Shown one piece after another: positions 1-64,000 of a stretch of 64,000 nt of DNA. Origin of the DNA: a candidate division CPR3 bacterium 4484_211 (lineage in GTDB: Bacteria; Patescibacteriota; 4484-211); NCBI GenBank assembly GCA_002084955.1, contig MZGJ01000004.1, forward strand, positions 3,155-67,154. The letters are read 5' to 3'. The notes below the pieces were generated by a model that saw only the letters and a list, made by a program, of their open reading frames with translations, was not told the origin of the DNA and made no database searches. The translations under genes were made by a program, and so were the position numbers. Positions within the stretch are counted from its first letter, which is position 1, and the number at the start of each line of letters is the position of its first letter.

Positions 1-1
1 T

Positions 2-373
2 GATAGTTTTACTTCTAATGAGTTGGATAACAATGCAGGGATGAGTGACATTATGGACTTTCGGAAGAATTCCTTAGAGACAGCTTCTTCTTTGGTCTTT
101 ATTGTTCAAGGCAATCTTGATATTCAGCCTAGTGCTCGGGTTATTTACGGGATATATTTTGTGAATGGACAGATTTCTACTGGTAATTCTGATAACCGGT
201 TGTTTGTTTTTGGTTCTTTAACATCTTTGCCGGCGGGTTCACTTCAGTTGCAAAGAGATTTAGATGATAACAGTGTTCCCGGGGAAACGGTGATTTCTAT
301 GCCCAAGTACTACTTTAGTCTTCTTAACCTGGTTGGGGAGCCTATTATTACCTGGCAGGAAAGTTCTAGGTAA
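2..373 (+). CDS. 3' end of a large surface/secreted protein gene running off the window edge; paralogue of the C-terminal domain of the 409..2310 product
   Basis: Reading frame is open back to position 2. The C-terminal ~110 aa align by eye with the C-terminus of the next ORF (GIYFVNGQISTG~GVFLCNGEFDTN; LFVFGSLTSLPAGSLQLQRDL~LNLKGGIVALGGVILGRDL; PKYYFSLLNLVGEPIITWQE~PESYFFNEEFVRLVESKTSAHYEWRE). Confidence 0.5.
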   Translation, partial: DSFTSNELDNNAGMSDIMDFRKNSLETASSLVFIVQGNLDIQPSARVIYGIYFVNGQISTGNSDNRLFVFGSLTSLPAGSLQLQRDLDDNSVPGETVISMPKYYFSLLNLVGEPIITWQESSR

Positions 374-408
374 TTATTTCCCACCTTCTCTCTTTTTTTA
401 GAAAAGAC

Positions 409-2310
409 TTGCGTATTTTTCTACTTTATCTGTATACTCTAGAGAGGATGAAGTTCTTGACTCCTCCGGTTACCACGCACTCTCTATCTGGAGTTTTGGG
501 AAATAATGATTGGTATACTTCCACGGTAGATGTAACCTTGAGGGCTTCGGATATAGATTCGGGACCTAAATCAACTACCTATTGGCTGAATGCTTCCGAT
601 CCAGTTACCAAGACTCATACCTCCGGGCAGAATCAGATTGTTAATCCTTCTTTTGAAAACGGGTGGTTTTTTTCTATTAATAATTGGGCGCACAACAGCG
701 GGGCTGGTTTTTGGCAAAGTTGGGTTTTTCATAAGTTTGGCTGGAGATCGGCGGCCATTGGGAATTTACTAAGCGGCGATAAGTTTTTTTACTGGCATAA
801 CCGAGGAAGTTTTGTGCCCACGGCGGAAGGCGAGCATTATTCTGTGTCTGCCTGGGTGAAAACCTTTGATATCGGCGGATTGGGGGCCTGGTTTGAGATT
901 TGGGGCAGGGCGGCCGTTGGGGCTGACGATCAACTTATTGCCGCCAGTGGCAAAGTAAATGGAACTGTGGACTGGACTTTGCTGGAACAGTCTTTTACCA
1001 TGCCGGCGGGTTTTGAGGGTGTCTATGTTAAGCTGGGCATGAAAGATGAGGGCCTGGCGGGCCTGGCCTATTGGGATGGAGTAAGTTTGTACGGCGGGTA
1101 TTCAGCTTTAACAAGTTTTACGGTTGTTGAAAATGGCAGCCACACGCTTCACTACTACAGTGAAGACAATGCCGGTAATATAGAGAGTGAAAAGACCGCT
1201 CCCTTAAAGATTGATACCGTTCCTCCTCATGACTGGAATAATTTTACCTATCTTCCCGGAAGCAATGATCATTCCTATATTGCCTCTATTGAAGTCATTG
1301 ATGAGACTTCAGGTATTGATGTTTCTACGGCTACCTACCGGTGGTATACAGACCACCAAGATTGGGGTTGGAGTTGTGAATCAGAAGAAGAATGGGACCC
1401 GGTGGCGAGTGTTACTCGGGTAAGTGACGGCCTGGCGGCTTCTGATGGAGAAACAACCGAGGTTGAACTAACCACGCCGGAGATTGACTTTGGCAACTCG
1501 GCTACGGTGATGCGGGTGCAGTTTAGAGTTGGTGACATGGCGGGTAGCTCCGCGGACAGCCCGGTTTTAACCATTGAAGGGGCGTGGCTTCAGCTTGATG
1601 GTGGTTTTCTTTATTCTCAGGGTGAGATTTCCATGACAGCTGCCGCTCCGGCAGGGAAACACAATTCCAACAGTTTGGTATTAAGCGGCGGGCAGATTAT
1701 TGGTTTTGACACCTCTACTTCTTGGTTGGATACTTCCTATGCGCACAATTTTAGTTCGGCTGCTGGTGTTTCCGATATCTTGGAAGCTTATGATGATCTA
1801 AGAAGCCGTGCTTCTTCCCTGCCCGATAATAAGTTGCCCACTTCCAGCGGGGTTTATGTTTTTGATGGGGATTATGTTATTGACCACAATTCCACACCGT
1901 CTGGCTTTGAGGGTAATGAATTGGCGGCGGTAATTTTTATTGATGGAGATTTACTGGTAAAAAACGGATATTCTATGGATCCGTCTTCGGCGGTCTTGTT
2001 TGTGGTGGAAGATGATGTCGGGATAGCCGGGGCGGTTGAGGAGATAGATGGAGTATTTTTGTGTAATGGAGAGTTTGATACCAACTATGATAATAAGCTG
2101 CAAAAGCAGCTAAATCTTAAAGGAGGAATAGTTGCTTTGGGCGGCGTGATTTTGGGTCGTGATCTGGGGAGAAAGGGCTCTCCTTCCAACGGAGAGAGCC
2201 CGGCGGAATTAGTTAATTTGCCGGAAAGTTATTTTTTCAATGAAGAATTTGTGCGTCTGGTGGAGTCAAAAACCTCTGCTCACTATGAGTGGAGAGAAGT
2301 AGGCCCGTGA
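409..2310 (+). CDS. Large secreted/surface protein with a CBM4/9-like carbohydrate-binding-type beta-sandwich signature; member of a tandem paralogous family
   Basis: 633-aa ORF. Motif NPSFENGWFF...W recurs in the 1506-aa protein as VPNSSFEKGSG...GW. Ser/Thr/Gly-rich, with no catalytic motifs recognised. Confidence 0.5.
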   Translation: MRIFLLYLYTLERMKFLTPPVTTHSLSGVLGNNDWYTSTVDVTLRASDIDSGPKSTTYWLNASDPVTKTHTSGQNQIVNPSFENGWFFSINNWAHNSGAGFWQSWVFHKFGWRSAAIGNLLSGDKFFYWHNRGSFVPTAEGEHYSVSAWVKTFDIGGLGAWFEIWGRAAVGADDQLIAASGKVNGTVDWTLLEQSFTMPAGFEGVYVKLGMKDEGLAGLAYWDGVSLYGGYSALTSFTVVENGSHTLHYYSEDNAGNIESEKTAPLKIDTVPPHDWNNFTYLPGSNDHSYIASIEVIDETSGIDVSTATYRWYTDHQDWGWSCESEEEWDPVASVTRVSDGLAASDGETTEVELTTPEIDFGNSATVMRVQFRVGDMAGSSADSPVLTIEGAWLQLDGGFLYSQGEISMTAAAPAGKHNSNSLVLSGGQIIGFDTSTSWLDTSYAHNFSSAAGVSDILEAYDDLRSRASSLPDNKLPTSSGVYVFDGDYVIDHNSTPSGFEGNELAAVIFIDGDLLVKNGYSMDPSSAVLFVVEDDVGIAGAVEEIDGVFLCNGEFDTNYDNKLQKQLNLKGGIVALGGVILGRDLGRKGSPSNGESPAELVNLPESYFFNEEFVRLVESKTSAHYEWREVGP

Positions 2311-2381
2311 ACCTCTATTCCAATTTTAAGAATCAGAACCCGGCCAACAAGGCAGGCATCTTAAACATTGGGATTTTAAAT

Positions 2382-2897
2382 CTATTGTCGGTAGTATTCC
2401 CACGCCAATATCAATTCTTGGGCTAAATTATAGCCGGTCTTAAAATCGGCTAGTGCCTCCGCTCCCCTGCCCTTTTCTAGTTTTTCCTTTCCTTGCAGGT
2501 AAAAACTTTCTACGCTGACGGTGGGGATATTTTTCTTTTTCATTTGTAGTATTGTTTCCGAAAGCATCAAGGCGGCCTGGTTGGGGTTGGTGGTAAGCAG
2601 TGTTTTCGGGATGATCGGAGTAATAGGGGTAGGGATTTGTGTAGGTGTGGGTTCCGGGTTAGGCGTCGGTTTGCTTTGTTTGTTGATCAAGTCCAGCCGC
2701 GAAGCAAAATTATTTAGGATGCGGCTGGTTAAGGTCCAAAACCTGCTTTGGTTGGGCTGAGGTTTTTGGGCTTTGTTGTACTGGTGGATTACTGTACAGA
2801 AGAATGCCGTTAGAATTAGAATAAATAGAAGCAGGAGAATACCAATTCCCTTTTTGTTATACCTAATGCGCAGTTGGGGAGAAAATTTTCCGGGCAT
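2382..2897 (-). CDS. Hypothetical membrane-anchored protein with Pro/Thr-rich linker
   Basis: N-terminal TM helix (GIGILLLLFILILTAFFCTVI), then a PTPNPEPTPTQIPTPITPIIP linker; 171 aa. Confidence 0.35.
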   Translation of the reverse strand: MPGKFSPQLRIRYNKKGIGILLLLFILILTAFFCTVIHQYNKAQKPQPNQSRFWTLTSRILNNFASRLDLINKQSKPTPNPEPTPTQIPTPITPIIPKTLLTTNPNQAALMLSETILQMKKKNIPTVSVESFYLQGKEKLEKGRGAEALADFKTGYNLAQELILAWEYYRQ

Positions 2898-3325
2898 GTG
2901 CCTTTATTCTATCATCCAAAATTTAAATAACCAAGATTTTTCTGTGTTTGAAATTTATCATTTGGACTTGGTTTAACATTTGGCGTTTTTTTAATTGGCC
3001 GTTTCGCGACCTCTCCCCTCCTTCAAGGGCATAGTCCTGCAAGAAAAGAAACTACCGCTTCCTGGGCGGTGGAGCTTCACAATTGAATTATGGCTGGGAC
3101 ATAAATGTCTAGAATCGTTGTAGTAGCGCAATTTATTGCGCGCTCTTCGCGCGGACTAAAGTCCGCTATTACAGGCGAAACAGGGAATTATGCAGGGAAT
3201 TATGTCCCGGTCACAATTGAATTTTGAAATTATGTTCTGGACACCGCACACAGTTTGATTGACTTTACCCCTGTATAGTTGTTATTCTTTTACCAAGGCG
3301 TTTTTTTACGCTCTTCTGACTAATT

Positions 3326-6300
3326 ATGGTTGACCTATCTAAAGTGAAAGATGGCTTGTTAAATAAAGGATTGCGGTCGACTGCATTGCTAAAGGGCTCG
3401 AAGAGAAAATTTCTCTATTTAGGTGCCATCCTTTTTGTTCTTGTAATTTTTTTAATTCCCATAAGAAGAAAGTTTTTGATTAATCGTTTAGCCGAATGGA
3501 GAGGGTTGGGGGCAGGGAATCTGGTACCCAACTCTTCGTTTGAAAAAGGATCTGGGGGAATGCCCGAAGGCTGGAGGCGGGTGTCGGGAAGTGTTCAAGG
3601 GGTGTTTGATGATAGGGGTGAAGTTTTGCAGGCGGCGGCTGCTAATTTTACCCGTAATGATGAAACCGCTGTAATGTACGGGACACATGAAATTGCCTTG
3701 GTTGGTGACGGGTCGTATGATGTTGACAATCTCTTTGCTCTTGACGTTGAAGTGTCCTTTACCGCTCCCTCCGGTCTTATTAAAACAGTGGCTGCTTTTT
3801 ATGATGGTGATGATAATTGGCGGGCGCGGGTTTATGTTGATGAAACTGGTACTTGGTCTTGGAGTTCCTCGTCATCGGAGGGCAGTCTTAACGGGGAGGG
3901 AGGAAATTTCTTTGCTCAATCATCGAATTTGCGGGGTATGCTCAGGAAGCATAGTCAAAATTCAAGGCAATTGGTAACCGATGATGGACAAACGTTTATT
4001 AATGTTGCTGATACTGCTTATTTCTTTTTTACGCCGTCGGAAACAGATTGGAGGGAGTATTTACGTCAGGATGCGGATCATGGTATTACCTCGATTAGGA
4101 GTGACGCCTTGGGCGGAGGTTTAAGTTGGGATATGTATTGGACTGATGATTCAAGGACTCAGTTTGATCTACCTAATTTCCAGAATATGGACGAGAGAGT
4201 TCAGTGGTTGCTTGATAATTATCCGGATATTCAGGTGCAGGTGAAATTATTGCCAGGTCCCAGCAGTTACGGGGCTGATGAGGCTGTTTGGCCGACGTTA
4301 CCCCAATCGGTTCGCGAGAATCTGTTGAGTTATATGATTAGTCGCTGGGCAGCTTATCCCAATCTTTTTTTTGAGGTGACCAATGACACTCGATGTTCTT
4401 CTGCCTATCCAAATACCCGCAGTATGGCAGATGAAGTTGGTAATTACTTTCTTGCTCATGACCCTTGGCGACACCTGATATCGTTTGGCCCCACACGCGA
4501 TGCAGAGTTCTGTTTTACTGAGGCTGATTGGGTGGGTTATATCGCTTTAGAGACATCCTACGATTTGTCAGCCGACTGGGTTGATAACTACATTTCGGAG
4601 CCGTTGCATGTTTTTAGTGAAGAAGATTATTATGAAACCTACAATACACCTCTTCATCCACGGTATTTCTATAGAAGGTTAGTTTGGTCTTGGTTGCTTT
4701 CTGGCGGTTCTGCTACCTATGGCGGCGATTGGGACACCCTAACTCCTTATTCACAGTCAGATCTATCTGGGATGGATTCTTTTCCTTATATTGTTTCTTA
4801 TTTCCGAGAACGGGGGATAGATCTGGCTTTGTTTACGCCTGATGATAGTTTGGCCGCGCAGATTAATGCGCCTTCTCCGGAGGGGAATAGCGGGCCAAGC
4901 AGAGCTCAGGTAGCTCGGCGTGAATATGATGAGTTTCTTATTTATGTCCCCAATTCGGAGGATGGTGAGGTGTCCGGTTTTTTGGAGGGAACAAGGTCTA
5001 GTGCGGAGAGGAGTCGGCAGGAAGCGGCACTTAATACGGATGTTACGCCCGAGATTCAGTTAGATCTACGGAGTGCCTTGGGGGAATTTACGGTAGAATG
5101 GTATCGTCCCTATGATGGCTTGGTGCAAACTGGCGGAGTGGTTAATGGCGGTGATTACCGTCAGCTTACTTCTCCGTGGCGGGGGTATGATGTAGTTGTT
5201 AGATTGGTTTTAAGTGCTTCTGCTACTCCTACGCCGATACCTACCCCCTCCCCCTCCCCTACTCCGGCTCCTTCTTGTGAATTTACCTGGCCGGCGCAGC
5301 CGGCGCATAGTGGAGATAGTGCCGTTAGGATTCATGGGAATAGCAGTAGTGCAGATTGCCGAATGGAGATGATAGAGGCAGTAGAAGTATCCCCGAGCAG
5401 CTGGTACGATTTTGGGGGATGGATTAGGACAATAGGCCTTTCGGGAGAAGCGCGCTATCGGTTGATTTTTTATTCGGATGAGGCGGGAGAGAATGAGATG
5501 GGTTTTGCAGACACGCAGGGGATAAGCGGGACAACAGAAAATCCGGATGAAAACGGGTATGTTGAGGCAAGCCGGAGTGTTATGCCTCCAGGGAGTGCGC
5601 GGTCGGTGCGGGTGCAGGCTGTCCTAAATGGCTCGGGGACGGCCTGGTTTGATGATGTCTGGTTAAATCAGGTAGGTGGTCCAACCCCATCACCGACTCC
5701 ATTTTTGTCATCGACGCCTAGCCCCACCCCAACTCCTCCCGAGTGTACCTATGAGGTCAGCAGCAATGCAGAGCTTGCCAGTGCCAACAGTGCTGTACAG
5801 GCGGGAGAAGTGGTTTGTTTGCATGAGGGTTCATATTCTACACCGATTGAACCCCTAAATTCAGGTTCGTCCGGGTACTATATTACCTATCGCTCCTTTA
5901 CTGGGGAAGAGCCAGTTGTTACCGCACGGTCGCATCTGGATGATAAAAGCTATTTGGTAATTAGCGGTATCAGTCTTGCTTCTGATGGTCATACTTGGTT
6001 AAGCACCAATGCCAATTCTCACCATGTAGAGATAATCAACTGCAGTTTTGATTCCTCGGAGGGGGGGAGTTGGAATGGGATTTATCTTTACTATTCGGAG
6101 TACATTACCCTGCGAGGGTGTAAGTTTGGCAGCTGGTGGTATGGTAATGCGATTACGGTCAGTGGGGGCTCGCATATTTTAATTGAAGGCAACGATTTTT
6201 CTCAGGCGGCGGCTGATCATGGATTGGTGATTCTCGGGGCTTCCCATTCGGTTATTCGCAACAACTATTTTCGCAATCCCTGGGATCGGGCTATTTCGGC

Positions 6301-7846
6301 AAGGTGGACAGGTGACGAAGTTGCCGAGAATGTTTTGATAGAAGGTAATTTGTTTATCGATAACGATTGGAACAGGCTTGATCCGCACCCGGGCGAAGGC
6401 TCGAGTCGCGGCTCTATCCAGACGATGAAATTTGATGTTTCCAGGGGGATATTTAGAAATAATCTTTTGGTCCTTTCTAATCAGGGCAAAGACTATGAAT
6501 ATCACTCTAATATCTCTATGGCCACATACGGTGATGCTCATTATCTGGAGCATTTAAGAATTTATCACAATACTATGCATAGGAATAAGGGTAATACTCT
6601 TTGGTTTTCCTTTTTACCGGATCGAGATGAATATGTTTATGGGGATGATAATCGGGTCAAGAACAATATCATCACCCAGTATAACCTCCGCCCGGAGTAC
6701 ACCGATTATTCCATAAATATTGCCAGCAGTAGTCTGCCCTGGCAGACTTTCCGTTTTGAAAATAACCTCCTTTGGGATACAGACAAACAGGAGACTATTT
6801 ATATAGATGATGCCGGCAGTGCTCAGTCGGTGACTACTGCCGAGGCTAACCACGCCGAGCAGTTTAGGGATAACCATTTTGCCGCCCCAATTTTTGTTGA
6901 TGATTCTATTTTGGATGAGGCCGATCTGCGGCCCGAGAGTTATAATTTAGATAATTTAAGGGATTTCTTTTGTGCCTTGTCTCTTCAAGATTCTAGTCCG
7001 GGAAGACGGGAAGCGGCTCCCATAAGTGTAGTAACTCAGTCGGTTAGCGGAGCAACAAGTATTCCCGTGGACGATGCCTTTTACTTTTCTAATGGCAACG
7101 GGGTAGTCGCTGGAGATGGTCTTGTTTTTGCCTCTGGTGATTTTGCTGTGGTAAGTGAAATTCCCGATCAGAATACACTTGTTGTGGACAGGCCGGTTTC
7201 GGTTAGTGAGGGAGAGGGTGTTTATCTGTCGGTGGCTGGTGTTGCCCCAGATGTAGGTGCCTATGGCTGCCGTGCTCTTTCTCCTACTTCTACTCCTACT
7301 TTCACTCCAGCGCCTACTGGTGGGGGGCCGGGGGCGACGGCTACTCCACATCCAACCTCGCCCCCGGCGGCAACTTCCACACCGGCGCCAAGTTCAACTC
7401 CTTTGCCGAGTCCTACGCCGGAATTAACAACTACGCCGGAGCCGACATCTCCACCGGGGCCGACATCTCCACCACTGCCAACTTCTACTCCGGCGCCCAC
7501 TCCCACGCCGTTTCCAGCCTGTGAAGATCAGACCTACCCGGAGTGCTTTGGTGAGTGCGTGGGGGTTTCTATTTTTCGCAGATGTCTTAATTTTAATCAT
7601 TTTATTAATTTAGCAATTTCCTGGGCGGTGTTGTTGGCGCCTCTTTTCTGTTTGGTGCGGCTGGCTATTGGGATCCTGGGCTATATGACGGCTACGGGAG
7701 ATACCAAGAAAATGGAAGAATCCAGGACGACGATGGTTTATGCCCTAGGGGGCTTAATTTTAATCGGTGTAGCCTGGGTATTCTTGAGACTGGCCAACAT
7801 TTTTACTCTCCCCTTCTCCGGCTGGCAGATGTGGTTTGGAGGATGA
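3326..7846 (+). CDS. Giant (1506 aa) cell-surface protein: N-terminal TM anchor, CBM-like modules, possible glycoside-hydrolase-like region, right-handed parallel beta-helix (pectate-lyase-like PbH1 repeats), Pro/Thr-rich linkers, C-terminal two-helix TM hairpin
   Basis: N-terminal TM FLYLGAILFVLVIFLIPI. CBM-like motifs NSSFEKGSGGMPEGWRR and a second SSWYDFGGWIRT...AWFDDVWLNQ. Beta-helix repeats NCSFDSSEGGSWNGIYLYYSEYITLRGCKFG...ITVSGGSHILIEGNDFS...LVILGASHSVIRNNYF. Linkers PTPIPTPSPSPTPAPS and TPHPTSPPAATSTPAPSSTPLPSPTPELTTTPEPTSPPGPTSPPLPTSTPAPTPTP. C-terminal hydrophobic hairpin AISWAVLLAPLFCLVRLAIGILGY...MVYALGGLILIGVAWVFLRLANIF. Confidence 0.7.
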   Translation: MVDLSKVKDGLLNKGLRSTALLKGSKRKFLYLGAILFVLVIFLIPIRRKFLINRLAEWRGLGAGNLVPNSSFEKGSGGMPEGWRRVSGSVQGVFDDRGEVLQAAAANFTRNDETAVMYGTHEIALVGDGSYDVDNLFALDVEVSFTAPSGLIKTVAAFYDGDDNWRARVYVDETGTWSWSSSSSEGSLNGEGGNFFAQSSNLRGMLRKHSQNSRQLVTDDGQTFINVADTAYFFFTPSETDWREYLRQDADHGITSIRSDALGGGLSWDMYWTDDSRTQFDLPNFQNMDERVQWLLDNYPDIQVQVKLLPGPSSYGADEAVWPTLPQSVRENLLSYMISRWAAYPNLFFEVTNDTRCSSAYPNTRSMADEVGNYFLAHDPWRHLISFGPTRDAEFCFTEADWVGYIALETSYDLSADWVDNYISEPLHVFSEEDYYETYNTPLHPRYFYRRLVWSWLLSGGSATYGGDWDTLTPYSQSDLSGMDSFPYIVSYFRERGIDLALFTPDDSLAAQINAPSPEGNSGPSRAQVARREYDEFLIYVPNSEDGEVSGFLEGTRSSAERSRQEAALNTDVTPEIQLDLRSALGEFTVEWYRPYDGLVQTGGVVNGGDYRQLTSPWRGYDVVVRLVLSASATPTPIPTPSPSPTPAPSCEFTWPAQPAHSGDSAVRIHGNSSSADCRMEMIEAVEVSPSSWYDFGGWIRTIGLSGEARYRLIFYSDEAGENEMGFADTQGISGTTENPDENGYVEASRSVMPPGSARSVRVQAVLNGSGTAWFDDVWLNQVGGPTPSPTPFLSSTPSPTPTPPECTYEVSSNAELASANSAVQAGEVVCLHEGSYSTPIEPLNSGSSGYYITYRSFTGEEPVVTARSHLDDKSYLVISGISLASDGHTWLSTNANSHHVEIINCSFDSSEGGSWNGIYLYYSEYITLRGCKFGSWWYGNAITVSGGSHILIEGNDFSQAAADHGLVILGASHSVIRNNYFRNPWDRAISARWTGDEVAENVLIEGNLFIDNDWNRLDPHPGEGSSRGSIQTMKFDVSRGIFRNNLLVLSNQGKDYEYHSNISMATYGDAHYLEHLRIYHNTMHRNKGNTLWFSFLPDRDEYVYGDDNRVKNNIITQYNLRPEYTDYSINIASSSLPWQTFRFENNLLWDTDKQETIYIDDAGSAQSVTTAEANHAEQFRDNHFAAPIFVDDSILDEADLRPESYNLDNLRDFFCALSLQDSSPGRREAAPISVVTQSVSGATSIPVDDAFYFSNGNGVVAGDGLVFASGDFAVVSEIPDQNTLVVDRPVSVSEGEGVYLSVAGVAPDVGAYGCRALSPTSTPTFTPAPTGGGPGATATPHPTSPPAATSTPAPSSTPLPSPTPELTTTPEPTSPPGPTSPPLPTSTPAPTPTPFPACEDQTYPECFGECVGVSIFRRCLNFNHFINLAISWAVLLAPLFCLVRLAIGILGYMTATGDTKKMEESRTTMVYALGGLILIGVAWVFLRLANIFTLPFSGWQMWFGG

Positions 7847-7862
7847 GCTAAGTTTTTTATGC

Positions 7863-7892
7863 TTGACATTTCCTGTTTGGAAAAGGTAGGAT
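7863..7892 (+). promoter_or_regulatory. Candidate sigma70-type promoter upstream of pilM (TTGACA-18 nt-TAGGAT)
   Basis: TTGACA at 7863-7868, 18-nt spacer, TAGGAT at 7887-7892, about 80 nt upstream of the pilM start. An inverted repeat TCCGATCC..GGATCGGA follows at ~7943-7965. Confidence 0.2.
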
Positions 7893-7972
7893 GATGTAGG
7901 ATGCCCGTTAAAGAATGGTTTTAGCGGGTGGTTTTTGATTGATCCGATCCGTGTTGGATCGGATGTTATTAA

Positions 7973-9031
7973 ATGATGCAATTTTTTGGTTTGGACTTTG
8001 GTACGCACACTCTTAAGGCGGTGGAGTTGAGTTACTCTAAGGGTGGTAAGCCTCAACTGGTTGCTTTTGGTTCTGTTCCGGCGCCGGAGAAAAGCATAGA
8101 ATCTGATTCCTCCATTGATCAAGCGGATTTAATTAAATCAATTAAAAGCCTTCTAAAAGAAAGCGGGGTTAAATCCCGCAAAGTGGTCACCGCTTTCCCT
8201 GAGTCTAAAATTTTTAGTCGGGTTATTGAATTTCCGCCTTTAAGCGGGCAGGAATTAAATAATGCCATTGAATGGGAGTCGGAGCGATTTGTCCCTTTAC
8301 CAAAAGATAAGGTAAAAATTAGTTGGATGATTTTGGAAGAAGGTCAAAAACCGCAGGGGGAAAATTCACCCGGGAAAAAAATGAGGATATTTCTGGTGGC
8401 AGCCCCCCTGGATTTAGTTGAACGCTACCTAAATATTATGGAAGGAGCGGGTTTAGAACCGATAGCTTTTGAGTCGGAAATAATTGGGGTGGTAAGGGCT
8501 TTGTCTTTGGGTATGCAGGAAGGGCCGACAACTTTAATTATTTCTCTGGGAGCAAAGACTACTGATCTGTGCATTGTTGACGGCGGCATAATTCAGTTTA
8601 CGCGGAGTATCGGGACAGGCGGCGTAGCTCTGGCCAGGGCTATTGAGCGAGAATTGGGATTTGAGCTGAGTCAGGCCGAAGAATATAAACGAGCCTATGG
8701 TCTTTTGGAAGATAAGTTGGAAGGGAAAATATTGAAAGTGGTTAAACCGGTTTTTGATATTATTGTTAATGAAATCGAAAGGGCGGTTATTTCTTACCAG
8801 ACTAAGATGCCCATGCGGCCGGTTAAAAGGGTTGTCCTTACGGGGGGAACATCTCAATTGCCTGGGGTGGTGGTGTATCTGGCAGAAAGTTTGGGCATTG
8901 AGGTGCAAATTGGCGATCCCTGGATTGGTATTTCTGTGCCGCCTCAATTTGAGACCGAAATTCATTCTCTGGAAAACCAAACCCGATATGCGGTGGCTGT
9001 GGGTTTGGCTCTCAAGAAGTTTGAGAGATAA
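7973..9031 (+). CDS. pilM: Type IV pilus assembly ATPase-like protein PilM (actin/FtsA fold)
   Basis: 352 aa. N-terminus FGLDFGTHTLKAVEL is typical of PilM (GLDIGSSSIK-type). It is followed by a PilN-like and a PilO-like gene. Confidence 0.75.
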   Translation: MMQFFGLDFGTHTLKAVELSYSKGGKPQLVAFGSVPAPEKSIESDSSIDQADLIKSIKSLLKESGVKSRKVVTAFPESKIFSRVIEFPPLSGQELNNAIEWESERFVPLPKDKVKISWMILEEGQKPQGENSPGKKMRIFLVAAPLDLVERYLNIMEGAGLEPIAFESEIIGVVRALSLGMQEGPTTLIISLGAKTTDLCIVDGGIIQFTRSIGTGGVALARAIERELGFELSQAEEYKRAYGLLEDKLEGKILKVVKPVFDIIVNEIERAVISYQTKMPMRPVKRVVLTGGTSQLPGVVVYLAESLGIEVQIGDPWIGISVPPQFETEIHSLENQTRYAVAVGLALKKFER

Positions 9032-9190
9032 TTGTGCTGATTAAGATAGAATGTCCTTTTTTAAATGACCAAAACTTTCCCGTGTTGCGTCCGCTTTCAG
9101 GGCGGGGAAGCTTTACAGTAAAATAAATGGCAAAGAGGGTTTTTGTTTTGAGTTGACTGTAGAAATTGGGTCGATAAGGCATTTTGTGCT

Positions 9191-9763
9191 TTGGTTTTCT
9201 TCTGGGATATGCTTGACAAGGGAATTAATCTTTTACCTCAGGATATTCAGGAAACGGAGCGTCAGCGCTTGGCGCTCCGTAAGACGAGCATTTTGGGGGC
9301 GGGTGTTTTGGCGGTGACCGCGGGACTGGTTCTTTTAGTGTTCTCTTATCGCAACCGGGTGGAAGAGAGTTGGTTTTCACTGCGGGAAGAGATTGCTGCC
9401 AAAGAGGCGGTAATTAATCAGGAAGAAAACCGTCGCCTGGAAGCTAAACTGGTTGTTGTTAGAAGTAAAATTGATAATCTAAAGAGCTACTTTGATAAGC
9501 AGACAGACTTTGCCTCTTTTTTGGAGGTTTTTTTTACCAAAATTCCGTCTGGTGTGGAAATGGTTGCCTTAAGTGAAACAGACCTGCCTGATGGTCAATG
9601 GGAATTTTCCGGAGTGGCTGATAGCTTGGATAGACTGGAAGTGTTTGTTGATAATTTGAAGTCTTGGGATAAAGTAGGTGAGGTAGAGGTCAAAAGTTTG
9701 TCATATAAGGTGGAGAAAAGCTCAATGCCCTTTGAATTGATTATCACAAGAAAGGATAGTTAA
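9191..9763 (+). CDS. pilN: Type IV pilus assembly protein PilN-like (bitopic, coiled coil)
   Basis: 190 aa, single TM (ILGAGVLAVTAGLVLLVF), then coiled coil. Sits immediately downstream of pilM. Confidence 0.55.
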   Translation: MVFFWDMLDKGINLLPQDIQETERQRLALRKTSILGAGVLAVTAGLVLLVFSYRNRVEESWFSLREEIAAKEAVINQEENRRLEAKLVVVRSKIDNLKSYFDKQTDFASFLEVFFTKIPSGVEMVALSETDLPDGQWEFSGVADSLDRLEVFVDNLKSWDKVGEVEVKSLSYKVEKSSMPFELIITRKDS

Positions 9764-9883
9764 GTTAATTGATTTCTGATGTCTGCTTGGGCTGTTGATG
9801 CCGACCTTAAAACGGAACATTCCCGTTTGAGTTTTAAGCGGGCAGACTAGCTTGTTTTGGGTTGGTTATAGAAGCGCAGGTAA

Positions 9884-10579
9884 TTGAAGATTTCTATGCG
9901 GACCTTTAGATTTAAGCAGTCTCCTAAACTTCTTTTGTTTTTTTGCGTCTTCACTATGGTAGTGGTTATTTTCTTTATTGTTTATCCTTGGGTTAAGGAA
10001 ATTGTCTCTATGCGGGCTGATATGGTGAAGGAGAGAGCTTTATTGGAACAAAAGCTTATTCCCAAGGAGAAGGCTCTCCAATCGTTAAATGAAGAAGATT
10101 TAGACAAGATGATTTTACAGTTGGAAGAAGCTTTGCCGTCTTTCCCTTATGAAGTTACGGCCCTGTCCGTACTTGAGTCAATTGCCGTCGCCTCTGGGGT
10201 GAACTTGGGTGGTCTAAATGCCGCGGTGGCGGGTACTGGTTCGGTTGCCGGGGTGGATGCGGTTGTTGTGCCGTTGTTAGCAGACGCGGACAGATCGCAT
10301 TTGGTTGCCTTTTTAAAAAATCTTGATCGGGCTAAAAGAGTTTTGGCTCTTGAGCAGATATCGTTGGAGACGGATGGAGCAGTACTTCATATGACGGCAC
10401 AGGCGCTTGCTCCTTATTGTGAAGTTCCAGGTGAGTTGGGTCGGGTGGAGGATCCCCTGCCTCAATTGACCGCCGCTGACGAGGAGGTTTTGAATAAGGT
10501 TTCTCAACTAAATCTTTACGGGGTTTCTTTATCCAGGGAAGGACAGCAGGTTCCCGCCGGGAAAGAAAATCCTTTCTAA
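9884..10579 (+). CDS. pilO: Type IV pilus assembly protein PilO-like
   Basis: 231 aa, N-terminal TM (LLLFFCVFTMVVVIFFIVYPWV), then coiled coil. Third gene of the pilMNO order. Confidence 0.45.
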   Translation: MKISMRTFRFKQSPKLLLFFCVFTMVVVIFFIVYPWVKEIVSMRADMVKERALLEQKLIPKEKALQSLNEEDLDKMILQLEEALPSFPYEVTALSVLESIAVASGVNLGGLNAAVAGTGSVAGVDAVVVPLLADADRSHLVAFLKNLDRAKRVLALEQISLETDGAVLHMTAQALAPYCEVPGELGRVEDPLPQLTAADEEVLNKVSQLNLYGVSLSREGQQVPAGKENPF

Positions 10580-10827
10580 TCTTTCTCTTCGGCCTCTTTT
10601 ACGTTAAGGAGGATGCGTTTTTTCTCCTGAAGGGCGATCACGTTTAAAAGATTACGGATGGATTTAACTGTCTTACCTCCCTTGCCGATAACCAGGGCGA
10701 TGTCCTCGGGGTGAATTTTAGCCGTAAAGGTGACCACATTTCCCTCTTCACTTTCCTCTTTTTGGATGTCTATGGAGTCGGGGTGTTTAACGATGTGTTG
10801 TAGGATAAATTCAAGTAGTTCCTGCAC
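10576..10827 (-). CDS. KH-domain RNA-binding protein (UPF0109/YlqC-like)
   Basis: 83 aa with VIGKGGKTVKSIRNLL (KH GxxG loop). Lies downstream of rpsP as in the conserved rpsP-KH arrangement. Overlaps the pilO stop by 4 nt (convergent). Confidence 0.7.
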   Translation of the reverse strand: MQELLEFILQHIVKHPDSIDIQKEESEEGNVVTFTAKIHPEDIALVIGKGGKTVKSIRNLLNVIALQEKKRILLNVKEAEEKD

Positions 10828-10914
10828 CGTGATTATGATATTAATATACTATTGTTCTTCAGTTCTTATTATCAGTATTTATTCGAATCATTAGTAGGCA
10901 TTCGTCCATTGGTG

Positions 10915-11142
10915 TCATATTGCCAAGATTTTTCTTACGCCCTCACTCATCTGTGCTCCCTTACCTGTCCAGTATTCAAGACGATCCTTTTTGTATTCTA
11001 GGCGGGGCGGGTTTATCTGAGGGTTGTAATGCCCGATGGTCTCTAAACAGCGCCCGTCGCGTTTGCGGCGTGCGTCAATTACAACTATACGGTAAGAGGC
11101 GTAATGTTTTCGTCCTGTGCGGGACAGACGGATTTTAAGCAT
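10915..11142 (-). CDS. rpsP: 30S ribosomal protein S16
   Basis: MLKIRLSRTGRKHYASYRIVVIDARRKRDGRCLETIGHYNP is canonical S16. The true start is the internal Met; the track ORF extends 30 codons upstream. Confidence 0.9.
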   Translation of the reverse strand: MLKIRLSRTGRKHYASYRIVVIDARRKRDGRCLETIGHYNPQINPPRLEYKKDRLEYWTGKGAQMSEGVRKILAI

Positions 11143-11152
11143 GTAGTGAATT

Positions 11153-11845
11153 CTATAATTTCTCCTCCCATTTTTCAAGTGCGTCTTTGGCGGCCTGGAT
11201 TTCAGCCTGTTGTTTACTGTTCCCCTCTCCAACTCCCATTAGTTTTTTGCCGCAGAAAACCGCCGCCTTAAAGTGCTTGGCATGGTCGGGACCCCATTCG
11301 TCGATTATCTTATAGGTTGGAGTAATTGACAAGGATTCTTGAGTTATTTCCTGGAGGTGTGATTTGGCGTCTTTATAAAGTTTTTGAGCGATAATGGTTT
11401 CTAGACGCGGGAGCAGGAATTTTTTAACAATTTCTGTGCATTTTTTAAGGCCGCTTTCCAGATAGCAGGCGCCCAGTAAAGCCTCAAAGGTATTGGCCAG
11501 AAGGTGCTCGGATTGTCTGCCGCCGCCTTCTTCTTCCCCCTTGGACAGGAGCAAATACTCTCCAAGTTTGAGTTCGGCGGCAGTCTGCGCTAGAACCCGG
11601 GTATTTACAATTGAGGAGCGGTAGTTGGTGAGTGTACCTTCGGGCTCGTCGGGATATTTGCGGAATAAATAGTCGGAGACAATTAGCTCCAAACAGGCAT
11701 CACCGAGAAATTCCAGTCTCTCATTGGATCCGAGATGGAAATCACGGTGCTCGTTAAGATATGAGCGATGAACAAATGCGTTGAGGAGCAGATCCTTATT
11801 TTTAAACTTTAGATTAATTTTTGATTCCAGTTCTAAGAGATTCAC
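11153..11845 (-). CDS. rnc: Ribonuclease III
   Basis: RNase III signature ERLEFLGDACLELIVSDYLF plus a C-terminal dsRBD (AKHFKAAVFCGKKLMGVGEGNSKQQAEIQAA). Confidence 0.9.
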   Translation of the reverse strand: MNLLELESKINLKFKNKDLLLNAFVHRSYLNEHRDFHLGSNERLEFLGDACLELIVSDYLFRKYPDEPEGTLTNYRSSIVNTRVLAQTAAELKLGEYLLLSKGEEEGGGRQSEHLLANTFEALLGACYLESGLKKCTEIVKKFLLPRLETIIAQKLYKDAKSHLQEITQESLSITPTYKIIDEWGPDHAKHFKAAVFCGKKLMGVGEGNSKQQAEIQAAKDALEKWEEKL

Positions 11846-11957
11846 GGAGATATTTTACTATCTAACATTTTGTCATTTGGCACTTCATAAGTACTTTATG
11901 GGTAGGTCATAAAAATGACAAATGGTCAAATGATAAATAGATGGATGGATATATTTT

Positions 11958-12437
11958 TCATTTTTCTTCCCCCATCTTTTCTACTATTGTCCCCAATACC
12001 CCGTTGATAAACTTGGAGCTGTTCGCGCCGCCGAATTCCTTGCCCAATTCTACAGCTTCGTCTATAACAACTTTGCGGGGAGGTGCTTTTTCTTGGGTGA
12101 GCTCTGATAAGGCCATTCTTAGTACGGTTAAATCCACAATGGCAATTTGGTCCAGCGGCCACTCCGGAGCCGCCTGCCCAATGATTTTGTCAAAATGGCG
12201 ATGGTATTTTATGACCTGATGGATAATTTTCTTGGCCAAATCTGCATCTAGGACATTTCCCGGCTGTTGACGAAAATCTGCGATCTGTGTCTTATAGACC
12301 AGCCGTGCCTCTTTTACTAGGCTTCTTTTTTCTTCTTTGCTCAGCTTTTTCTTTAGTTTGTAATTACTGGCCCAGGCAAAAAGCACTTTTAGGGCCAGTT
12401 GGCGTGCTCTATGGCGGGGATCTGTTGATTTTTTCAT
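11958..12437 (-). CDS. nusB: Transcription antitermination factor NusB
   Basis: 159 aa. RHRARQLALKVLFAW N-terminus and all-helical NusB-like pattern. Confidence 0.75.
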   Translation of the reverse strand: MKKSTDPRHRARQLALKVLFAWASNYKLKKKLSKEEKRSLVKEARLVYKTQIADFRQQPGNVLDADLAKKIIHQVIKYHRHFDKIIGQAAPEWPLDQIAIVDLTVLRMALSELTQEKAPPRKVVIDEAVELGKEFGGANSSKFINGVLGTIVEKMGEEK

Positions 12438-12627
12438 AATTGCACAGTTGCATAGTTGAACTCTTAAATGCTTCAGCTATGGCCGCATTTGCTTTTGGGT
12501 TTGATTGCAGCAGCAGATTCTTGCCGTGTGCCGAATGGTACTGCGGCTAGTCCGCAATCTTAAGCGCGCAGTAGGCCTGTAATTCAGTGATTAAAATAGG
12601 AGCCGCTTCTTGAAAAGGGCGAATTCG

Positions 12628-12678
12628 TGAAATGTCAAATTAAAAATGCCAAATGCCAAACCAAATCCAAATGACAAA
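12628..12678. repeat. AT-rich dispersed intergenic repeat (family 2), reverse orientation; core TTTGTCATTTGGATTTGGTTTGGCATTTGGCATTTTTAATTTGACATTT
   Basis: The reverse complement is 49/51 identical to 61322..61374. Related partial copies at 51276..51328 and 56149..56205. Confidence 0.6.
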
Positions 12679-12844
12679 TCTTAAACAAGGACCAAATCAC
12701 AATTTCTAAACTCTAAATACGGGAAAGTTTTGATTATTTAAATTCTGAATTCTGAATCCTGAATTTAGAATTTGTTTGTAATTTGGTGCTTGGTCATTTA
12801 TGATCTCTCCTTACTTCAGCTATGCGGCTTATGTAGCCAGGTAG

Positions 12845-13045
12845 CTATGTTTTATCCTCTTGCTTGGTCTTTACTGCCTGTTTTCCCTTGTAAAAACCAC
12901 AGTGTGGGCAGACTCGGTGGGGTAATTTCAATTTGTGACAGTTCGGGCACTCCGTATACAACTCTCGCTTCTGCTTTTTTCTCCAAGCGGATCTTCGGGT
13001 GCGAGTGCGGTGTTTGGATGGTTTCTTTTTTGGTACTGCTCCCAT
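12845..13045 (-). CDS. rpmF: 50S ribosomal protein L32 (zinc-ribbon type)
   Basis: MGAVPKKKPSKHRTRTRRSAWR...CPNCHKLKLPHRVCPHCGFYKGK. Confidence 0.85.
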   Translation of the reverse strand: MGAVPKKKPSKHRTRTRRSAWRKKQKRELYTECPNCHKLKLPHRVCPHCGFYKGKQAVKTKQEDKT

Positions 13046-13225
13046 GAAGAAAAGCCCAAAGCTCAGAGCGCAGAGTCCAAGACTACAGTTTAAAGCTGGA
13101 AGCTTTACCGGTCTTCAGCCTTTCCCTGATAATTTTGCATTTTATGCTCTGTGTTTTGCGTCTAATAAATTCCGTTGTAATTCACTCTGATGTCAGTTGC
13201 CGTCATAGCTAGTCGCAATTTTAAT

Positions 13226-13792
13226 TCAAACTTTGACTTTTGTCAAAAAGGATACTCCGGTTATTCCATAATTTCTGGTCTCTTCAAGGTTTAGCCCGAT
13301 GAGGGGTGGAACCTTGGTATCCTTGTGGTGCAGGTAAACTACCAAACCGTTTAACTTTAATTTTTCCGGCATTTTAGCTAAGGTATGGGTTATATTCAGT
13401 TCATAAGGCGGATCGGCAAAAATAAGGTGGTATTGGTTGGGCGGGCAGGAAAGAAGAAAGTTGTCGGCACTCATCCGGTGTATTTTAGTTTTGCCGAGGA
13501 AGGTTGAGTATTTGGCGTTTTGTTTTATGGAGCGGCAGGCTTCAATGCTGATATCAACAAAATCCACCCAACAGGCGCCGCGGGAGAGCGCTTCCAGCCC
13601 CAGGGAACCGGATCCGGCGTAAAGGTCAAGCACGCGGGCATTTTTAACCGCCTCATTGATAATGCTAAAAATAGCCTGCCGAACCATTCCCTTGGTCGGA
13701 CGAAGGTCTGGGACCGGCGGAATATGTAGTTGCTGTCCTTTGGCAAGACCTGCAGTGATGCGCACGATTAAAGCGTAGAGCTTAAGGTTCAA
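13226..13792 (-). CDS. rsmD: 16S rRNA (guanine966-N2)-methyltransferase RsmD
   Basis: LDLYAGSGSLGLEALSRGA (SAM-binding) and FADPPY motif. Confidence 0.85.
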   Translation of the reverse strand: MNLKLYALIVRITAGLAKGQQLHIPPVPDLRPTKGMVRQAIFSIINEAVKNARVLDLYAGSGSLGLEALSRGACWVDFVDISIEACRSIKQNAKYSTFLGKTKIHRMSADNFLLSCPPNQYHLIFADPPYELNITHTLAKMPEKLKLNGLVVYLHHKDTKVPPLIGLNLEETRNYGITGVSFLTKVKV

Positions 13793-13864
13793 AACTAAAA
13801 GTTACAGCGCAAAACTCAATGCGGTTGGCAGTGATCAAATGGTTCAGTTGCCTGATTAGTTTAA

Positions 13865-15943
13865 TCACTTTGGATTGTGATTTTGCGCTTTACACTTTAT
13901 CTGCCTATATTCTATCACAGCTTTTCTTGTTTTCTCGATCAATTCCAAATTTTCTAAACTGGCCAATTTTAGATCCCAGAAACCGTGTTGTTTAGTACCG
14001 AATAACTCACCGGGGCCGCGTATTTTAAGGTCAATTTCTGCCAATTTTAGTCCGCTTTCATATCTTTCCAGTGCTTTAAGACGTCTCTTGTGTTCTAAAG
14101 ATTTTTTGGAGGTAAAGAGGAGACAGTAGGCCTGTTGTCCTCTTCTGCCAATGCGGCCGCGCAGTTGATGTAAAGACGCCAGGCCAAAACGTTCTGCGGC
14201 CTCAATGACCATTATGTTGGCTCCGGGGATATCCAAGCCTACTTCCACCACCGGGGTGGATACGAGGATGTCAATTTTTCTTTGACGGAATTTGTTTAAA
14301 ACATCAGTCTTTTGGGCGCTTTTCTGCCGGCCGTGAATAAGCCCCAGCTTTAATTCTGGAAAAGTTTCCTTTTGCAGTTTTTGAAATTCTACGGTAGCCG
14401 CTTTGACCGACTGCAGGGTCTCGGCTTCGGATTCTTTGATTAAAGGGCAGATGATAAATGCCTGATGGTTGTGGGTTAAAATCTGTTCTTTAATCCAGGC
14501 CAGGGCGGCCTGACGTTTAAAAGAAGGAACAACCCAAGTCTTTACCGGTTTCCGGCCGGGAGGCATCTCGTCTAAGATGGATAGGTCTTGATCTCCATAC
14601 AAGGTTAGGGCTACAGATCTTGGTATTGGGGTGGCGGTTAGGCTTAAAATGTGCGGCAGGGCTATAGGGGCTGTTCCTTGCCGAGAAGGATTCCTGTTTA
14701 AAAAGTTTTCCTCCATTGCTTTTTTAACTAATTTGGCTCGTTGCTTTACCCCAAACCGGTGTTGTTCATCGATGATTACCAGTCCTACCTTGGAAAGTTG
14801 AGACTGGTCGTAGAGCAGGGCGTGTGTGCCGACAATGATATCGCCTAAATCTGACTTTAATTTGCCGGGTTTATGTGTACGAGTAAAGATTTGTATTTTT
14901 ATGGGTGCCTGGGAAAAAATTTCACTTAAAGTTTGATGATGCTGCTCGGCCAGAATTTCTGTAGGGGCCATAAAAACTGCCCGGAATCCGCTTAGGCAGG
15001 TAGCATAAGCGGCAATAGCCGCAACTACGGTTTTGCCCGAGCCGACATCTCCCTGTAAAAGTCGGTTCATGGGGGCTTTTTTTTGCAGGTCTTCTAAAAT
15101 TTCCTGACTGAGGCGTTTTTGGGCAGATGTAAGCTCAAAAGGAAGGGTACTGATAAGAGAGTTGATTTTATTTTTTGTTTGCCTAAGATCTAGTTGAAAG
15201 ATTGATTTTCTCTTTTCCCAGTTCTTCCGCCGAGCTAAAGTTTTTAATTGCAAATAAAAGAGTTCGTCAAAAGCTAGGCGGTAACGGGCTAGTTTCATTT
15301 GGCGGCGATTTTTGGGAAAGTGGATCCAGTAAAGTGCCTGGGGTAAAGAAAGGAGTTGAAATTTTTCCCTTAATTTATCGGGCAGGGGGTCTGTCAACAG
15401 TTTTGTTGAGGGTGACACCCCATTTATCCTATTTAAAACTGCTGCAATTCTTGATCTGAGCCATTTGGAGCTAATTCCTTCGGTTTCGGGGTAGATGGGA
15501 ATTAGTGCGCCCGTGTGGATTGTTTGCTTTGGCGGTTCCCCGGCAGGTTCAAATTGAGGGTTAATTAGGGTGAGTTGCTGGTTAAAAGGGTTTGTTTTCC
15601 CCGAGAAATGATATTCTTTGTTAATTTTTAGAGAGCGGGTGACCCAGGGCTGATTCCACCAAACTGCCTGAATAAAACCGGACTGATCTTTGATGAGGAC
15701 GGAAACAAAATGTTTCCCGGTCTTGGTGTGTTTTTGGGAAACTTGACTTACGGTTCCGGTTATTGTCACTTTCTCCCCTGCTCTCACCTGATTGATGGGT
15801 TTTATCTGTGAAAAATCTTCGTATCGACGAGGAAAATGGTAAAGTAGATCTTTAACAGTTCTAATTTCTAATTTTTCTAGCTTTTTGGCTTGGGCGGGGC
15901 CGATGAGGGGGATTTGGTCTACGGGATCAGAAAGTTTCAGCAT
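13865..15943 (-). CDS. recG: ATP-dependent DNA helicase RecG
   Basis: 692 aa. Helicase motif I DVGSGKTVVAAIAA, DEQHRFG (DEAH box), and an N-terminal wedge/OB region. Confidence 0.9.
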   Translation of the reverse strand: MLKLSDPVDQIPLIGPAQAKKLEKLEIRTVKDLLYHFPRRYEDFSQIKPINQVRAGEKVTITGTVSQVSQKHTKTGKHFVSVLIKDQSGFIQAVWWNQPWVTRSLKINKEYHFSGKTNPFNQQLTLINPQFEPAGEPPKQTIHTGALIPIYPETEGISSKWLRSRIAAVLNRINGVSPSTKLLTDPLPDKLREKFQLLSLPQALYWIHFPKNRRQMKLARYRLAFDELFYLQLKTLARRKNWEKRKSIFQLDLRQTKNKINSLISTLPFELTSAQKRLSQEILEDLQKKAPMNRLLQGDVGSGKTVVAAIAAYATCLSGFRAVFMAPTEILAEQHHQTLSEIFSQAPIKIQIFTRTHKPGKLKSDLGDIIVGTHALLYDQSQLSKVGLVIIDEQHRFGVKQRAKLVKKAMEENFLNRNPSRQGTAPIALPHILSLTATPIPRSVALTLYGDQDLSILDEMPPGRKPVKTWVVPSFKRQAALAWIKEQILTHNHQAFIICPLIKESEAETLQSVKAATVEFQKLQKETFPELKLGLIHGRQKSAQKTDVLNKFRQRKIDILVSTPVVEVGLDIPGANIMVIEAAERFGLASLHQLRGRIGRRGQQAYCLLFTSKKSLEHKRRLKALERYESGLKLAEIDLKIRGPGELFGTKQHGFWDLKLASLENLELIEKTRKAVIEYRQIKCKAQNHNPK

Positions 15944-16286
15944 AATTCAATTTTAGCATATTCTCCATGAATTCCTGCCTAGCCGGCGGGCAGGCGTAGA
16001 TGGGGTAGCGGCAATGCCTCAGTGCGGCATTGGTGGTTGGAAGAAACTATTTGAAGATTCTGCCATCTTTTTTCTAGCGGGCAAATAAACTAATGAGCGG
16101 CAAAAGAACCATGGAAAGAAGGGTGATGAAGATAAGAATAGTCCATAATTTTTGGTATTGATGGAAAAACTGCATAGATCTTGAATTTATTTTATTTAAA
16201 TTAACCCGGATAGCCCAGTATAAATAAAATTATAGCCGGGATATAACTTTAAGATTAAGCTGTGAATCTCCCTCGATAGGGTCTCG

Positions 16287-16321
16287 ATAGGGTGACACCC
16301 TTTTCAAGGGTGTCACCCTAT
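16287..16321. repeat. Hairpin repeat (family 3): ATAGGGTGACACCC-ttttcaa-GGGTGTCACCCTAT
   Basis: 13-14-bp perfect arms. Same arms at 48271..48305; half-site GAGGGTGACACCCC inside recG at ~15409. Confidence 0.6.
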
Positions 16322-16456
16322 TTGTGTTGATACTGAAAGCCATTCATTTGTCCCCTGACCGATGCCTTTCTGGATCATGCGTAATATTGGATTTGAGATT
16401 CTGCTCTTAAAAGCAAAATCTCAAACACGTTAGATCCTGCATGAAGCCGTTAACTA

Positions 16457-17668
16457 TTATGCCACTATTTTTACAAATTTCCTTTTGCCAACTTTAATTA
16501 CGGGCTTTTTGGTTGCATCTACGGTGAGTTCTGTGCTTGTTATTTTTTCTCCATTTACTTCTACTCCGCCCTGTTTAATTAGCCGCTTGGCTTCGGCTTT
16601 ACTGGAACAGAGATTGTAGACAGCCAGCAAATCTACGATATTGGTTTTATTTTTCTTAACTTTAATTATGGGAATTTCCTGAGGTATTTGGCCTTCTTGG
16701 ACCACTTTTTTAAAGAAAGCTTCGGCCTTTTCGGCTTCTTTTTCTCCGTGGTAAAATTTCGTTACCGTATAAGCGAGGAGTTTCTTTATTTCCATAGGGT
16801 TTTCTCCCTGATCCAACTGTTCTTGAAAATTGGAAATTTCTTCTTGCCCATAATCGGTGCACATCATGAGGTAGTTGATGATTAATTCGTCTTTTACAGA
16901 CATTAGTTTTCCGTACATATCTTTTGGTGAATCCCAAACATTAATGGTGTTGCCCAAACTTTTACTCATCTTGCGGCCGTCGGTACCCAAAAGCAAAGGA
17001 CAGGTGAAGACAAGTTTTTCTTTGTTTTTTAGCGATTTCATTAGGTTCCTGCCGGCAAGCATATTAAATGTTTGATCGGTTCCTCCAATTTCGGCGTCCA
17101 CATTCATGGCCACGGAGTCATATCCTTGCATCAACGGGTAAAAAAATTCGTGCAAGTAAATTGGCCTGTTTTGTTTAATTCTTTTTTGAAACATGTCGCG
17201 TTCAAGCATTTGTTGAACGGTAAAGTGTGAAGCCAGTTCAATTAAATCACCAAAGGCCAGTTTTGACAGCCAGGTGCTGTTAAATTTAATTTCGGCCGGA
17301 TTATCTCCTTTAAAGTCTATTAATATAGAGACTTGGTCTCTGTATGTTTGGGCATTTTTTTTAACTTCTTGGGGGGTCATTTGTACTCTGGCGGCCGTCT
17401 TATCGGTGGGGTCGCCGATCATGCCGGTGAAATCGCCGATCAGAAATATAACTTTGTGACCGAGGTTTTGAAATTCTCTTAGTTTACGTAAAACTACGGC
17501 GTGTCCGAGATGAATTTGCGGGCCGGAGGGATCAACGCCTATATAAATGGAAATTTGCTTGCCGCCAGTCAGCATTTTTTCGGCCGCCTCTTTTGATGGA
17601 TAGATGGAGTCGATGTTGTAAGATAGAAGATGGTCAAGTTGTTGTCGGGTTGGCTGTTTAATTCTCAC
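16457..17668 (-). CDS. tyrS: Tyrosyl-tRNA synthetase
   Basis: HIGH-type HLGHAV, KMSKS, C-terminal S4 domain. Confidence 0.9.
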   Translation of the reverse strand: MRIKQPTRQQLDHLLSYNIDSIYPSKEAAEKMLTGGKQISIYIGVDPSGPQIHLGHAVVLRKLREFQNLGHKVIFLIGDFTGMIGDPTDKTAARVQMTPQEVKKNAQTYRDQVSILIDFKGDNPAEIKFNSTWLSKLAFGDLIELASHFTVQQMLERDMFQKRIKQNRPIYLHEFFYPLMQGYDSVAMNVDAEIGGTDQTFNMLAGRNLMKSLKNKEKLVFTCPLLLGTDGRKMSKSLGNTINVWDSPKDMYGKLMSVKDELIINYLMMCTDYGQEEISNFQEQLDQGENPMEIKKLLAYTVTKFYHGEKEAEKAEAFFKKVVQEGQIPQEIPIIKVKKNKTNIVDLLAVYNLCSSKAEAKRLIKQGGVEVNGEKITSTELTVDATKKPVIKVGKRKFVKIVA

Positions 17669-17713
17669 TGTAAAGATTATAGCGGTTAGATTTTAATAGG
17701 GCAAGTTGATTGT

Positions 17714-20377
17714 TTGAGAAACTTGTTTGGTCTTTGTATAATCTTAAGGACAGTGAAATTATTCGGACGTACGCGTAAAAAAACACAATATTGGTTGGCA
17801 AGAGTGGGGCGTAAAAAGAGAAGAAAAAATGCCAAAGCTGTTCGGGCGCGAAGACTGCGAATTTTGTCCTGGGCGGCTATGGTTGGCTTTTTTGTAATTC
17901 TTGCTGGTTTAATTTGCGGTGTCATTCTTATTGCCTATTTTTCTAAAGATCTCCCCTCCCCCACTCAATTGTCCCAGCGCCAGGTTCCCCAGTCGACAAA
18001 AATACTGGCTCGAGATGGAAGGCTGTTATACGAAATTTATGCCGAAGAAAGAAGAACGCTGGTGGAGCTCAAAGATATTCCCCAGTGTTTAATAGACGCC
18101 ACTCTGGCCGCGGAAGATGCCGATTTTTACAAACACCGGGGCGTTGATTTTAGGGGTATAGTCTACAGCCTCTACCGGATTGTTTTTGCCCGTTCTCTGC
18201 AAGGGGGGTCAACTATTTCCCAACAGTTGGTAAAGAATGTGCTTTTAAGTCCCGAACGAACTTTGGTCCGAAAAGCCAAGGAGCTTATTTTGACTTTGGA
18301 AGTTGAGCGCCGGTACACTAAAGATGAGATTTTGCAAATGTATTTTAACGAAGTTCCTTATGGAGGTCAGGCTTGGGGCGTGGGGGCGGCTTCGGAAATG
18401 TATTTCGGCAAAAGTGTAAAGGATATTACTCTGGCTCAGGCGGCGCTTTTGGCTGGTCTGCCTCAGTCGCCCACTCTTTATTCTCCGTATGGCGCTTATC
18501 CAGAAAATGCCAAGGCGCGCCAAGAATATGTCTTAAACCTGATGGTTAAGCATGGCTTCATAAAACCTGAAGAGGCGGAGGAGGCAAAAAAAGCGCCTTT
18601 GGGAATTTTACCTCGCGGAAATAGTATTAAGGCTCCTCATTTTGTGATGTATGTTAAAGGCAGGCTGGTGAACGATTTTGGTGAGAAGATGGTGGAGCAG
18701 GGGGGGCTGAGGGTTTGGACAACACTGGATTTAGATCTGCAAGAGATTGCCGAAAATGAAGTTAAGTATCAAATTGACCGTCTAGCTCAGGTAAATGCCC
18801 GCGCTGGCAATGCCGGTCTGGTGGCGGCCAATCCAGAAAATGGTGAAATTTTGGCCATGGTTGGCTCGCGTGATTATTTTGATGTGGAGCATGACGGGAA
18901 TGTTAATGTTACCCTGGCCAATCGCCAGCCGGGGTCGTCAATTAAACCGATTATGTATGTAACGGCATTTAAAGCGGGGTATACTCCGGCCACCTTTCTG
19001 TCTGATATCTATACCTGTTGGGATTCTCCCGACGAGAAATTTTGCCCTACCGAGTCTGATGGTAAGTATTGGGGGCCAATGCTTCTCCGTGATGCTTTGG
19101 CCAATTCCCGCAATATCCCGGCGGTAAAGATGCTGCAGATGGTGGGGATCCAGAATACAGTTGACATGGCTCATCGTTTGGGGATTACCACGCTTAATGA
19201 TGTTGATCGGTATGGGCTTTCTTTAACTTTGGGTGGAGGTGAGGTTAAACTAATTGATATGGTGCAGGCGTTTTCGGTCTTTGCCGCCGGCGGGGTTAAG
19301 CATGACTTGATACCGATAACAAAGGTTCTAGACAGTAAGGGTAAATTAATTAAGGATTATTCTCAAAGCCAAGGCAAGAGGGTTTTAGAGGAGAAGTATA
19401 CCTATCTTATTAATGATATCTTGTCCGATAATATTGCTCGGCAGAGGCTTTTTGGCGCCCGCAACATGTTGGAAATCGGACGCCCGGCGGCGGTTAAGAC
19501 CGGCACTACCAATGATAATCGCGATGCCTGGTGTATTGGTTATACTCCTCAGCTGGTTGCCGGGGTGTGGGTGGGCAATAACGATAATTCGCCTATGTCC
19601 CCAACTATCCAGGGGTCCACCGGAGCAACTCCTATTTGGCACCACTTCATGCGCCAGGCGTTGGAAGGTCGGGAGGTGAAAACCTGGGGGAGACCCAAAG
19701 AGATTATTGAAGTTGCCGTGGATTCGCTTTCGGGTAAATTGCCTCAGGAAGGCAGACAATTCGGTAAGCGGAAGGAAATTTTTATCAAAGGCACCCAGCC
19801 GACGCAGGTTGATGATTTTCATGTGGTGGTAGATGTCTGTAAAGGCAAGGAATTATTGGCTACTGATTATCATAAAGATCATGGTTTGGCTAAAGAAAAA
19901 ACCTATATTACTCTTAAGGAAATCAATCCTTCCTGGCAGCCTTATACCAACAAGTGGATGGAAAAACATAAGGGTTACGGCAAGCCTCCTACTGAGTATT
20001 GCCCTATTGAGGAGGATGGCAAAGAGGTTGACGAGCCGATTGTGGAGATTGTTTCTCCCGAGGATAAAGAGGAGCTTCAGGTCTATGGATTTGAAGTAGA
20101 GGCTAAGGCCTATTCTAATTCCACCATCACCAGCGTGGAGTTCTACTGGGACGATGTATTGGTAAAGGAAATAACTTCAGTCCCCTATAGAGTCAAATAT
20201 GCCCTTTCTATGAATGAGGAGGGAAAACATGAGATCACAGTTAAGGCTTTTGATAGTGAAGGTGATGAGGGATCGGCGGCAATTACCGTAATTCTGCCAA
20301 TAAAGGAAGAGACGGTTCCTACCCCGACTCCCGAGATAAGTCCGACATTGACCCCCGAACTTACCCCCGAGGAGTAG
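17714..20377 (+). CDS. Penicillin-binding protein 1A (bifunctional transglycosylase/transpeptidase) with C-terminal Ig-like and Pro/Thr extension
   Basis: GT51 motifs EDADFYKHRGVD and RKAKE; TP motifs SSIK and KTGTTND. Arg/Lys-rich cytoplasmic N-terminus, then TM. C-terminal ~130-aa extra domain and PT tail ETVPTPTPEISPTLTPELTPEE. The true start may be downstream of the track start. Confidence 0.85.
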   Translation: MRNLFGLCIILRTVKLFGRTRKKTQYWLARVGRKKRRKNAKAVRARRLRILSWAAMVGFFVILAGLICGVILIAYFSKDLPSPTQLSQRQVPQSTKILARDGRLLYEIYAEERRTLVELKDIPQCLIDATLAAEDADFYKHRGVDFRGIVYSLYRIVFARSLQGGSTISQQLVKNVLLSPERTLVRKAKELILTLEVERRYTKDEILQMYFNEVPYGGQAWGVGAASEMYFGKSVKDITLAQAALLAGLPQSPTLYSPYGAYPENAKARQEYVLNLMVKHGFIKPEEAEEAKKAPLGILPRGNSIKAPHFVMYVKGRLVNDFGEKMVEQGGLRVWTTLDLDLQEIAENEVKYQIDRLAQVNARAGNAGLVAANPENGEILAMVGSRDYFDVEHDGNVNVTLANRQPGSSIKPIMYVTAFKAGYTPATFLSDIYTCWDSPDEKFCPTESDGKYWGPMLLRDALANSRNIPAVKMLQMVGIQNTVDMAHRLGITTLNDVDRYGLSLTLGGGEVKLIDMVQAFSVFAAGGVKHDLIPITKVLDSKGKLIKDYSQSQGKRVLEEKYTYLINDILSDNIARQRLFGARNMLEIGRPAAVKTGTTNDNRDAWCIGYTPQLVAGVWVGNNDNSPMSPTIQGSTGATPIWHHFMRQALEGREVKTWGRPKEIIEVAVDSLSGKLPQEGRQFGKRKEIFIKGTQPTQVDDFHVVVDVCKGKELLATDYHKDHGLAKEKTYITLKEINPSWQPYTNKWMEKHKGYGKPPTEYCPIEEDGKEVDEPIVEIVSPEDKEELQVYGFEVEAKAYSNSTITSVEFYWDDVLVKEITSVPYRVKYALSMNEEGKHEITVKAFDSEGDEGSAAITVILPIKEETVPTPTPEISPTLTPELTPEE

Positions 20378-20417
20378 TGAATTATTCAACTGTGATAACG
20401 CCTGAGAGGAAGTTCGC

Positions 20418-21503
20418 CTAGAGGTATTCTTCCAGGTGGTTCTTCCCCATTTCTTTTACCAAGTCTTTTATCTTGATGCTTTTATCTTTATGGACAACGA
20501 GGGCGGCGTCCTTGGTATTGACGACTATAAAGCCGTCTAGGCCGACGGCGGTGAGGAGTTTGTTTTTTTCCTGGTTGTAGACCAGGCAGTCACGGCATTG
20601 TAGGGTGAATGTTTTCCCCTTAACCACATTGGCCTTAGGTGAAGTCTGCATGGCCTCTTTTAGGGCGTATAGGGTTCCCGGGTCGCTCCAGCCCATATTA
20701 ATTTTTAACACAATGGCGCTGGAAGGTTTAATTTTTTCCAAGATAGCTTTGTCAAAATCTATACTCTTTAGGGTGGAATATAGTTTGGCAACCACGGCGC
20801 TTTCTTTGTCTGTGTCAAAAACTTTGGACATTTTTACCAGCGTTTTATACATTTGGGGCTGAAATTGCTTGTATAGAGAAAGGACAAAGTCAATTGAGGT
20901 TACCCAATAGCCCGGGTTCCAAAGCCATTTGCCGGATTTAAATATCTTCCTGCATTCTGCAAGAGGCGGCCGATACCACCATCCTTTGAAGGTAAACATG
21001 GGAATTGTGCTTTTGGTTTTTATCTTCTTGCCTATGTGGATCCACCCCAAATTGTTTTCCGCATAGCGGGGCTTTTCGGCAATACAGATGAACCGGCCGG
21101 GGTTTTCCAGTACCAGTTTCTCGCCCAGTTTTAGTCCTCGTTGAAAAGATTTAACATTTTCCATCAGATGGTCGCTCCAAAGAATGGCCACGGGTTCATT
21201 AATTCCCTGTTTCTTGAGCTTCATAAAGGCATAGCCAATGGCCGGGCCGACATCTCTTTTTTCTGGTTCGGCAAAGATGTTGGAGAGGGGAAGTTCGGGG
21301 ATTTGGTTTTTTACGGTGGAAACATATTTTTCCAGGGTTTGAATATAGATGTTGTAAAGGCCGTAAATATCCCGCACTCGCTCTATGGCCATCTGCAGAG
21401 TTGATTTGCCGTTGATAAGTTTATCAAACTGTTTCGGAGAGTTTTTTCTGGACAGAGGCCAAAGCCGTGTCCCGGCCCCTCCGGCGAAAATAATGATTTT
21501 CAA
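20418..21503 (-). CDS. Mannose-1-phosphate guanylyltransferase-like sugar nucleotidyltransferase
   Basis: MKIIIFAGGAGTRLWPLSRKNSPKQF nucleotidyltransferase signature; 361 aa. Confidence 0.7.
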   Translation of the reverse strand: MKIIIFAGGAGTRLWPLSRKNSPKQFDKLINGKSTLQMAIERVRDIYGLYNIYIQTLEKYVSTVKNQIPELPLSNIFAEPEKRDVGPAIGYAFMKLKKQGINEPVAILWSDHLMENVKSFQRGLKLGEKLVLENPGRFICIAEKPRYAENNLGWIHIGKKIKTKSTIPMFTFKGWWYRPPLAECRKIFKSGKWLWNPGYWVTSIDFVLSLYKQFQPQMYKTLVKMSKVFDTDKESAVVAKLYSTLKSIDFDKAILEKIKPSSAIVLKINMGWSDPGTLYALKEAMQTSPKANVVKGKTFTLQCRDCLVYNQEKNKLLTAVGLDGFIVVNTKDAALVVHKDKSIKIKDLVKEMGKNHLEEYL

Positions 21504-21608
21504 TCTTCTGGTCAGAAGCTGTCAGCTTTCAGCTTCTGGATTGCTGGGTGACTGGTCATGCTTCTTTATTAACTTTTTTAAGCTGTGCGCTGTCGGCTGT
21601 GAGCCAAA

Positions 21609-23729
21609 TTACCGCCTCACCTTTCCTCCTAGATCTTTTTCTATCATTTTCCCAATTCTCCCTACCAACTCTGTTACTCTCGCATGTGACAGAGATCCCT
21701 TTGGTGATTGAAAGGTTAAATGTATGGCCACCGATTTCTCGTTTTTCTTCATTTTTTGAGGGTCAAGGAAAACATCAAAAATTTCTGCTTCTTTTAACAG
21801 CTGTCCCCCGCTTTCTTTGATTTTTTCCAACAATTTATCTAGGCCTATTTTTTGATTAAGAATTATGGAGATGTCCTGTTTCACTTCCGGGTGCGGATAG
21901 ACTGGACGATATAATTTTTGATCCCGGGATAATTTTAGAAGTGTCTCAAGATTAATTTCTGCGGCGGCCACGGCGGCATCTTGAATGCCGAAATTTTTGA
22001 GTATCGTTGGCGAAATTATTCCCAGTTGTCCCCATGTTGAGTTTTGGGCGGTAATTAGTTGCACTTGAGAGAGATTGTTGTGGAAGCGGCCATCTTTGGG
22101 GAAGGGGTAACCCTTATTATTGTTCAATGGTACAAAGTAGAACTTGTCCAGATTTAACTCCCGAAATAGTCGTTCAATTTCTCCTTTTAGCGAGGCGTAA
22201 AGGCGCAGAGGCGTTAATTCCTTTGCCGCTTTTAAAAGGGCGAGGTGCTCAATTTCCCGGGGTAATTTATCAGTTGGTGATGGGATGATGTGTTTGCCGA
22301 TTTCAAATAAACTAAAGGAATCAAAATACTTTAAATTGGCGGCTGTTTTTTCCAGCAAACCCGGTACCAAAGATTGTCTAAGGAGAGTATGATCTCTTGA
22401 CAGGGGGTTTTTAAGTTTCAGATAGTTTTTAGCCTTTAGCCCAGCGGCGCTGACGACTTTCTCATTGGTAAAGGAATAGTTGTAAATTTCGTTAAACCCT
22501 AGGGCGCGGAGGATGTTTTTTATTTTTCGCCGGAAATAGATAGTTTTATTTAACGGTGTGGGTGATATTTTCCGGAGGGGCAAATCCCTTTTTATGTTGT
22601 TAAATCCGTAAAGTCGGGCAATTTCCTCTAAAAGATCTTCTTCAATGCTTAGGTCCGATCTGAATGTGGGAATGGTAATTTTGATAAGGGGCTGCCTGTT
22701 TTTTAGGGACGATCCCTCGTCAACATCTAATTGGAGGGAATTAAGGTATTCAACGATTTGTTTTAGAGAAAGATTAATGCCCAAGAAGGTTTTGACTCTT
22801 TTGGTATCTAGGATAATTGTTTTTTGTTTCCGCGGCCGTGGGTAGATATCTACAATTTCTGAGATAAGTTGCGCGCCGGCGTGCTTTTTTAAAAGTGCGG
22901 CTGTTTGTTTAAATCCTGCTGCAGCCAGGGCGGGATCCTGTCCTTTTTCAAAGCGGGTGGAAGCGTCGGTTCTTATGCCCAATTTGGAGGAGGCCTTTCG
23001 GATAGAGTACATCTCAAAATTGGCAGATTCGAGCATGATGGTGGAGGTTTTATTGGTAATTTCTGTTTCCTTTCCGCCCATGATGCCGGCAATGGCAATG
23101 GGTTTTTTGTGATCGGCAATGATCATCATGCTGGTCTCTAGCGGATGTGTCTTGCCGTCAATTGTTGTCAGACTTTCGGTGCTCTTGGCTTGCCTGACGC
23201 TTATTTTTAATTTTCCGTTTTTTATGTTTAATTTGTCTGCATCGTATGCATGCATAGGTTGTCCGTATTTGAGCATTACATAATTGGTAAGATCAACTAC
23301 ATTGTTCACCGGACGGAGATCCATGGATTTAAGAAATTGCTGAAGCCACCCTGGTGATTTTCTTACCTCTACAGACAGGACGCCTCCAATGTAGCGGAGG
23401 CAAGAGGAAGTTTGGATATTTATTTCCAGGTTTTTGTTAACGCTGATGCTTTTAGGGGGCATCTTTCTTTGGGGGATGCTTTCCAATTTTGCTTTATAGA
23501 AGGCGGAGATTTCTCTGGCAATTCCCCAATGGGAAAAACAATCCGGGCGATGAGTTAAAGCCTTGTTCTCTATTTCCAAAATGTAATCGTTGCCAATTTT
23601 GCTAACCGACTCCACTTCGGCCAGCTTCCGGCTGAGCTCCTCGGCCAACTCCCGAGGGTTTTTATCAAGTTGCGGCAAAAATTCTTTGAGAAGGTTGTAT
23701 GAAATTTTCACGATGATGCTAATATACAA
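21609..23729 (-). CDS. pheT: Phenylalanyl-tRNA synthetase beta subunit (short form)
   Basis: 706 aa with B3/4 and B5 regions and a C-terminal FDVFLD anticodon-binding-like segment. Lies directly downstream of pheS. Confidence 0.8.
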   Translation of the reverse strand: MYISIIVKISYNLLKEFLPQLDKNPRELAEELSRKLAEVESVSKIGNDYILEIENKALTHRPDCFSHWGIAREISAFYKAKLESIPQRKMPPKSISVNKNLEINIQTSSCLRYIGGVLSVEVRKSPGWLQQFLKSMDLRPVNNVVDLTNYVMLKYGQPMHAYDADKLNIKNGKLKISVRQAKSTESLTTIDGKTHPLETSMMIIADHKKPIAIAGIMGGKETEITNKTSTIMLESANFEMYSIRKASSKLGIRTDASTRFEKGQDPALAAAGFKQTAALLKKHAGAQLISEIVDIYPRPRKQKTIILDTKRVKTFLGINLSLKQIVEYLNSLQLDVDEGSSLKNRQPLIKITIPTFRSDLSIEEDLLEEIARLYGFNNIKRDLPLRKISPTPLNKTIYFRRKIKNILRALGFNEIYNYSFTNEKVVSAAGLKAKNYLKLKNPLSRDHTLLRQSLVPGLLEKTAANLKYFDSFSLFEIGKHIIPSPTDKLPREIEHLALLKAAKELTPLRLYASLKGEIERLFRELNLDKFYFVPLNNNKGYPFPKDGRFHNNLSQVQLITAQNSTWGQLGIISPTILKNFGIQDAAVAAAEINLETLLKLSRDQKLYRPVYPHPEVKQDISIILNQKIGLDKLLEKIKESGGQLLKEAEIFDVFLDPQKMKKNEKSVAIHLTFQSPKGSLSHARVTELVGRIGKMIEKDLGGKVRR

Positions 23730-23777
23730 ATAGTACCAATGGTACGAATAGATACGAATGAATTATTGGCGTCATGT

Positions 23778-24824
23778 TTAGAATTGACGGATGAATCTTA
23801 AATCTCCACTGTGAAAATGTCTAATATCCTCAATTCCATATTTCATCATCACCAATCGGTCCAACCCAAATCCCCAGGCGAAACCGGAGTATTTTTGGGG
23901 GTCAATTCCGGCTTCTTTCAATACTTTGGGATGGATCATTCCGGCGCCGGCCAGTTCTATCCATCCGCTTCCTCCACAGGTGGAGCATTGTTTTTTATTC
24001 ATGGTTCCTTTGCCGCGGCAAATGGTGCAGTCTATTAAAAATTCTATCCCCGGTTCGACAAAAGGGAAATAACTTGGCTGAATTTTTATACTAACATCTC
24101 GTTGATAAAATTCGTCTAAGAAAGCTTTAAAAACGCCGATGAGGTGGCGGAGAGTAATGCCCCGATCAACCAACAGGCCTTCTATTTGGTGCAGTGTGTG
24201 CTCGTGTCGTGCGTCGGTAGCTTCGTTGCGAAAACAGCGGCCGACGATAACGGCGCGGAGCGGCGGCTCTTTGGTTGAGAGAATGCGATTTTGCATACTG
24301 GAGGTATGGGTAATAAGGACTAATCCCTGATTTGTCCAGAAGGTGTCCCAGATATCTCGTGCCGGATGTTGCGGGGGCATGTTAAGAGATTCAAAATTAT
24401 GGTAGTCGTCGTCAACTTCTCGGGCCTCAAAGATTTCGAAACCCATGCGGGTAAAGATATCCTCCGCGTATTGGCGCATTTGGGTGATGGGGTGGAGGTG
24501 GCCAAGATTAGTTTTTTCTCCCGGGGCGGTGAGATCAAACCAGTTATTTGGTTCTTGACGGTGGGTTTTGGGGGGTTGGTTTTGTAGATTGGACATCTTT
24601 CGGTCATAGGCTTTTTTGAGGTCGTTTTTTATCTGGTTGATCTGCCGGCCTATTTCCGGTCTTTTGTTGTCGGTAATGCCGGGGAGTTGTTTAATAAGCT
24701 GGGTAATAAGACCCTTCTTTCCCAAATATTGCCGTTTCCACTCCCGCAGTTTGTCTAAATCGAGAAGTTTTTCCAGCTCTCTAGATGCTCTTTTATTGAG
24801 TTCGTTGATGGTCTGTTTATTCAT
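23778..24824 (-). CDS. pheS: Phenylalanyl-tRNA synthetase alpha subunit
   Basis: HPARDIWDTFW, FPFVEPG..., GFAWGFGLDRLVMMKYGIEDIRHF; contains a CxxC...CxxC knuckle. Confidence 0.9.
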   Translation of the reverse strand: MNKQTINELNKRASRELEKLLDLDKLREWKRQYLGKKGLITQLIKQLPGITDNKRPEIGRQINQIKNDLKKAYDRKMSNLQNQPPKTHRQEPNNWFDLTAPGEKTNLGHLHPITQMRQYAEDIFTRMGFEIFEAREVDDDYHNFESLNMPPQHPARDIWDTFWTNQGLVLITHTSSMQNRILSTKEPPLRAVIVGRCFRNEATDARHEHTLHQIEGLLVDRGITLRHLIGVFKAFLDEFYQRDVSIKIQPSYFPFVEPGIEFLIDCTICRGKGTMNKKQCSTCGGSGWIELAGAGMIHPKVLKEAGIDPQKYSGFAWGFGLDRLVMMKYGIEDIRHFHSGDLRFIRQF

Positions 24825-24868
24825 GTATTGTTTAGTTGCCCGATGACCTGGCTGTTTTAAATCTTTTG

Positions 24869-25078
24869 CTAAACATTAAAAAACCAGACGGCGAGCCGCT
24901 TTAGGATAGGAATGACAATGAGGTAGAAGAGGGCAATAAAGGTGCTGGTAATTAGGTATTTGGGTTGGAGCAATTTGGTTGCCACATGGATGGGGTCAGG
25001 GCGTGCCCGATATTCGTACCAGGCGAAGAAAATTTGTAAGCCGGCAAAGATAATAAGAGCTTGCTGGATGACGGTCAT
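24869..25078 (-). CDS. Hypothetical small two-TM membrane protein
   Basis: 69 aa with two hydrophobic helices, between rplT and pheS. Confidence 0.25.
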   Translation of the reverse strand: MTVIQQALIIFAGLQIFFAWYEYRARPDPIHVATKLLQPKYLITSTFIALFYLIVIPILKRLAVWFFNV

Positions 25079-25140
25079 TTTCTTTAATCCCCTAGCCGTT
25101 CTATGCAGGGGTGAAGTTAGTTTAGCCAGTTAAAGGCCTT

Positions 25141-25500
25141 TTACGGTGTTTGCGTTTTTAAAGCTATATTCACTATCTTATTAAATGTTTCCGGATCGTG
25201 GGCGGCGATCTGACTTAGAACCTTGCGGTTGAGCTGAATGTTTGCTTGCTTTAGTTTATGTATAAACACACTATAGGAAATTTGGTGGTCTCTAAGGGCT
25301 CCATTGAGGCGCATAATCCAGAGTTTTCTCATATTTCTTTTTTTAAGCCGGCGGGATTTGTAGGCATATGCCGCGGCGTGCAAGACACCTTCTTTGGCTC
25401 CTTTAAAGGTGGTGCGGCGGTGTTCCCTAAATCCCTTGGCCAGTTGGCGTATTTTTTTATGTCTCGCTCGGCGAACGGTTCCAGTCTTGGTTCTGGGCAT
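25141..25500 (-). CDS. rplT: 50S ribosomal protein L20
   Basis: MPRTKTGTVRRARHKKI...AYAYKSRRLKK. The true start is the internal Met, 8 codons inside the track ORF. Confidence 0.9.
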   Translation of the reverse strand: MPRTKTGTVRRARHKKIRQLAKGFREHRRTTFKGAKEGVLHAAAYAYKSRRLKKRNMRKLWIMRLNGALRDHQISYSVFIHKLKQANIQLNRKVLSQIAAHDPETFNKIVNIALKTQTP

Positions 25501-25549
25501 GATAAAAAAAGCGTAAAAATGCAAGACGCAAAACTTAAAACTCAGCGTT

Positions 25550-25726
25550 TCAATGTGAAACTAGAAAATTCTTGAGTTTTGGCGTTGTACTTTGGCGGCT
25601 TGTAGTTTTGCGGCTTTGTTTTGTTTTGAGATGAGAAGTTTGCACATGTCCGCGCAAAAGCTTTCCCTTGCCTCCTTTGGTGATCTTTATTCTTTTTTTA
25701 AGCCCCTTGTGGGTTTTTAATTTCAT
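25550..25726 (-). CDS. rpmI: 50S ribosomal protein L35 (below the 60-aa ORF-track cutoff)
   Basis: Hand translation of the minus strand gives MKLKTHKGLKKRIKITKGGKGKLLRGHVQTSHLKTKQSRKTTSRQSTTPKLKNFLVSH (58 aa). This matches the L35 KTHKG..KR.K.T..GK pattern and the position between infC and rplT. Confidence 0.75.
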   Translation of the reverse strand: MKLKTHKGLKKRIKITKGGKGKLLRGHVQTSHLKTKQSRKTTSRQSTTPKLKNFLVSH

Positions 25727-25908
25727 GGCATTAAAGTTTTAAAATGTCAAAGAGATATTTTTTCGCTTCATGTTTCTGGTCGGTTGTTGCTTTTTTAATG
25801 AGACTCGAGAAATGCCAGCTTTAGTGCAGATTTTTTGCCGGTTGAATTGAACCCCGAACCGGGCTTATTCTGGACCTGTTCTGGTCTGGGGAGGCTGAGC
25901 CTTTGATG

Positions 25909-26370
25909 TTATTTTGGTCTTACGATTACCATCAGCCTTTTCCCTTCAAACCAAGGTTCTTTTTCCACCTCAGCGATATCTTCTAAAGCTGAAAGAATTT
26001 GGTTTATCTTTGCCTCGCCTACTTTTTTGTGAGTTATCTGACGTCCTAGGAATTGGACGATAAATTTTATTTTATTGCCGTCTTCAAGGAACTCGCGGGC
26101 CCTTTTTAGTCTTATTTCTAGGTCGTGAGGACCGATATTAGGTTTAAACCTTAGTTGTTTTAATTCCTGAGTTTTTTTCTTCTTCCCTCTAAGTGATTGT
26201 TGTTTCTGTTTTTTCTTTTCGTAGATAAATTTTTTAAGTTCTAAGATCTTAGCCACTGGCGGATCAGCTTTCTGGTTTACCACTACCAGATCCAATCCCT
26301 GCTCCTGGGCTTTCTTTAGGCCTTCCTCCCGCGTCATTTCACCCAAATTTTCTCCTTCGGGAGAAATCAC
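25909..26370 (-). CDS. infC: Translation initiation factor IF-3
   Basis: N-domain ...VLVISPEGENLGEM..., C-domain KFKPNIGPHDLEIRLKRAREFLEDGNKIKFIVQFLGRQITHKK. The track start is GTG; the frame stays open upstream (NFNIQSPKVL), so an AUU/AUA start as in other infC genes is likely. Confidence 0.85.
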   Translation of the reverse strand: MISPEGENLGEMTREEGLKKAQEQGLDLVVVNQKADPPVAKILELKKFIYEKKKQKQQSLRGKKKKTQELKQLRFKPNIGPHDLEIRLKRAREFLEDGNKIKFIVQFLGRQITHKKVGEAKINQILSALEDIAEVEKEPWFEGKRLMVIVRPK

Positions 26371-26452
26371 CAGAACTTTAGGTGATTGAATATTAAAATT
26401 GGCTGGAAAATAAATTCCTGTGTTTCTTCTGATGGGGAAATGATATCAGAAA

Positions 26453-26472
26453 ATGCTTGCTAAGGCAAGCAT
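26453..26472 (-). terminator. Candidate intrinsic terminator/attenuator hairpin after thrS
   Basis: ATGCTTGC-taag-GCAAGCAT stem. On the minus-strand RNA it is followed by UUUUCU. Confidence 0.25.
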
Positions 26473-26576
26473 AATTTTCTACTTAACATATATTCATTTA
26501 ACTTTTTAACGTAGGTTTGGGGATTCAATAGAGGGAGGCGCTAATTGGTAATCAGACGATAAATGATAAAGTCACC

Positions 26577-28334
26577 CTACAATTCTAGAGCTTTGCTTTC
26601 AATCCTATCCTTTATCCTCTCTATAAACTCCCCTAGAGGTTGTTCTCCCAGGTCTTTCTCGGATCTTAGTCTCACGCTTACCGTCCCGTTTTGGGCTTCT
26701 TTTCTGCCGACTATAGCCATATAGGGAATTTTTTCCAGTTGAGCGCTACGAATTTTAGACTGCATGGTTTCGTTGCGGGTGTCAATTTCTACTCGGATGT
26801 CGTTTTCTTTCAACTTCTCCCCTACTCTCTCGGCATAGAGGTTTTGTTCCTGCGAGATGGGAATTACTTTAACTTGTACCGGTGACAGCCAGACGGGGAA
26901 ATTTCCCGCGGTGTGTTCTATTAAAACGCCCATAAAGCGCTCCAGAGAACCAAGCAGGGCGCGGTGGAGCATAAAAGGCTGACGGCGTTTTCCTTTTTCA
27001 TCAATATAGGTCATGTTGAATTTTTCAGGGAGGTTAAAGTCTACCTGGATGGTGGTTAACTGTTGATTGCGGCCAAGGGCGTCTTTGTACATAAAATCTA
27101 TCTTGGGGCCGTAGAACGCCGCCTCTCCTTTAAAGCGCCGGTAATTTAGTTTCTTTTGTTTAAGGGCGTTTTCCAGGGCGGTCTCGGCCAGTTCCCAACT
27201 TTTGTTATCCCCCATAAACTTTTCCTTATTTTGGGGATCTCGGACAGACAGGCTGACCAGTGGTTTATGGAAACCAAATTTGTTGTATATATATTCGGTT
27301 AGATTAATCATTTCCACGAGTTCTCCGGGAAGCTGTTTGGGCGTGCAGATGATGTGGGCGTCATCCTGGGTAAATCCTCGGGGTCTAAGAATTCCGTTGA
27401 GTTCGCCGGACTTTTCGTACCGGTAGACGGTGCCCATTTCTGCCAATCTCAGGGGAAGGTCGCGATAGCTGTGTGACTCGGCCTGATATATTTTTACGTG
27501 TCCCGGGCAGTTCATGGGTTTTAGTACGTACTGCTCGTTGTCAATTTGCATCGGCGAGTACATGGAATCGCGGTAAAATTGCCAGTGGCCGGAGCGTTTC
27601 CAAAGATTAAGGTTGGCAATATGCGGAGTGGAAACCGGCTGGTATCCCCGCTTTAGATAGGTATTAAAAGCAAAATCCATAATTTCCTTGCGGATGGTGG
27701 CTCCCTTAGGCCGGTAAAGGGGAAGGCCTTGGCCAAACTCTTCATCAAACAAAAAAAGCTTTAGTGACTTGCCGATTTTTCGGTGATCTCTCTTCTTAGC
27801 TTCTGCCTGAAGTCGCAGATACTCGGCCAGATCTTTTTGTGAAAGGAAAGCGGTTCCGTAGATTCGCGTAAGCATTTTGTTTTTTTCGTTCCCCCGCCAG
27901 TAAGCGCCGGCGATAGATAGCAGTTTATAGGCTTTTATTTCCCCGGTGGATTTAACATGGGGGCCGGCGCAAAGATCTACAAATTGATCTCCTGTCCAGT
28001 AAACGGTAGCCGGTTCGCCTTTTTGTTCTATTTCATCCAGCCATTCCTGCTTGTATTCGTTATTTTTAAAAAGCTGGCGCGCTTCTTTAATGCTGATTTG
28101 TTCGCGATGAAGAGGAAGGTCGGCGTCAATTATTTTCTGCATTTCCTTTTCAATTTTAGGGAAGTCAGATTCGGAAATTTTGTATTCGCCCGGGTCAAAA
28201 TCAAAATAAAAGCCGTTTTCTATGGCTGGCCCCATGGCCATCTTTATTCCCGGATAAAGCTGGTACATAGCCTGGGTTAAGACATGTTCTGTGGTGTGGC
28301 GAAGTGCTTGTAGTTGATTGTTTTTTTCTGACAT
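26577..28334 (-). CDS. thrS: Threonyl-tRNA synthetase (short form, apparently without N-terminal TGS domain)
   Basis: HRDLPLRLAEMGTVYRYEKSGELNGILRPRGFTQDDAHIIC class II motifs; 585 aa. Confidence 0.9.
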   Translation of the reverse strand: MSEKNNQLQALRHTTEHVLTQAMYQLYPGIKMAMGPAIENGFYFDFDPGEYKISESDFPKIEKEMQKIIDADLPLHREQISIKEARQLFKNNEYKQEWLDEIEQKGEPATVYWTGDQFVDLCAGPHVKSTGEIKAYKLLSIAGAYWRGNEKNKMLTRIYGTAFLSQKDLAEYLRLQAEAKKRDHRKIGKSLKLFLFDEEFGQGLPLYRPKGATIRKEIMDFAFNTYLKRGYQPVSTPHIANLNLWKRSGHWQFYRDSMYSPMQIDNEQYVLKPMNCPGHVKIYQAESHSYRDLPLRLAEMGTVYRYEKSGELNGILRPRGFTQDDAHIICTPKQLPGELVEMINLTEYIYNKFGFHKPLVSLSVRDPQNKEKFMGDNKSWELAETALENALKQKKLNYRRFKGEAAFYGPKIDFMYKDALGRNQQLTTIQVDFNLPEKFNMTYIDEKGKRRQPFMLHRALLGSLERFMGVLIEHTAGNFPVWLSPVQVKVIPISQEQNLYAERVGEKLKENDIRVEIDTRNETMQSKIRSAQLEKIPYMAIVGRKEAQNGTVSVRLRSEKDLGEQPLGEFIERIKDRIESKALEL

Positions 28335-28560
28335 AACAAAAAATCACCTCTTGATTGCGGGACTCCGATACAAGACCGGAGGGTTCCATCCCCCTTATCG
28401 CAAGGCGATCTCTTAATTACGCACCGTTCGCAGTGCAGGCGCTGTTGTTGAATGTAAGTGGCATTCGGGGTTTTACTGAGGATTTCTCAACTTCGGCATC
28501 CTTCTCTGTACAGCAAAATCCCCTACACTCTTACCAAACAGATTAGGCTGGTAATTCCTA
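28335..28560 (-). promoter_or_regulatory. Long (~225 nt) structured 5' leader of thrS; weak T-box-like features
   Basis: Minus-strand RNA contains AGAGA, an ACC (Thr) triplet in an A-rich context, AAUUAAG...GGGGGAUGGAACCCUCCGG (partial resemblance to the T-box consensus AAUUAGGGUGGUACCGCGG) and a hairpin CUCCG-gucuuguau-CGGAG just before the SD GAGGUGA. Confidence 0.25.
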
Positions 28561-28591
28561 TTATACGCAATTAGTCAAACAAAGCAACTTT

Positions 28592-28879
28592 TTATCTTGG
28601 TAGTTTGGTTAATCCTTGCTCCACTGCTCTGGCGATGATACCAATAAGGTTTCCGATAATCGGAATATCGCCGTAAAGGCTAAAGGCGTAGGCTATGATT
28701 CCAACTAAGACGGTGGCTCCCATTACCGTACCGAAACCCCAAGCCAGGCCGCCAATGAAGTTATTTCTAAAAATAAGTGAAAGAGGGATTTTGGCTCTTG
28801 CTTCGGCAATTTCTTCGTGGAAAACGTTTAATGCTTTCTTTTTCGGTTGATTGTTTTCCAAATTAACCATATTACCCAT
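28592..28879 (-). CDS. Hypothetical small membrane protein
   Basis: 95 aa with two TM segments (FIGGLAWGFGTVMGATVLVGIIAYAF; IIGNLIGIIA). The start codon overlaps a REP copy. Confidence 0.35.
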   Translation of the reverse strand: MGNMVNLENNQPKKKALNVFHEEIAEARAKIPLSLIFRNNFIGGLAWGFGTVMGATVLVGIIAYAFSLYGDIPIIGNLIGIIARAVEQGLTKLPR

Positions 28880-28899
28880 GAAGTACCCGGTACTTCATG
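28877..28899. repeat. REP copy A (full palindrome CATGAAGTACC-C-GGTACTTCATG)
   Basis: 11-bp perfect arms. Overlaps the ATG of the 28592..28879 gene and lies 100 nt from tRNA-Val. Confidence 0.8.
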
Positions 28900-28998
28900 T
28901 CGCTCTTGTTGCAACCAAAACCGGGTTGCTGTCTCCTGCGGCCTGCCTCGACTCGGGTTGCTTCTTGAAGAGAGTGTGGGGCGGCTGCCCAATATACC

Positions 28999-29075
28999 TG
29001 GTGAGCCCGGGTGGATTTGAACCACCGACCTCTACGATGTCAACGTAGCACTCTTACCAGCTGAGCTACGGGCTC
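28999..29075 (-). tRNA. tRNA-Val (anticodon GAC), CCA encoded
   Basis: GAGCCCGUAGCUCAGCUGGUAAGAGUGCUACGUUGACAUCGUAGAGGUCGGUGGUUCAAAUCCACCCGGGCUCACCA: 7-bp acceptor, D/anticodon/T arms, GUUCAAAUC T-loop. Confidence 0.85.
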
Positions 29076-30202
29076 TTTCCGATTTTTTCTTTTAGCCAAG
29101 AAACTACTTTTCGTTGGCGAAGCATATATTTAATATACTCTCTCTGGGCTTGGTTTTCAAATTGTTCTCTAATTTTACTATCAGAGATCTGGTTAATTTC
29201 GTCGTCTACTTCTTGATCACTCGCTTTGATATTTTGCTCCTGAGCGATATGGTTGAGGATAAGGTCGATTTTTAAGTTACGCTCGATAGCCTGCCGCCAT
29301 CTGTCCCTTAGCTGGTCGATGGTCAGGTTGCGTTGCTTCAAGAATTCCTCAATGGTGGATTGAGTCTGCTCCAGTTGCTTGGTCAGTTGTTTTTCTTCTT
29401 GTTCCAGTCGGGTCTTAACGAGGGTTTCAGGTAATTCCAAGTCGGGGGCGCTGGCGATTAGGAAATTAAAGATTAGTTCTTCCAATTGATGTTCAGCGTT
29501 GGCTCGTTTAATATTTAAGAGCAGTTTTTTTACCTTTTTTCTGAGGGATTCAAGGTTTTGTTCACCAATCATTTTTGCCCAGTCGTCGTCGGGTGCCTGT
29601 TTGGTTAATTTGGCTAATTTTTCTTTGGATTGCCTATTTTCTTTTTGAGCTTTTTTTTCTGCTTCGGCTAAGGTGGCGGCGGTGGCAATTTCACATCTAG
29701 CCTCCTGAGGCTGCTTTTTCTTCCATTCGTTGAACAGTTGTTGTATAGACTGATCAATTTCAGTTTCCTTAATTATTACTGAAGGCCGGGAAATGGGCAG
29801 ATGCTCGTAGTCTTTAATTTTTATCTCCGGACGGACTTCCACGATGTATTCTATGGTGTATTTAGGAAGTCGGTTTTGATTGGAAAATAGCTTTTCTAGT
29901 AGTTTGATATCTTGGGGTAATTTCACTTCCGGTTGACTGATGGGCCAAAGTTTGTGTTTTTTCACGGCTTGTTGAAAAAGATCATTGACCAAAAAATCTA
30001 GTGCTGTGAGGGCCAGTTTAGTGGTATTCACTCGGTCTCGCACCATGGGCAAGGGAGCATTTCCTTTTCTAAATCCTGGGATACTAATTTCCTCGCCTAA
30101 TTTTTTTAGGGCTTTATTCTCGGATTTTTCAAGGTCTTTCTTGGTGGGCGCGGCGGTGATTTTTACTTTACTTTTGGGCAGTTTTTCAATTTTAGTTGAC
30201 AT
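29066..30202 (-). CDS. tig: Trigger factor (short form; PPIase domain apparently absent)
   Basis: Ribosome-binding signature GFRKGNAP near the N-terminus; 378 aa. The stop overlaps the 5' end of tRNA-Val by ~10 nt. Confidence 0.75.
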   Translation of the reverse strand: MSTKIEKLPKSKVKITAAPTKKDLEKSENKALKKLGEEISIPGFRKGNAPLPMVRDRVNTTKLALTALDFLVNDLFQQAVKKHKLWPISQPEVKLPQDIKLLEKLFSNQNRLPKYTIEYIVEVRPEIKIKDYEHLPISRPSVIIKETEIDQSIQQLFNEWKKKQPQEARCEIATAATLAEAEKKAQKENRQSKEKLAKLTKQAPDDDWAKMIGEQNLESLRKKVKKLLLNIKRANAEHQLEELIFNFLIASAPDLELPETLVKTRLEQEEKQLTKQLEQTQSTIEEFLKQRNLTIDQLRDRWRQAIERNLKIDLILNHIAQEQNIKASDQEVDDEINQISDSKIREQFENQAQREYIKYMLRQRKVVSWLKEKIGKSP

Positions 30203-30244
30203 GAAAGGATTATATCATGAAAGGCCAATACACATTTTTGCTCT

Positions 30245-30859
30245 TTGGGCTGGTATAATGTAGCAGTGGAAGATACGCTTGTTATAGACATAGAAACGAA
30301 GAAATTACTGCGTGATATTGGACATAGCGGGATTGAGATGCCCAAATTGGGGATTTCTGTGGTGGGCGTGTATAGTTATGTGCAAGATAAATTTATGGCT
30401 TTCCGTGAGGAAGAGTTTGACGAATTGGAAAAACTCTTGTCGCAGGCAGGACAAATTGTGGGGTTTAATCTTTTTGGTTTTGACTATCCGGTGATGTGTG
30501 GGCATTTGGATTTCGATTTTGCTAGAGTAAAAACGGTGGATATTTTGGATGATATTAGACAGGCGGTTGGTCATCGCCTTAGTTTAAATTCGGTGGCGAA
30601 AACAACTCTTGGTGTGCAAAAAAGCGCCGATGGTCTGCAAGCGGTGCGTTTTTATCAGGAGGGGCGGTGGGAAGAGCTGGAGAAATACTGTTTAGATGAT
30701 GTACGAATTACCCGTGATTTGTTTAACTTTGGCCGCCGGCATAAATTTATAAAAGTTGCCGCCAATTACGGGCTGGGGACAAAGAACGTTCTCGTTAATT
30801 GGAGTTTAATGGATGGCGTTTTTTCTTCTGTAAGTGGTTCTCAAAAATCTTTACTTTAA
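30245..30859 (+). CDS. DEDDy-type 3'-5' exonuclease domain protein (RNase D / DnaQ-like fold)
   Basis: Exo I VIDIET (D-x-E), Exo II GFNLFGFDYPVM, Exo III YCLDD (Y-x3-D). Confidence 0.5.
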   Translation: MGWYNVAVEDTLVIDIETKKLLRDIGHSGIEMPKLGISVVGVYSYVQDKFMAFREEEFDELEKLLSQAGQIVGFNLFGFDYPVMCGHLDFDFARVKTVDILDDIRQAVGHRLSLNSVAKTTLGVQKSADGLQAVRFYQEGRWEELEKYCLDDVRITRDLFNFGRRHKFIKVAANYGLGTKNVLVNWSLMDGVFSSVSGSQKSLL

Positions 30860-30927
30860 AAATTAAAGAGGTTTGATGCTCTATTTTGTCGGGCTTGTTG
30901 CATTTTTAGGAAAGATGTGATGATGAT

Positions 30928-31392
30928 TTAGTTGCCGTTGCAAAAGAAGCTAAAATAGATAACATCCTGTCCGGTGCGGAAGTGATTTTTTAGACTTCCT
31001 TCAGGAATGAAATCCTCTTTTATGGCTAAGATCATCATCGGTTTGTTTTGGGCGTGAATTAAAGCCAGAACCTTTCTAAATCCTTGTTTTCGAGCGTAAT
31101 TCTTTGCGGCTTGCAGTAATCTTCTGCCAATGCCTTGCTTTTTGTATTCGGGGTGAACACTTAGAGAGACTGTCATCCCGATGCCGTTTTTAAGATTGGA
31201 GAACCCAATCATTCCGACGATAGTGTGGTTTTTTTCTGCTACCCAGAATTTACTATGTAAGCTAGTTTCAATTAGCGACTGTTCTGAATATAGATCGCCA
31301 AGGTCTTTTTGATTTAGGTTAATAAGTTTAACGCAGGCTTTGGCGTCGGTTTTTTGAAAGGGGCGGATTTTAAAGGTTAATTGGTCGGGCAT
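30928..31392 (-). CDS. GNAT family N-acetyltransferase
   Basis: Acetyl-CoA binding QGIGRRLLQAAKNYARKQG (Q/RxxGxG/A motif); 154 aa. Confidence 0.75.
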   Translation of the reverse strand: MPDQLTFKIRPFQKTDAKACVKLINLNQKDLGDLYSEQSLIETSLHSKFWVAEKNHTIVGMIGFSNLKNGIGMTVSLSVHPEYKKQGIGRRLLQAAKNYARKQGFRKVLALIHAQNKPMMILAIKEDFIPEGSLKNHFRTGQDVIYFSFFCNGN

Positions 31393-31556
31393 GGCGCTTT
31401 TAATTATAGAAGTTGGGAGGTCTTTATCAACTTCTGTCAGTCTCGAACTTTTTTTGCCCCTCAGCTTTGTTGTTGGAACTATTATTTTTGGTTAAGGGTG
31501 GGATTGGTGAGTTTACCCAGACGATTTGGGCGACTGGCCAGATGGCTGATATGAAG

Positions 31557-31579
31557 GCCTCATGAAGTACCGGGTACTG
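31557..31579 (+). repeat. REP copy B (GCCTCATGAAGTACCGGGTACTG); extended identity from 31542; adjacent internal duplication GGGTACTGCTC x2
   Basis: Exact 23-mer; supplies the ATG of the 31562 ORF (MKYRVLLGY...). Confidence 0.8.
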
Positions 31580-32428
31580 CTCGGGTACTGCTCCTGTTGC
31601 ATATTGGACAGCTGTTTGTTATACTTCGCGTTAATGTCAATCCCACAAGTTTCCTCAAGGAATACCAAAAACGAAATTTTGGCTGCTTATCAACAGTTAC
31701 GGGATATGGTAAGCCAGCGGAAGGAGACTCCGGCGGTGTCATTTCGCGGGAAGATTATTGCCCAGGTGGAGAAAATAGAAGCGAGCTTGGCGGCTAAGCA
31801 GGCCGAGGTAGGTGAATTAGAAGAAAGAATTGCACAGTTAAAGCAGGAGTTGCAACTGGGCGAGAGGATGAAGTTGACTCGGGAGCAGTTGGAAAAGTTG
31901 CAGGAAAAGATTGCCCAAGAAGAGCAGCGGTGGCAAAGACAGCGCCGCCAGTTGGAAGAAGAGCTGAAGGATGTGAGGTTGTGGAATGAGAAGCAATGGG
32001 AAAAAGAACTGGGGCAGAAACGGTGGGAATTGGAAATGGAGGAAAAGAAGAGAATGAGGATTCTTGAGGAAAAGGAAAAACTCTTCGGGCAGAAGGCGGC
32101 AGATTATAAGCAGTTAAAAGAGCAGGTAAAGTCTTTTCCTGAGCGGTTAGAGAAAGCGGCTAAAGATGGTATTTCGGAAGGTTTGGCGTCTGCAAGAGAA
32201 GAATTTGAGGTGGAGAAAAAGAGCATGAGGCAGCAGTTTGAATCGGAAAAGCAACTTTTAAATCAACAGATTGAAAATTTAGAAAACCGCCTGCAGGAAG
32301 AGAAGGAGGCAAAGAAGAGACTGGAACAGCAGTTGGCTTTGGCTTCTCAGCAGATTAAGCAACTGGCAGTGGCGGCACTGGAAAATAAAACATCTAAAGT
32401 TCAAGAAACAACTCCCAAGACTGCATAA
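31562..32428 (+). CDS. Hypothetical coiled-coil protein (E/K/Q/L-rich)
   Basis: 288 aa; heptad-like EELKxxLEE repeats throughout, no enzymatic motifs. Bracketed by direct REP copies. Confidence 0.4.
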   Translation: MKYRVLLGYCSCCILDSCLLYFALMSIPQVSSRNTKNEILAAYQQLRDMVSQRKETPAVSFRGKIIAQVEKIEASLAAKQAEVGELEERIAQLKQELQLGERMKLTREQLEKLQEKIAQEEQRWQRQRRQLEEELKDVRLWNEKQWEKELGQKRWELEMEEKKRMRILEEKEKLFGQKAADYKQLKEQVKSFPERLEKAAKDGISEGLASAREEFEVEKKSMRQQFESEKQLLNQQIENLENRLQEEKEAKKRLEQQLALASQQIKQLAVAALENKTSKVQETTPKTA

Positions 32429-32684
32429 GAATTCTTCTCGTCTAAGTTACTAGAGTTTTGTGGATCCTACTAGTTTCCTTTGTAGAAGTTAGTTTGAGCT
32501 CCGCTGGTGTCCTTTGGGTAATTTTTTGTTGAAAAAGGGCTTCTGTTCGGGTGGAATTGTTTAGAGAACTTGATTAGGAAAGTGGCTCAAATGGCGAGCC
32601 AACGAATTTTTCGCTTGAATAATTGGGATTATTGCTCTGGTAAATGGGTAAATTTAGTTTGATTCCACTATGGCTGATATGAAA

Positions 32685-32707
32685 GCCTCATGAAGTACCG
32701 GGTACTG
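32685..32707 (+). repeat. REP copy C (exact 23-mer); extended identity from 32670 (ATGGCTGATATGAAAGCC...)
   Basis: 37/38 nt identical to 31542..31579. Confidence 0.8.
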
Positions 32708-32728
32708 TCTTGCAAAACTGCGTTTAAT

Positions 32729-33691
32729 TTAAAGTGGATGAATGTTCTGTTTTGGAGCTATCTCGACTACATAATCCCCTTCCCAGACAGTATTTGTGTC
32801 CGCGTGCATAATCACTACGCCGTTTTCTTTAGCCTTGGTAACTATTTCTTTGCCCAGAGTTGCTGATGGGTAGAGTTTGTAAAGTGGTTGCCCTTTGCTA
32901 AAAGATTCTTCTGGGCTTACCAGATACTTAACAAATCCGCTCACTGGAGCACGGTATATTTTAAGTTTGTCAATATAAAACTGTCTGTTCGCGTTGCTAC
33001 TTTTTCCTTTTTGTGTTGTCCTAATCCTGATCACTTCTAGATAATTCAGTATGTTAAGGATGCCTTCTACAGTGCGATCTATGTTTTGTTGGTCGAATTC
33101 GTCGTGTGATCCGCACTCTATAGCGATTGATTTCTGTTTCTCGATTATTCGAGCGGCTGTAAAGGGCATACCTCCACCCTTTTTAGTTGCTTCATGCATG
33201 TCAAAAATTATTGAGTAACACATGTTTGAGGCTTTAGCGATTTTGAGATATTGTTTTGAGGGAATAATGAGATATGGCCTACTCCTATTTGCGGTATGTA
33301 GATCAATGGAGAATTTGCTATCGGATGCCAGATTTGAGAGCTGTCGTGCTAGCCGCTCGGCACCTGTTCCTGAACTTGATCCGGGAAAGTTGCGATTAAA
33401 GTCTTTTCCGTCATAGAGAGAGAATTTTCCGCTGGTATAGTAGTAAATTTTCTGATTCCAGGAGTAAGGATTGCATATGGGTACAAGCGTTATTCTGCCA
33501 AGTATCTTTGTTTTTTGAAGTTCATGTATTAGTTGGTGAAAGATGAAAAAAGTTGTTTCTCCCCCGTGAATACCCCCTTGGATATATATTGATTGACCTT
33601 TGTTGTCAGGCCCGACAATATAATAAGGGAGAGAAATCTTACCTCCTGTAATAGAGTAGCCAATTTGTAGATTTTGTCTTTTCACTTTCAT
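32729..33691 (-). CDS. Succinylglutamate desuccinylase/aspartoacylase (AstE/AspA) family zinc deacylase-like protein
   Basis: GGIHGGETT (cf. GxHGNE zinc site of the family); 320 aa. Confidence 0.5.
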   Translation of the reverse strand: MKVKRQNLQIGYSITGGKISLPYYIVGPDNKGQSIYIQGGIHGGETTFFIFHQLIHELQKTKILGRITLVPICNPYSWNQKIYYYTSGKFSLYDGKDFNRNFPGSSSGTGAERLARQLSNLASDSKFSIDLHTANRSRPYLIIPSKQYLKIAKASNMCYSIIFDMHEATKKGGGMPFTAARIIEKQKSIAIECGSHDEFDQQNIDRTVEGILNILNYLEVIRIRTTQKGKSSNANRQFYIDKLKIYRAPVSGFVKYLVSPEESFSKGQPLYKLYPSATLGKEIVTKAKENGVVIMHADTNTVWEGDYVVEIAPKQNIHPL

Positions 33692-33782
33692 ATCTAAGAG
33701 TATTTTAGCATGAGTTTAACCTGGAGAGGTTCAAGAGAACTTAAAGTTGGCTTGTCTCTTGAACCTCTCACAGGACCCGTTT

Positions 33783-35306
33783 TTATCCAAACATCACTTT
33801 TCGGGCAGCCGGAATGATTTGTTGCCCGAAAATTGTCAGCTCTTCTTGGCTGGAGTGAAAGATGGCCGGTAATCCCCCCCAGCTGTAGACTTGGGCCGGC
33901 GCCAGCAGACGCGGATCCCCGGCCCGGGTTCTCTTGGTGAAGACCTGGCCGGGCCGGGCGGCCCAGCAGAGGATCTGGCCGGTTTTTTCGTTAGCCGGCA
34001 CTAACCGACCGGCCTCCCATTTCCACCAGCCGTTCATGTTGCCCACAACGGGTAATGGCAGCTCGGCCTCTGGCAGAGGGTGGATATCAAACTGCCATCC
34101 TCCAGCTTCGGCCACGCTTTGGCGATTGTACTCCTCTGGCCGAAGCCAGGAAAAGTCTTCTTCGCCTGAGGCGGCGAGAAGCCAGAGACCGAATGTGGAA
34201 GGCCGTCCTTTCATCAGGGCTCGACGGTCGTGTGAAAACGAAGTTCCCTGGTACCGCGCGTTGATTTCGTGCGGGACTACTCGCTCTCCTTCGAGGTCGA
34301 TGATAAAGTCAATCCCGAAGATCCCGATGTATCCGAATTCTTGGTGTAGGTGTTGGCCTACCCGCACCATCACATTTAGGTACTGAACCTGGATCCTCTC
34401 CGGCCATGGATTTGTCCAGTCATCACCGACGGCGCCCTGGGGTTTGCCGCCGGTGATGTGGCTAATCTGACCCGCGGAAGGTTTGTGAGACAAGGGGTCG
34501 ACGAGCACGACCCCACCGGGCAGGACCACTGCCTGCCCATTAGTTTCGTAGCCCTCGACAAACTCGACGACCCGGTACCACATGCCCGGGCCGGCCTCCC
34601 GGAGCATGTGGACTGCGTCGGACCAAGTGTGGTACACTCCGACGATCCGGGTCCCTGACCCTCCGGCAGAATCGTCGGTTTGTACCACGCACTTCTCTCT
34701 GAAGAGAGATCGAACTTCCTCCCATTCTGGGAGTTGGGGCGTGGTCCCCTCTATAAAATGTGGAGGGTCTACACCTGCTCCCTGAAGAATGGGGGCAAAG
34801 TTCTTTTTGGGCTCGATCAGTTTTGTTACCCTGAAGGGGACATAAACCTGAACGAGCCCCCTCTTTTTGGAGAGGCGGTCCGCTTCAGTCCGGAAGCCAT
34901 CCCAAGCTCCGCGTGTAAACACGGAGCTGTACAGGATGTAGGGGCCTACCAAAACTCCATTAGGGTTGGAGAGCATCCAATCCCACAATAAGGGCAGGTG
35001 GGTCCCCTCCGGGTCGAAGACGAGGTCAGGTGTGGGTTGGCCGGGCTTGTCCAAAGTAACGGATAACCGAGCCCGGCCGCGCCCGATGGTGGTCAGCTCC
35101 AAATTGGGCTCGGGAAGAAGCCCGAAGTTGACCAGGTTGTACAAGATTGGCCGCGTGTGGATCGCGGCTAGGGAGCGACTCCAAAGGGCTTGCTGTAACC
35201 GGGTTGCAAATTGGTCTAGCATCTCTGGCCTCCTTTTTGAAAGATTTAAAGAGCAAAATCGAAGTGAATTAAAAACGGGAAGAAAAGAAATAACAAGAGT
35301 AGGCAA
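33783..35306 (-). CDS. ATP-grasp fold ligase (~60% GC, compositionally foreign)
   Basis: VVQTDDSAGGSGTRIV (ATP-grasp K/GSxGxG-like loop) and C-terminal GIFGIDFIIDLEGERVVPHEINARYQG (Mg/ATP E-x-N). Hand-counted GC of 34381-34440 is 60%, against 32% (33001-33060) and 40% (35521-35580) in the neighbours. Confidence 0.6.
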   Translation of the reverse strand: MPTLVISFLPVFNSLRFCSLNLSKRRPEMLDQFATRLQQALWSRSLAAIHTRPILYNLVNFGLLPEPNLELTTIGRGRARLSVTLDKPGQPTPDLVFDPEGTHLPLLWDWMLSNPNGVLVGPYILYSSVFTRGAWDGFRTEADRLSKKRGLVQVYVPFRVTKLIEPKKNFAPILQGAGVDPPHFIEGTTPQLPEWEEVRSLFREKCVVQTDDSAGGSGTRIVGVYHTWSDAVHMLREAGPGMWYRVVEFVEGYETNGQAVVLPGGVVLVDPLSHKPSAGQISHITGGKPQGAVGDDWTNPWPERIQVQYLNVMVRVGQHLHQEFGYIGIFGIDFIIDLEGERVVPHEINARYQGTSFSHDRRALMKGRPSTFGLWLLAASGEEDFSWLRPEEYNRQSVAEAGGWQFDIHPLPEAELPLPVVGNMNGWWKWEAGRLVPANEKTGQILCWAARPGQVFTKRTRAGDPRLLAPAQVYSWGGLPAIFHSSQEELTIFGQQIIPAARKVMFG

Positions 35307-35362
35307 GGGTAAGATGAGCGCTAGGCGGTTATTTCCTTGACTTCCCGTTTTTAAGAGAATTC

Positions 35363-36253
35363 TTATGGACTTTTATAGACTTGCTTGACCACCCAGGAGA
35401 ATCCTCTTGGCCCGATTTGCGGTACAGAGATAATTCTGGGAAATTTTGACAATAAGTTTTTACCATTTTGATCTTGGACATTGTATCCCTTGTCAACTGC
35501 ATGAAGCATTTCTAAATCATTCTCACCATCACCGACGCCAATAGTTTTTATGCGCGTCTTGTGTGTTTTTACAAAGATTTGTGTAAATTTTTTAACAGCT
35601 TTTCCTTTATCGCAACCCTTTAATACATGATAGAATAATCCTCCTTTTAATACGGTATGGCCCCTAGCTTGCAATTCAGATATGACTTCATTTTTGATTT
35701 CCCCTTTTATATCCACATTCTTTTTGAATTGAAAGGCAACATCAAAATACTTTTGGGGTGAACATCCCTCTCGTATTTGTTCTACTGTCCAATGAGGAAA
35801 GTACGGTTGCAATGAGATTATTTCCTCGCTAGATTGGGGCATATCAGGGGAAATTATAAAATAGTTGGGCAATCCATATTTTTGTGAGATTTTATTTTCT
35901 ATATTGTCTAGGTCTCGTAATATTTTATTTCTTTGGACTCCTAAGCAAATGAGTAACCCTTCTGGAATCTCGATGTGTCGATGGGGTACCTGCTTAAATT
36001 TATTTTGGTATTTTTGGGGTATAACGATGCCGCCACCGTTTTCGCAGATAAAAGGCACGTTAAGTTTCATTCTTTGTAAAAGTGTGTAAATGGCACCGGC
36101 CGGTTTGCTAGAGACTGGGACTATTAGGTCGCTATGCCTTTTTATTGTCGTTACAGCCTTCTCACTTTTATGAAAGTTCATTTTTTGATCAACAAGCGTC
36201 CCATCGATATCTGTGAAAAAAAGTTTTTTGGTGGTATTATTTTGGAAATCCAT
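35363..36253 (-). CDS. HAD-IIB family sugar-phosphate phosphatase (Cof / mannosyl-3-phosphoglycerate phosphatase-like)
   Basis: Motif I FFTDIDGTLVD; motif IV GVGDGENDLEM. Start taken as the internal Met (MDFQ...), since the track ORF overlaps the upstream gene by 125 nt. Confidence 0.6.
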   Translation of the reverse strand: MDFQNNTTKKLFFTDIDGTLVDQKMNFHKSEKAVTTIKRHSDLIVPVSSKPAGAIYTLLQRMKLNVPFICENGGGIVIPQKYQNKFKQVPHRHIEIPEGLLICLGVQRNKILRDLDNIENKISQKYGLPNYFIISPDMPQSSEEIISLQPYFPHWTVEQIREGCSPQKYFDVAFQFKKNVDIKGEIKNEVISELQARGHTVLKGGLFYHVLKGCDKGKAVKKFTQIFVKTHKTRIKTIGVGDGENDLEMLHAVDKGYNVQDQNGKNLLSKFPRIISVPQIGPRGFSWVVKQVYKSP

Positions 36254-37352
36254 TTTTTTCAGGTAAGTTGAAATATGCGGAAAGACCAAGTCTGCGAATA
36301 CGTTGAATAACTGGTTCATAAAATGGGGCCGCTCTCTTAGCGGCGTTAGAAATGTATTCATCAGTAGCTGGGTGTCTGAGGCATTCCCATGGCTTGAAGT
36401 GAAACTTTTCTTTTCTTGGGTCTAATCTTTGATGCTGTGTAAATATTGGATAACGTCGCTTAATCAAGTCTTTTACCTTCTGGTTCCGTTTGGTGTCTTT
36501 GGTTTTGTATAGTGTTTGTTGAATTTTCCAAAAAATGTCACTCTTTTCAACTTTATAGAAGTCGTTAAGCATTGCAATCGCACAGTGGCGATCGGTTTTG
36601 ATATAAGCATTCTTATTTTCGTCAGTAATGCTAATAGGGCTTTCCTCGCTGGCAGTAGCCAGCCAATAACCGCGACCGTTTTGGTAGGCTAGTGAAAAGC
36701 CGCATCTAGCTAATTTAAGACTGAAAGTAGTTGCGTCACCCCATTGGGGCACGCCGGGATTTCTTCCGACGTAGTCCTCAATAGTTTTTAATGTTGCTAC
36801 TGCCATTCCGTTTACTGATGAGGACAAGGTAATGTCACAATATTGGGGAAATCTTGTGGCTTCTAGTTCTACTCGCGGCTTGAAGGGCTTTCCGTTGTTA
36901 AGGGATGGAAGCCCGAGTAATCCTAATTTATATTTTATTAAGTTTTCTATCATATATTTTGTAAAGCCATATTGTATTATGGCCACGTCCGCATCTCTGT
37001 GTATCAAGATATCTCCTGTTGCCAAGTCTTTCAGTTGGGTTCTAGCCTCTGGTAGGTTAAATTTATCTGTATAGTTTTCTACAAATTTGACATTCTGCCA
37101 TTTGTCAGAGACGCCTTCTAAGAAGGAGAGAGAGTTGGCAATCCTTTCTCCAATAACCTTGGCTTTCTTGGCAAATCCCCTATATTGGCTACAGAAGAAA
37201 ATACACTCAATAAGATCGGACGGAAAGTCTTCCTGGAGGAATTCCGCTAGCCGCTTCCACCACCGATGGTGGTCAAATGTGGTGGGTATTAGCCAGGAAA
37301 CTAGCGGTCTGGGTTTTTCTGTCTTGTAAGATTTATTTGCTTCAATTGTCAT
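36237..37352 (-). CDS. Putative GT-A fold glycosyltransferase
   Basis: PLVSWLIPTTFDHHRW (cf. the GT2 N-terminal xSVVIPTYN strand) and a DxD-like ILIHRDADVAII; 371 aa. Immediately upstream of the HAD phosphatase, with overlapping stop/start. Confidence 0.35.
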   Translation of the reverse strand: MTIEANKSYKTEKPRPLVSWLIPTTFDHHRWWKRLAEFLQEDFPSDLIECIFFCSQYRGFAKKAKVIGERIANSLSFLEGVSDKWQNVKFVENYTDKFNLPEARTQLKDLATGDILIHRDADVAIIQYGFTKYMIENLIKYKLGLLGLPSLNNGKPFKPRVELEATRFPQYCDITLSSSVNGMAVATLKTIEDYVGRNPGVPQWGDATTFSLKLARCGFSLAYQNGRGYWLATASEESPISITDENKNAYIKTDRHCAIAMLNDFYKVEKSDIFWKIQQTLYKTKDTKRNQKVKDLIKRRYPIFTQHQRLDPRKEKFHFKPWECLRHPATDEYISNAAKRAAPFYEPVIQRIRRLGLSAYFNLPEKNGFPK

Positions 37353-37992
37353 AGATAATCTTTTTAAAGTCGTACCAATTGCAGTTGCGTTCCGGGTTTT
37401 GCTGCTTCCCGTTGTTTCTTTTGGGCATTAGGCAGTTTAGGAAGGAGGAGTAAGGATTGGTCTAATTATTTCACCAAAATACTAGGAATCGGAAATTTTC
37501 ACTCCTCTCCCCTACCCTGCCCCGAACCGAATCTGTGAAAGAACAGGTCGGTTCGGGTTTGAGCCCCCGAGGAGAGCGGGGATGAAGAAGCCCAAGAATT
37601 GGGAAAAATTTGCCTCCTCGGGAACCGGGCGCTATCCCTTAGTTGGATTCGGAAAAATGAAAAATCTCCCGTTCTCCAACTAGACCCTGAACTGAACTTG
37701 TTCTAGTTTAGGGCCAAAATATTAAGTTGTAAAAAAACTTTAATTTCTGTTTTTTCCGTTATCTACATTAGCTCTATGCCGACTCGCTCCGCCAAAGGCG
37801 GGGTCTGTTATCGTGGCTAAAATCTAAAATATTGAATTGCAAAAAGGTTTGGTTTTCATTACTAAACTCTCTCTATTGTTCTTTGTAGCTTTCCGAAACT
37901 TACATCTGTCTCTATTAAAGCCGCGATGGACTAACTCAACCAGTAAAAAGTTTGCCAGTCGGATCTCTTTTCAACAGTATCGCCCAAAAAAA

Positions 37993-38030
37993 CAGCCTCC
38001 CCTTTTTGGGAGGCTTCCTGCTTTCTTTTC
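37993..38030. terminator. Bidirectional-looking intrinsic terminator hairpin AGCCTCCC-cttttt-GGGAGGCT
   Basis: 8-bp GC-rich stem. The minus strand is followed by UUUUUUU, the plus strand by a U-rich CUUUCUUUUCUAUUCUUUUUUU. Lies ~250 nt downstream of the 38273..38683 gene. Confidence 0.4.
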
Positions 38031-38272
38031 TATTCTTTTTTTATTTTTTAGTCTTTATTTTAAATCAATAAGAAACCTCCCCTTACCATTAAAAGCTCCA
38101 TACAAGGAGCATGAAAATAATGGTAAAGAGGATGGCAAAACACGCCACCGTCCTCTTTTGGGAGGAGATTAAATACTTATCTGTCAATTCTAGAGTGTAA
38201 ACTTCCGCAGGCATTTTCCTTATTAAGAATATGTGAACTTATATACCATAGCCTGTCAACTCCTGTCAATAA

Positions 38273-38683
38273 CTATAGGTCGAGATCAATTTGGGGAGCT
38301 TCGTCGAGGTTCGAGAATTCAGCTTCGTCAAACAACGCACCAATAGCTCCCAGCTCATTGTTTTCTTCTGAAGCGGCCACGGTGGGTTCGGTAAAAAATG
38401 ACTTGAGTTCCTCGGCGGCTATTGTAGGAACGGTCGTAGGAGTAGGGCTGGCGGTCGGTGTTGGCGCGGGTGTGGGAGTAGTCGTGGTGATACTTTCCAG
38501 ATGGTCATTTTGCTGTTGCCCATACAAATAGACTAGGGTGGTGGTGAGAATAGCCAGTAACAAGATGATAAATAACAATTTGATGCTGCTTGGATGCGAA
38601 CTGGGTTTAACGAAAGGATTATCAGAGTTTTTTGCTTGCGCATCAGTACTGGTTTGCGTGTTGATATTATTGAATTCGTTCAT
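38273..38683 (-). CDS. Hypothetical secreted/membrane-anchored protein with Thr/Pro-rich segment
   Basis: TM LLFIILLLAILTTTLVYLYG then TTTPTPAPTPTASPTPTTVPT; 136 aa. Confidence 0.35.
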   Translation of the reverse strand: MNEFNNINTQTSTDAQAKNSDNPFVKPSSHPSSIKLLFIILLLAILTTTLVYLYGQQQNDHLESITTTTPTPAPTPTASPTPTTVPTIAAEELKSFFTEPTVAASEENNELGAIGALFDEAEFSNLDEAPQIDLDL

Positions 38684-38765
38684 TGGATGGGTATTAGGCT
38701 CTATCTAGGCTTTAGGTTTTTAGGATTTTCATTGTTTATTCTAGTATCCAACCACCTGTTATCTG

Positions 38766-40010
38766 TCACCTAATGCTTAGACTCGCTTCTACTCCTCCCG
38801 GCAGTACCTTTTTCCACTCATTGCTTCCTCCAATTTGGTAGGTTAAATTGCCCTTTAGCAATACTTTACCTGTGCCTTTGGCAGTTATATCTAATCCGGA
38901 TCCGTTAATAATAACAATTATATTCGAGCCGGTGACTGAAATGGTGCCAATTCCTGTATATTTTACCTCGTTATTCCCTATCTCTTCTTTGTGCCCTTGG
39001 CCGTTGGTGTCAACTTGGGCATCGCCGTTTTGGTCAATAATGGTTAGCGATCCTCCGCCGGCCGGGTCAACTGTTCCTGTTACCGAGCCGTTGCCGAGGG
39101 CGGCCATTTTACCGCTGCCTTTTGTGTGGATTACTCCGGTTCCGGCAAAGACCTTTATTTGTTTGTGCCGGTATTTAGTTAACTTTCTTGCTATTGCGGT
39201 CAAATCTCGATGAGCTTCCCGTAGCAATTGGTTGACTTGTTTTATCTGTTGATGAACTTCGGAAAAAGATAAGTTGTTGCCAGAGTCAGCTAGGCCATTG
39301 CATTTTTCTTGGACGGCATTTAGCTCTTCTCTTGCCTGAGAAATTTTGGTTCTGAAATTGGCAATCTCTTTTAGTAACTCGTCAATATCTTGGTCTTCTG
39401 CCTGTAGGCTTTTAATTTTTTCTTCTAATCGGTTGGCGGTGTTTTCTAGTCTGGTGAGAATATTTTCCACCTTGGCCTGGAGTATTTGGCAGGACCATTT
39501 TCTGGCCCGGAGCCGATTTTTTAACCAGTAATCCTTTAAAGTACGGGCATTTTCTTTAGCTGTCCCCAGGTCGGGGACGGAAGTAAAAGAGTGTTTTTGT
39601 TTCTGCAAATAGTTGATGTCGGTCTGAATTTCGGCTATTAAAGCTTGCTTTTCTTCGCTAGAGAGGGCTGAAGAATTTTCTATCCTTTTTTGGGCAGTTT
39701 CCAGGTAGGAAATCATGGTATCTATGGCGCTAGGAAAGTAAGTCTGGATCTTTTTCAAGAATAGATTGGAATTGGCGGCATTTTGGGCTTGTAAATATCT
39801 TTGTCGGGCAGTTACGAAATCGTCCTTTATTTGTTGATAGCTGCTCAGAACTTGGAGGTACTGTTTTTTTTGAGCTTGGTACTGTCCTGTTAAGTGTTGG
39901 TTGAGTTCAAAGGGTGATAATGCCTGTGGCTCTTGTGGAGAAAGCCAAACTAGAAACGGAGTCAGTAGGAATACAGATGTAAGCGCAACTTTAAAAATCT
40001 TTTTTTTCAT
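38766..40010 (-). CDS. Hypothetical secreted protein: signal peptide, long coiled coil, Gly-rich beta C-terminal domain
   Basis: Start taken at MKKKIFKVALTSVFLLTPFLVWL (signal-like). C-terminus GTGVIHTKGSGK...GSVTGTVDPAGGGSLTIIDQNGD...ISVTGSNIIVIINGSGLDITAKGTGKVLLKGNL. Confidence 0.4.
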   Translation of the reverse strand: MKKKIFKVALTSVFLLTPFLVWLSPQEPQALSPFELNQHLTGQYQAQKKQYLQVLSSYQQIKDDFVTARQRYLQAQNAANSNLFLKKIQTYFPSAIDTMISYLETAQKRIENSSALSSEEKQALIAEIQTDINYLQKQKHSFTSVPDLGTAKENARTLKDYWLKNRLRARKWSCQILQAKVENILTRLENTANRLEEKIKSLQAEDQDIDELLKEIANFRTKISQAREELNAVQEKCNGLADSGNNLSFSEVHQQIKQVNQLLREAHRDLTAIARKLTKYRHKQIKVFAGTGVIHTKGSGKMAALGNGSVTGTVDPAGGGSLTIIDQNGDAQVDTNGQGHKEEIGNNEVKYTGIGTISVTGSNIIVIINGSGLDITAKGTGKVLLKGNLTYQIGGSNEWKKVLPGGVEASLSIR

Positions 40011-40062
40011 CGTTATGCAAAGTCTGTAAAAGCACCACTCTTCAGGTTGAGAGGTAAAACAC

Positions 40063-40602
40063 TCATCTTCTGTCTTGACCAAAATAGGTTGTCTTTCTTA
40101 CGCGGCGTTTTGCTCTTTTTAGTTGTTTTAGTAGTTGTTTTAGTTGTTTTGGATTTCTCGGCAAAGCCGGCTCTTGATTTTTTGAATTCAATTCTCTTTC
40201 CCTTTGCAATATTGCGGGTGAAGTTGCTGCCTTTTCAAATTCTCCCGGGGTTAGTTCTGCTGCGGCTAGCGCATCTTGGACAGATCTCGCTTCTTCCAAA
40301 AGATCACCCCTGCCCTGCTGTTTGGCTGGGCTGCTGTCTCCTGAGATTTCTTCGAAGCCTTCTTGGACTTCTTCCGGCAATTTTCTTCTCCCTGGTTTTT
40401 CCCTCCCCTTGGGGATTCCAGAAGGGGTACCTCTTTTCCTAGTTCCCCTTGTTTTAGCACCGCCATAGAAATCTGTCTGCCTTTTAGGTTCGGTTTTTCC
40501 GGGAGGAGGGTTCCTAAACCTGTTTGCTTGCTCATCGCGTCGATCGAACCACTCCTCTACTCCTGGATCTTCTGAAAGTGGACGAATTTTTCCTACAGTC
40601 AT
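40063..40602 (-). CDS. Hypothetical highly charged/disordered protein
   Basis: 179 aa, R/K/E/P-rich with no motif; overlaps the downstream gene start. Coding status uncertain. Confidence 0.25.
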   Translation of the reverse strand: MTVGKIRPLSEDPGVEEWFDRRDEQANRFRNPPPGKTEPKRQTDFYGGAKTRGTRKRGTPSGIPKGREKPGRRKLPEEVQEGFEEISGDSSPAKQQGRGDLLEEARSVQDALAAAELTPGEFEKAATSPAILQRERELNSKNQEPALPRNPKQLKQLLKQLKRAKRRVRKTTYFGQDRR

Positions 40603-40650
40603 GTGTTATAAAGCCTATCTGTGCGCTGGTTGAAGGCTTAATTTATATCT

Positions 40651-41076
40651 CTAGCCTATCTGCTCTTTGGCCATGTCACCAATTATTGGCAGTTTCCATT
40701 CTTCGTTATTGTAGGCTTTGTAGATTAATACGATCCACAGGGCAAAAGCGGCTAGGTTAAGCGGTATAGACAGCAAACCCAAAAAGTCAAAGAAGCTCAA
40801 GGCAACAGAAATCACAAAGACTGCTATTCCCAAGATGGTTGATTGCATGGCGTGAAAACGGACAAATTTATCTTCGGGTTCAATAAGTAAAAAGACAATT
40901 CCGGTAACTGGTCCTAAAACGTAGGCTAGAGCTCCGGCGATATTAGACTGCAAACCAGTGCCAGATTTTTTTGGCTGAGGACTGGCTTCTTCTGATATTG
41001 GTGTAGATTCCTGCGTTGGTTGGTCTGTTTGGGAAGACTGCGTTTGTTCTGTTTGTTGGTAATTTTCTTCTTGCAT
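40651..41076 (-). CDS. DUF4870-like small membrane protein
   Basis: ALAYVLGPVTGIVFLLIEPEDKFVRFHAMQS matches the conserved xGWITxIIFLxxEKxNxFVRFHAxQS core of that family. Q/T-rich N-terminus. Confidence 0.5.
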   Translation of the reverse strand: MQEENYQQTEQTQSSQTDQPTQESTPISEEASPQPKKSGTGLQSNIAGALAYVLGPVTGIVFLLIEPEDKFVRFHAMQSTILGIAVFVISVALSFFDFLGLLSIPLNLAAFALWIVLIYKAYNNEEWKLPIIGDMAKEQIG

Positions 41077-41291
41077 TATCCTTCACCCCCTTCTTAATGA
41101 TCCCGATATCGCATCGGGAGAACTAGAGCCTGCCTGCTGCCATGACGGCGACACAACTTCGCTAAGCTCTAAAGGCTGAGACGGCTCAGTGGGCATACTA
41201 AAAGCGATCTAAGATAACTTTAATTTAATCCTATTCTAGCTTCTTATTTTTGTCAATGGCAATTGGAGGACGTGTTAAGTGCTGGAGCGGC

Positions 41292-41367
41292 GGAGGGGTC
41301 TCGAACCCCCGACCTTTTGCTTGGCAAGCAAATGTTCTGCCAACTGAACTACCGCCGCAAGCTACTA
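41292..41367 (-). tRNA. tRNA-Gly (anticodon GCC), CCA encoded
   Basis: GCGGCGGUAGUUCAGUUGGCAGAACAUUUGCUUGCCAAGCAAAAGGUCGGGGGUUCGAGACCCCUCCGCCGCUCCA. Confidence 0.85.
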
Positions 41368-41395
41368 ATTTATTATACCAGACTTGGTGGGTTCG

Positions 41396-41472
41396 GTAGG
41401 GCTTGAACCTACGACCTTCTGGGTGTAAACCAGACGCTCTAGCCAGCTGAGCTACGAACCCTATAACATTGT
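41396..41472 (-). tRNA. tRNA-Val (anticodon UAC), CCA encoded
   Basis: GGGUUCGUAGCUCAGCUGGCUAGAGCGUCUGGUUUACACCCAGAAGGUCGUAGGUUCAAGCCCUACCGAACCCACCA. Confidence 0.85.
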
Positions 41473-41530
41473 TGCTGATTGGCAAGAATTGTACCAAAAA
41501 ATTGGCTTGTGGTAAAATAAATCGGTAAGT

Positions 41531-41602
41531 GCTCCGTTAGCTCAGTGGTAGAGCAGTGGTCTCTTAAACCATTGGTCGTAGGTTCGAATCCTACACGGAG
41601 CA
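41531..41602 (+). tRNA. tRNA-Lys (anticodon CUU), 3' CCA not encoded
   Basis: GCUCCGUUAGCUCAGUGGUAGAGCAGUGGUCUCUUAAACCAUUGGUCGUAGGUUCGAAUCCUACACGGAGCA followed by CUUCCA. Confidence 0.8.
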
Positions 41603-41610
41603 CTTCCAAA

Positions 41611-41634
41611 CAGTACCCGGTACTTCATGAGGCC
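41611..41634 (-). repeat. REP copy D (reverse orientation), 5' flank of the RAYT gene
   Basis: CAGTACCCGGTACTTCATGAGGCC is the exact reverse complement of the REP consensus. 9 nt after tRNA-Lys, 20 nt before the RAYT start. Confidence 0.8.
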
Positions 41635-41654
41635 TACGGTGCAAGGAATAAACG

Positions 41655-42422
41655 ATGGCGCGACAGTTGGGTCTTTACACGGATAATTTTTATCATATTT
41701 TTAACAGGGGAGCGTTAAAACGGGAGATTTTTTTGGATGATGGGGATTATTTTAGGTGGGTTAAGTTGATGTACTGGTGTTTACGCTACAATTATTCCCT
41801 TAGTAAATTTCTAAGTCGAGTTGATTTCATGCGCAGGACTGGCGAGGATTCTGGTCAGGTGGAGAAGGAAATCGCCAAATTCTATTCATTACCTCAGAGA
41901 CCTGTTGAGATGATTGCTTGGGTTTTAATGCCCAATCACTTTCACCTTGTGCTAAAGCAGCTTGTGGAGGCAGGCATTTCTAGTTTTATGCATCGCCTTA
42001 CCAGTTCGTATTCTCATTATTTTAATCGCAAATATGAAGGGACAGGGACTCTTTTCCAGGGTCGGTTTCGGGCCGTTCTTGTTGATACGGAGGAACAGTT
42101 CTTGCACCTTTGTCGATACGTTCATATTAATCCGTTATCGGCCGGGCTAGCAAGCAGGCAGACTTTGCCAGACTACTCTTGGTCTTCTTTCCGGTATTAT
42201 ATGATGGGAAAAGATGACTTGGTAACTACGAGAGAATATCTTGAGAGTTATTTTCCTTCGATACGTTTGTTAGGGGAATTTACCTTGGCGGGTTCTGTTA
42301 ATCAAGAGGCCTATTTAATTGAAGGATTAACAATTGATGACGATTTTGGATGGTATGAAGAGAAACGCGCTTGTGAGAAAATACGGCGCGACAATTTGAT
42401 AGAGGAAGTGTTTAAGGCCTAG
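41655..42422 (+). CDS. REP-associated tyrosine transposase (RAYT; IS200/IS605 TnpA-like HuH Y1 transposase)
   Basis: YHIFNRGALKREIFLDD (N-terminal motif), HuH MPNHFHLVL, catalytic-Tyr region SYSHYFNRKYEGTGTLFQGRF, YVHINP. 255 aa, longer than IS200 TnpA, as RAYTs are. Confidence 0.7.
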   Translation: MARQLGLYTDNFYHIFNRGALKREIFLDDGDYFRWVKLMYWCLRYNYSLSKFLSRVDFMRRTGEDSGQVEKEIAKFYSLPQRPVEMIAWVLMPNHFHLVLKQLVEAGISSFMHRLTSSYSHYFNRKYEGTGTLFQGRFRAVLVDTEEQFLHLCRYVHINPLSAGLASRQTLPDYSWSSFRYYMMGKDDLVTTREYLESYFPSIRLLGEFTLAGSVNQEAYLIEGLTIDDDFGWYEEKRACEKIRRDNLIEEVFKA

Positions 42423-42432
42423 TGGCAGTGAC

Positions 42433-42451
42433 ATGAAGTGCCGGGTACTGC
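42433..42451 (+). repeat. REP copy E (direct orientation, 1 mismatch: CATGAAGTGCCGGGTACTG), 3' flank of the RAYT gene
   Basis: 11 nt after the RAYT stop; inverted relative to copy D. Confidence 0.7.
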
Positions 42452-42457
42452 TCTGGC

Positions 42458-43663
42458 TTGGTGGGTATGAGGTATTTTATTAAAACTTTCGGGTGTCAGA
42501 TGAATATGGCGGATTCGGAAAGGTTGGCGGCGATGCTGGAGGGCCGCGGTTTGAAACGGGCGGAGAATATTAGAGATGCTGATTACATAGTTATTAATAC
42601 CTGCATGGTTCGTCAGAGCGCCGAAAACCGTATTTATGGATTGGTAAATAACCTTGGCAGGCAACGAGCGGCAATGAAGAAACCTCAAAAGATTGTTCTT
42701 ACCGGTTGTTTGGTGGGAGTGGCTCTGGGAGATCGAACTGGCAAGATGTTGAAACTTTTTAAAAAAAGGATGCCGGCGGTTGATGAGTTTTTGCCTATAC
42801 AGGAAGTAGGCTTTGATTATGTTCCGAAGCGCTCCCATCGTAGACATGCCTGGGTGCCTATTTCCAACGGGTGCAATAATTTCTGTTCTTATTGCGTGGT
42901 CCCCTACGCCCGCGGGAGAGAGATTTCACGGCCGTTTGCCGATATCTTTAGAGAATGCCGGATACTTAAAAAGCAGGGGTATCAAGAAGTTACCCTGCTG
43001 GGTCAGAATGTGAATTCCTATGGGAATGATTTGATGAAAGATCCCAAATTTCAAGCACCGAATTCTAAACAAATTCAAGATACCAATGATCAAGATCCCA
43101 AACACAAAGAAAGTTGTAAACATTTAAATTTAGATTGTTTAGAATTGGTCGGAAATTACGACTTGGGGTTTGAGATTTCTCACGTCTTTACTTTATTCCC
43201 ATATCTTCTTAAAGCGGTAGCTGAGCTAGGATTTGAGAGGGTTAATTTCATTTCTTCCAATCCCTGGGATTTTTCGGAGGAATTAATAGAGGTGATTGCA
43301 GGCAACGCAAATATTAGCCGACAAATTCATTTGCCAGTACAGTCGGGGGATAATCAGATATTAAAAAGAATGAATCGTCCCTATACAAGAGAAGAGTATG
43401 TTAAGTTAATTGAGCGGATAAGGCAAAGAATACCTGGGGTTTGTTTTTCCACGGATATTATTGTGGGTTTTCCCGGTGAGACTGAACAAGCTTTTCAAAA
43501 TACGGTAAATTTGTGTCAACAGGTTGGTTTTAAAAAGGCTTATATTGCCATGTACTCCCCCCGCCCCCTAACTGCTGCCAGCCGTCTTTACAAGGACGAT
43601 GTGCCGCACCTGGAGAAAAGAAGAAGATGGAGAGTTTTGGAGCAGCTCATTAACAGGAAGTAA
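42458..43663 (+). CDS. MiaB/RimO-family radical-SAM methylthiotransferase
   Basis: UPF0004 N-domain FIKTFGCQMNMADSE...NTCMV; radical SAM CNNFCSYCVVPYARG. Contains a low-complexity insertion (KDPKFQAPNSKQIQDTNDQDPKHKE). Confidence 0.7.
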   Translation: MVGMRYFIKTFGCQMNMADSERLAAMLEGRGLKRAENIRDADYIVINTCMVRQSAENRIYGLVNNLGRQRAAMKKPQKIVLTGCLVGVALGDRTGKMLKLFKKRMPAVDEFLPIQEVGFDYVPKRSHRRHAWVPISNGCNNFCSYCVVPYARGREISRPFADIFRECRILKKQGYQEVTLLGQNVNSYGNDLMKDPKFQAPNSKQIQDTNDQDPKHKESCKHLNLDCLELVGNYDLGFEISHVFTLFPYLLKAVAELGFERVNFISSNPWDFSEELIEVIAGNANISRQIHLPVQSGDNQILKRMNRPYTREEYVKLIERIRQRIPGVCFSTDIIVGFPGETEQAFQNTVNLCQQVGFKKAYIAMYSPRPLTAASRLYKDDVPHLEKRRRWRVLEQLINRK

Positions 43664-43730
43664 ACAGGATGCGGTTATTTTTTAACCTGTTAGTCAGTTG
43701 GTCTGTTACGAACTTAATAACTTTGGCAGT

Positions 43731-45275
43731 TTAAAATAGGGGCCTCTTTTCTTTGAGGTACCACTCATTAATATTTTCAAATCGATCCTGCGGCAGCCAA
43801 AGCTTGCGGATGTTTAGGCCTTTGATTTTAGTGGAGGCGATGTAATAAAGGTTAAGATGTTCCAAAAAGACGGCGGGAACTTCGGCATAAAAATATTTCT
43901 GAAAAGTGGCGTAGGCTTTTTTCCGTTCTTCTAGATCTAATTTTATTCTCCCCTCCTCTAAGGCTTTGTCTATCCGAGGGTGACTTATTCCGGAAAGATT
44001 CATTAACGGAGATTCTTTTTGACTGCTGTGCCAGTATATGTATGGATCGGGATCATGACCGTGTTCTTGGGCGATGAGAAAAGTTTCAAAATCATGTTTT
44101 TCAATTATTTCCTCAATACCTGCTTGATCCAGGGGTTCTACCACAGTCTCTATTCCCAAATCTTTCCATTGGTTTTTAATTGTCTTGGCGGTGTTTAGGT
44201 AAGTGCTTTCGTAGGGTGTTTTGAGATTAATTTTTTTAGGCAGACTAATATTTTTTTGGACTTGGTAGTCTTTGGCTTGTTGGGCATGGGCCCAAGAAAT
44301 TTGCGGGATGGGCGAGGAGGAATGAACACCGGGAGTTTCAAGCTTAAGGCCGGCGGCTAGTGTTTCTCGCACCTTTTTGTCTTTTAATTTTTCGTCTCGT
44401 AAGTTAAAGATTATGACCAGGCTTCTGCCCCAGGTGGGTTTAATTAGCCTGATCGCATTGGGCCAGCTTTCTAGTTTATTAAAATCTTCATAAGTTGGAA
44501 GATTTAGGCTCATAATTTCTCCCAATTTAAATGCGGTAATGGCGTCTGAAGTGGCGGGGTAGAATTTAAAGCGGATGGAATTTAGATAGCCGTCAGGCAG
44601 GCTGAATTCTATCCAATCCACCCAGTTCTCAATCTTAGCGCTAAATTTGATAGCTTTAAATTTGGCCGGTCCGCTTCCTACCGGCCGGAGGTTAAGGGGA
44701 TGGGTTTTGAGTTTATCAAGCGGGATCTGTTGCCATAAATGCGCCGGTAAAATGCCCGTACATAAATTTTCTATGAAGGGGGCAAAGGCGGTTTTTAGAG
44801 TAAATTGAATGTGATTTTGGTCAATTTTGTCAATGGTTACCTCTTCAAAAGTCTTTTTCTCGGGACCGTCATAGGCAGTATTTTGGGTGAGCTGGTAGGT
44901 GAAAACAACATCGTCAGCGGTAACTGGATGGCCGTCACTCCAGTATTGATTGGGTTTAAGCGCAACTACATAGACTTTACCCCCTTCCTTAACTTCCCAG
45001 TTTTTGGCCAGGTCTCCCACCGGTTGATTACGGGCGTTGTATTTAATAAGGCCGCGAAAGACCAGGTGGGACAGTTCGCGATCAATTCGGTTTTGATCAG
45101 CATATAGGGGATTTAGGAGTCTGGGTTGGCCTATAATCCCTTCTACTACTCGACCCCCACCAGCCGGTACCTTGGGAAGATGAAAATACCAGAATGAAAT
45201 TGCCGCCATGGCCATAATACCCAGGATAGGCGGCAGAAAACCAATTAAATGGGAAAAAGGTTTTTTGGGCATCAA
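43731..45275 (-). CDS. ABC transporter substrate-binding protein, family 5 (oligopeptide/dipeptide/nickel type)
   Basis: 514 aa, N-terminal TM/signal. SBP_bac_5-like NWEVKEGGKVYVVALKPNQYWSDGHPVTADDVVFTY. Confidence 0.7.
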   Translation of the reverse strand: MMPKKPFSHLIGFLPPILGIMAMAAISFWYFHLPKVPAGGGRVVEGIIGQPRLLNPLYADQNRIDRELSHLVFRGLIKYNARNQPVGDLAKNWEVKEGGKVYVVALKPNQYWSDGHPVTADDVVFTYQLTQNTAYDGPEKKTFEEVTIDKIDQNHIQFTLKTAFAPFIENLCTGILPAHLWQQIPLDKLKTHPLNLRPVGSGPAKFKAIKFSAKIENWVDWIEFSLPDGYLNSIRFKFYPATSDAITAFKLGEIMSLNLPTYEDFNKLESWPNAIRLIKPTWGRSLVIIFNLRDEKLKDKKVRETLAAGLKLETPGVHSSSPIPQISWAHAQQAKDYQVQKNISLPKKINLKTPYESTYLNTAKTIKNQWKDLGIETVVEPLDQAGIEEIIEKHDFETFLIAQEHGHDPDPYIYWHSSQKESPLMNLSGISHPRIDKALEEGRIKLDLEERKKAYATFQKYFYAEVPAVFLEHLNLYYIASTKIKGLNIRKLWLPQDRFENINEWYLKEKRPLF

Positions 45276-45287
45276 TTCCTTTCTGTT

Positions 45288-45527
45288 TTAGCTGAAAATT
45301 ACGTTGAGTATGGATGTAAAGCTGAACAAGACGGCTAAAATGATCGTGAGGACAAAAATAAATTTTTCTGCCCCGCGCTTGGTGTGGTAAATTTCACCTC
45401 CACCGCCAAATAAACCGGACAATCCGCTTTCTGGCGCCTGCAAAAGTACGGCGCCTACAAGCAGAAGACAGATGAGGATATGGATTATTTGTAAGATTAA
45501 AGGCCAGGGCATTGAACTTAGTTCCAA
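45288..45527 (-). CDS. secG: Preprotein translocase subunit SecG
   Basis: ILICLLLVGAVLLQAPESGLSGLFGGGG is the SecG Gly-rich loop between two TMs. True start probably MPWPLIL (45512). Confidence 0.7.
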   Translation of the reverse strand: MELSSMPWPLILQIIHILICLLLVGAVLLQAPESGLSGLFGGGGEIYHTKRGAEKFIFVLTIILAVLFSFTSILNVIFS

Positions 45528-45547
45528 TTTTCAATGTTTCAATTTTT

Positions 45548-45949
45548 TTATTCTACCAGCCAGTGTAAACAGCCTGAGATCACGCTTATTAATGAAGCTC
45601 CGATGATAGCTATTCCCCAGGCAGGGATAAAGAAAGGAACGATGAAAATTGGTCCAAAATCAATTCCCGGAAACCACATTCCGGAAATTTCAAAATTCTC
45701 TAGTAAGAAGGCGGTTAGATAGAGCATCGCCCCGTTAATAACCAGGCTGAAAAGTCCCAAGGTTATCAGCTGTATGGGAAGAGCAAAAAAGGAGATGATT
45801 GGTTTAACAAAAAGGTTGATAACACCAAAGAATAAAGTGATTACCAATAGGCCGCCAATTCCGCCCTGGTAGGATATGCTGGGAACGAGCCTGGCGGTGA
45901 TGGCCACGGCAAGGGCATTTACTATAACTCTTAGAATGATTTTCTTCAT
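45548..45949 (-). CDS. Four-TM membrane protein of the YvlD / phage-holin-4_2 (PF04020)-like family
   Basis: 133 aa with four hydrophobic helices and conserved Gly/Pro pattern; identified by pattern only. Confidence 0.4.
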   Translation of the reverse strand: MKKIILRVIVNALAVAITARLVPSISYQGGIGGLLVITLFFGVINLFVKPIISFFALPIQLITLGLFSLVINGAMLYLTAFLLENFEISGMWFPGIDFGPIFIVPFFIPAWGIAIIGASLISVISGCLHWLVE

Positions 45950-46049
45950 TCCTGCCTAAGTTTAGCACAACACCGTTTAAAGGTCAAAAGTGCCTTGTGC
46001 GGTGTCAGGAAGCAACTGAGAGCATTAATTCTTGAAAGTTAAACAAAAA

Positions 46050-48122
46050 TTATATTTTTTTAAGCTCCTCAATCTTATCTCTCAAAAAGGCGGCTTTTTC
46101 AAATTCTAAATTTTTGGCGGCTGTTAACATCTGTTGTTCCAGCTCGGCAATAGAGCTGGTAGTTAGATTTCTGTCTTCCTTTAGAAAACTCCCTATTGAA
46201 TTAGTTTTCTTGGTTAACTCTTCTTTCTTTCTCTCAATAACTTTTTCCCGAATTGGTTTTCTTATTGACTTTGGCTTTATTCCGTGTTCGGCGTTATACC
46301 TTACCTGTATTTCGCGGCGGCGGTTGATCTCATCAATAGCTTCCTGCATGGAATTGGTAATTTTATCTGCGTACATAATAACCTCCCCGTTAATGTGGCG
46401 GGCGGCGCGTCCCATGACCTGGATCAGCGAGGTGGCAGATCGCAAAAAACCTTCTTTGTCGGCATCTAGGATGGCCACCAAAGAAACCTCGGGTAAATCC
46501 AGTCCTTCCCGGAGGAGATTAATGCCAACCACCACATCGTATTTGCCGCGCCGTAAGTTTTCCAAAATATCCAAGCGGTCTAGCGTGTCTACATCGGCGT
46601 GTAAATAGCAGGCCTTAATACCTTGCTCACTGAGGTATTCGGTTAGATCCTCAGCCAAACGTTTGGTTAAAGTGGTCACCAGGACCCTTTCTCTTTTTTT
46701 AGTGCGCTTAATAATTTCATCTACCAGGTTTTCTATCTGGTTTTGGATACTGCGCACTTTAATTTCTGGATCCAGAAGCCCGGTGGGGCGGATAAGTTGT
46801 TCGACAATTCCTTTCTTGAATGCCCGGGCTTTGTTTACTTCCCATTTTCCCGGGGTGGCTGAAGTGTAGATAATCTGCGGCGCTTTTTTTAAAAATTCGT
46901 CAAATCTTAGGGGACGGTTGTCCAAAGCTGACGGCAGGCGAAAGCCATAGTCAATTAGGGTCTGTTTGCGTGCCCGATCCCCTTCATACATGCCCCGAAT
47001 TTGGGGAATAGTCATGTGGGATTCATCTATGATGATCAGAAAATCTTTACCAAATCGGTGGGTAAAGAAATCTAGGAGAGTAAAAGGAGGCTCCCCCGGC
47101 GCGCGGCCGTCAAAATAGCGGGAATAATTTTCTATACCGGAACAATAGCCAATTTCGGAAATTAATTCCAGATCGTAATTAGTGCGCTGCTCCAGCCGAT
47201 AGGCTTCTAAGTTTTTCCCCTGCTTTTTGAGTTTGGCTGTTTGTTTTTTTAAGTCTCTTTGAATTGCTTTTATGGCTTGCTTTTTTCTCTCTTCGGCGGT
47301 GATGAAATGTTTCGCTGGATAAAGGGAAAAATTTTTTAGGTTTTCTAAAATATTGCCGCTAAGGGGATCAATTTTTTGAATTTTTACCAATCGGTTATCA
47401 AGTATTTCTAGCCTGATCAGGAAATCAGTATAAGAGGGCCAAAAATCTACCAGCTCCCCTTTGACCCTAAAGGCGGAGCGTTTAAGATGGTAATCATTGC
47501 GCTGGTAGTAAAGATGAAGAAGTCTCTTAATGAGATTCTCGCGGCATAGTTCCATGCCTACGGCCAGTTCAATAATTCTGGTAGCATACTCCGTTGGTGA
47601 ACCCATGTTGTAAATGCAGGAAACAGAGGCTACCACGATAATGTCATTTCGCGTCATTATTGAAGTTGTCGCCGAGAGGCGGAGTTTGTCAATAAATTCG
47701 TTAATGCCGGCGTCTTTGGCGATGTAGGTGTCGGTTTGAGGGATGTAGGCTTCGGGCTGATAGTAGTCATAGTAGGAAACAAAATATTCCACGGCGTTTT
47801 TTGGGAAAAAATCACGGTATTCTTGAAAAAGCTGGGCCGCTAAGGTTTTATTATGGGAAATAACTAGGGCTGGCGTTTGAATGTTCTGGATAACATTGGC
47901 CATGGTAAATGTTTTGCCTGATCCGGTAACGCCAAGCAGAACCTGGTGTTTTAGGCCGGCTTTTAGTCCTTGGGCAAGTTTTTCAATTGCCTCTGGTTGA
48001 TCTCCGGTGGGCTCAAAATTTGAGACGAGTTTAAGTTTAGGCACTGATGCTGGTTTGGAGATAACTTGGTTTCTAGAATTATCTCCGGGAATTTCTGCAA
48101 CTATTGTAACACCAGCCCGCAT
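46050..48122 (-). CDS. uvrB: Excinuclease ABC subunit B
   Basis: Walker A LGVTGSGKTFTMANVI, helicase motifs, C-terminal UVR domain (QMLTAAKNLEFEKAAFLRDKIEELKK). Confidence 0.9.
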   Translation of the reverse strand: MRAGVTIVAEIPGDNSRNQVISKPASVPKLKLVSNFEPTGDQPEAIEKLAQGLKAGLKHQVLLGVTGSGKTFTMANVIQNIQTPALVISHNKTLAAQLFQEYRDFFPKNAVEYFVSYYDYYQPEAYIPQTDTYIAKDAGINEFIDKLRLSATTSIMTRNDIIVVASVSCIYNMGSPTEYATRIIELAVGMELCRENLIKRLLHLYYQRNDYHLKRSAFRVKGELVDFWPSYTDFLIRLEILDNRLVKIQKIDPLSGNILENLKNFSLYPAKHFITAEERKKQAIKAIQRDLKKQTAKLKKQGKNLEAYRLEQRTNYDLELISEIGYCSGIENYSRYFDGRAPGEPPFTLLDFFTHRFGKDFLIIIDESHMTIPQIRGMYEGDRARKQTLIDYGFRLPSALDNRPLRFDEFLKKAPQIIYTSATPGKWEVNKARAFKKGIVEQLIRPTGLLDPEIKVRSIQNQIENLVDEIIKRTKKRERVLVTTLTKRLAEDLTEYLSEQGIKACYLHADVDTLDRLDILENLRRGKYDVVVGINLLREGLDLPEVSLVAILDADKEGFLRSATSLIQVMGRAARHINGEVIMYADKITNSMQEAIDEINRRREIQVRYNAEHGIKPKSIRKPIREKVIERKKEELTKKTNSIGSFLKEDRNLTTSSIAELEQQMLTAAKNLEFEKAAFLRDKIEELKKI

Positions 48123-48270
48123 TTGTGAGATTGAAGTCTCTGAGAGCTATCAGATGTTAAGTTTTAAGAATAGGGTGCGGTAAATGGATAGTATTTTGGT
48201 ATCTAAACAGGACAGCGCCTGTAAAATATTTTTGAGAATGGGTCGTAAATGCCCAGCCCAGCAGTAAAAA

Positions 48271-48305
48271 ATAGGGTGACACCCTCAAAGAGGGTGTCAC
48301 CCTAT
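48271..48305. repeat. Hairpin repeat (family 3): ATAGGGTGACACCC-tcaaaga-GGGTGTCACCCTAT
   Basis: Same arms as 16287..16321 with a different loop. On the minus strand it is followed by UUUUUU. In the uvrB/cca divergent region. Confidence 0.6.
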
Positions 48306-48354
48306 CTGGCTACAGACTAAAGTCTAGTTGCGGAAACGAAGCACAGTTTGGGAT

Positions 48355-48378
48355 AGATGATAGACTAGTCTATCATCT
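48355..48378. promoter_or_regulatory. 24-bp perfect palindrome AGATGATAGACTAGTCTATCATCT (candidate operator 1)
   Basis: Perfect dyad; twin at 48429..48452. Lies between the divergent uvrB and cca genes. Confidence 0.35.
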
Positions 48379-48428
48379 ATTTTGATGAGGTCTGGTGGGA
48401 TTTGCCTTAACAGCAGGTTCTGGGTTAG

Positions 48429-48452
48429 GTATGATAGACTAGTCTATCATAC
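48429..48452. promoter_or_regulatory. 24-bp perfect palindrome GTATGATAGACTAGTCTATCATAC (candidate operator 2)
   Basis: Shares the 20-bp core ATGATAGACTAGTCTATCAT with site 1; centre-to-centre spacing 74 bp. Confidence 0.35.
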
Positions 48453-48497
48453 TGGCGTGATTGTTGGGCAGGTTGTGTTTTATACGATATACTAAGA

Positions 48498-50147
48498 GTG
48501 ATGGGTTTAGAGTTTTTAAGAACAAAACAGGCGGGCATTTACTCGCTAGGCAATTGGCAGCCGCATAGTGTGACAGAAAGAGCCGCACTTGCTCTTGCCA
48601 AGGAGATGAATCAGTATGCTTGGGATAAAGGCTGGGTTAAAGCTAATTGCACCGCGGTGTATTTTGTGGGTGGATATCCGCGTGACTTAATGTATCGGCA
48701 GCTAAAAGGGCGGGATTTTGCGGCTAAAGATATCGATCTAACTACGCCGCTAAGGTGGGAGCAGGCAGCGGAATTCTTAGAAAGTCAGAAGATCACCGAC
48801 CTAACAGTTATAGAGGGGATAGAAAGCGAGAAGAAGAATTTGGTTCATCGCGTATTATACCCGTTTGGCCCTGATGGCAAACGGCTTGAATTTGAAATAA
48901 CCTCCTTTCGCGGTGAAAAAAATTACCGCGGCCATCATCCTCAAGAAGTTTGGCCGACTTTAGACATGCGTGAGGATGCCTCGCGGCGTGATTTTACAGT
49001 TAATGCCCTCTATTTTGATCCAGTTAGAAAGAAAATTATTGACTTTTTTAACGGGATAGAGGCTATAAAGGAGAATCTTTTGGATACGGTTGGTAATCCG
49101 AGACATAGATTTGGTGAAGATCCGGTGAGGATGCTGCGTTTGGTAAGGTTTAGGGCGCGGTATCAGATGAAGGTTGCTTGGCGGGCTGAGGGAGAGGTAA
49201 AAAACTGTCTTTCTGGTTTGGAAGCCGTTTCCGTAGAGCGGATTCGTGATGAAATGGAAAAGATCTTTTTAGAACCCCGTCTGGCTGATTCCATTGACTA
49301 TTTGGTGAAGCTGGGTTTAATGGACTGGGTAATTAGACCAAGCATTTTAGACGGGATGTCTTTTGGCGATCTGGATAAAGTGCAGCATCCGCCCGGGGCG
49401 CCTTATCATAAGGAGGGGAGTGTTTACCGCCACACTTTGGAAGTTTTAAAAGTTTTGGAATCAGAGCGGCTTCTAGGGTACTTTAAGAGGCTTTTTAGTA
49501 TCTTAAATAGGGCAAGCGGGGGGCAGAGTTCTGCAAGGGGCAGTTCCCAAACGAATATAGCTCAAAGTATGTACCCGGAATTAGTTTGGGCGGCGATTAT
49601 GCATGACACCGGTAAAGCTAAAACCCAGAGAGTGGAAGCCGACGGTCGAGTTACTTTTAAAAAGCACGAATATGTTTCCGCTCGGCAGGCGGCAAGTTTG
49701 GCCAAATATCTCAAGATGAGCCGTAGGGAAGCGCAGGGTATAAGCTGGATGGTAGAGAACCATCTGAGAATTAGACTTTTTCCTCAAATGAAATTAAGTA
49801 AAAAGACGGCACTGTTTGATAACGAATATTTTCCTCACCTGGTGATGCTTTTATTTGCTGATCGTTTGGGGACTTTACCGGCCGAAGGCGGATATGAGAT
49901 GATTGATGATTTTTTGGATTCACTTGAGGGTTATACTGAATTTAGGCAGAGGCTGGAGAGAGAAAGCCGGTACCGGCTGCCTATAGATGGCCATGATGTT
50001 ATCGCCGCCGGTGTCCCCCAAGGACCCCGTGTTGGTCAGGTTCTTAAAGTTTTGAAAGAAAAGTTTGATGATTATTTAGATGAAAGAGGCAGGCCGCCAG
50101 AGCAGTCGACGGTTCAAAAATGGCTGGAAGAGGAAACAGCACCTTAG
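48498..50147 (+). CDS. cca: CCA-adding tRNA nucleotidyltransferase (PolyA_pol head + HD domain)
   Basis: YFVGGYPRDLMYRQ...DIDLTT nucleotidyltransferase motif; HD region IMHDTGK...H...D; 549 aa. Confidence 0.75.
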   Translation: MMGLEFLRTKQAGIYSLGNWQPHSVTERAALALAKEMNQYAWDKGWVKANCTAVYFVGGYPRDLMYRQLKGRDFAAKDIDLTTPLRWEQAAEFLESQKITDLTVIEGIESEKKNLVHRVLYPFGPDGKRLEFEITSFRGEKNYRGHHPQEVWPTLDMREDASRRDFTVNALYFDPVRKKIIDFFNGIEAIKENLLDTVGNPRHRFGEDPVRMLRLVRFRARYQMKVAWRAEGEVKNCLSGLEAVSVERIRDEMEKIFLEPRLADSIDYLVKLGLMDWVIRPSILDGMSFGDLDKVQHPPGAPYHKEGSVYRHTLEVLKVLESERLLGYFKRLFSILNRASGGQSSARGSSQTNIAQSMYPELVWAAIMHDTGKAKTQRVEADGRVTFKKHEYVSARQAASLAKYLKMSRREAQGISWMVENHLRIRLFPQMKLSKKTALFDNEYFPHLVMLLFADRLGTLPAEGGYEMIDDFLDSLEGYTEFRQRLERESRYRLPIDGHDVIAAGVPQGPRVGQVLKVLKEKFDDYLDERGRPPEQSTVQKWLEEETAP

Positions 50148-50187
50148 GATGTCTTAATGAAAATCCTAGTTCCCGGTGAGAAGAATA

Positions 50188-50856
50188 TCATGAAGAATTT
50201 AGATGGTCGTCCATTCCTTTAGCGGATCTTGTTTTATATTCACTGTACTTGTGGTAGAGGAAAAAGAAACTGGCGATGATGATTATAGCAAGAACTAAGT
50301 TTTCGTATTTTTCCAGCCAGCCGCCGACTAGTTCCCAGTTTTCTCCCAAGAGCTTCCCGGCGATGGTTAAAGCGGCGGTCCAGATGCCTGTTCCCAGCGT
50401 GGTGAAGAAAAGAAACTTGCCCCAATTCATTTGGGAAAGGCCGGCGGGGATAGATATGAGACTACGGATAATAGGAATTAAGCGGCCGGTAAAAATAATT
50501 AACTCTCCTCTTTTCTTAAATTGTTCAAGGGCTTTGTCCAAATCGGATTCGGACAAAAAAAGATAACGGCCGAATTTCCTAAAAAAATTCCTCACAATAA
50601 TTTCGTTCCCCCACGCGCCGAAGGCGTACCAAAAAATTGCTCCCAAAACTGAACCCAATGTCCCCATTAATATCGCGATTATCAGATTGAATTTCCCTTG
50701 AGTCGCCAAAAAGCCGGCAAAAGGCATTACCACTTCCGAAGGAATGGGAGGGAAAACGTTTTCCAGAGCCATGATGGCAACAATGCCGGGATAGCCAAGG
50801 GCGGAGATGATGTTTAGGGCAAATTGAGAGATTAATGATAAAAGAGCAGGAATCAT
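50188..50856 (-). CDS. DedA/SNARE-associated family membrane protein
   Basis: GYPGIVAIMALENVFPPIPSEVVMPFAGFLA signature. Confidence 0.75.
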   Translation of the reverse strand: MIPALLSLISQFALNIISALGYPGIVAIMALENVFPPIPSEVVMPFAGFLATQGKFNLIIAILMGTLGSVLGAIFWYAFGAWGNEIIVRNFFRKFGRYLFLSESDLDKALEQFKKRGELIIFTGRLIPIIRSLISIPAGLSQMNWGKFLFFTTLGTGIWTAALTIAGKLLGENWELVGGWLEKYENLVLAIIIIASFFFLYHKYSEYKTRSAKGMDDHLNSS

Positions 50857-50930
50857 AGTTAATTTTCAATCCCTTAAATCCAAATTTCAAGGTCCAAATT
50901 TCAAATCAAGTTCAAAGCTCAAAGTTTGAA

Positions 50931-51308
50931 TTATTTCTTCTTTCCCTTTAGTATCGTGGAAAAAATCAAAGTCAGCTCGTGGGCCTCTTTCCATAATTGT
51001 TTGCACTTATCCTTCTTGACAGGATATGCTTTGGTAAGCATTCGTACCCAATGCATCGTTTCTTTAGCTTCCTTCCTGCAGAGACTAATTTTGTGTTTGA
51101 AATCCCTCTTCGATTCTGCCGCATCTGCTTCCATGTAGTTTGCACCAATACTTGTTCCTGATCTAACTACCTGACTTACAAGTGGGCGGATTACGGTCGT
51201 ATTTGGTAATTTTTGGGCAAATTCCACAATACTTTCTCCAAATGTTGCCGTTCTTTCTTCTAGGTCGTATACTTTTTTGTCATTTGGGTTTTGGATTTGG
51301 TTTGTCAT
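50931..51308 (-). CDS. Four-helix-bundle protein (TIGR02436-type, the family often encoded in 23S rRNA intervening sequences)
   Basis: IRPLVSQVVRSGTSIGANYMEADAAESKRDFKHKISLCRKEAKETMHWVRM is characteristic. No rRNA sequence flanks it. Confidence 0.65.
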   Translation of the reverse strand: MTNQIQNPNDKKVYDLEERTATFGESIVEFAQKLPNTTVIRPLVSQVVRSGTSIGANYMEADAAESKRDFKHKISLCRKEAKETMHWVRMLTKAYPVKKDKCKQLWKEAHELTLIFSTILKGKKK

Positions 51309-51328
51309 TTGAACTTTGTCCTTTGACG
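51276..51328. repeat. AT-rich repeat family 2, partial copy (TTTGTCATTTGGGTTTTGGATTTGGTTTGTCATTTGAACTTTGTCCTTTGACG)
   Basis: Shares TTTGTCATTTGG, GGATTTGGTTTG and TTTGAC modules with 61322..61374. Confidence 0.45.
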
Positions 51329-51393
51329 CTTCCCTTATAGATTGAAAATTGTAAATTGGAAGTTGGGGGCTGGATTATTTTTACGTTTTGCAC

Positions 51394-53124
51394 TTATTTG
51401 ACCAGTGTCGAAGTATCTCCTATCGGCAATCCCATTTCTTTGGCTTTCAAAAATCGGCGGACTATTTTGCCGCTTCTGGTTTTGGGGAGAAATTTAACAA
51501 ATTCAATCTCTCGCGGATAGGCGTGCCCGGCCAGATGTTTTTTTACAAACTTCTTAATGTTTTCTTTAAGCTCTTCGGTTCCCCTTTCTCCCTCTTTTAG
51601 AATTACAAAGGCTTTAATAATTTCTCCTCTCATCGGGTCTGGCTTGCCAATGACCCCGGCTTCAATAATTGACGGATGTTCTACCAAAGCCGATTCCACC
51701 TCAAAGGGTCCTACCCTTTCCCCGGAGGTTTTAATAACATCATCGGCGCGGCCGATAAACCAGAAATAGCCATCTTTATCCATATAGGCGCGGTCGCCGG
51801 AAATATACCAATTATTTACAAAATAGCTTTCGTATTTCTGCGGTCTTCTCCAGATCTTCTGCATCATTGAGGGCCAGCCGGGCTTAATGGCTAAGTTACC
51901 TTCCTGCATTGGCGGCAGCACCTTCCCTTTATCATCTACAATGGCCGCTTTTATTCCCGGCAGGGGCTTACCCATGGAGCCGGGTTTGATGTCCATACTT
52001 GGGTAATTGGCAATTAAGATCCCGCCGGTCTCAGTTTGCCACCAGTTGTCATGAAAAGGGATCCCAAAAACCTTTAGTCCCCACCAAACTCCTTCCGGAT
52101 TTAGAGGTTCTCCAACACTGCAGAGATGACGCAGTTGGCGGAGGTCAAATTTTTTGGGCAGCTCGTCGCCGGCGGCAATAAGCATGCGAACGGCGGTGGG
52201 GGCGGTGTACCAGACAGTCACATCGTATTCCTGCAAAATCTCGTACCATTTTTCGGGGTTAAAGCGGCCTTGGTAAACCACGGTGGCGGCGCCGTTGGAC
52301 CAGGTTCCCAAAATTTCGTAGGCAATGCCGGTAACCCATCCGGGATCAGCCGTGCACCAGTAAATGTCGTCTTCGTGGATATCCAGAACCCACTTGGCGC
52401 TCATGTGTTCATGCAAAATTGCCAGGTGTTGATGGATAACCCCTTTGGGCTTGCCGGTGGTTCCGGAAGTATACAGCATAAAAGCCGGCTCGGTGGGCTT
52501 CATATGAGCCGTGCGAAACTCTTCAGAAGCTTTGGCCATAGCCTTGGGCAAACTGACCGATTTGGGGGTATTCTCTTCGGAGTCAATCAGAAGAACTTTT
52601 TCCAAACGCGGGAGCTTGTCTCTTATTTTGTCAAGCCTTTTTTTTAATTCTTTGTTGGTGACCAAAATTTTGGCGGCGCTGTTTTGCAGGCGGTCGAGGA
52701 GTGCTTTTTCGCCAAAAGCGGAAAAAAGAGTTCCGGCAATGGCGCCGGTTTTCAACGTGCCTAAGAAACCATAGTAGAGTTCGGGAACCCGGGGAAGGAA
52801 GAAGAAAACACGGTCGCCGCGCTCAACGCCCAATTTTCTTAAAACATTGGCAAACTTGTTGCTTAACTCCATTAATTCCAGGAAGGTGTATTTTTTCTTT
52901 TCTCCCTTCTCGCCTTCCCAAAAAAGGGCCACCTTGCTCTTGCGATCACCTTGGGCATGGCGGTCAATGGCATTGTGGGCGGCGTTAATCCGGTTGTTGG
53001 GGAACCAGTCTAGTTCATGATAGGCTTTTCTCCACTCAAAAGCCTTGTAGACGCTTGCGTAGTTTTTAAGATTAGGTTCTTTTTTAAGGAGGTCTTTAGT
53101 TTTTTTGATAATTTCTTTGTTCAT
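51394..53124 (-). CDS. acs: AMP-forming acetyl-/acyl-CoA synthetase
   Basis: AMP-binding MLYTSGTTGKPKGV, YWCTADPGW, C-terminal ...GKIVRR; 576 aa. Confidence 0.75.
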   Translation of the reverse strand: MNKEIIKKTKDLLKKEPNLKNYASVYKAFEWRKAYHELDWFPNNRINAAHNAIDRHAQGDRKSKVALFWEGEKGEKKKYTFLELMELSNKFANVLRKLGVERGDRVFFFLPRVPELYYGFLGTLKTGAIAGTLFSAFGEKALLDRLQNSAAKILVTNKELKKRLDKIRDKLPRLEKVLLIDSEENTPKSVSLPKAMAKASEEFRTAHMKPTEPAFMLYTSGTTGKPKGVIHQHLAILHEHMSAKWVLDIHEDDIYWCTADPGWVTGIAYEILGTWSNGAATVVYQGRFNPEKWYEILQEYDVTVWYTAPTAVRMLIAAGDELPKKFDLRQLRHLCSVGEPLNPEGVWWGLKVFGIPFHDNWWQTETGGILIANYPSMDIKPGSMGKPLPGIKAAIVDDKGKVLPPMQEGNLAIKPGWPSMMQKIWRRPQKYESYFVNNWYISGDRAYMDKDGYFWFIGRADDVIKTSGERVGPFEVESALVEHPSIIEAGVIGKPDPMRGEIIKAFVILKEGERGTEELKENIKKFVKKHLAGHAYPREIEFVKFLPKTRSGKIVRRFLKAKEMGLPIGDTSTLVK

Positions 53125-53184
53125 GTTTGGCTAATTTTAGCACGGATGATAAATCCGGCACAAGTAGACTGCATTTCTTTTAAA

Positions 53185-54735
53185 TCATCCAGCAATTAGA
53201 CTTCTTCCGGTCATTTCTTCTGGCTTGGCAATGCCTAAAACTTCCAGTATGGTGGGAGCGACATCAGCCAGAATCCCGTTTCTTAATTTTATATTCTTGT
53301 TGTCTTTTAGTTCTTGGGCCACGGCGATGCAGGGAACCGGCGAGTTGTTGTGGGCGGTGTCAATTTTGCCGGTTTGCGGATCAATCATTACTTCCGCGTT
53401 GCCGTGATCGGCAATAATTAAACAAAATCCGTTACTTCTTAAAATCTCTGGGATAACTTTGCCCAGGCAATCATCAACAGCGCTAACGGCTTTGCGGGCC
53501 GCCTTTAGATTGCCGGTATGCCCTACCATGTCGGCATTGGCGTAATTAACAAGAATAAAGTTGTAGAGATCGGCCTTAATCCTTTCCAAAAGAATTTCCG
53601 TTACCACCGGGGCACTCATTTCCGGTTTTTGATCATAGGTGGCTACCCGAGGCGAGGGAACTTTAATTGTCTGCTCGCCGGGAAAAGGTGCTTCATGACC
53701 GCCGTTAAAAAAATAGGTAACATGAGGGAACTTTTCCGATTCCGCCAGGTGGAGCTGGGTCAGTCCTTGTTCGGAAATGATCTCCGCTAAAGGGTGTTCA
53801 ACATAGATATGTTTGAAGAGAGTTCCGGACACCGGCAGGTTTTTTTCGTAGGGAGTCATCGTGATGAAAAATAGGTCTTTGAGAACTATATTCCTCTTAA
53901 ACCCTGCAAAGTCGGGTTCAACAAAAGCGGAGGTCAACTGCCGAGGTCTGTCGAATCGGAAATTAAAAAAGATTACCCCGTCTTTGTTTTGGATGGGAAC
54001 AAAGTTACCGCCTCCGATTTTGGTGGGTGAGATGAATTCGTCGGTTTCTCCGCGCCGGTAGGCGTCTAAAATGGCTTTGGCCGGCGTTTCGGCCAGATAT
54101 CCTTTGCCCAAAGTCAAGAGGTCGTAAGCCTGCTGTGTCCGGTTCCATCTTTTATCCCGGTCCATGGCATAGAAGCGGCCGATGATGGAACTAATCTGGC
54201 CAAGTTGGACGCGGTTCTTTAGAAAGTCGTTTACTTCATTTATAAATTCCTGCGCTGATTGGGGAGGAGTGTCTCGGCCGTCGGTAAAAAGATGCAGGCA
54301 AACTCTGTCCACATTCTGCTCCTTGGCGGCCCTGAGCAGGGCAAAAAGGTGGTTCGTGGAGCTGTGAACCAACCTGTTTCCCAGAAGGCCCATAATGTGC
54401 AGGGCGGAGTGGTGTTTTTTTACGTGTCTGCAGACATTAATTAGAGCTTCTTTTTTAAAGAACGAGCCGTCTTCAATAGATCGATCTATAACAGCAACAT
54501 CTTGGGGGACGATATATCCTGCCCCAATATTTAGGTGTCCGGTTTCGCTGTTGCCAAATTCTGTTTCCGGCAGACCAACGGCTTTTCCCGACGCTTGAAG
54601 CTGTGAGTGGGGATAGTGGGCGGTTAAGTAGTCAAATGTGGGAGTTTTGGCTGAAGCAACTGCGTTCCCCGGGCTAGGCGGGGCGATGCCCCAGCCGTCA
54701 AGAATAATTAAAACGGCAAATTTATAGGTGGTCAT
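53185..54735 (-). CDS. gpmI: 2,3-bisphosphoglycerate-independent phosphoglycerate mutase
   Basis: N-terminus VLIILDGWG, metalloenzyme domain DHGN, catalytic-Ser region. Confidence 0.85.
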   Translation of the reverse strand: MTTYKFAVLIILDGWGIAPPSPGNAVASAKTPTFDYLTAHYPHSQLQASGKAVGLPETEFGNSETGHLNIGAGYIVPQDVAVIDRSIEDGSFFKKEALINVCRHVKKHHSALHIMGLLGNRLVHSSTNHLFALLRAAKEQNVDRVCLHLFTDGRDTPPQSAQEFINEVNDFLKNRVQLGQISSIIGRFYAMDRDKRWNRTQQAYDLLTLGKGYLAETPAKAILDAYRRGETDEFISPTKIGGGNFVPIQNKDGVIFFNFRFDRPRQLTSAFVEPDFAGFKRNIVLKDLFFITMTPYEKNLPVSGTLFKHIYVEHPLAEIISEQGLTQLHLAESEKFPHVTYFFNGGHEAPFPGEQTIKVPSPRVATYDQKPEMSAPVVTEILLERIKADLYNFILVNYANADMVGHTGNLKAARKAVSAVDDCLGKVIPEILRSNGFCLIIADHGNAEVMIDPQTGKIDTAHNNSPVPCIAVAQELKDNKNIKLRNGILADVAPTILEVLGIAKPEEMTGRSLIAG

Positions 54736-54833
54736 AGGGAAATGGCCGGATGGTAAAATGGCTCAATGGTCAAATAACAAGGCTCTCGGATTTTTTATGA
54801 GAGATGATAACCATCTAGCTATTTAGCCATGTT

Positions 54834-56093
54834 TTATACGATCATCTCATCTATCTCAAGCAAGCGGTTGTACTTGGCCGTTCTTTCCCCTCTGGCCGGC
54901 GGGCCTGATTTGATAAAATCGGCGGCAATTCCCGCCGCTAGATCGGCGATAAAGTTATCGTTGGTTTCTTTGGATCGGTGTGAAACCACCAGTTTAATTC
55001 CTTTCTTTTTGGCAATTTTTACCACGCGCAGAACCTCGGTGATTGTTCCGATCTGATTGGGCTTGATGATCATTCCCTTAATGGCTCTTGATTGGATGGC
55101 TTTTTCCAAATAAACCGGATTGGTTGCGGTTAGGTCGTCGCCAACAACAATGACTGCGGGATTAATTTCGCTGTTTAAAGTTTCCCAGAGATCCCATTTA
55201 TCTTCGGGGAAAGGATCCTCTAATAGTTCCAGAGGATAGTGGGAAGCTAATTCTTTAAAGTATTCTATGGGTGATTCTGAGGCCTCTTTTGGCAAGGCGC
55301 CGGCCGCATCGATTCCCAGAGTGAAGTCCTTGGTTGGCTTGTAGCCGTTTTGGCCGGCAGATTGAATTAACAGGTCTAGGGCTTGGGAATTTCCCTCTAG
55401 CGACGGGGCAAATCCTCCCTCTTCACCGTACCCGCTGATGAGGTTTTTTTCGAGGAGAATTTTTTCCAGATTGTGGAAAGTCTCTGAGGCCATTCTTAAT
55501 TGCTCCCAGAATGATTTTTGGGTTCCTTTTTGTGGGATGAGAAGGAATTCTTGGAAGCTCAGATTGTTGTGGGCGTGTCGGCCGCCGTTAATTAGGTTAA
55601 AAACAGCCCGGGGCATCTGGTACTTATAGTCGGTGGCGCCGATTTTCAGATCTTCCTCTTCTACGATAAGTTCATTAAAGTAGTGGTTCAGATGGACAAA
55701 GAGGTGTCTTTTGGCCACATGGGCGCCGGCTTTGGCCACGGCCATAGAAACGGGCAAAATGGCGTTTACCCCCAGATTGGCCTTGTTGGGAGTGCCGTCC
55801 AGGTCAATAAGTTTGCGGTCAATTTTCCCCTGCTCGATAGGGTTTATTCCCTTGATGACCGGATTAATGGCCTCGTTGATTTTTTTAATCGCATTTGAAA
55901 CTTCTTTCCCTTGGAAACGGGAAAAGTCTTTGTCGGTAAGTTCAATCATCTCCTTGGCCCCACGGGAAATACCCGAAGGACAGGAAGCGGTGAAGTATTC
56001 GCCTTCTTTGTCTAGAGACAGGGTTACCTCCACGGCGGGTTCTCCTTTGGAATTTAGTATTTGACGGGCGGAAAGATTCTTAATCAAAGACAT
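54834..56093 (-). CDS. eno: Enolase
   Basis: SHRSKETNDNFIADLAAG (enolase signature), IKPNQIGT; 419 aa. Confidence 0.9.
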   Translation of the reverse strand: MSLIKNLSARQILNSKGEPAVEVTLSLDKEGEYFTASCPSGISRGAKEMIELTDKDFSRFQGKEVSNAIKKINEAINPVIKGINPIEQGKIDRKLIDLDGTPNKANLGVNAILPVSMAVAKAGAHVAKRHLFVHLNHYFNELIVEEEDLKIGATDYKYQMPRAVFNLINGGRHAHNNLSFQEFLLIPQKGTQKSFWEQLRMASETFHNLEKILLEKNLISGYGEEGGFAPSLEGNSQALDLLIQSAGQNGYKPTKDFTLGIDAAGALPKEASESPIEYFKELASHYPLELLEDPFPEDKWDLWETLNSEINPAVIVVGDDLTATNPVYLEKAIQSRAIKGMIIKPNQIGTITEVLRVVKIAKKKGIKLVVSHRSKETNDNFIADLAAGIAADFIKSGPPARGERTAKYNRLLEIDEMIV

Positions 56094-56148
56094 AATTCTT
56101 TAAGACTTGAGGTTAATTTTCAATTTCTAATTTCCTCTGCTCTTGTAA

Positions 56149-56205
56149 ATTTGTCATTCGGATTTTGGGTTTGACTTAACACTTGAACTTTGTCATTTGA
56201 CATTT
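56149..56205. repeat. AT-rich repeat family 2, partial copy (TTTGTCATTCGGATTTTGGGTTTGACTTAACACTTGAACTTTGTCATTTGACATTTT)
   Basis: Upstream of eno; same modules as the other family-2 copies. Confidence 0.45.
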
Positions 56206-56282
56206 TAGAGGGTTCTGCAGAACGCTGTGGCCGGGACATTTATGGCCTCTTCTCAGGAGGCCATATCAGATGAAAAACGGCG

Positions 56283-56681
56283 CTATTTCTTCTCATCATG
56301 CTTATTAAAGAACTCCTTCACTTCTTCTACAATCTGCTTGGGAGTATAGGCAGATTTAATTAGGTAAGCTTCGGCTCCCACATCAAATGCCTCCTTTATT
56401 AGTGAATCCTGTCCCAGATTGGTCAAAAGGATCACAGGAATGTCCTTGGTTTCGGGCTTGCTTTTCAGCGTCCGCAGGACATCTAGTCCGTTTACTTCGG
56501 GCAACATGATGTCCAAAAGAATAAGCGACCACTTTTTCTCCGATGATTTCACCAGGCCGCTGGCTCCGTCTTCGGCAGATTCTACCTCAAATCCCGCCTT
56601 GGTTAGTTGCCGTTCGTAAAGCTCCTTAATAAACAGATCATCTTCAATAAGAAGAATGGATCTTGATTGTTCTTTAGACAT
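56283..56681 (-). CDS. Stand-alone response-regulator receiver (CheY-like) protein
   Basis: ILLIEDD...LILLDIMLPEVNG...K with the conserved Asp (in LILLD) at the expected position; 132 aa, no output domain. Confidence 0.75.
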   Translation of the reverse strand: MSKEQSRSILLIEDDLFIKELYERQLTKAGFEVESAEDGASGLVKSSEKKWSLILLDIMLPEVNGLDVLRTLKSKPETKDIPVILLTNLGQDSLIKEAFDVGAEAYLIKSAYTPKQIVEEVKEFFNKHDEKK

Positions 56682-56744
56682 AGTTTATTAGGCTCCGGGT
56701 TTTATTCTCTGTTCTAGTGTCTGTGACCTAACACCCAGAAACTG

Positions 56745-59012
56745 CTATCTACTTTGTACCATACTTGCTTCCGCTTTGGCAACTAGTTGTTTAACTTTAT
56801 AAAATGCGTCCGGGTTGACCGAGATAGAAGAGATACCCCATTCGACTAATTTTTGCACAAACTCTGGATAGACGCTGGGCGCTTGGCCGCAGATGGAACA
56901 CAAAATGCGGTGTTTGCGGCATTCTTTAATTACCTTTTCAATTACCTCCATAACTGCAGGATTGGTTTCATTCAGGGTGCTTCCTAAGACGGGGTTGTCT
57001 CGGTCGGCGGCCAAGATTAGCTGGGTTAGATCGTTGGATCCAATGGAGACTCCGTCAATGCCGACGCCGATAAAACGTTCCAACAAGATGGCGCTGGCCG
57101 GCGTTTCCACCATGATAAAGAGTTTAAATGACGGAGAGCGGTAGAGGTTATTGGCGGCCAGTACTTTTTTTATTTCAATTAATTCCTCAACTGTTCTTAA
57201 GAATGGAATCATCAGCCAGAGATTTTTGTAGTATTGTCTGACTTTTTTTATCGCCTCGAGCTCCAGTTGAAAGACCTGCGGGTCTTTAATGTAGCGCAGG
57301 GCGCCGCGCATCCCCAGCATGGGGTTGGCTTCTTCTTCCTCGTATTTATCTCCGCCTTTTAGATTACGGTATTCATTAGTTTTAAAATCAGTTGTTCGGT
57401 AAATTACCGGCCGGGGTTTAAAGGACTTGGTGAAAATACGGAGTCCGTTTTCCAGTTCTTTTATAAATTGATCTTGTTTTCCCTGTTTAATTAAGTATTT
57501 TGGATGCACGCCGATGCCGGCAATCATAAACTCGGCTCTAAGCAGGCCGACTCCGTCCACCGGCAGTTTGGCAATTTCTTCAGCGCGTTCCGGCTCGGCA
57601 AGGTTCACATAAATTTTGGTTGCTGTCTTACTGGCGGCAATTTGCTCTTTATTTGTGGCAACTTGTTGATTTCCGCTTATTTGCTGCGCTAAATCTCCTG
57701 TGTAAACTACGCCGTTTTGCCCATCTATGGTGACCGTTTCTCCGGAGGCTAGAGTGTTGGTGGCGACTTCGGTTCCAACAATGCAGGGAATTCCCAATTC
57801 ACGGGAGATAATCGCCGCGTGACAGGTGGTTCCTCCCTCGTCGGTGATAATGGCCGCCGCTTTTTTCATGGCGGGAACGAAATCGGGAGTGGTCATGGTG
57901 GTGACCAGAATTTCTCCTTTACGTATTTTACTGATTTCCTTGGCGCTTTTAAGTTTTTTAACCTTGCCGCTGACCACGCCCGGGCTGGCGCCCAGACCTT
58001 TGAGGATAATTTTTTCATCAAACACCCCAAAATCAGTACCCGGTACTTCATGAGGCTTTTGTGTAAGGGTTGTCACCGGTCTGGTCTGGACAATATAAAT
58101 TTTGTTTTTCCAAATTGCCCATTCAATATCTTGAGGAAATTGGTAGTGTTTTTCCAGTGCCTTGCCGATTTTAGCCAATTCCTTAATTAGTTGATCACTG
58201 ATTTTTTGCTTCTTGCGCCAGTCCCGCGAAACGGCAACTTCACCTTTTTGGGTAATCATTTTGTCTTGAGGGACAATCTTTTTGGTTACGATCTCTAAAC
58301 TGTCTTTGTTTACCTGGTAGTGATCGGGGGTAATGCTGCCGGAAACAATGCCCTCCCCCAGCCCGTAAATGGCCTCAATGGTGATGATCTTGGGATTGTT
58401 GGAGATGGGGTCTACGGTGAATTCTATGCCGGACATTTGCGACTGGATCATTTTCTGTACGGGTACGGCTACTCCGACTTTAAAATGGTCAAATTTCTTT
58501 TGCTCGCGATAGTATATGGACCGGGCGGTAAATAAAGACGCCCAGCATTTTTTGACCGCCTCTGCCACCTGGTTGGGCCCGCTAATGTTAAGGAAGGTTT
58601 CCTGCTGGCCGGCAAAAGAAGCTTCGGGCAAGTCTTCGGCAGTGGCCGAAGAACGCACGGCTACTTTGGTTCTAGCACCGAGCTTTTTATAGGCCTGCGT
58701 AATTTCCTTTTCTATCTTGGGGGGTATCTGGGATTGGATGATAAGTAACTTGATGTTGGCGCTCGCTTTTTGAAGTGAATTGGTGTTTTCTACTTCTATG
58801 GGATTGAGGATTTCTTTTAGCTTTTGGGTGAGCTTATTTTCTTTTAAAAAATAGAAATAGGCGTTGGCGGTAACACAGAATCCTTCCGGAACGGGAAACC
58901 CGGCCTGGGTCATTTCTCCTAAATTGGCCGCTTTTCCACCGACTTCGTTAAGATCCTTTTTGTTGATTTCCTTAAACCACTTGACAAACTGCATGACAGG
59001 CGCAATCTTCAA
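56745..59012 (-). CDS. ppsA: Phosphoenolpyruvate synthase (pyruvate, water dikinase)
   Basis: N-terminal PPDK_N (VGGKAANLGEM), phospho-His domain GGTTCHAAIISRELGIPCIVG, C-terminal PEP-utilising TIM barrel; 755 aa. Contains an in-frame REP copy. Confidence 0.8.
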   Translation of the reverse strand: MKIAPVMQFVKWFKEINKKDLNEVGGKAANLGEMTQAGFPVPEGFCVTANAYFYFLKENKLTQKLKEILNPIEVENTNSLQKASANIKLLIIQSQIPPKIEKEITQAYKKLGARTKVAVRSSATAEDLPEASFAGQQETFLNISGPNQVAEAVKKCWASLFTARSIYYREQKKFDHFKVGVAVPVQKMIQSQMSGIEFTVDPISNNPKIITIEAIYGLGEGIVSGSITPDHYQVNKDSLEIVTKKIVPQDKMITQKGEVAVSRDWRKKQKISDQLIKELAKIGKALEKHYQFPQDIEWAIWKNKIYIVQTRPVTTLTQKPHEVPGTDFGVFDEKIILKGLGASPGVVSGKVKKLKSAKEISKIRKGEILVTTMTTPDFVPAMKKAAAIITDEGGTTCHAAIISRELGIPCIVGTEVATNTLASGETVTIDGQNGVVYTGDLAQQISGNQQVATNKEQIAASKTATKIYVNLAEPERAEEIAKLPVDGVGLLRAEFMIAGIGVHPKYLIKQGKQDQFIKELENGLRIFTKSFKPRPVIYRTTDFKTNEYRNLKGGDKYEEEEANPMLGMRGALRYIKDPQVFQLELEAIKKVRQYYKNLWLMIPFLRTVEELIEIKKVLAANNLYRSPSFKLFIMVETPASAILLERFIGVGIDGVSIGSNDLTQLILAADRDNPVLGSTLNETNPAVMEVIEKVIKECRKHRILCSICGQAPSVYPEFVQKLVEWGISSISVNPDAFYKVKQLVAKAEASMVQSR
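58034..58056 (-). repeat. REP copy F inside ppsA coding sequence (exact 23-mer, reverse orientation)
   Basis: CAGTACCCGGTACTTCATGAGGC on the plus strand. Read in the ppsA frame it encodes ...KPHEVPGTD... in the linker between the ATP-grasp-like N-domain and the phospho-His domain. Confidence 0.8.
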
Positions 59013-59093
59013 AACCTAGGGTGTGAAACACAGTATAAAACTTAAAACGCGAAAGCCTTGGTTACTTAAAGCTGCAACTTTACATTTTACGTT

Positions 59094-60515
59094 TTACATT
59101 TTGAGCTTATACAGGCTACTTAAATCTACCACAGGATATCTTTCTAGTCGAGACTTAACGAAACCTACAATTTCCTTTAATTTATCTTTGCTTTCCGCTT
59201 CAAATCTCAATGAAAGGTTGGGCGTGGTGTTGGAGGCGCGGATTAAAGCCCACTCGGTAGGTGAAAAGCGGATACGGACGCCGTCAATCTCTATCAACTG
59301 CCAGTCTTTGTGGGAATTGATAATCTCTTCTCTAATTTTTTGTTTAATTTCCTCTACAATTTGGAATTTTTGGTCATCAGGGCAGGGGGCTTTTAGCTCT
59401 TCGGTGTGGGCAGTCTTGGGAACATCAGCAAAAAATTGGGAGTAGGGATGATCTGCTTTGGATAGAATTTCCAAGATTCTTGCCCCGGCATAAAGCCCGT
59501 CGTCAAAACCGTAGTAATTGTCTTTGATGTAGGTATGGCCGGAAACTTCGCCGCCCAGAAAAATGTCCTTATTTTCCATTATGGCAACATGGAAGAAAGA
59601 GTGGCCGGTTCTGGTAATAAAAGGTTGCCCGCCCATTTTCTTTATTTCATTGGCTAAAACATATGAGCTTTTTACATCAAATAAGACTTTAGATCCGGGA
59701 TGATTTTTGAGGACATCTCTAGCCAGAACAATTAGTGTCTTGTCATTTTCATAGATGTTGCCTTTTTCATCAATTACGCCAAAACGGTCGCCATCGGTGT
59801 CAAATCCTAATCCCAGATCTAGTTTTTCTTTAAGAATTATTTCTTTTAAGCCCTGCATGTTAATTTTGGCGCCGGGATCAGGTTGATGGTAGGGATAGTC
59901 GCCGTGGAGATTGCAGTATAACGGGAAGATTTCGCAGGGAAATTGTTTAAACAATCGGACGGCAAAGGCCGAGGCGGTGCCGTTGCCGCAGTCAATAGCT
60001 AATCTGAGAGGCTTTTCCAAGTGGATGCGCGACTTGATGTCAGCAAGATATGTTTCAAAGATTTCGCCGTCGTCGTAGGCAACTTCGGCTTCCCCTCTGA
60101 CAAATTCACCGCTTTCAGCTATTTGTTTTAGTTTTAATAATTCTTTCCCATAAAGAGGATTGGCGTTTTTTAGGTCAAACCTGAATCCGTTGAATTCCTT
60201 GGGATTGTGCGAGCCGGTGATAATGACGCCGGCGTCGGCCTTTGTTTTTATAACCGCATAGTGCACTAGGGGGGTCAAACTTAGTCCCAAGTCTAGGAGA
60301 TCACAGCCTGTAGAGAGAAGACCTTCGGTAAAGTAGGCATTGATCTCGTCAGAGGTAAAGCGGTTGTCGTGTCCTAGGATAACTTTTTTCCGTCCTAGTT
60401 GCTGTTTTTGCAAATAAGTCCCAAAGGCCTGGCCCAAAATTTTTGCCTCTCTGGGCATAAAGTCTTTGCCGACAATGCCTCTAATGTCATAGGCGCGGAA
60501 GATGTTGGAATTCAT
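59094..60515 (-). CDS. Phosphoglucomutase/phosphomannomutase family protein
   Basis: Active-site GVIITGSHNPKEFNGFRF; Mg site DTDGDR; 473 aa. Confidence 0.8.
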   Translation of the reverse strand: MNSNIFRAYDIRGIVGKDFMPREAKILGQAFGTYLQKQQLGRKKVILGHDNRFTSDEINAYFTEGLLSTGCDLLDLGLSLTPLVHYAVIKTKADAGVIITGSHNPKEFNGFRFDLKNANPLYGKELLKLKQIAESGEFVRGEAEVAYDDGEIFETYLADIKSRIHLEKPLRLAIDCGNGTASAFAVRLFKQFPCEIFPLYCNLHGDYPYHQPDPGAKINMQGLKEIILKEKLDLGLGFDTDGDRFGVIDEKGNIYENDKTLIVLARDVLKNHPGSKVLFDVKSSYVLANEIKKMGGQPFITRTGHSFFHVAIMENKDIFLGGEVSGHTYIKDNYYGFDDGLYAGARILEILSKADHPYSQFFADVPKTAHTEELKAPCPDDQKFQIVEEIKQKIREEIINSHKDWQLIEIDGVRIRFSPTEWALIRASNTTPNLSLRFEAESKDKLKEIVGFVKSRLERYPVVDLSSLYKLKM

Positions 60516-60567
60516 GGGATTTTTTAATAAGGGCCGTCCCTAAAGGGGAGGGTGCATAACCGGTTAA

Positions 60568-61290
60568 TCACTGCTTCGGTTTGCTGATTAAATCCGGTCT
60601 ATATTTTTCGGTTAACTCTTTGGCTTTTTCTTTCCTCCACTTTTCAATTTCTTTGTGATTTCCAGAGGTTAGAATTTCGGGTACTTTCATGCCTTCAAAT
60701 TCTTCGGGGCGGGTGTATTGGGGATACTTGAGCAGACTTTTTTGGTAACTAAATGATTCTGCCTGCCTAGAGGCCTCTTTCCCCAGCACCCCGGGTATTA
60801 GGCGGGAGACGGCGTCTACAATAACCATGGCCGGCAGCTCACCGCCGGTGAGTATGTAGTCACCGATGCATAAACGTTCATCAGCTATGTGGTTAAAGAT
60901 GCGCTGGTCAACTCCTTCGTAGTGGCCGCAGATGATGATGATGTGCTGAAGGTCGGAGAGTTTTTTGGCTATTCGGTGATTAAATTTCCGCCCGGCGGGG
61001 GAGGTGAGAATTACGTGGGAAAAGCCTTTTTTCCGTTTACGCTTTTGTGTTTGACTAAATTTATCTTTAAGCTGTTGTACAGCTCTAAATACTGGCTCAA
61101 CTTTAAGAATCATCCCCTCCCCTCCTCCGTAGGGTTTATCGTCCACCGTTTTGTGTTTGTCGGTTGCCCATTTTCTAAGATTGTGGATGTTTATGCTAAG
61201 TAGATTTTTATCAACCGCCCTCTTGATGATAGATTCATCAAAAGGCCCTTTAAACATGTTGGGGAAGAGTGTAAGAATGTCAATGGTCAT
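60568..61290 (-). CDS. trmD: tRNA (guanine37-N1)-methyltransferase
   Basis: MTIDILTLFPNMF...PYGGGEGMIL; SPOUT knot region ILICGHYEGVDQR. Confidence 0.9.
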   Translation of the reverse strand: MTIDILTLFPNMFKGPFDESIIKRAVDKNLLSINIHNLRKWATDKHKTVDDKPYGGGEGMILKVEPVFRAVQQLKDKFSQTQKRKRKKGFSHVILTSPAGRKFNHRIAKKLSDLQHIIIICGHYEGVDQRIFNHIADERLCIGDYILTGGELPAMVIVDAVSRLIPGVLGKEASRQAESFSYQKSLLKYPQYTRPEEFEGMKVPEILTSGNHKEIEKWRKEKAKELTEKYRPDLISKPKQ

Positions 61291-61321
61291 AATTCAGATA
61301 ACCAAAATTTTCCCGTGTTTG

Positions 61322-61374
61322 AAATTTGTCATTTGGATTTGGTTTGGCATTGGGCATTTTTAATTTGACATTTT
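61322..61374. repeat. AT-rich dispersed intergenic repeat (family 2), reference copy AAATTTGTCATTTGGATTTGGTTTGGCATTGGGCATTTTTAATTTGACATTTT
   Basis: Near-identical (49/51) to the reverse complement of 12628..12678. Immediately upstream of trmD. Confidence 0.6.
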
Positions 61375-61410
61375 GCGGCCGTTTGGCCATATCGGCTGTC
61401 CAACTTAAGT

Positions 61411-62541
61411 TTATAATAATCTCGTTTTTTTCTCAATAGCTATGCCAAGATGTTGATATGCTCTTTCCGTTGCTACTCTGCCTTTGGGCGTTCTTTTAAT
61501 GAACCCTTTTTGTAAAAGAAAAGGCTCGATGACCTCTTCCAATGTCCCCTGGTCTTCGGCCAGAGCCGAAGCCAGTGTGGACAGCCCGGCCGGTCCCCCC
61601 TTAAATTTATGGATCAGTGTTTTTAGATAACGCTGGTCATTTTTGTCTAAGCCTTCTTCGTCAACTTCCAAAATATCCAAGGCTTTTTTAACGATTTGGG
61701 GAGTGATCCGGCAGGCGTGGTTTACTTGGGAAAAGTCCCGGATGCGTTTTAGCAGACGGTTGGCAATTCGGGGAGTCCCCCGCGCTCTCTTGGCAATTTC
61801 CCGGCAGCTTGAAGGATCCAGCTGAATGTTTAAAAGGCTGGCTGACCGAGAGATAATTTTGGACAGCTCGTCCTGGTTAAAGAAATCCAGGCGGTGGGTG
61901 ACCCCAAATCGGTCTCTTAGCGGCGAGCTCATTAAGGAGATGCGGGTGGTGGCTCCGATGATGGTGAATTTGGGCAGGTCCAAACGGATGGTTTGAGCGG
62001 ATGGGCCCTTGCCCAAGATAATATCTAGGCAGAAATCTTCCATCGCCGAGTACATAGTCTCTTCCACCGCCTTGTTGAGACGGTGTATTTCGTCAATAAA
62101 GAGGATGTCTCCGGTTTGGAGATTGGTAAGAATTGAGGCCAGATCGCCGGTGCGCTCGATGGCCGGGCCGGAGGTTGCCCGTACATTAACCTTCATCTCG
62201 TGGGCCAGGATGTGCGCTAGGGTGGTTTTACCCAGACCGGGCGGTCCGTAAAAAAGAACGTGATCTAAAGGATCGCCGCGTTCCTGAGCGGCCTGAAGGA
62301 ATATTCTAAGAGCCGAAAAAACTCCTCTTTTTACTGTCCCGCCAAAGAAAAACTCCTTTAATGATCTGGGGCGGAGCGCATAATCTAAAACCTCGGAGGT
62401 GGTTTTGGATGAAGAATTGTGATTAGAATTGTCTAAGGCTGTTTTTTTAGTCATTTGAGCTTGAGGTTGCGGCGCGGCTTTCTGGTTCTTGGGTAGATTA
62501 AAATTCATTTTTTGTATCATCTTCCCAAGATCTTTAGGCAT
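61411..62541 (-). CDS. ruvB: Holliday junction branch-migration helicase RuvB (with ~55-aa low-complexity N-terminal extension)
   Basis: Walker A LFYGPPGLGKTTLA, sensor/Arg-finger regions, C-terminal winged helix. Confidence 0.9.
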   Translation of the reverse strand: MPKDLGKMIQKMNFNLPKNQKAAPQPQAQMTKKTALDNSNHNSSSKTTSEVLDYALRPRSLKEFFFGGTVKRGVFSALRIFLQAAQERGDPLDHVLFYGPPGLGKTTLAHILAHEMKVNVRATSGPAIERTGDLASILTNLQTGDILFIDEIHRLNKAVEETMYSAMEDFCLDIILGKGPSAQTIRLDLPKFTIIGATTRISLMSSPLRDRFGVTHRLDFFNQDELSKIISRSASLLNIQLDPSSCREIAKRARGTPRIANRLLKRIRDFSQVNHACRITPQIVKKALDILEVDEEGLDKNDQRYLKTLIHKFKGGPAGLSTLASALAEDQGTLEEVIEPFLLQKGFIKRTPKGRVATERAYQHLGIAIEKKTRLL

Positions 62542-63092
62542 TCCCTAATTTTATCTTGTACCGATAAATCTGTGCCAATTTTTCTTATTGCCTCTTTGGC
62601 CTCCCTTTTGGCGTATCCCAGACTTACCAAAGCTTCAACAACCTGCTTTGTTTCCGGATCTTCTTCCAGTTGGGAGAGATCAAAATCCTTTTCCTTTCCG
62701 AACTTGGATTTTAGTTCCAAAATGATCCGGCCGGCATTCTTTTTACCAATACCGGGCACGGAGGTAAAAACATGAGTGTAATTCTTTTCTACCGCCTCCT
62801 TGATCTCGCTGACCGAGGCCTGCGAAAGAATACCCAAAGCACTTTTGGGTCCTATGCCGGAAATATCAATGAATAACGAGAAAAGAGTTTGTTGTTCCAG
62901 TGAGTCAAATCCGAAAACTTCTAGTTCATTCTCCCGCACGTAAAGATAGGTGTAAAGGTCTACTTTATCGCCTTTTTTCTTCTGGGACAGTAAGGACAAG
63001 GGGACGCGAACCTTGAAAGATACCGGGCCGAGGCTAATGATTAACGATTGGCTAATTTTTTGTTCAACTGTTCCGCGAATTTTAAAAAGCAC
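62517..63092 (-). CDS. ruvA: Holliday junction DNA helicase RuvA
   Basis: MLFKIRGTV... OB N-domain, two HhH motifs (GIGPKSA, GIGKKNA). The stop overlaps the ruvB start by 25 nt. Confidence 0.85.
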   Translation of the reverse strand: MLFKIRGTVEQKISQSLIISLGPVSFKVRVPLSLLSQKKKGDKVDLYTYLYVRENELEVFGFDSLEQQTLFSLFIDISGIGPKSALGILSQASVSEIKEAVEKNYTHVFTSVPGIGKKNAGRIILELKSKFGKEKDFDLSQLEEDPETKQVVEALVSLGYAKREAKEAIRKIGTDLSVQDKIRECLKILGR

Positions 63093-63229
63093 GGTAGTAA
63101 AATTTAAGATGCGGTAAACTTTGCTTTGTTATGACCGGGAATTGTTTCATTAAAGATTTACTGTAAATTGAGAATCATTTCTACAATATTGCATTATAAC
63201 TTAGGATGTTCTCCCTTTTTGTTGGACAC

Positions 63230-63781
63230 TTATGACTCGTTCTCAACTTGCTTGATTGACCTTTCGCTTTGTGTTTCATGTTTTATGCTTACTGCTGCTG
63301 TATAGGCTACGGCTAGCGCATCGGCCGCATCATCAGGTTTGGGTATTTCTTTAAGGTTTAGAAGGCGCTTGATCATTTTCTGGACCTGGATTTTTGCTGC
63401 CTGTCCGTAACCGCAAACGGCCAGTTTAATTTGAAGAGGGGTAAATTCGCAAATTTCTATCTTGCTGGCCTGTCCAGCCAAGAGAACTACTCCCCTTGCC
63501 TGTCCGACGACAATTGCCGTCTTAACATTCTTGCCAAAAAAAATTTTCTCAATGGCAACTAAATTTGGTTTGTATTGGACGATTAGTTGATTTGTTCTTT
63601 CATAAATTTTCTCCAATCTCTCGCCGAGCTTTTTTTCGGCCGAAGTTTTTATGATGCCGAAATTGCAGCTTCTGATTTTTGATTCCTGACTTTTAACGAT
63701 TCCCCAGCCGGTGGTGGCCAAGCCGGGGTCAATCCCGAGGATGGTGATGGATTTTTTTGGGGGCTTTTGATATTTTGGCAT
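63230..63781 (-). CDS. ruvC: Crossover junction endodeoxyribonuclease RuvC
   Basis: ILGIDPGLATTGWGIV (RNase H-fold start with catalytic Asp), ...ADALAVA. Confidence 0.85.
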   Translation of the reverse strand: MPKYQKPPKKSITILGIDPGLATTGWGIVKSQESKIRSCNFGIIKTSAEKKLGERLEKIYERTNQLIVQYKPNLVAIEKIFFGKNVKTAIVVGQARGVVLLAGQASKIEICEFTPLQIKLAVCGYGQAAKIQVQKMIKRLLNLKEIPKPDDAADALAVAYTAAVSIKHETQSERSIKQVENES

Positions 63782-64000
63782 TTGGGGGGGTGACTACTTT
63801 ACCGTGAGCCCAATACGCAAAAGTTATAGATTTTAGTTTTAAGTTATGGTTTCGAGTTTGGAACTCTGCGCTTTGACTTTTTACCATTCTATCTCTCTTT
63901 TCTTTTCTTGACAAGTTGTGCCATAATGGGGTTCAATAGGGTGCGGGGGCACGTCTAGGGGGCGCGTGGGAAGGCATCTCTCTTAAGAAGGGATGACATC

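Follow-up and report, generated by a model that had tools for sequence, protein, structure and literature searches.

The locus considered in the current analysis raises the question of whether a gene for an IS200/RAYT-type transposase, lying between inverted copies of a dispersed palindromic repeat, forms with that repeat a unit of the REPtron kind in a CPR genome. The locus is situated in a stretch of 64 kb from candidate division CPR3 bacterium 4484_211, which is referred to here as the window. The preliminary description of this DNA had called the genome CPR-like, and the source organism is a CPR bacterium. It had also been aware of no REP/RAYT system in such a context; our literature search likewise found no paper describing REP/RAYT systems in CPR. 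To our knowledge, nearly all characterised REP/RAYT and TIR/TIRYT systems come from Proteobacteria, Cyanobacteria and Bacteroidetes. The REP/RAYT (or TIR/TIRYT) arrangement is already known, and the present case is a new example of it from a little-studied phylum; it is probably the first documented RAYT/TIRYT-type gene-repeat arrangement in CPR. We consider it likely that the unit of repeat, gene and repeat, which spans 840 bp, is of the REPtron/TIRtron type, comprising a gene of the RAYT superfamily of Y1 HUH proteins, present once in the window, and two inverted copies of its cognate repeat.

The Y1 HUH protein

The ORF between the two repeats encodes a Y1 HUH protein. Its product is 100% identical to B5M47_00930 of candidate division CPR3 bacterium 4484_211, and all the motifs listed for it earlier (YHIFNRG, MPNHFHLVL, SYSHYFNRKY, GTLFQGRF and YVHINP) are present. 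That the protein belongs to the Y1 HUH transposases, as these motifs had suggested, is borne out by the Y1_Tnp profile of Pfam (PF01797), which matches residues 82-157 with 36.9 bits (E 4.7e-9; curated cut-off 23 bits) and is also found in 60/60 aligned homologues. The HuH motif is H95-F-H97 and the catalytic tyrosine is Y155 within YVHINP. The alignment of 60 homologues shows no variation at H95, H97, Y155 or N159, and at least 90% of the sequences keep P160. The AF2 model (pLDDT 94.9) places the HuH motif on a predicted strand (95-102) and Y155 on a predicted helix (146-162).

The sole sequence match in the PDB is 4ER8, the TnpA-REP of E. coli (E 7e-5). With the AF2 model as query, Foldseek also gives 4er8_A as the top match in the PDB (E 1.6e-7, TM 0.67 on target), followed by the TnpA structures of IS608, ISDra2 and IS200, all with a probability of 1.00. 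The RAYT assignment made earlier thus stands in so far as 4ER8 is nearest by both sequence and fold and the tyrosine motif is Y---NP. However, the NCBIfam RAYT equivalog NF047646 (REP_Tyr_transpos) scores 62.3 bits, below its cut-off of 80 bits, with a match confined to residues 81-176, and the motifs are those of subclass 2.1. The TIRYTs of TIRtrons (Di Nocera et al. 2013, PMC3733652), subclass 2.1 (Quentin et al. 2018, PMC6006769) and Group 1 RAYTs (Bertels et al. 2017, PMC5581495) are one and the same group, and judged by motif comparison with Table 1 of PMC6006769 this group would be the closest label for the 255-aa protein, rather than the classical proteobacterial RAYTs.

The C-terminal tail bears WSS and LTIDDDFGWY and is helical in the AF2 model. 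Within the close clade of the protein the LTIDDDFGWY tail and a charged helix are conserved. Bac_DnaA_C, HTH_23 and HTH_28 domains were searched for at the C-terminus of 60 family members, and none was found at a Pfam E of <= 0.05.

The repeat and its copies

The repeat is an asymmetric unit of 24 nt, in which a conserved tail comes after the short palindromic part AGTACC-S-GGTACT; this tail consists of TCATG plus either AGGCY (type A) or TCRCT (type B). The copies identified are collected in Table 1 together with the gene and with the repeats of related loci described below.

Table 1. The Y1 HUH gene, the copies of the repeat in the window, and the gene-associated palindromes of homologue loci
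Feature	Position in window	Strand	Sequence or form	Setting or copies
Y1 HUH gene, RAYT/TIRYT-like	41655..42422	+	255 aa	Assigned by Pfam, PDB, AF2/Foldseek; NCBIfam score below cut-off
Upstream flanking repeat, type A tail	41611..41634	+	CAGTACCCGGTACTTCATGAGGCC; parsed CAGTACC-C-GGTACTTCATGAGGCC	
Downstream flanking repeat, type B tail	42427..42450	-	CAGTACC-C-GGCACTTCATGTCACT on minus strand; 19-nt part CATGAAGTGCCGGGTACTG (42432-42450)	
Solo copy, type B tail	28877..28904	+	11+1+11 perfect palindrome CATGAAGTACC-C-GGTACTTCATG plus TCGCT ('double foot' form)	
Solo copy, type A	31542..31590 (core 31556-31579)	-		Divergent intergenic region
Solo copy, type A	32670..32707 (core 32684-32707)	-		Convergent intergenic gap
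Copy inside ppsA, type A	58034..58057	+		In frame; ppsA at 56745..59012, minus strand
CPR3 4484_211 repeat			CAGTACCSGGYACTTCATG	
L026 repeat			37-nt double palindrome	Flanking gene on either side; 2-3 further copies
L028 repeat			TTATAGCTCC-S-GGAGCTATAA	Either side of gene and every intergenic gap of contig
L030 repeat			TCAACACC-S-GGTGTTGAATCGT	4 copies
L032 repeat			CCACCTT-S-AAGGTGG	Either side of gene
L024 repeat			TATAGAGC-TTC-GCTCTATA type	
L033 and L038 repeat			GAGGAC-S-GTCCTC	Upstream of gene, within gene, at gene 3' end
L037 repeat			135-nt REPIN-like doublets	Either side of gene; 10 copies in 20.7 kb

The upstream repeat lies 7 nt past tRNA-Lys (41531-41603) and, as had been described, 20 nt ahead of the ATG. 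The downstream copy is inverted with respect to it, and the two are reverse complements over 19 nt with one mismatch, as claimed; the distance given earlier (11 nt) requires correction, since the 19-nt part begins 9 nt and the full 24-nt copy 4 nt beyond the stop codon. This copy ends 16 nt short of the likely ATG of miaB (42467).

Five of the six copies are intergenic. The palindrome proper of the copy at 28877 occupies 28877-28899, with the 3' end of a tRNA-Val(GAC) on one side and the beginning of a 95-aa ORF on the other. The copies at 31556 and 32684 lie in direct orientation 1128 bp apart, with a coiled-coil ORF between them, and have a 14-nt extension in common; a partial tandem duplication (CAGTACCCGAG adjoining CAGTACCCGG) is found next to the former. 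The remaining copy encodes ..KPHEVPGT.. in a hypervariable linker of ppsA that has the ATP-grasp and PEP-utiliser domains on either side. In an alignment with 20 orthologues this linker differs in length and sequence, and that of the window is no longer than the others, so that an insertion is not provable from the protein alignment. The central base is fixed relative to the asymmetric tail in all six copies, which argues for descent from one unit rather than for independent palindromes.

Chance and assembly

The six copies in both orientations that had been reported in the 64 kb are confirmed, and they are not a product of chance. Allowing up to 3 mismatches, the 19-mer has 6 sites in the window against 0.02 expected from shuffles; these sites correspond to seven listed matches, the palindromic copy scoring on both strands. 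The 24-mer has 4 sites against 0.00 expected. Relaxed searches of the window with the core and with each half revealed no degenerate extra copies. A scan of 185,579 reference genomes and the JGI metagenomes with the 18-mer AGTACCSGGTACTTCATG gave single unrelated matches, plus a 1.5-kb contig (L019) that represents the same locus at 98.1% identity; no other contig of the 4484_211 MAG was among the matches, so that the count of six copies refers to the 64 kb of the window.

These figures bear on the reading in which the repeats are due to the ordinary composition of the DNA or to the mis-joining of contigs from different organisms. In its favour, a run of N interrupts an ENA scaffold at window position 38593, and an independent assembly departs from the window on the upstream side of 38613, so that two contigs may have been scaffolded to give the window. 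Copies of the repeat are found on either side of this junction, however, which argues that both halves belong to one genome. Moreover, the upstream copy is kept in three independent assemblies (L019, L034 and L035) and the downstream copy in two of them (L034 and L035). With the shuffles and the near-absence of the 18-mer elsewhere, chance or artefact retains practically no probability and is effectively refuted.

The same assemblies were compared for presence/absence polymorphism of the repeat copies, which the preliminary description had put forward as a check. None was seen between L019, L034 and L035 (98-100% identity) and the window; identical copies are kept. Indels between two homologue loci, L026 and L027, were considered as such a polymorphism and rejected, as the apparent indels are runs of N.

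Structure of the repeat

The earlier suggestion of a hairpin with a 5' GTAG-like tetranucleotide is not sustained. When folded as single-stranded DNA, five of the copies form a 5-bp stem or none, with energies of -1.6 to -3.7 kcal/mol that are within the range of shuffled sequences (-1.6 to -1.9 kcal/mol for the weak 5-bp stem); the copy at 28877-28899 is the stable one (-8.1 kcal/mol, z = -5.5). The stem comprises 5-6 bp around a single central base. A GT[AG]G foot is absent from all six copies, in which the stem is bordered by CATGA on one strand and by CAG on the opposite strand; GTAG at the foot has been identified in 2/4 copies of the L030 homologue locus. The repeat, being without this foot, short in stem and thermodynamically undistinctive, therefore differs from a canonical REP, which forms a stable imperfect hairpin of about 20-40 nt. 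A palindrome around a single central base would fit equally well with a dimer that recognises double-stranded DNA.

This last point has a bearing on the proposal that the palindromes are host sites, such as dimer operators, RNA stability elements or terminators, with which the enzyme has nothing to do. Perfect arms on either side of one central base are typical of sites for dimeric proteins that bind double-stranded DNA, the single-strand hairpin is weak, and copies lie near the starts and ends of genes. Against this, the flanking copies are free of overlapping consensus promoter- or terminator-like sites and are not followed by a T-run, the only Rfam matches in the window are tRNAs, and one copy is within coding sequence. 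The association of the palindromes with the gene, described in the next section, weighs further against such host sites, and we regard them as a quite improbable explanation.

Association of gene and repeat in homologue loci

A search with the protein gave roughly 670 homologues, and 11 loci encoding homologues on CPR-type contigs, the window included, were compared. A short palindrome that adjoins the gene and is repeated in nearby intergenic gaps has been identified at nine of these, and its sequence differs by lineage (Table 1). At L031 and L029 no convincing flanking repeat was found. As a control, 123 other ORFs in the same loci were scored for how well their upstream flank matches their downstream flank at best, which gave a median of 8 and a 95th percentile of about 11. 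The RAYT homologues of the seven loci in this run scored 16, 13, 38, 19, 17, 14 and 7, and in a separate run with a comparable scorer the value for L028 was 18. Outliers among the control ORFs are few, and those examined are genes lying between dispersed repeat copies.

The occurrence of the arrangement in 9/11 loci makes the gene-repeat link a family trait, general among the homologue loci. A palindrome that varies by lineage yet remains beside the homologous gene is not what would be expected of an unrelated host site. Coincidence with embedded restriction sites (GGTACC, CCSGG) was considered and rejected as well, for the palindrome differs from lineage to lineage and is always beside the Y1 gene.

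Genomic setting and mobility

The tRNA genes reported near the unit, tRNA-Gly and tRNA-Val on the minus strand and tRNA-Lys on the plus strand, are confirmed. The view of this cluster as a landing site for a mobile element finds less support, as the evidence amounts to adjacency and homologue genes occur in unrelated genomic contexts. The immediate neighbours of the gene are tRNA-Lys and miaB. The neighbourhood of the closest miaB orthologue (L036, 62% identity) is not conserved with respect to the window.

Such contexts are also what an autonomous insertion sequence would produce, in which gene and terminal inverted repeats move together. The four solo copies would then be left over from past insertions, as solo ends or MITE-like derivatives, and would not have been spread in trans by an enzyme that is resident and domesticated. 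In formal terms the flanking copies are 19-nt terminal inverted repeats with one mismatch, and one homologue lies between rplA and rplJ, in a ribosomal-protein cluster that is conserved apart from this gene; its position implies movement of the unit as a whole. Group 1 RAYTs are, in addition, the most insertion-sequence-like of the RAYT groups by duplication rate and plasmid carriage (PMC5581495). The numbers of genes and repeats nevertheless point the other way. tblastn finds a single copy of the gene in the window, and each homologue locus has one; solo 24-nt copies outnumber the gene and are not accompanied by gene remnants, and L037 has ten repeats per gene. Further, the window has no tnpB partner gene, and the tyrosine motif is the Y---NP of class 2 instead of the Y---Q of IS200 transposases (PMC6006769, Table 1). 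An autonomous insertion sequence is on this evidence unlikely, if somewhat less so than host sites.

Proposed mode of action and significance

For the REPtron/TIRtron-type unit that we favour, a mode of action may be suggested on the model of TnpA-REP from E. coli and TnpA from IS608. The Y1 HUH enzyme, if currently active, would act as a single-strand DNA endonuclease/ligase that recognises and binds the repeat on transiently single-stranded DNA. Cleavage would take place beside the repeat through the HuH-bound metal and Tyr155, and the ends would then be rejoined. Over evolutionary time the repeat could thereby have been copied or moved in trans into intergenic gaps and, once, placed into a tolerant protein linker, that of ppsA. 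Points that count against the REPtron/TIRtron reading are the uniform copies in the assemblies compared, the weak single-strand folding of the typical copy, the missing GT[AG]G guide, the equivalog score below its cut-off, the published account of subclass 2.1 as lacking REPs, and the two homologue loci with no convincing flanking repeat.

A wider proposal, which we put forward tentatively, as possible but somewhat short of probable, is that a large subclass-2.1-like clade of Y1 HUH enzymes is resident throughout the CPR/Patescibacteria. It would have co-diversified in each lineage with its own minimal, GTAG-less palindrome (5-9-bp arms, single central base), and the repeats would populate intergenic gaps, protein linkers and the enzyme's own gene. 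If this is true, 'resident replicators' of the REPIN/RAYT type persist in streamlined genomes of about 1 Mb, and the mode of recognition differs from the GTAG-hairpin paradigm of E. coli.

The recurrence of the same gene and cognate-repeat logic in ultra-small CPR genomes shows that such elements tolerate, or help under, extreme streamlining. We know of no substrate for subclass 2.1 enzymes, and the very short GTAG-less palindromes provide a concrete and testable candidate. For annotators the association is a reason against the plain label 'IS200-like transposase' for genes of this kind. The lineage-specific repeats are also natural markers for the binning and strain typing of CPR MAGs.

Comparison with known systems

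With IS200/IS605 elements (TnpA of IS608 and ISDra2; subclass 1.1) the 4484_211 unit shares the HUH/Y1 fold and the sub-terminal palindromes beside the gene. The features by which these elements are recognised, namely Y---Q, near-identical copies, tnpB and distinct end hairpins, are absent from it: the motif is Y---NP, tnpB is lacking and there is one gene copy in the window. Its flanks are one repeat in inverted orientation, whereas IS200/IS605 elements have distinct left and right ends on one strand, and its repeats greatly outnumber the gene.

The E. coli TnpA-REP (4ER8), a RAYT of subclass 2.2, is the best match by sequence and fold and has Y---NP in common with the 255-aa protein. The identity is only 17% in the structural alignment, however, and the 255-aa protein has about 90 more residues, which in the model form three helices inserted between strands 1 and 2 as well as the helical C-terminal tail; it also falls below the cut-off of the NCBIfam equivalog. 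At the level of the unit, a gene with a short palindromic repeat in inverted orientation on its two sides, and further copies dispersed in intergenic DNA, is as in a classical REPtron. RAYT genes are characterised by one or very few divergent copies per genome; the 64 kb of the window hold one. The in-frame copy in the ppsA linker likewise has its counterpart in REPs, for which in-frame intragenic copies in flexible linkers are known (PMC6006769, PMC3733652). Unlike GTAG-tagged REPs and BIMEs, the 4484_211 repeat has no GT[AG]G foot, and its stem of 5-6 bp compares with about 10-15 bp, with bulges, in the classical REP.

The closest resemblance is to the TIRYTs of subclass 2.1. Their signature comprises NH[YF]H, FQ replacing WQ/WE, Y[IV]HLNP and SS in the proximal tail, with a median length of 238 aa (PMC6006769); the 255-aa protein matches it with NHFH, LFQGRF, YVHINP (family consensus YxHLNP) and WSS, and the one gene copy in the window is consistent with their low copy number. 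[quoted passage not shown] In some TIRtrons, according to Di Nocera et al. (PMC3733652), the inverted flanking repeats are partly self-complementary and come from a moderately abundant repeat family, as is the case for the repeats flanking the gene here. The differences are that GGGGWSAS, often present in the TIRs of TIRYTs, is absent from the 4484_211 repeats, and that the C-terminal helix-turn-helix domain (Bac_DnaA_C, HTH_23 or HTH_28) seen in subclass 2.1.1 was not detected in the 60 family members, the close clade having instead the LTIDDDFGWY tail and charged helix. Class 2 genes are reported to favour large genomes (classes of Quentin et al. 2018, PMC6006769), whereas the genome of the present CPR host is reduced. 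Quentin et al. (PMC6006769) did not find REP-like sequences for subclass 2.1; here REP-like repeats adjoin the gene at nine of the 11 CPR loci. The REPtron proposed in the preliminary description therefore stands as a gene bracketed by inverted copies of a dispersed repeat, but since that repeat is not a canonical REP, the closest label for the unit at 41611-42450 is 'TIRtron / atypical REPtron' and not the classical proteobacterial REPtron.

The Y1 gene and its repeats

The Y1 gene, which is single-copy within the 64-kb window and whose protein is 100% identical to B5M47_00930 on a 72-kb contig of candidate division CPR3 bacterium 4484_211, the source of the window, is flanked by a type A copy of the repeat upstream and a type B copy downstream, mutually inverted. 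The preliminary description had read this, from the sequence, as a RAYT gene flanked by REPs (REPtron) next to a tRNA cluster. The inverted flanking copies with one mismatch, the three tRNA genes and every one of the protein motifs quoted there have been confirmed. No promoter-like or terminator-like site was found over the two flanking copies.

Features of the window and of the homologue loci (repeat copies named by start; contig coordinates for loci)
Feature	Position	Strand	Remarks
tRNA-Gly	41283-41358	-	ARAGORN and Rfam; just upstream of Y1 ORF
tRNA-Val	41385-41461	-	ARAGORN and Rfam; just upstream of Y1 ORF
tRNA-Lys	41531-41603	+	ARAGORN and Rfam; just upstream of Y1 ORF
Copy 41611	41611-41634		type A; CAGTACCCGGTACTTCATGAGGCC; 7 nt past tRNA-Lys, ends 20 nt short of Y1 ATG
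Y1 ORF	41655..42422	+	255 aa
Copy 42432	42432-42450		type B; reverse complement of copy 41611, one mismatch; starts 9 nt past Y1 stop, ends 16 nt before probable miaB start
Probable miaB start	42467		ATG; MRYFIKTFGCQMN
Copy 28877	28877		type B
Copy 31556	31556		type A; 31542-31590 holds the 38-nt common unit and the adjoining duplication
Copy 32684	32684		type A; in common unit 32670-32707
Copy 58034	58034-58057		type A; 24 nt, full
ppsA	56745..59012	-
AT-rich family	2915-2998, 9053-9086, 12626-12750 (-), 51272-51332, 56150-56205, 61286-61373
38-nt palindrome	16286-16323, 48269-48306		intergenic
L026 repeats	both flanks; 13421, 17179, partial 15961		37-nt double palindrome AAGCCCTAGATAAGGGCT-A-AGCCCTTATCTAGGGCTT
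L026 Y1 unit	9929-10798		Y1 gene with two double palindromes, between rplA and rplJ
L028 repeats	both flanks; one copy per remaining intergenic gap (two gaps)		TTATAGCTCC-S-GGAGCTATAA; 3.9-kb contig
L030 repeats	both flanks; two further copies downstream		TCAACACC-S-GGTGTTGAATCGT
L032 repeats	both flanks; weaker copy (3 mismatches) at 17361		CCACCTT-S-AAGGTGGAA
L024 repeats	two upstream, one downstream, one further on		TATAGAGC-TTC-GCTCTATA-type
L024 intragenic copy	10182-10200		inside Y1 gene
L033, L038 repeats	upstream of Y1 gene and overlapping its 3' end		GAGGAC-S-GTCCTC
L033, L038 intragenic copy	10173-10185		inside Y1 gene
L037 repeats	9813-9946, 10704-10837 (both flanks)		135-nt REPIN-like doublet of CAAAGCTC-N-GAGCTTTG

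As had been proposed, the repeat is dispersed in the window beyond chance, with six sites for the 19-mer (up to 3 mismatches) against 0.02 expected and four for the 24-mer against 0.00. Relaxed searches of the window with the core or either half revealed no extra degenerate copies. When oriented by the asymmetric tail, all six copies read [C/A]AGTACC-C-GG[T/C]ACTTCATG, followed by AGGCY (type A) or TCRCT (type B). The copies are descendants of one asymmetric unit and not palindromes of independent origin, for the base at the centre stays the same with respect to the tail throughout.

Five of the six copies are intergenic. The copy at 58034 lies in frame within ppsA, where it encodes KPHEVPGT. 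In phosphoenolpyruvate synthase this stretch belongs to the linker that joins the ATP-grasp domain to the PEP-utiliser domain, a hypervariable region whose length and sequence both differ across 20 orthologues. A 38-nt unit is common to copies 31556 and 32684, which lie 1128 bp from each other in direct orientation on either side of a 288-aa coiled-coil ORF; a partial tandem duplication adjoining copy 31556 (CAGTACCCGAG followed by CAGTACCCGG) may have been left by repeat processing or by slippage.

The REP hairpin with a 5' GTAG-like tetranucleotide that had been anticipated is not borne out, as GT[AG]G is absent from the repeat and a typical copy, as single-stranded DNA, folds no better than shuffles do, with a stem of just 5 bp (-1.6 to -1.9 kcal/mol). 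Copy 28877, a perfect 11+1+11 palindrome with a CATGA 'foot' on both sides, is the only one with a stable single-strand fold (-8.1 kcal/mol, z = -5.5). Presence/absence polymorphism of the copies, also suggested, was not seen in three other assemblies of the region (L019, L034, L035).

In the ENA scaffold among these (L034), ten N interrupt the sequence at window position 38593. An independent assembly, L035, agrees with the window from 38613 onward only and carries a DUF2254 gene in place of the sequence upstream. There is thus a probable assembly junction at 38593-38613, and the window may consist of two contigs scaffolded into one; that the repeat occurs to either side of the junction suggests that the two parts belong together.

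Two other kinds of repeat are present in the window. All copies of an AT-rich family of about 50-110 nt (..AAATAACCAAAAYTTTCCCGTGTT..TTTGTCATTTGGATTTGGTTTGGCATTTGGCATTTTTAATTTGACATTT) fall in gaps that separate long ORFs, and two of the copies show 93% complementarity across 61 nt. The other is a near-perfect palindrome of 38 nt, ATAGGGTGACACCC-(7 nt)-GGGTGTCACCCTAT, which occurs twice; it could represent either another REP-like family or a terminator common to both sites, and the window shows no partner gene for it.

Fold and conserved residues of the Y1 protein

The Y1 protein scores 36.9 bits with Pfam Y1_Tnp (cut-off 23), which upholds its proposed HUH Y1 transposase identity. The NCBIfam RAYT equivalog covers residues 81-176 with a score of 62.3, short of its cut-off of 80. 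The sole sequence match in PDB is E. coli TnpA-REP, 4ER8 (E 7e-5). A confident AlphaFold2 model (pLDDT 94.9), for which 60 sequences were aligned, has 4er8_A as its top structural match (E 1.6e-7, TM 0.67 on target), followed by IS608, ISDra2 and IS200 transposases. H14, G19, N94, H95, H97, G131, Y155 and N159 are invariant in the alignment, the consensus of which includes YHIYNRG, LMPNHFHLVL, LFQGRFKAV, RYxHLNP and YxWSS; the closest clade has a C-terminal tail with LTIDDDFGWY. The HUH/Tyr active site is thus shown to be intact in a TnpA-REP-like fold.

Homologue loci

Contigs encoding ten homologues of the Y1 protein (31-48% identity) have been compared. The gene content is of CPR type in most of them, and one carries the name Candidatus Paceibacterota. 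Palindromes accompany the Y1 gene in most of these loci, with no convincing flanking repeat in L031 and L029. GTAG precedes two of the four copies in L030, the L037 doublet has an internal hairpin and ten palindrome copies occur in 20.7 kb of that contig. The intragenic palindromes of L033 and L038 occupy the same codon position.

As a control, the best upstream/downstream flank match was scored for 123 other ORFs of the window and six homologue loci, giving a median of 8 and a 95th percentile of about 11. For these seven sources, the scores of the Y1 genes are 16, 13, 38, 19, 17, 14 and 7, and that of L028 is 18 with a comparable scorer in a separate run. Those of the few control outliers that were examined are genes between dispersed repeat copies. 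The gene-repeat arrangement is shown to be conserved across lineages.

The palindrome sequence differs by lineage while its position beside the Y1 gene is constant, a pattern characteristic of a cognate enzyme and repeat and one that a host regulatory site with no link to the enzyme could hardly explain.

In the CPR-type contig L026, the unit lies inside an otherwise conserved rplKAJL cluster, which implies that it was inserted there whole and, by extension, whole-unit mobility on evolutionary time scales. The same insertion favours an IS-like element in which gene and repeats are mobile together, an explanation considered unlikely. A conventional IS200/IS605 element is contradicted by the Y---NP motif, by the lack of tnpB and by a gene that is single-copy where its repeat is numerous.

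Proposed mechanism

The mechanism of E. coli TnpA-REP and IS608 is established. By analogy with them, the enzyme would bind the repeat on single-stranded DNA, with conserved bases adjoining the stem (CATGA in this repeat) as a probable recognition or guide element. It would cleave beside the repeat through a 5'-phosphotyrosine intermediate and rejoin the ends, such that repeats could be spread or rearranged in trans. Given how weak the hairpin is and that only one base lies at its centre, the repeat may instead be read by a dimer in double-stranded form.

Comparison with known systems

Diagnostic motifs are available for twelve TnpA-Y1 subclasses (Quentin et al. 2018, Table 1, PMC6006769). Only subclass 2.1 (Bertels Group 1) matches the Y1 protein, in NHFH, FQ, Y[IV]H[LI]NP, the SS tail motif and a length of about 240-255 aa, whereas the DH[LF]H and WE/WQ of the classical REP-associated subclasses 2.2 and 2.5 are not matched. 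The enzyme is best described as subclass-2.1-like, an assignment made by the published motifs and not by the authors' profiles. No REP-like sequences were found for subclass 2.1, which was equated with the TIRYTs of Di Nocera et al. 2013 (PMC6006769), and 16-mers flanking Group 1 genes are over-represented only modestly (Bertels et al. 2017, PMC5581495).

Di Nocera et al. (PMC3733652) described RAYT-like genes between terminal inverted repeats of varied sequence (TIRtrons), which fits the Y1 unit well. The earlier REPtron reading is essentially right, but the unit is atypical, its repeat not being a canonical GTAG REP, and is best described as a TIRtron. It differs from those known in that the GGGGWSAS motif is absent from the window's repeats and the C-terminal HTH domain of subclass 2.1/TIRYT is not detectable in any of 60 family members. 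In the model, and in contrast to TnpA-REP, an insert of three helices separates strands 1 and 2, and the protein ends in a helical tail.

REP copies have been reported in frame in flexible protein linkers and also within tnpA-REP genes (PMC6006769, PMC3733652); the palindromes inside the Y1 genes of L033, L038 and L024 resemble the intragenic REPs of subclass 2.4. Class 2 genes are reported to favour large genomes, whereas the present host is a CPR bacterium with a reduced genome. Full-text searches yielded no literature linking RAYT/REP with CPR/Patescibacteria, save a passing KEGG annotation in a 2026 Nanobdellota preprint. The enzyme-repeat arrangement is already of a known kind, to which the window's unit adds a new member, and the added value lies in its recurrence across CPR-type homologue loci.

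Follow-up and report, generated by a model that had tools for sequence, protein, structure and literature searches.

We have found that a short palindromic repeat, dispersed over a stretch of the candidate division CPR3 bacterium 4484_211 genome, also lies in frame within an intact ppsA gene encoding a PEP synthase. The repeat belongs to a REP-like family that is associated with a predicted RAYT-like transposase gene. The reading we favour, to which we assign a probability of about 0.7, is that the copy in ppsA was presumably moved by this transposase and has been tolerated as a neutral passenger in a flexible linker of the enzyme. The whole stretch of DNA analysed, 64 kb in length, is called the window in what follows.

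The 23-mer CAGTACCCGGTACTTCATGAGGC occupies positions 58034-58056 on the plus strand of the window, in which the exact sequence is found four times and variant copies twice, as listed here:

58034..58056, plus strand: REP-like 23-mer core, exact; in frame in ppsA and read on the minus strand as (K)PHEVPGT(D)
41611..41633, plus strand: exact copy; 8 nt past tRNA-Lys and 22 nt ahead of the ATG of the RAYT-like gene
31557..31579, minus strand: exact copy; divergent intergenic region, the long form reaching 31542
32685..32707, minus strand: exact copy; convergent intergenic region, the long form reaching 32670
28881..28903, plus strand: variant copy with 3 mismatches; intergenic, between a DUF5665 gene and tRNA-Val
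42428..42450, minus strand: diverged copy CAGTACCCGGCACTTCATGTCAC; just past the stop codon of the RAYT-like gene

With up to 7 mismatches allowed, a scan of the window plus roughly 5 kb of additional flanking DNA gave no copy beyond these six, and no match to the 23-mer was obtained in 100 dinucleotide-preserving shuffles of the window. REPs typically exceed 100 copies per genome; the present census of six copies refers to the window and its flank of about 5 kb. No exact match to the 23-mer was obtained in a public genome-contig collection, in which the 4484_211 genome is not included. The scan with an 18-mer core of genome and metagenome collections returned 12 singletons, and L004 alone was judged real. 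This is a 98%-identical strain, represented by a 1.5-kb contig that contains the tRNA-Lys/REP/RAYT locus and carries the copy at 41611.

With a 23-nt core that holds the 13-nt palindrome AGTACC-C-GGTACT, the element has the build of a short, repeated and hairpin-capable palindrome of 20-40 nt. The core hairpin, with a 5 bp stem and a 3-nt loop, does not exceed shuffled sequences in stability. The exception is the variant at 28881, with a 10-bp stem and a z value of -3.5; this copy together with positions 28877-28880 makes up a perfect 23-nt palindrome. None of the tetranucleotides GTAG, CTAC, CGTC and GACG occurs within the conserved 23-mer. CTAC directly follows the copy at 41611, alone among the copies. 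All six copies in the window are singlets and none forms a REPIN doublet; three lie on the plus strand and three on the minus strand. One partial duplication adjoins the copy at 31557, just upstream in the orientation of the element. In a search of Rfam the tRNAs were the sole matches, and no family was obtained for the 23-mer.

Two of the copies, those at 41611 and 42428, flank on either side the following gene:

41655..42422, plus strand: RAYT-like Y1/HUH transposase gene, 255 aa; matches in Pfam (Y1_Tnp), NCBIfam and the PDB

The encoded protein scores 36.9 bits against Pfam Y1_Tnp (cut-off 23). Its best NCBIfam model is REP_Tyr_transpos (REP-associated tyrosine transposase), with 62.3 bits and E = 4e-17, a score below the cut-off of 80, and its sole relative in the PDB is the E. 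coli TnpA_REP (4ER8, E = 7e-5). The HUH motif (H95-F-H97) and the tyrosine motif (R154-Y155-x-H-x-N-P160) are invariant among its relatives. The gene is bracketed by inverted repeat arms of 19 nt, at 41611-41629 and 42432-42450, which are 95% complementary. The same layout of a transposase gene flanked by inverted repeats is present around homologues of 38-39% identity on two other Patescibacteria contigs, L019 and L021. In L019 a 37-nt perfect palindrome stands at both gene ends and three further copies are dispersed in intergenic DNA, while in L021 the sequence TTAAGAGCTTCGCTCT is found at both gene ends with further dispersed copies nearby. Both palindromes are unrelated to the repeat of the window, as is expected for mobile repeats that co-evolve with their transposases. 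The assignment of the 23-mer to a REP-like family tied to a RAYT-like gene, which goes back to a previous sequence-only reading of this DNA, is supported by the inverted arms, the Y1_Tnp domain and the match to TnpA_REP.

The distribution of the copies relative to genes is clearly biased. Five of the six are extragenic, the genic one being that in ppsA. Since called genes make up 83% of the DNA, this represents a strong genic deficit, the probability of at most one genic copy being 8e-4 for the six copies and 0.018 when just the four copies away from the RAYT-like gene are counted. The family is predominantly extragenic, as REPs are. Four of the six reading frames across the 23-mer are open, including the frame used in ppsA.

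It had also been proposed that copies of the repeat supply start codons to open reading frames. The gene calls and the lengths of these frames lead us to reject this proposal. The frame at 31562 belongs to a coiled-coil gene whose called start is located 24 or 39 codons past the ATG of the repeat, giving a protein of 264 or 249 aa and not of 288 aa, and the MKYRVL frame at 32690 is short (not among the ORFs of at least 60 aa) and antisense to an AstE/AspA-like gene. The only real overlap with a start was seen at 28881, where the left arm of the extended palindrome includes the ATG at which the DUF5665 gene is called to start.

The copy at 58034-58056 falls within the following features:

56745..59012, minus strand: ppsA (PEP synthase), intact, three domains; 755-aa ORF, 749 aa in the NCBI annotation
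57999..58067, minus strand: DNA for the interdomain linker, residues 316-338; hypervariable in homologues and coil in the AlphaFold2 model

Analysis of the protein identifies it as a PEP synthase that combines the three domains and the catalytic histidine with scores at the equivalog level; it matches the recorded PEP synthase of 4484_211 at 100% identity. The Pfam domains are PPDK_N (residues 22-321), PEP-utilizers (364-434) and PEP-utilizers_C (451-748), and the scores are 944 bits against NCBIfam NF005057 (cut-off 598) and 906 bits against TIGR01418 (cut-off 740). The catalytic His398 lies in the motif GGTTCHAAIISRELG and is invariant in an alignment of 30 sequences. In the sense of the gene, the sequence of the repeat is G CCT CAT GAA GTA CCG GGT ACT G; it starts at the third position of the K319 codon and ends at the first position of the D327 codon, and residues 319-327 are KPHEVPGTD. 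The presence of an exact 23-mer in frame within an intact, three-domain ppsA, as first read from the sequence, was confirmed.

The linker follows the final strand of the nucleotide-binding domain and precedes the swivelling domain. In the AlphaFold2 model of PpsA, whose mean pLDDT is 84, residues 316-331 have a pLDDT below 50 and are devoid of secondary structure, the linker being the least confident part of the model. Among 29 PpsA homologues this segment is unalignable and 20-32 aa long; here it measures 23 aa, and in the closest orthologues, which are syntenic, 25-28 aa. The closest relatives show 69% and 64% identity, and the former is fully syntenic over ~20 kb. In this syntenic orthologue no such motif occurs in ppsA or elsewhere in 22 kb. 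The linker is flanked by the conserved motifs VTTL and T-[DE]-x-x-x-F-D, between which at most ~31 nt can be derived from the REP. The Pfam limits, the alignment and the AlphaFold model bear out the earlier suggestion that the repeat sits in a flexible linker between the nucleotide-binding and the phospho-histidine domains. The ppsA copy is probably harmless in this floppy and fast-evolving segment.

We propose that the single RAYT-like Y1/HUH transposase (41655-42422) presumably moves a small family of palindromic repeats, one copy of which has come to sit in frame in the DNA of the sequence-unconstrained linker of PEP synthase. In this position it is translated as PHEVPGT and would be tolerated as a neutral passenger. 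Selection would purge copies that land in constrained coding sequence, and this would account for the five extragenic copies. The copy would have arrived by RAYT-mediated single-strand transposition, and its identity to three others suggests that this was recent. Within ppsA it appears to serve no separate function. Points that speak against this reading are the unchanged linker length, the short core hairpin, the missing GTAG or CGTC tag and the score of the transposase below the NCBIfam RAYT cut-off.

A recent RAYT-mediated insertion had been put forward in the sequence-only reading. Such an event is plausible; the insertion itself, however, is not visible. About 8 residues had been expected as an addition at the REP position, whereas the linker shows no net gain (23 aa against 20-32 aa), in a comparison with 29 homologues and, codon by codon, with the two closest orthologues, the nearest PpsA being 69% identical. 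Had 8-10 codons simply been added, the linker would previously have measured 13-15 aa, which is below any homologue seen. The short flanking duplication that had been suggested as a signature of the target site did not appear either, there being no direct repeat around 58034-58056; CAAAA and TTTTG, which flank the copy, are an inverted pair and make no significant contribution to folding. The missing direct repeat says little, because Y1/HUH transposition makes no target duplication. No presence/absence polymorphism was detected, the REP sites being identical across the independent assemblies L013-L018. As there is neither a net gain in length nor a target duplication, the arrival by insertion is inferred. 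If the insertion is real, the former linker must have lost about as much sequence at or after arrival, because the length did not increase. The route into the linker would be either transposition with loss of linker or replacement of old sequence.

Replacement could have taken place by short-patch recombination, gene conversion or template switching, any of which would have overwritten ~23-30 nt and kept the linker length. The constant length with respect to the syntenic orthologues speaks for this route, as does a second case, in which L021 carries its own REP in frame within its RAYT gene; the segment concerned is the most variable one of that gene and is the shortest among relatives (22 aa vs 25-28 aa). 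However, the pattern consists of two cases, and the linker varies so widely in length that an insertion followed by later deletion fits equally well. Moreover, the linker DNA of the orthologues has no above-chance likeness to the REP (shuffle P of 0.49 and 0.89 for L024, and of 0.18 and 0.23 for L026) that could seed recombination. We regard replacement as possible but rather unlikely. A pre-existing likeness of the type CCT..GAR..ACT GA, suggestive by eye, was rejected, with shuffle P = 0.18-0.89.

The two in-frame cases seen, the ppsA linker here and the variable loop of the RAYT gene in L021, invite a broader and speculative idea, which we find doubtful at present. REP/RAYT systems may be present and still active in the very small genomes of Patescibacteria, and their repeats may repeatedly enter, in frame and with no net change in length, the least constrained loops and linkers of proteins. 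If this were true, short mobile palindromes would directly drive the sequence turnover of linkers and loops, by replacement and not by simple insertion.

It is improbable that the 23-mer is a selected motif kept in ppsA, whether as a target bound by the RAYT-like protein or by a regulator, as an RNA structure or as an uptake-like signal. The 13-nt palindrome of the core has the shape of a site for a protein dimer, all 23 nt agree in four copies, the non-palindromic tail included, and several copies lie near gene starts or ends. Against such a role, the density is low (6 copies per 64 kb), both strands carry the motif equally, the copies have no placement in common with respect to genes, the stability of the hairpin is unremarkable and no Rfam family matches. 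Furthermore, the syntenic orthologue is devoid of the motif in ppsA and in 22 kb, and the homologous transposases are accompanied by unrelated palindromes. The function independent of transposition that had been considered for the element, such as that of an uptake signal, finds no support in six copies per 64 kb, split three and three between the strands and with five of them extragenic.

The ppsA gene with its 23-mer is present in three ENA contigs (ERZ23491052, ERZ23491060 and ERZ2433807), which are 99.98-100% identical to the window and encode an identical PpsA protein. By the record names, two of them apparently represent different BioSamples, the other being a third-party reassembly. The occurrence in three separate assemblies demonstrates that the 23-mer is not an assembly error. 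Coincidence is likewise excluded, because the linker residues of the homologues differ and a match of 23/23 is not due to chance, as the absence of matches in the shuffles indicates; the convergent match that the earlier reading had raised against itself does not apply. Although the sequence belongs to a metagenome-assembled genome, an artefact, in the form either of contigs wrongly joined through a shared repeat or of a coincidental or convergent match, is effectively refuted by the three separately assembled contigs with identical gene and 23-mer from apparently at least two samples, by the match of both PpsA halves to one orthologue along its full length, by the 0 matches in 100 shuffles and by the 18-mer core scans of two large public collections, which yielded singletons and one real strain-level copy.

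The tolerated passenger that we favour offers a clean example of a mobile palindrome surviving in the gene of an essential-type enzyme only in a disordered, unconstrained linker. The study also shows a REP-like repeat together with a RAYT-like transposase in the genome of a CPR3 (Patescibacteria) bacterium. Annotation should take into account that 'extragenic' repeats can be coding, and that repeats which contain an ATG create false upstream start codons.

Intragenic REPs located in frame in genes for known proteins have been described in several species (Di Nocera, De Gregorio & Rocco 2013, PMC3733652). The statement of the sequence-only reading that REPs are by definition extragenic is consequently a matter of naming. 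The REPs of that work are mostly intergenic, and those of the GTAG type are tied to RAYT genes flanked by repeats; over half of the intragenic inserts are dimers coding for 20-30 aa. Its authors argue that REP inserts are neutral where the regions are modular or tolerant, and that copies at annotated N-termini often correspond to mis-annotated starts (PMC3733652). The repeat of the window resembles these REPs in being a short palindrome, mostly intergenic and with a minority of copies in frame. It differs from the GTAG and CGTC superfamilies in bearing neither tag and in having a core built on GTAC, and from the inserts of Di Nocera and colleagues in being a single 23-nt unit that encodes 8-9 aa.

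The Rickettsia palindromic elements (RPEs; Ogata et al. 2000), as described in passages of PMC3733652 and PMC3184786, are the classical case of in-frame repeats; they are inserted in genes that stay functional, have a length of ~105-146 bp and add a sizeable peptide segment. Both they and the window element are palindromic repeats in frame in functional genes. The element studied here is nevertheless not an RPE, with its 23 nt, or ~31 nt at most, and no net gain in length. RPEs are not known to have a dedicated RAYT.

Comparison of the transposase with the E. coli TnpA_REP indicates that both are Y1/HUH proteins with the HUH and tyrosine motifs, encoded by genes flanked by inverted repeats. 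The window protein is longer, 255 aa versus 165 aa, with additional residues at the N-terminus and a C-terminal extension in which a DDD-x-x-W motif is invariant. The stem of the window repeat is much shorter than that of the E. coli REP. As in REPIN-RAYT systems (Bertels & Rainey 2011, PMC3116915), a single-copy RAYT, here one in the 64-kb window, is found together with dispersed intergenic repeats. A REPIN, however, is a doublet of inverted REPs, whereas the window copies are singlets; the relative in L019 has doublet-like 37-nt palindromes, unlike those singlets. Within the literature collection searched, no paper treated RAYTs or REPINs together with Patescibacteria. The present case is a known phenomenon in a fresh example from another lineage; it leaves the knowledge of REP biology unchanged and is of modest importance. 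What sets it apart from the cases of Di Nocera and colleagues is its host, a CPR3 member of the Patescibacteria, and its target, ppsA, in place of the replication and repair genes stressed in PMC3733652.

The REP of one RAYT-bearing patescibacterial lineage also lies inside a coding sequence, namely that of its own RAYT homologue. On contig L021 (JGI Ga0335114_11247318) this repeat, TTAAGAGCTTCGCTCT, is found in frame at 10182-10200, where it occupies codons 61-67 (VKSFALK), and the same in-frame REP is present in the RAYT coding sequence at L022:8373. The L021 site falls where the RAYT family alignment is gapped and at its most variable, and no net length gain is seen in the REP-bearing segment, which has 22 aa versus 25-28 in relatives; in this it resembles the in-frame ppsA copy of the window, likewise without net length gain. 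Another REP copy on L021, at position 12524, comes right after the called ATG start of the following gene.

Within the window, the following REP copies are variant or extended forms of the 23-mer.

28877-28899: variant copy, perfect 23-nt palindrome CATGAAGTACCCGGTACTTCATG
31542-31579, minus strand: 38-nt long form CAGTACCCGGTACTTCATGAGGCYTTCATATCAGCCAT
32670-32707, minus strand: 38-nt long form, one mismatch between the two copies

As a DNA hairpin the palindrome has a folding energy of -8.3 kcal/mol (z = -3.5), and since the called ATG of the DUF5665 gene (28879, minus strand) is located within its left arm, the ribosome-binding region of this gene would fall within the hairpin. The two 38-nt copies, having the same orientation, bracket a coiled-coil ORF of 264 aa (31634..32428) for which no Pfam match was found, and the pair could be an enlarged variant of the repeat or else a unit that has been mobilised.

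The REP/RAYT unit is directly preceded by a tRNA gene cluster (Gly-GCC, Val-TAC, Lys-CTT; 41283-41603), and the REP starts 8 nt past the tRNA-Lys 3' end. Two assemblies of the same population (L013:1-3250 versus L014:1-3146) diverge completely about 1.7 kb past the window end (64000), one continuing with AbiEii and FolD genes and the other with a ComEA-like gene. Adjoining the breakpoint is a pyrophosphatase gene flanked by direct repeats of about 200 nt, 87% identical (L013:3294-3490 and 4217-4421).

On contig L019 the RAYT homologue is inserted between the genes for ribosomal proteins L10 and L1, and a 37-nt perfect palindrome stands on either side of it, with additional copies in nearby intergenic regions.

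L019:9929-9965: 37-nt perfect palindrome
L019:10762-10798: 37-nt perfect palindrome
L019:13421-13457: 37-nt perfect palindrome
L019:17179-17215: 37-nt perfect palindrome

This palindrome consists of two inverted units and is REPIN-like.

The RAYT-like proteins of about 250 aa in the clade of the window protein share a C-terminal extension with an invariant acidic motif, D228-D229-D230-x-x-W233 (consensus IDDDFGWY), in the family alignment A3.

41655-42422, product residues 226-233: acidic-motif region of the RAYT-like protein

The E. coli TnpA_REP, in contrast, lacks this extension.
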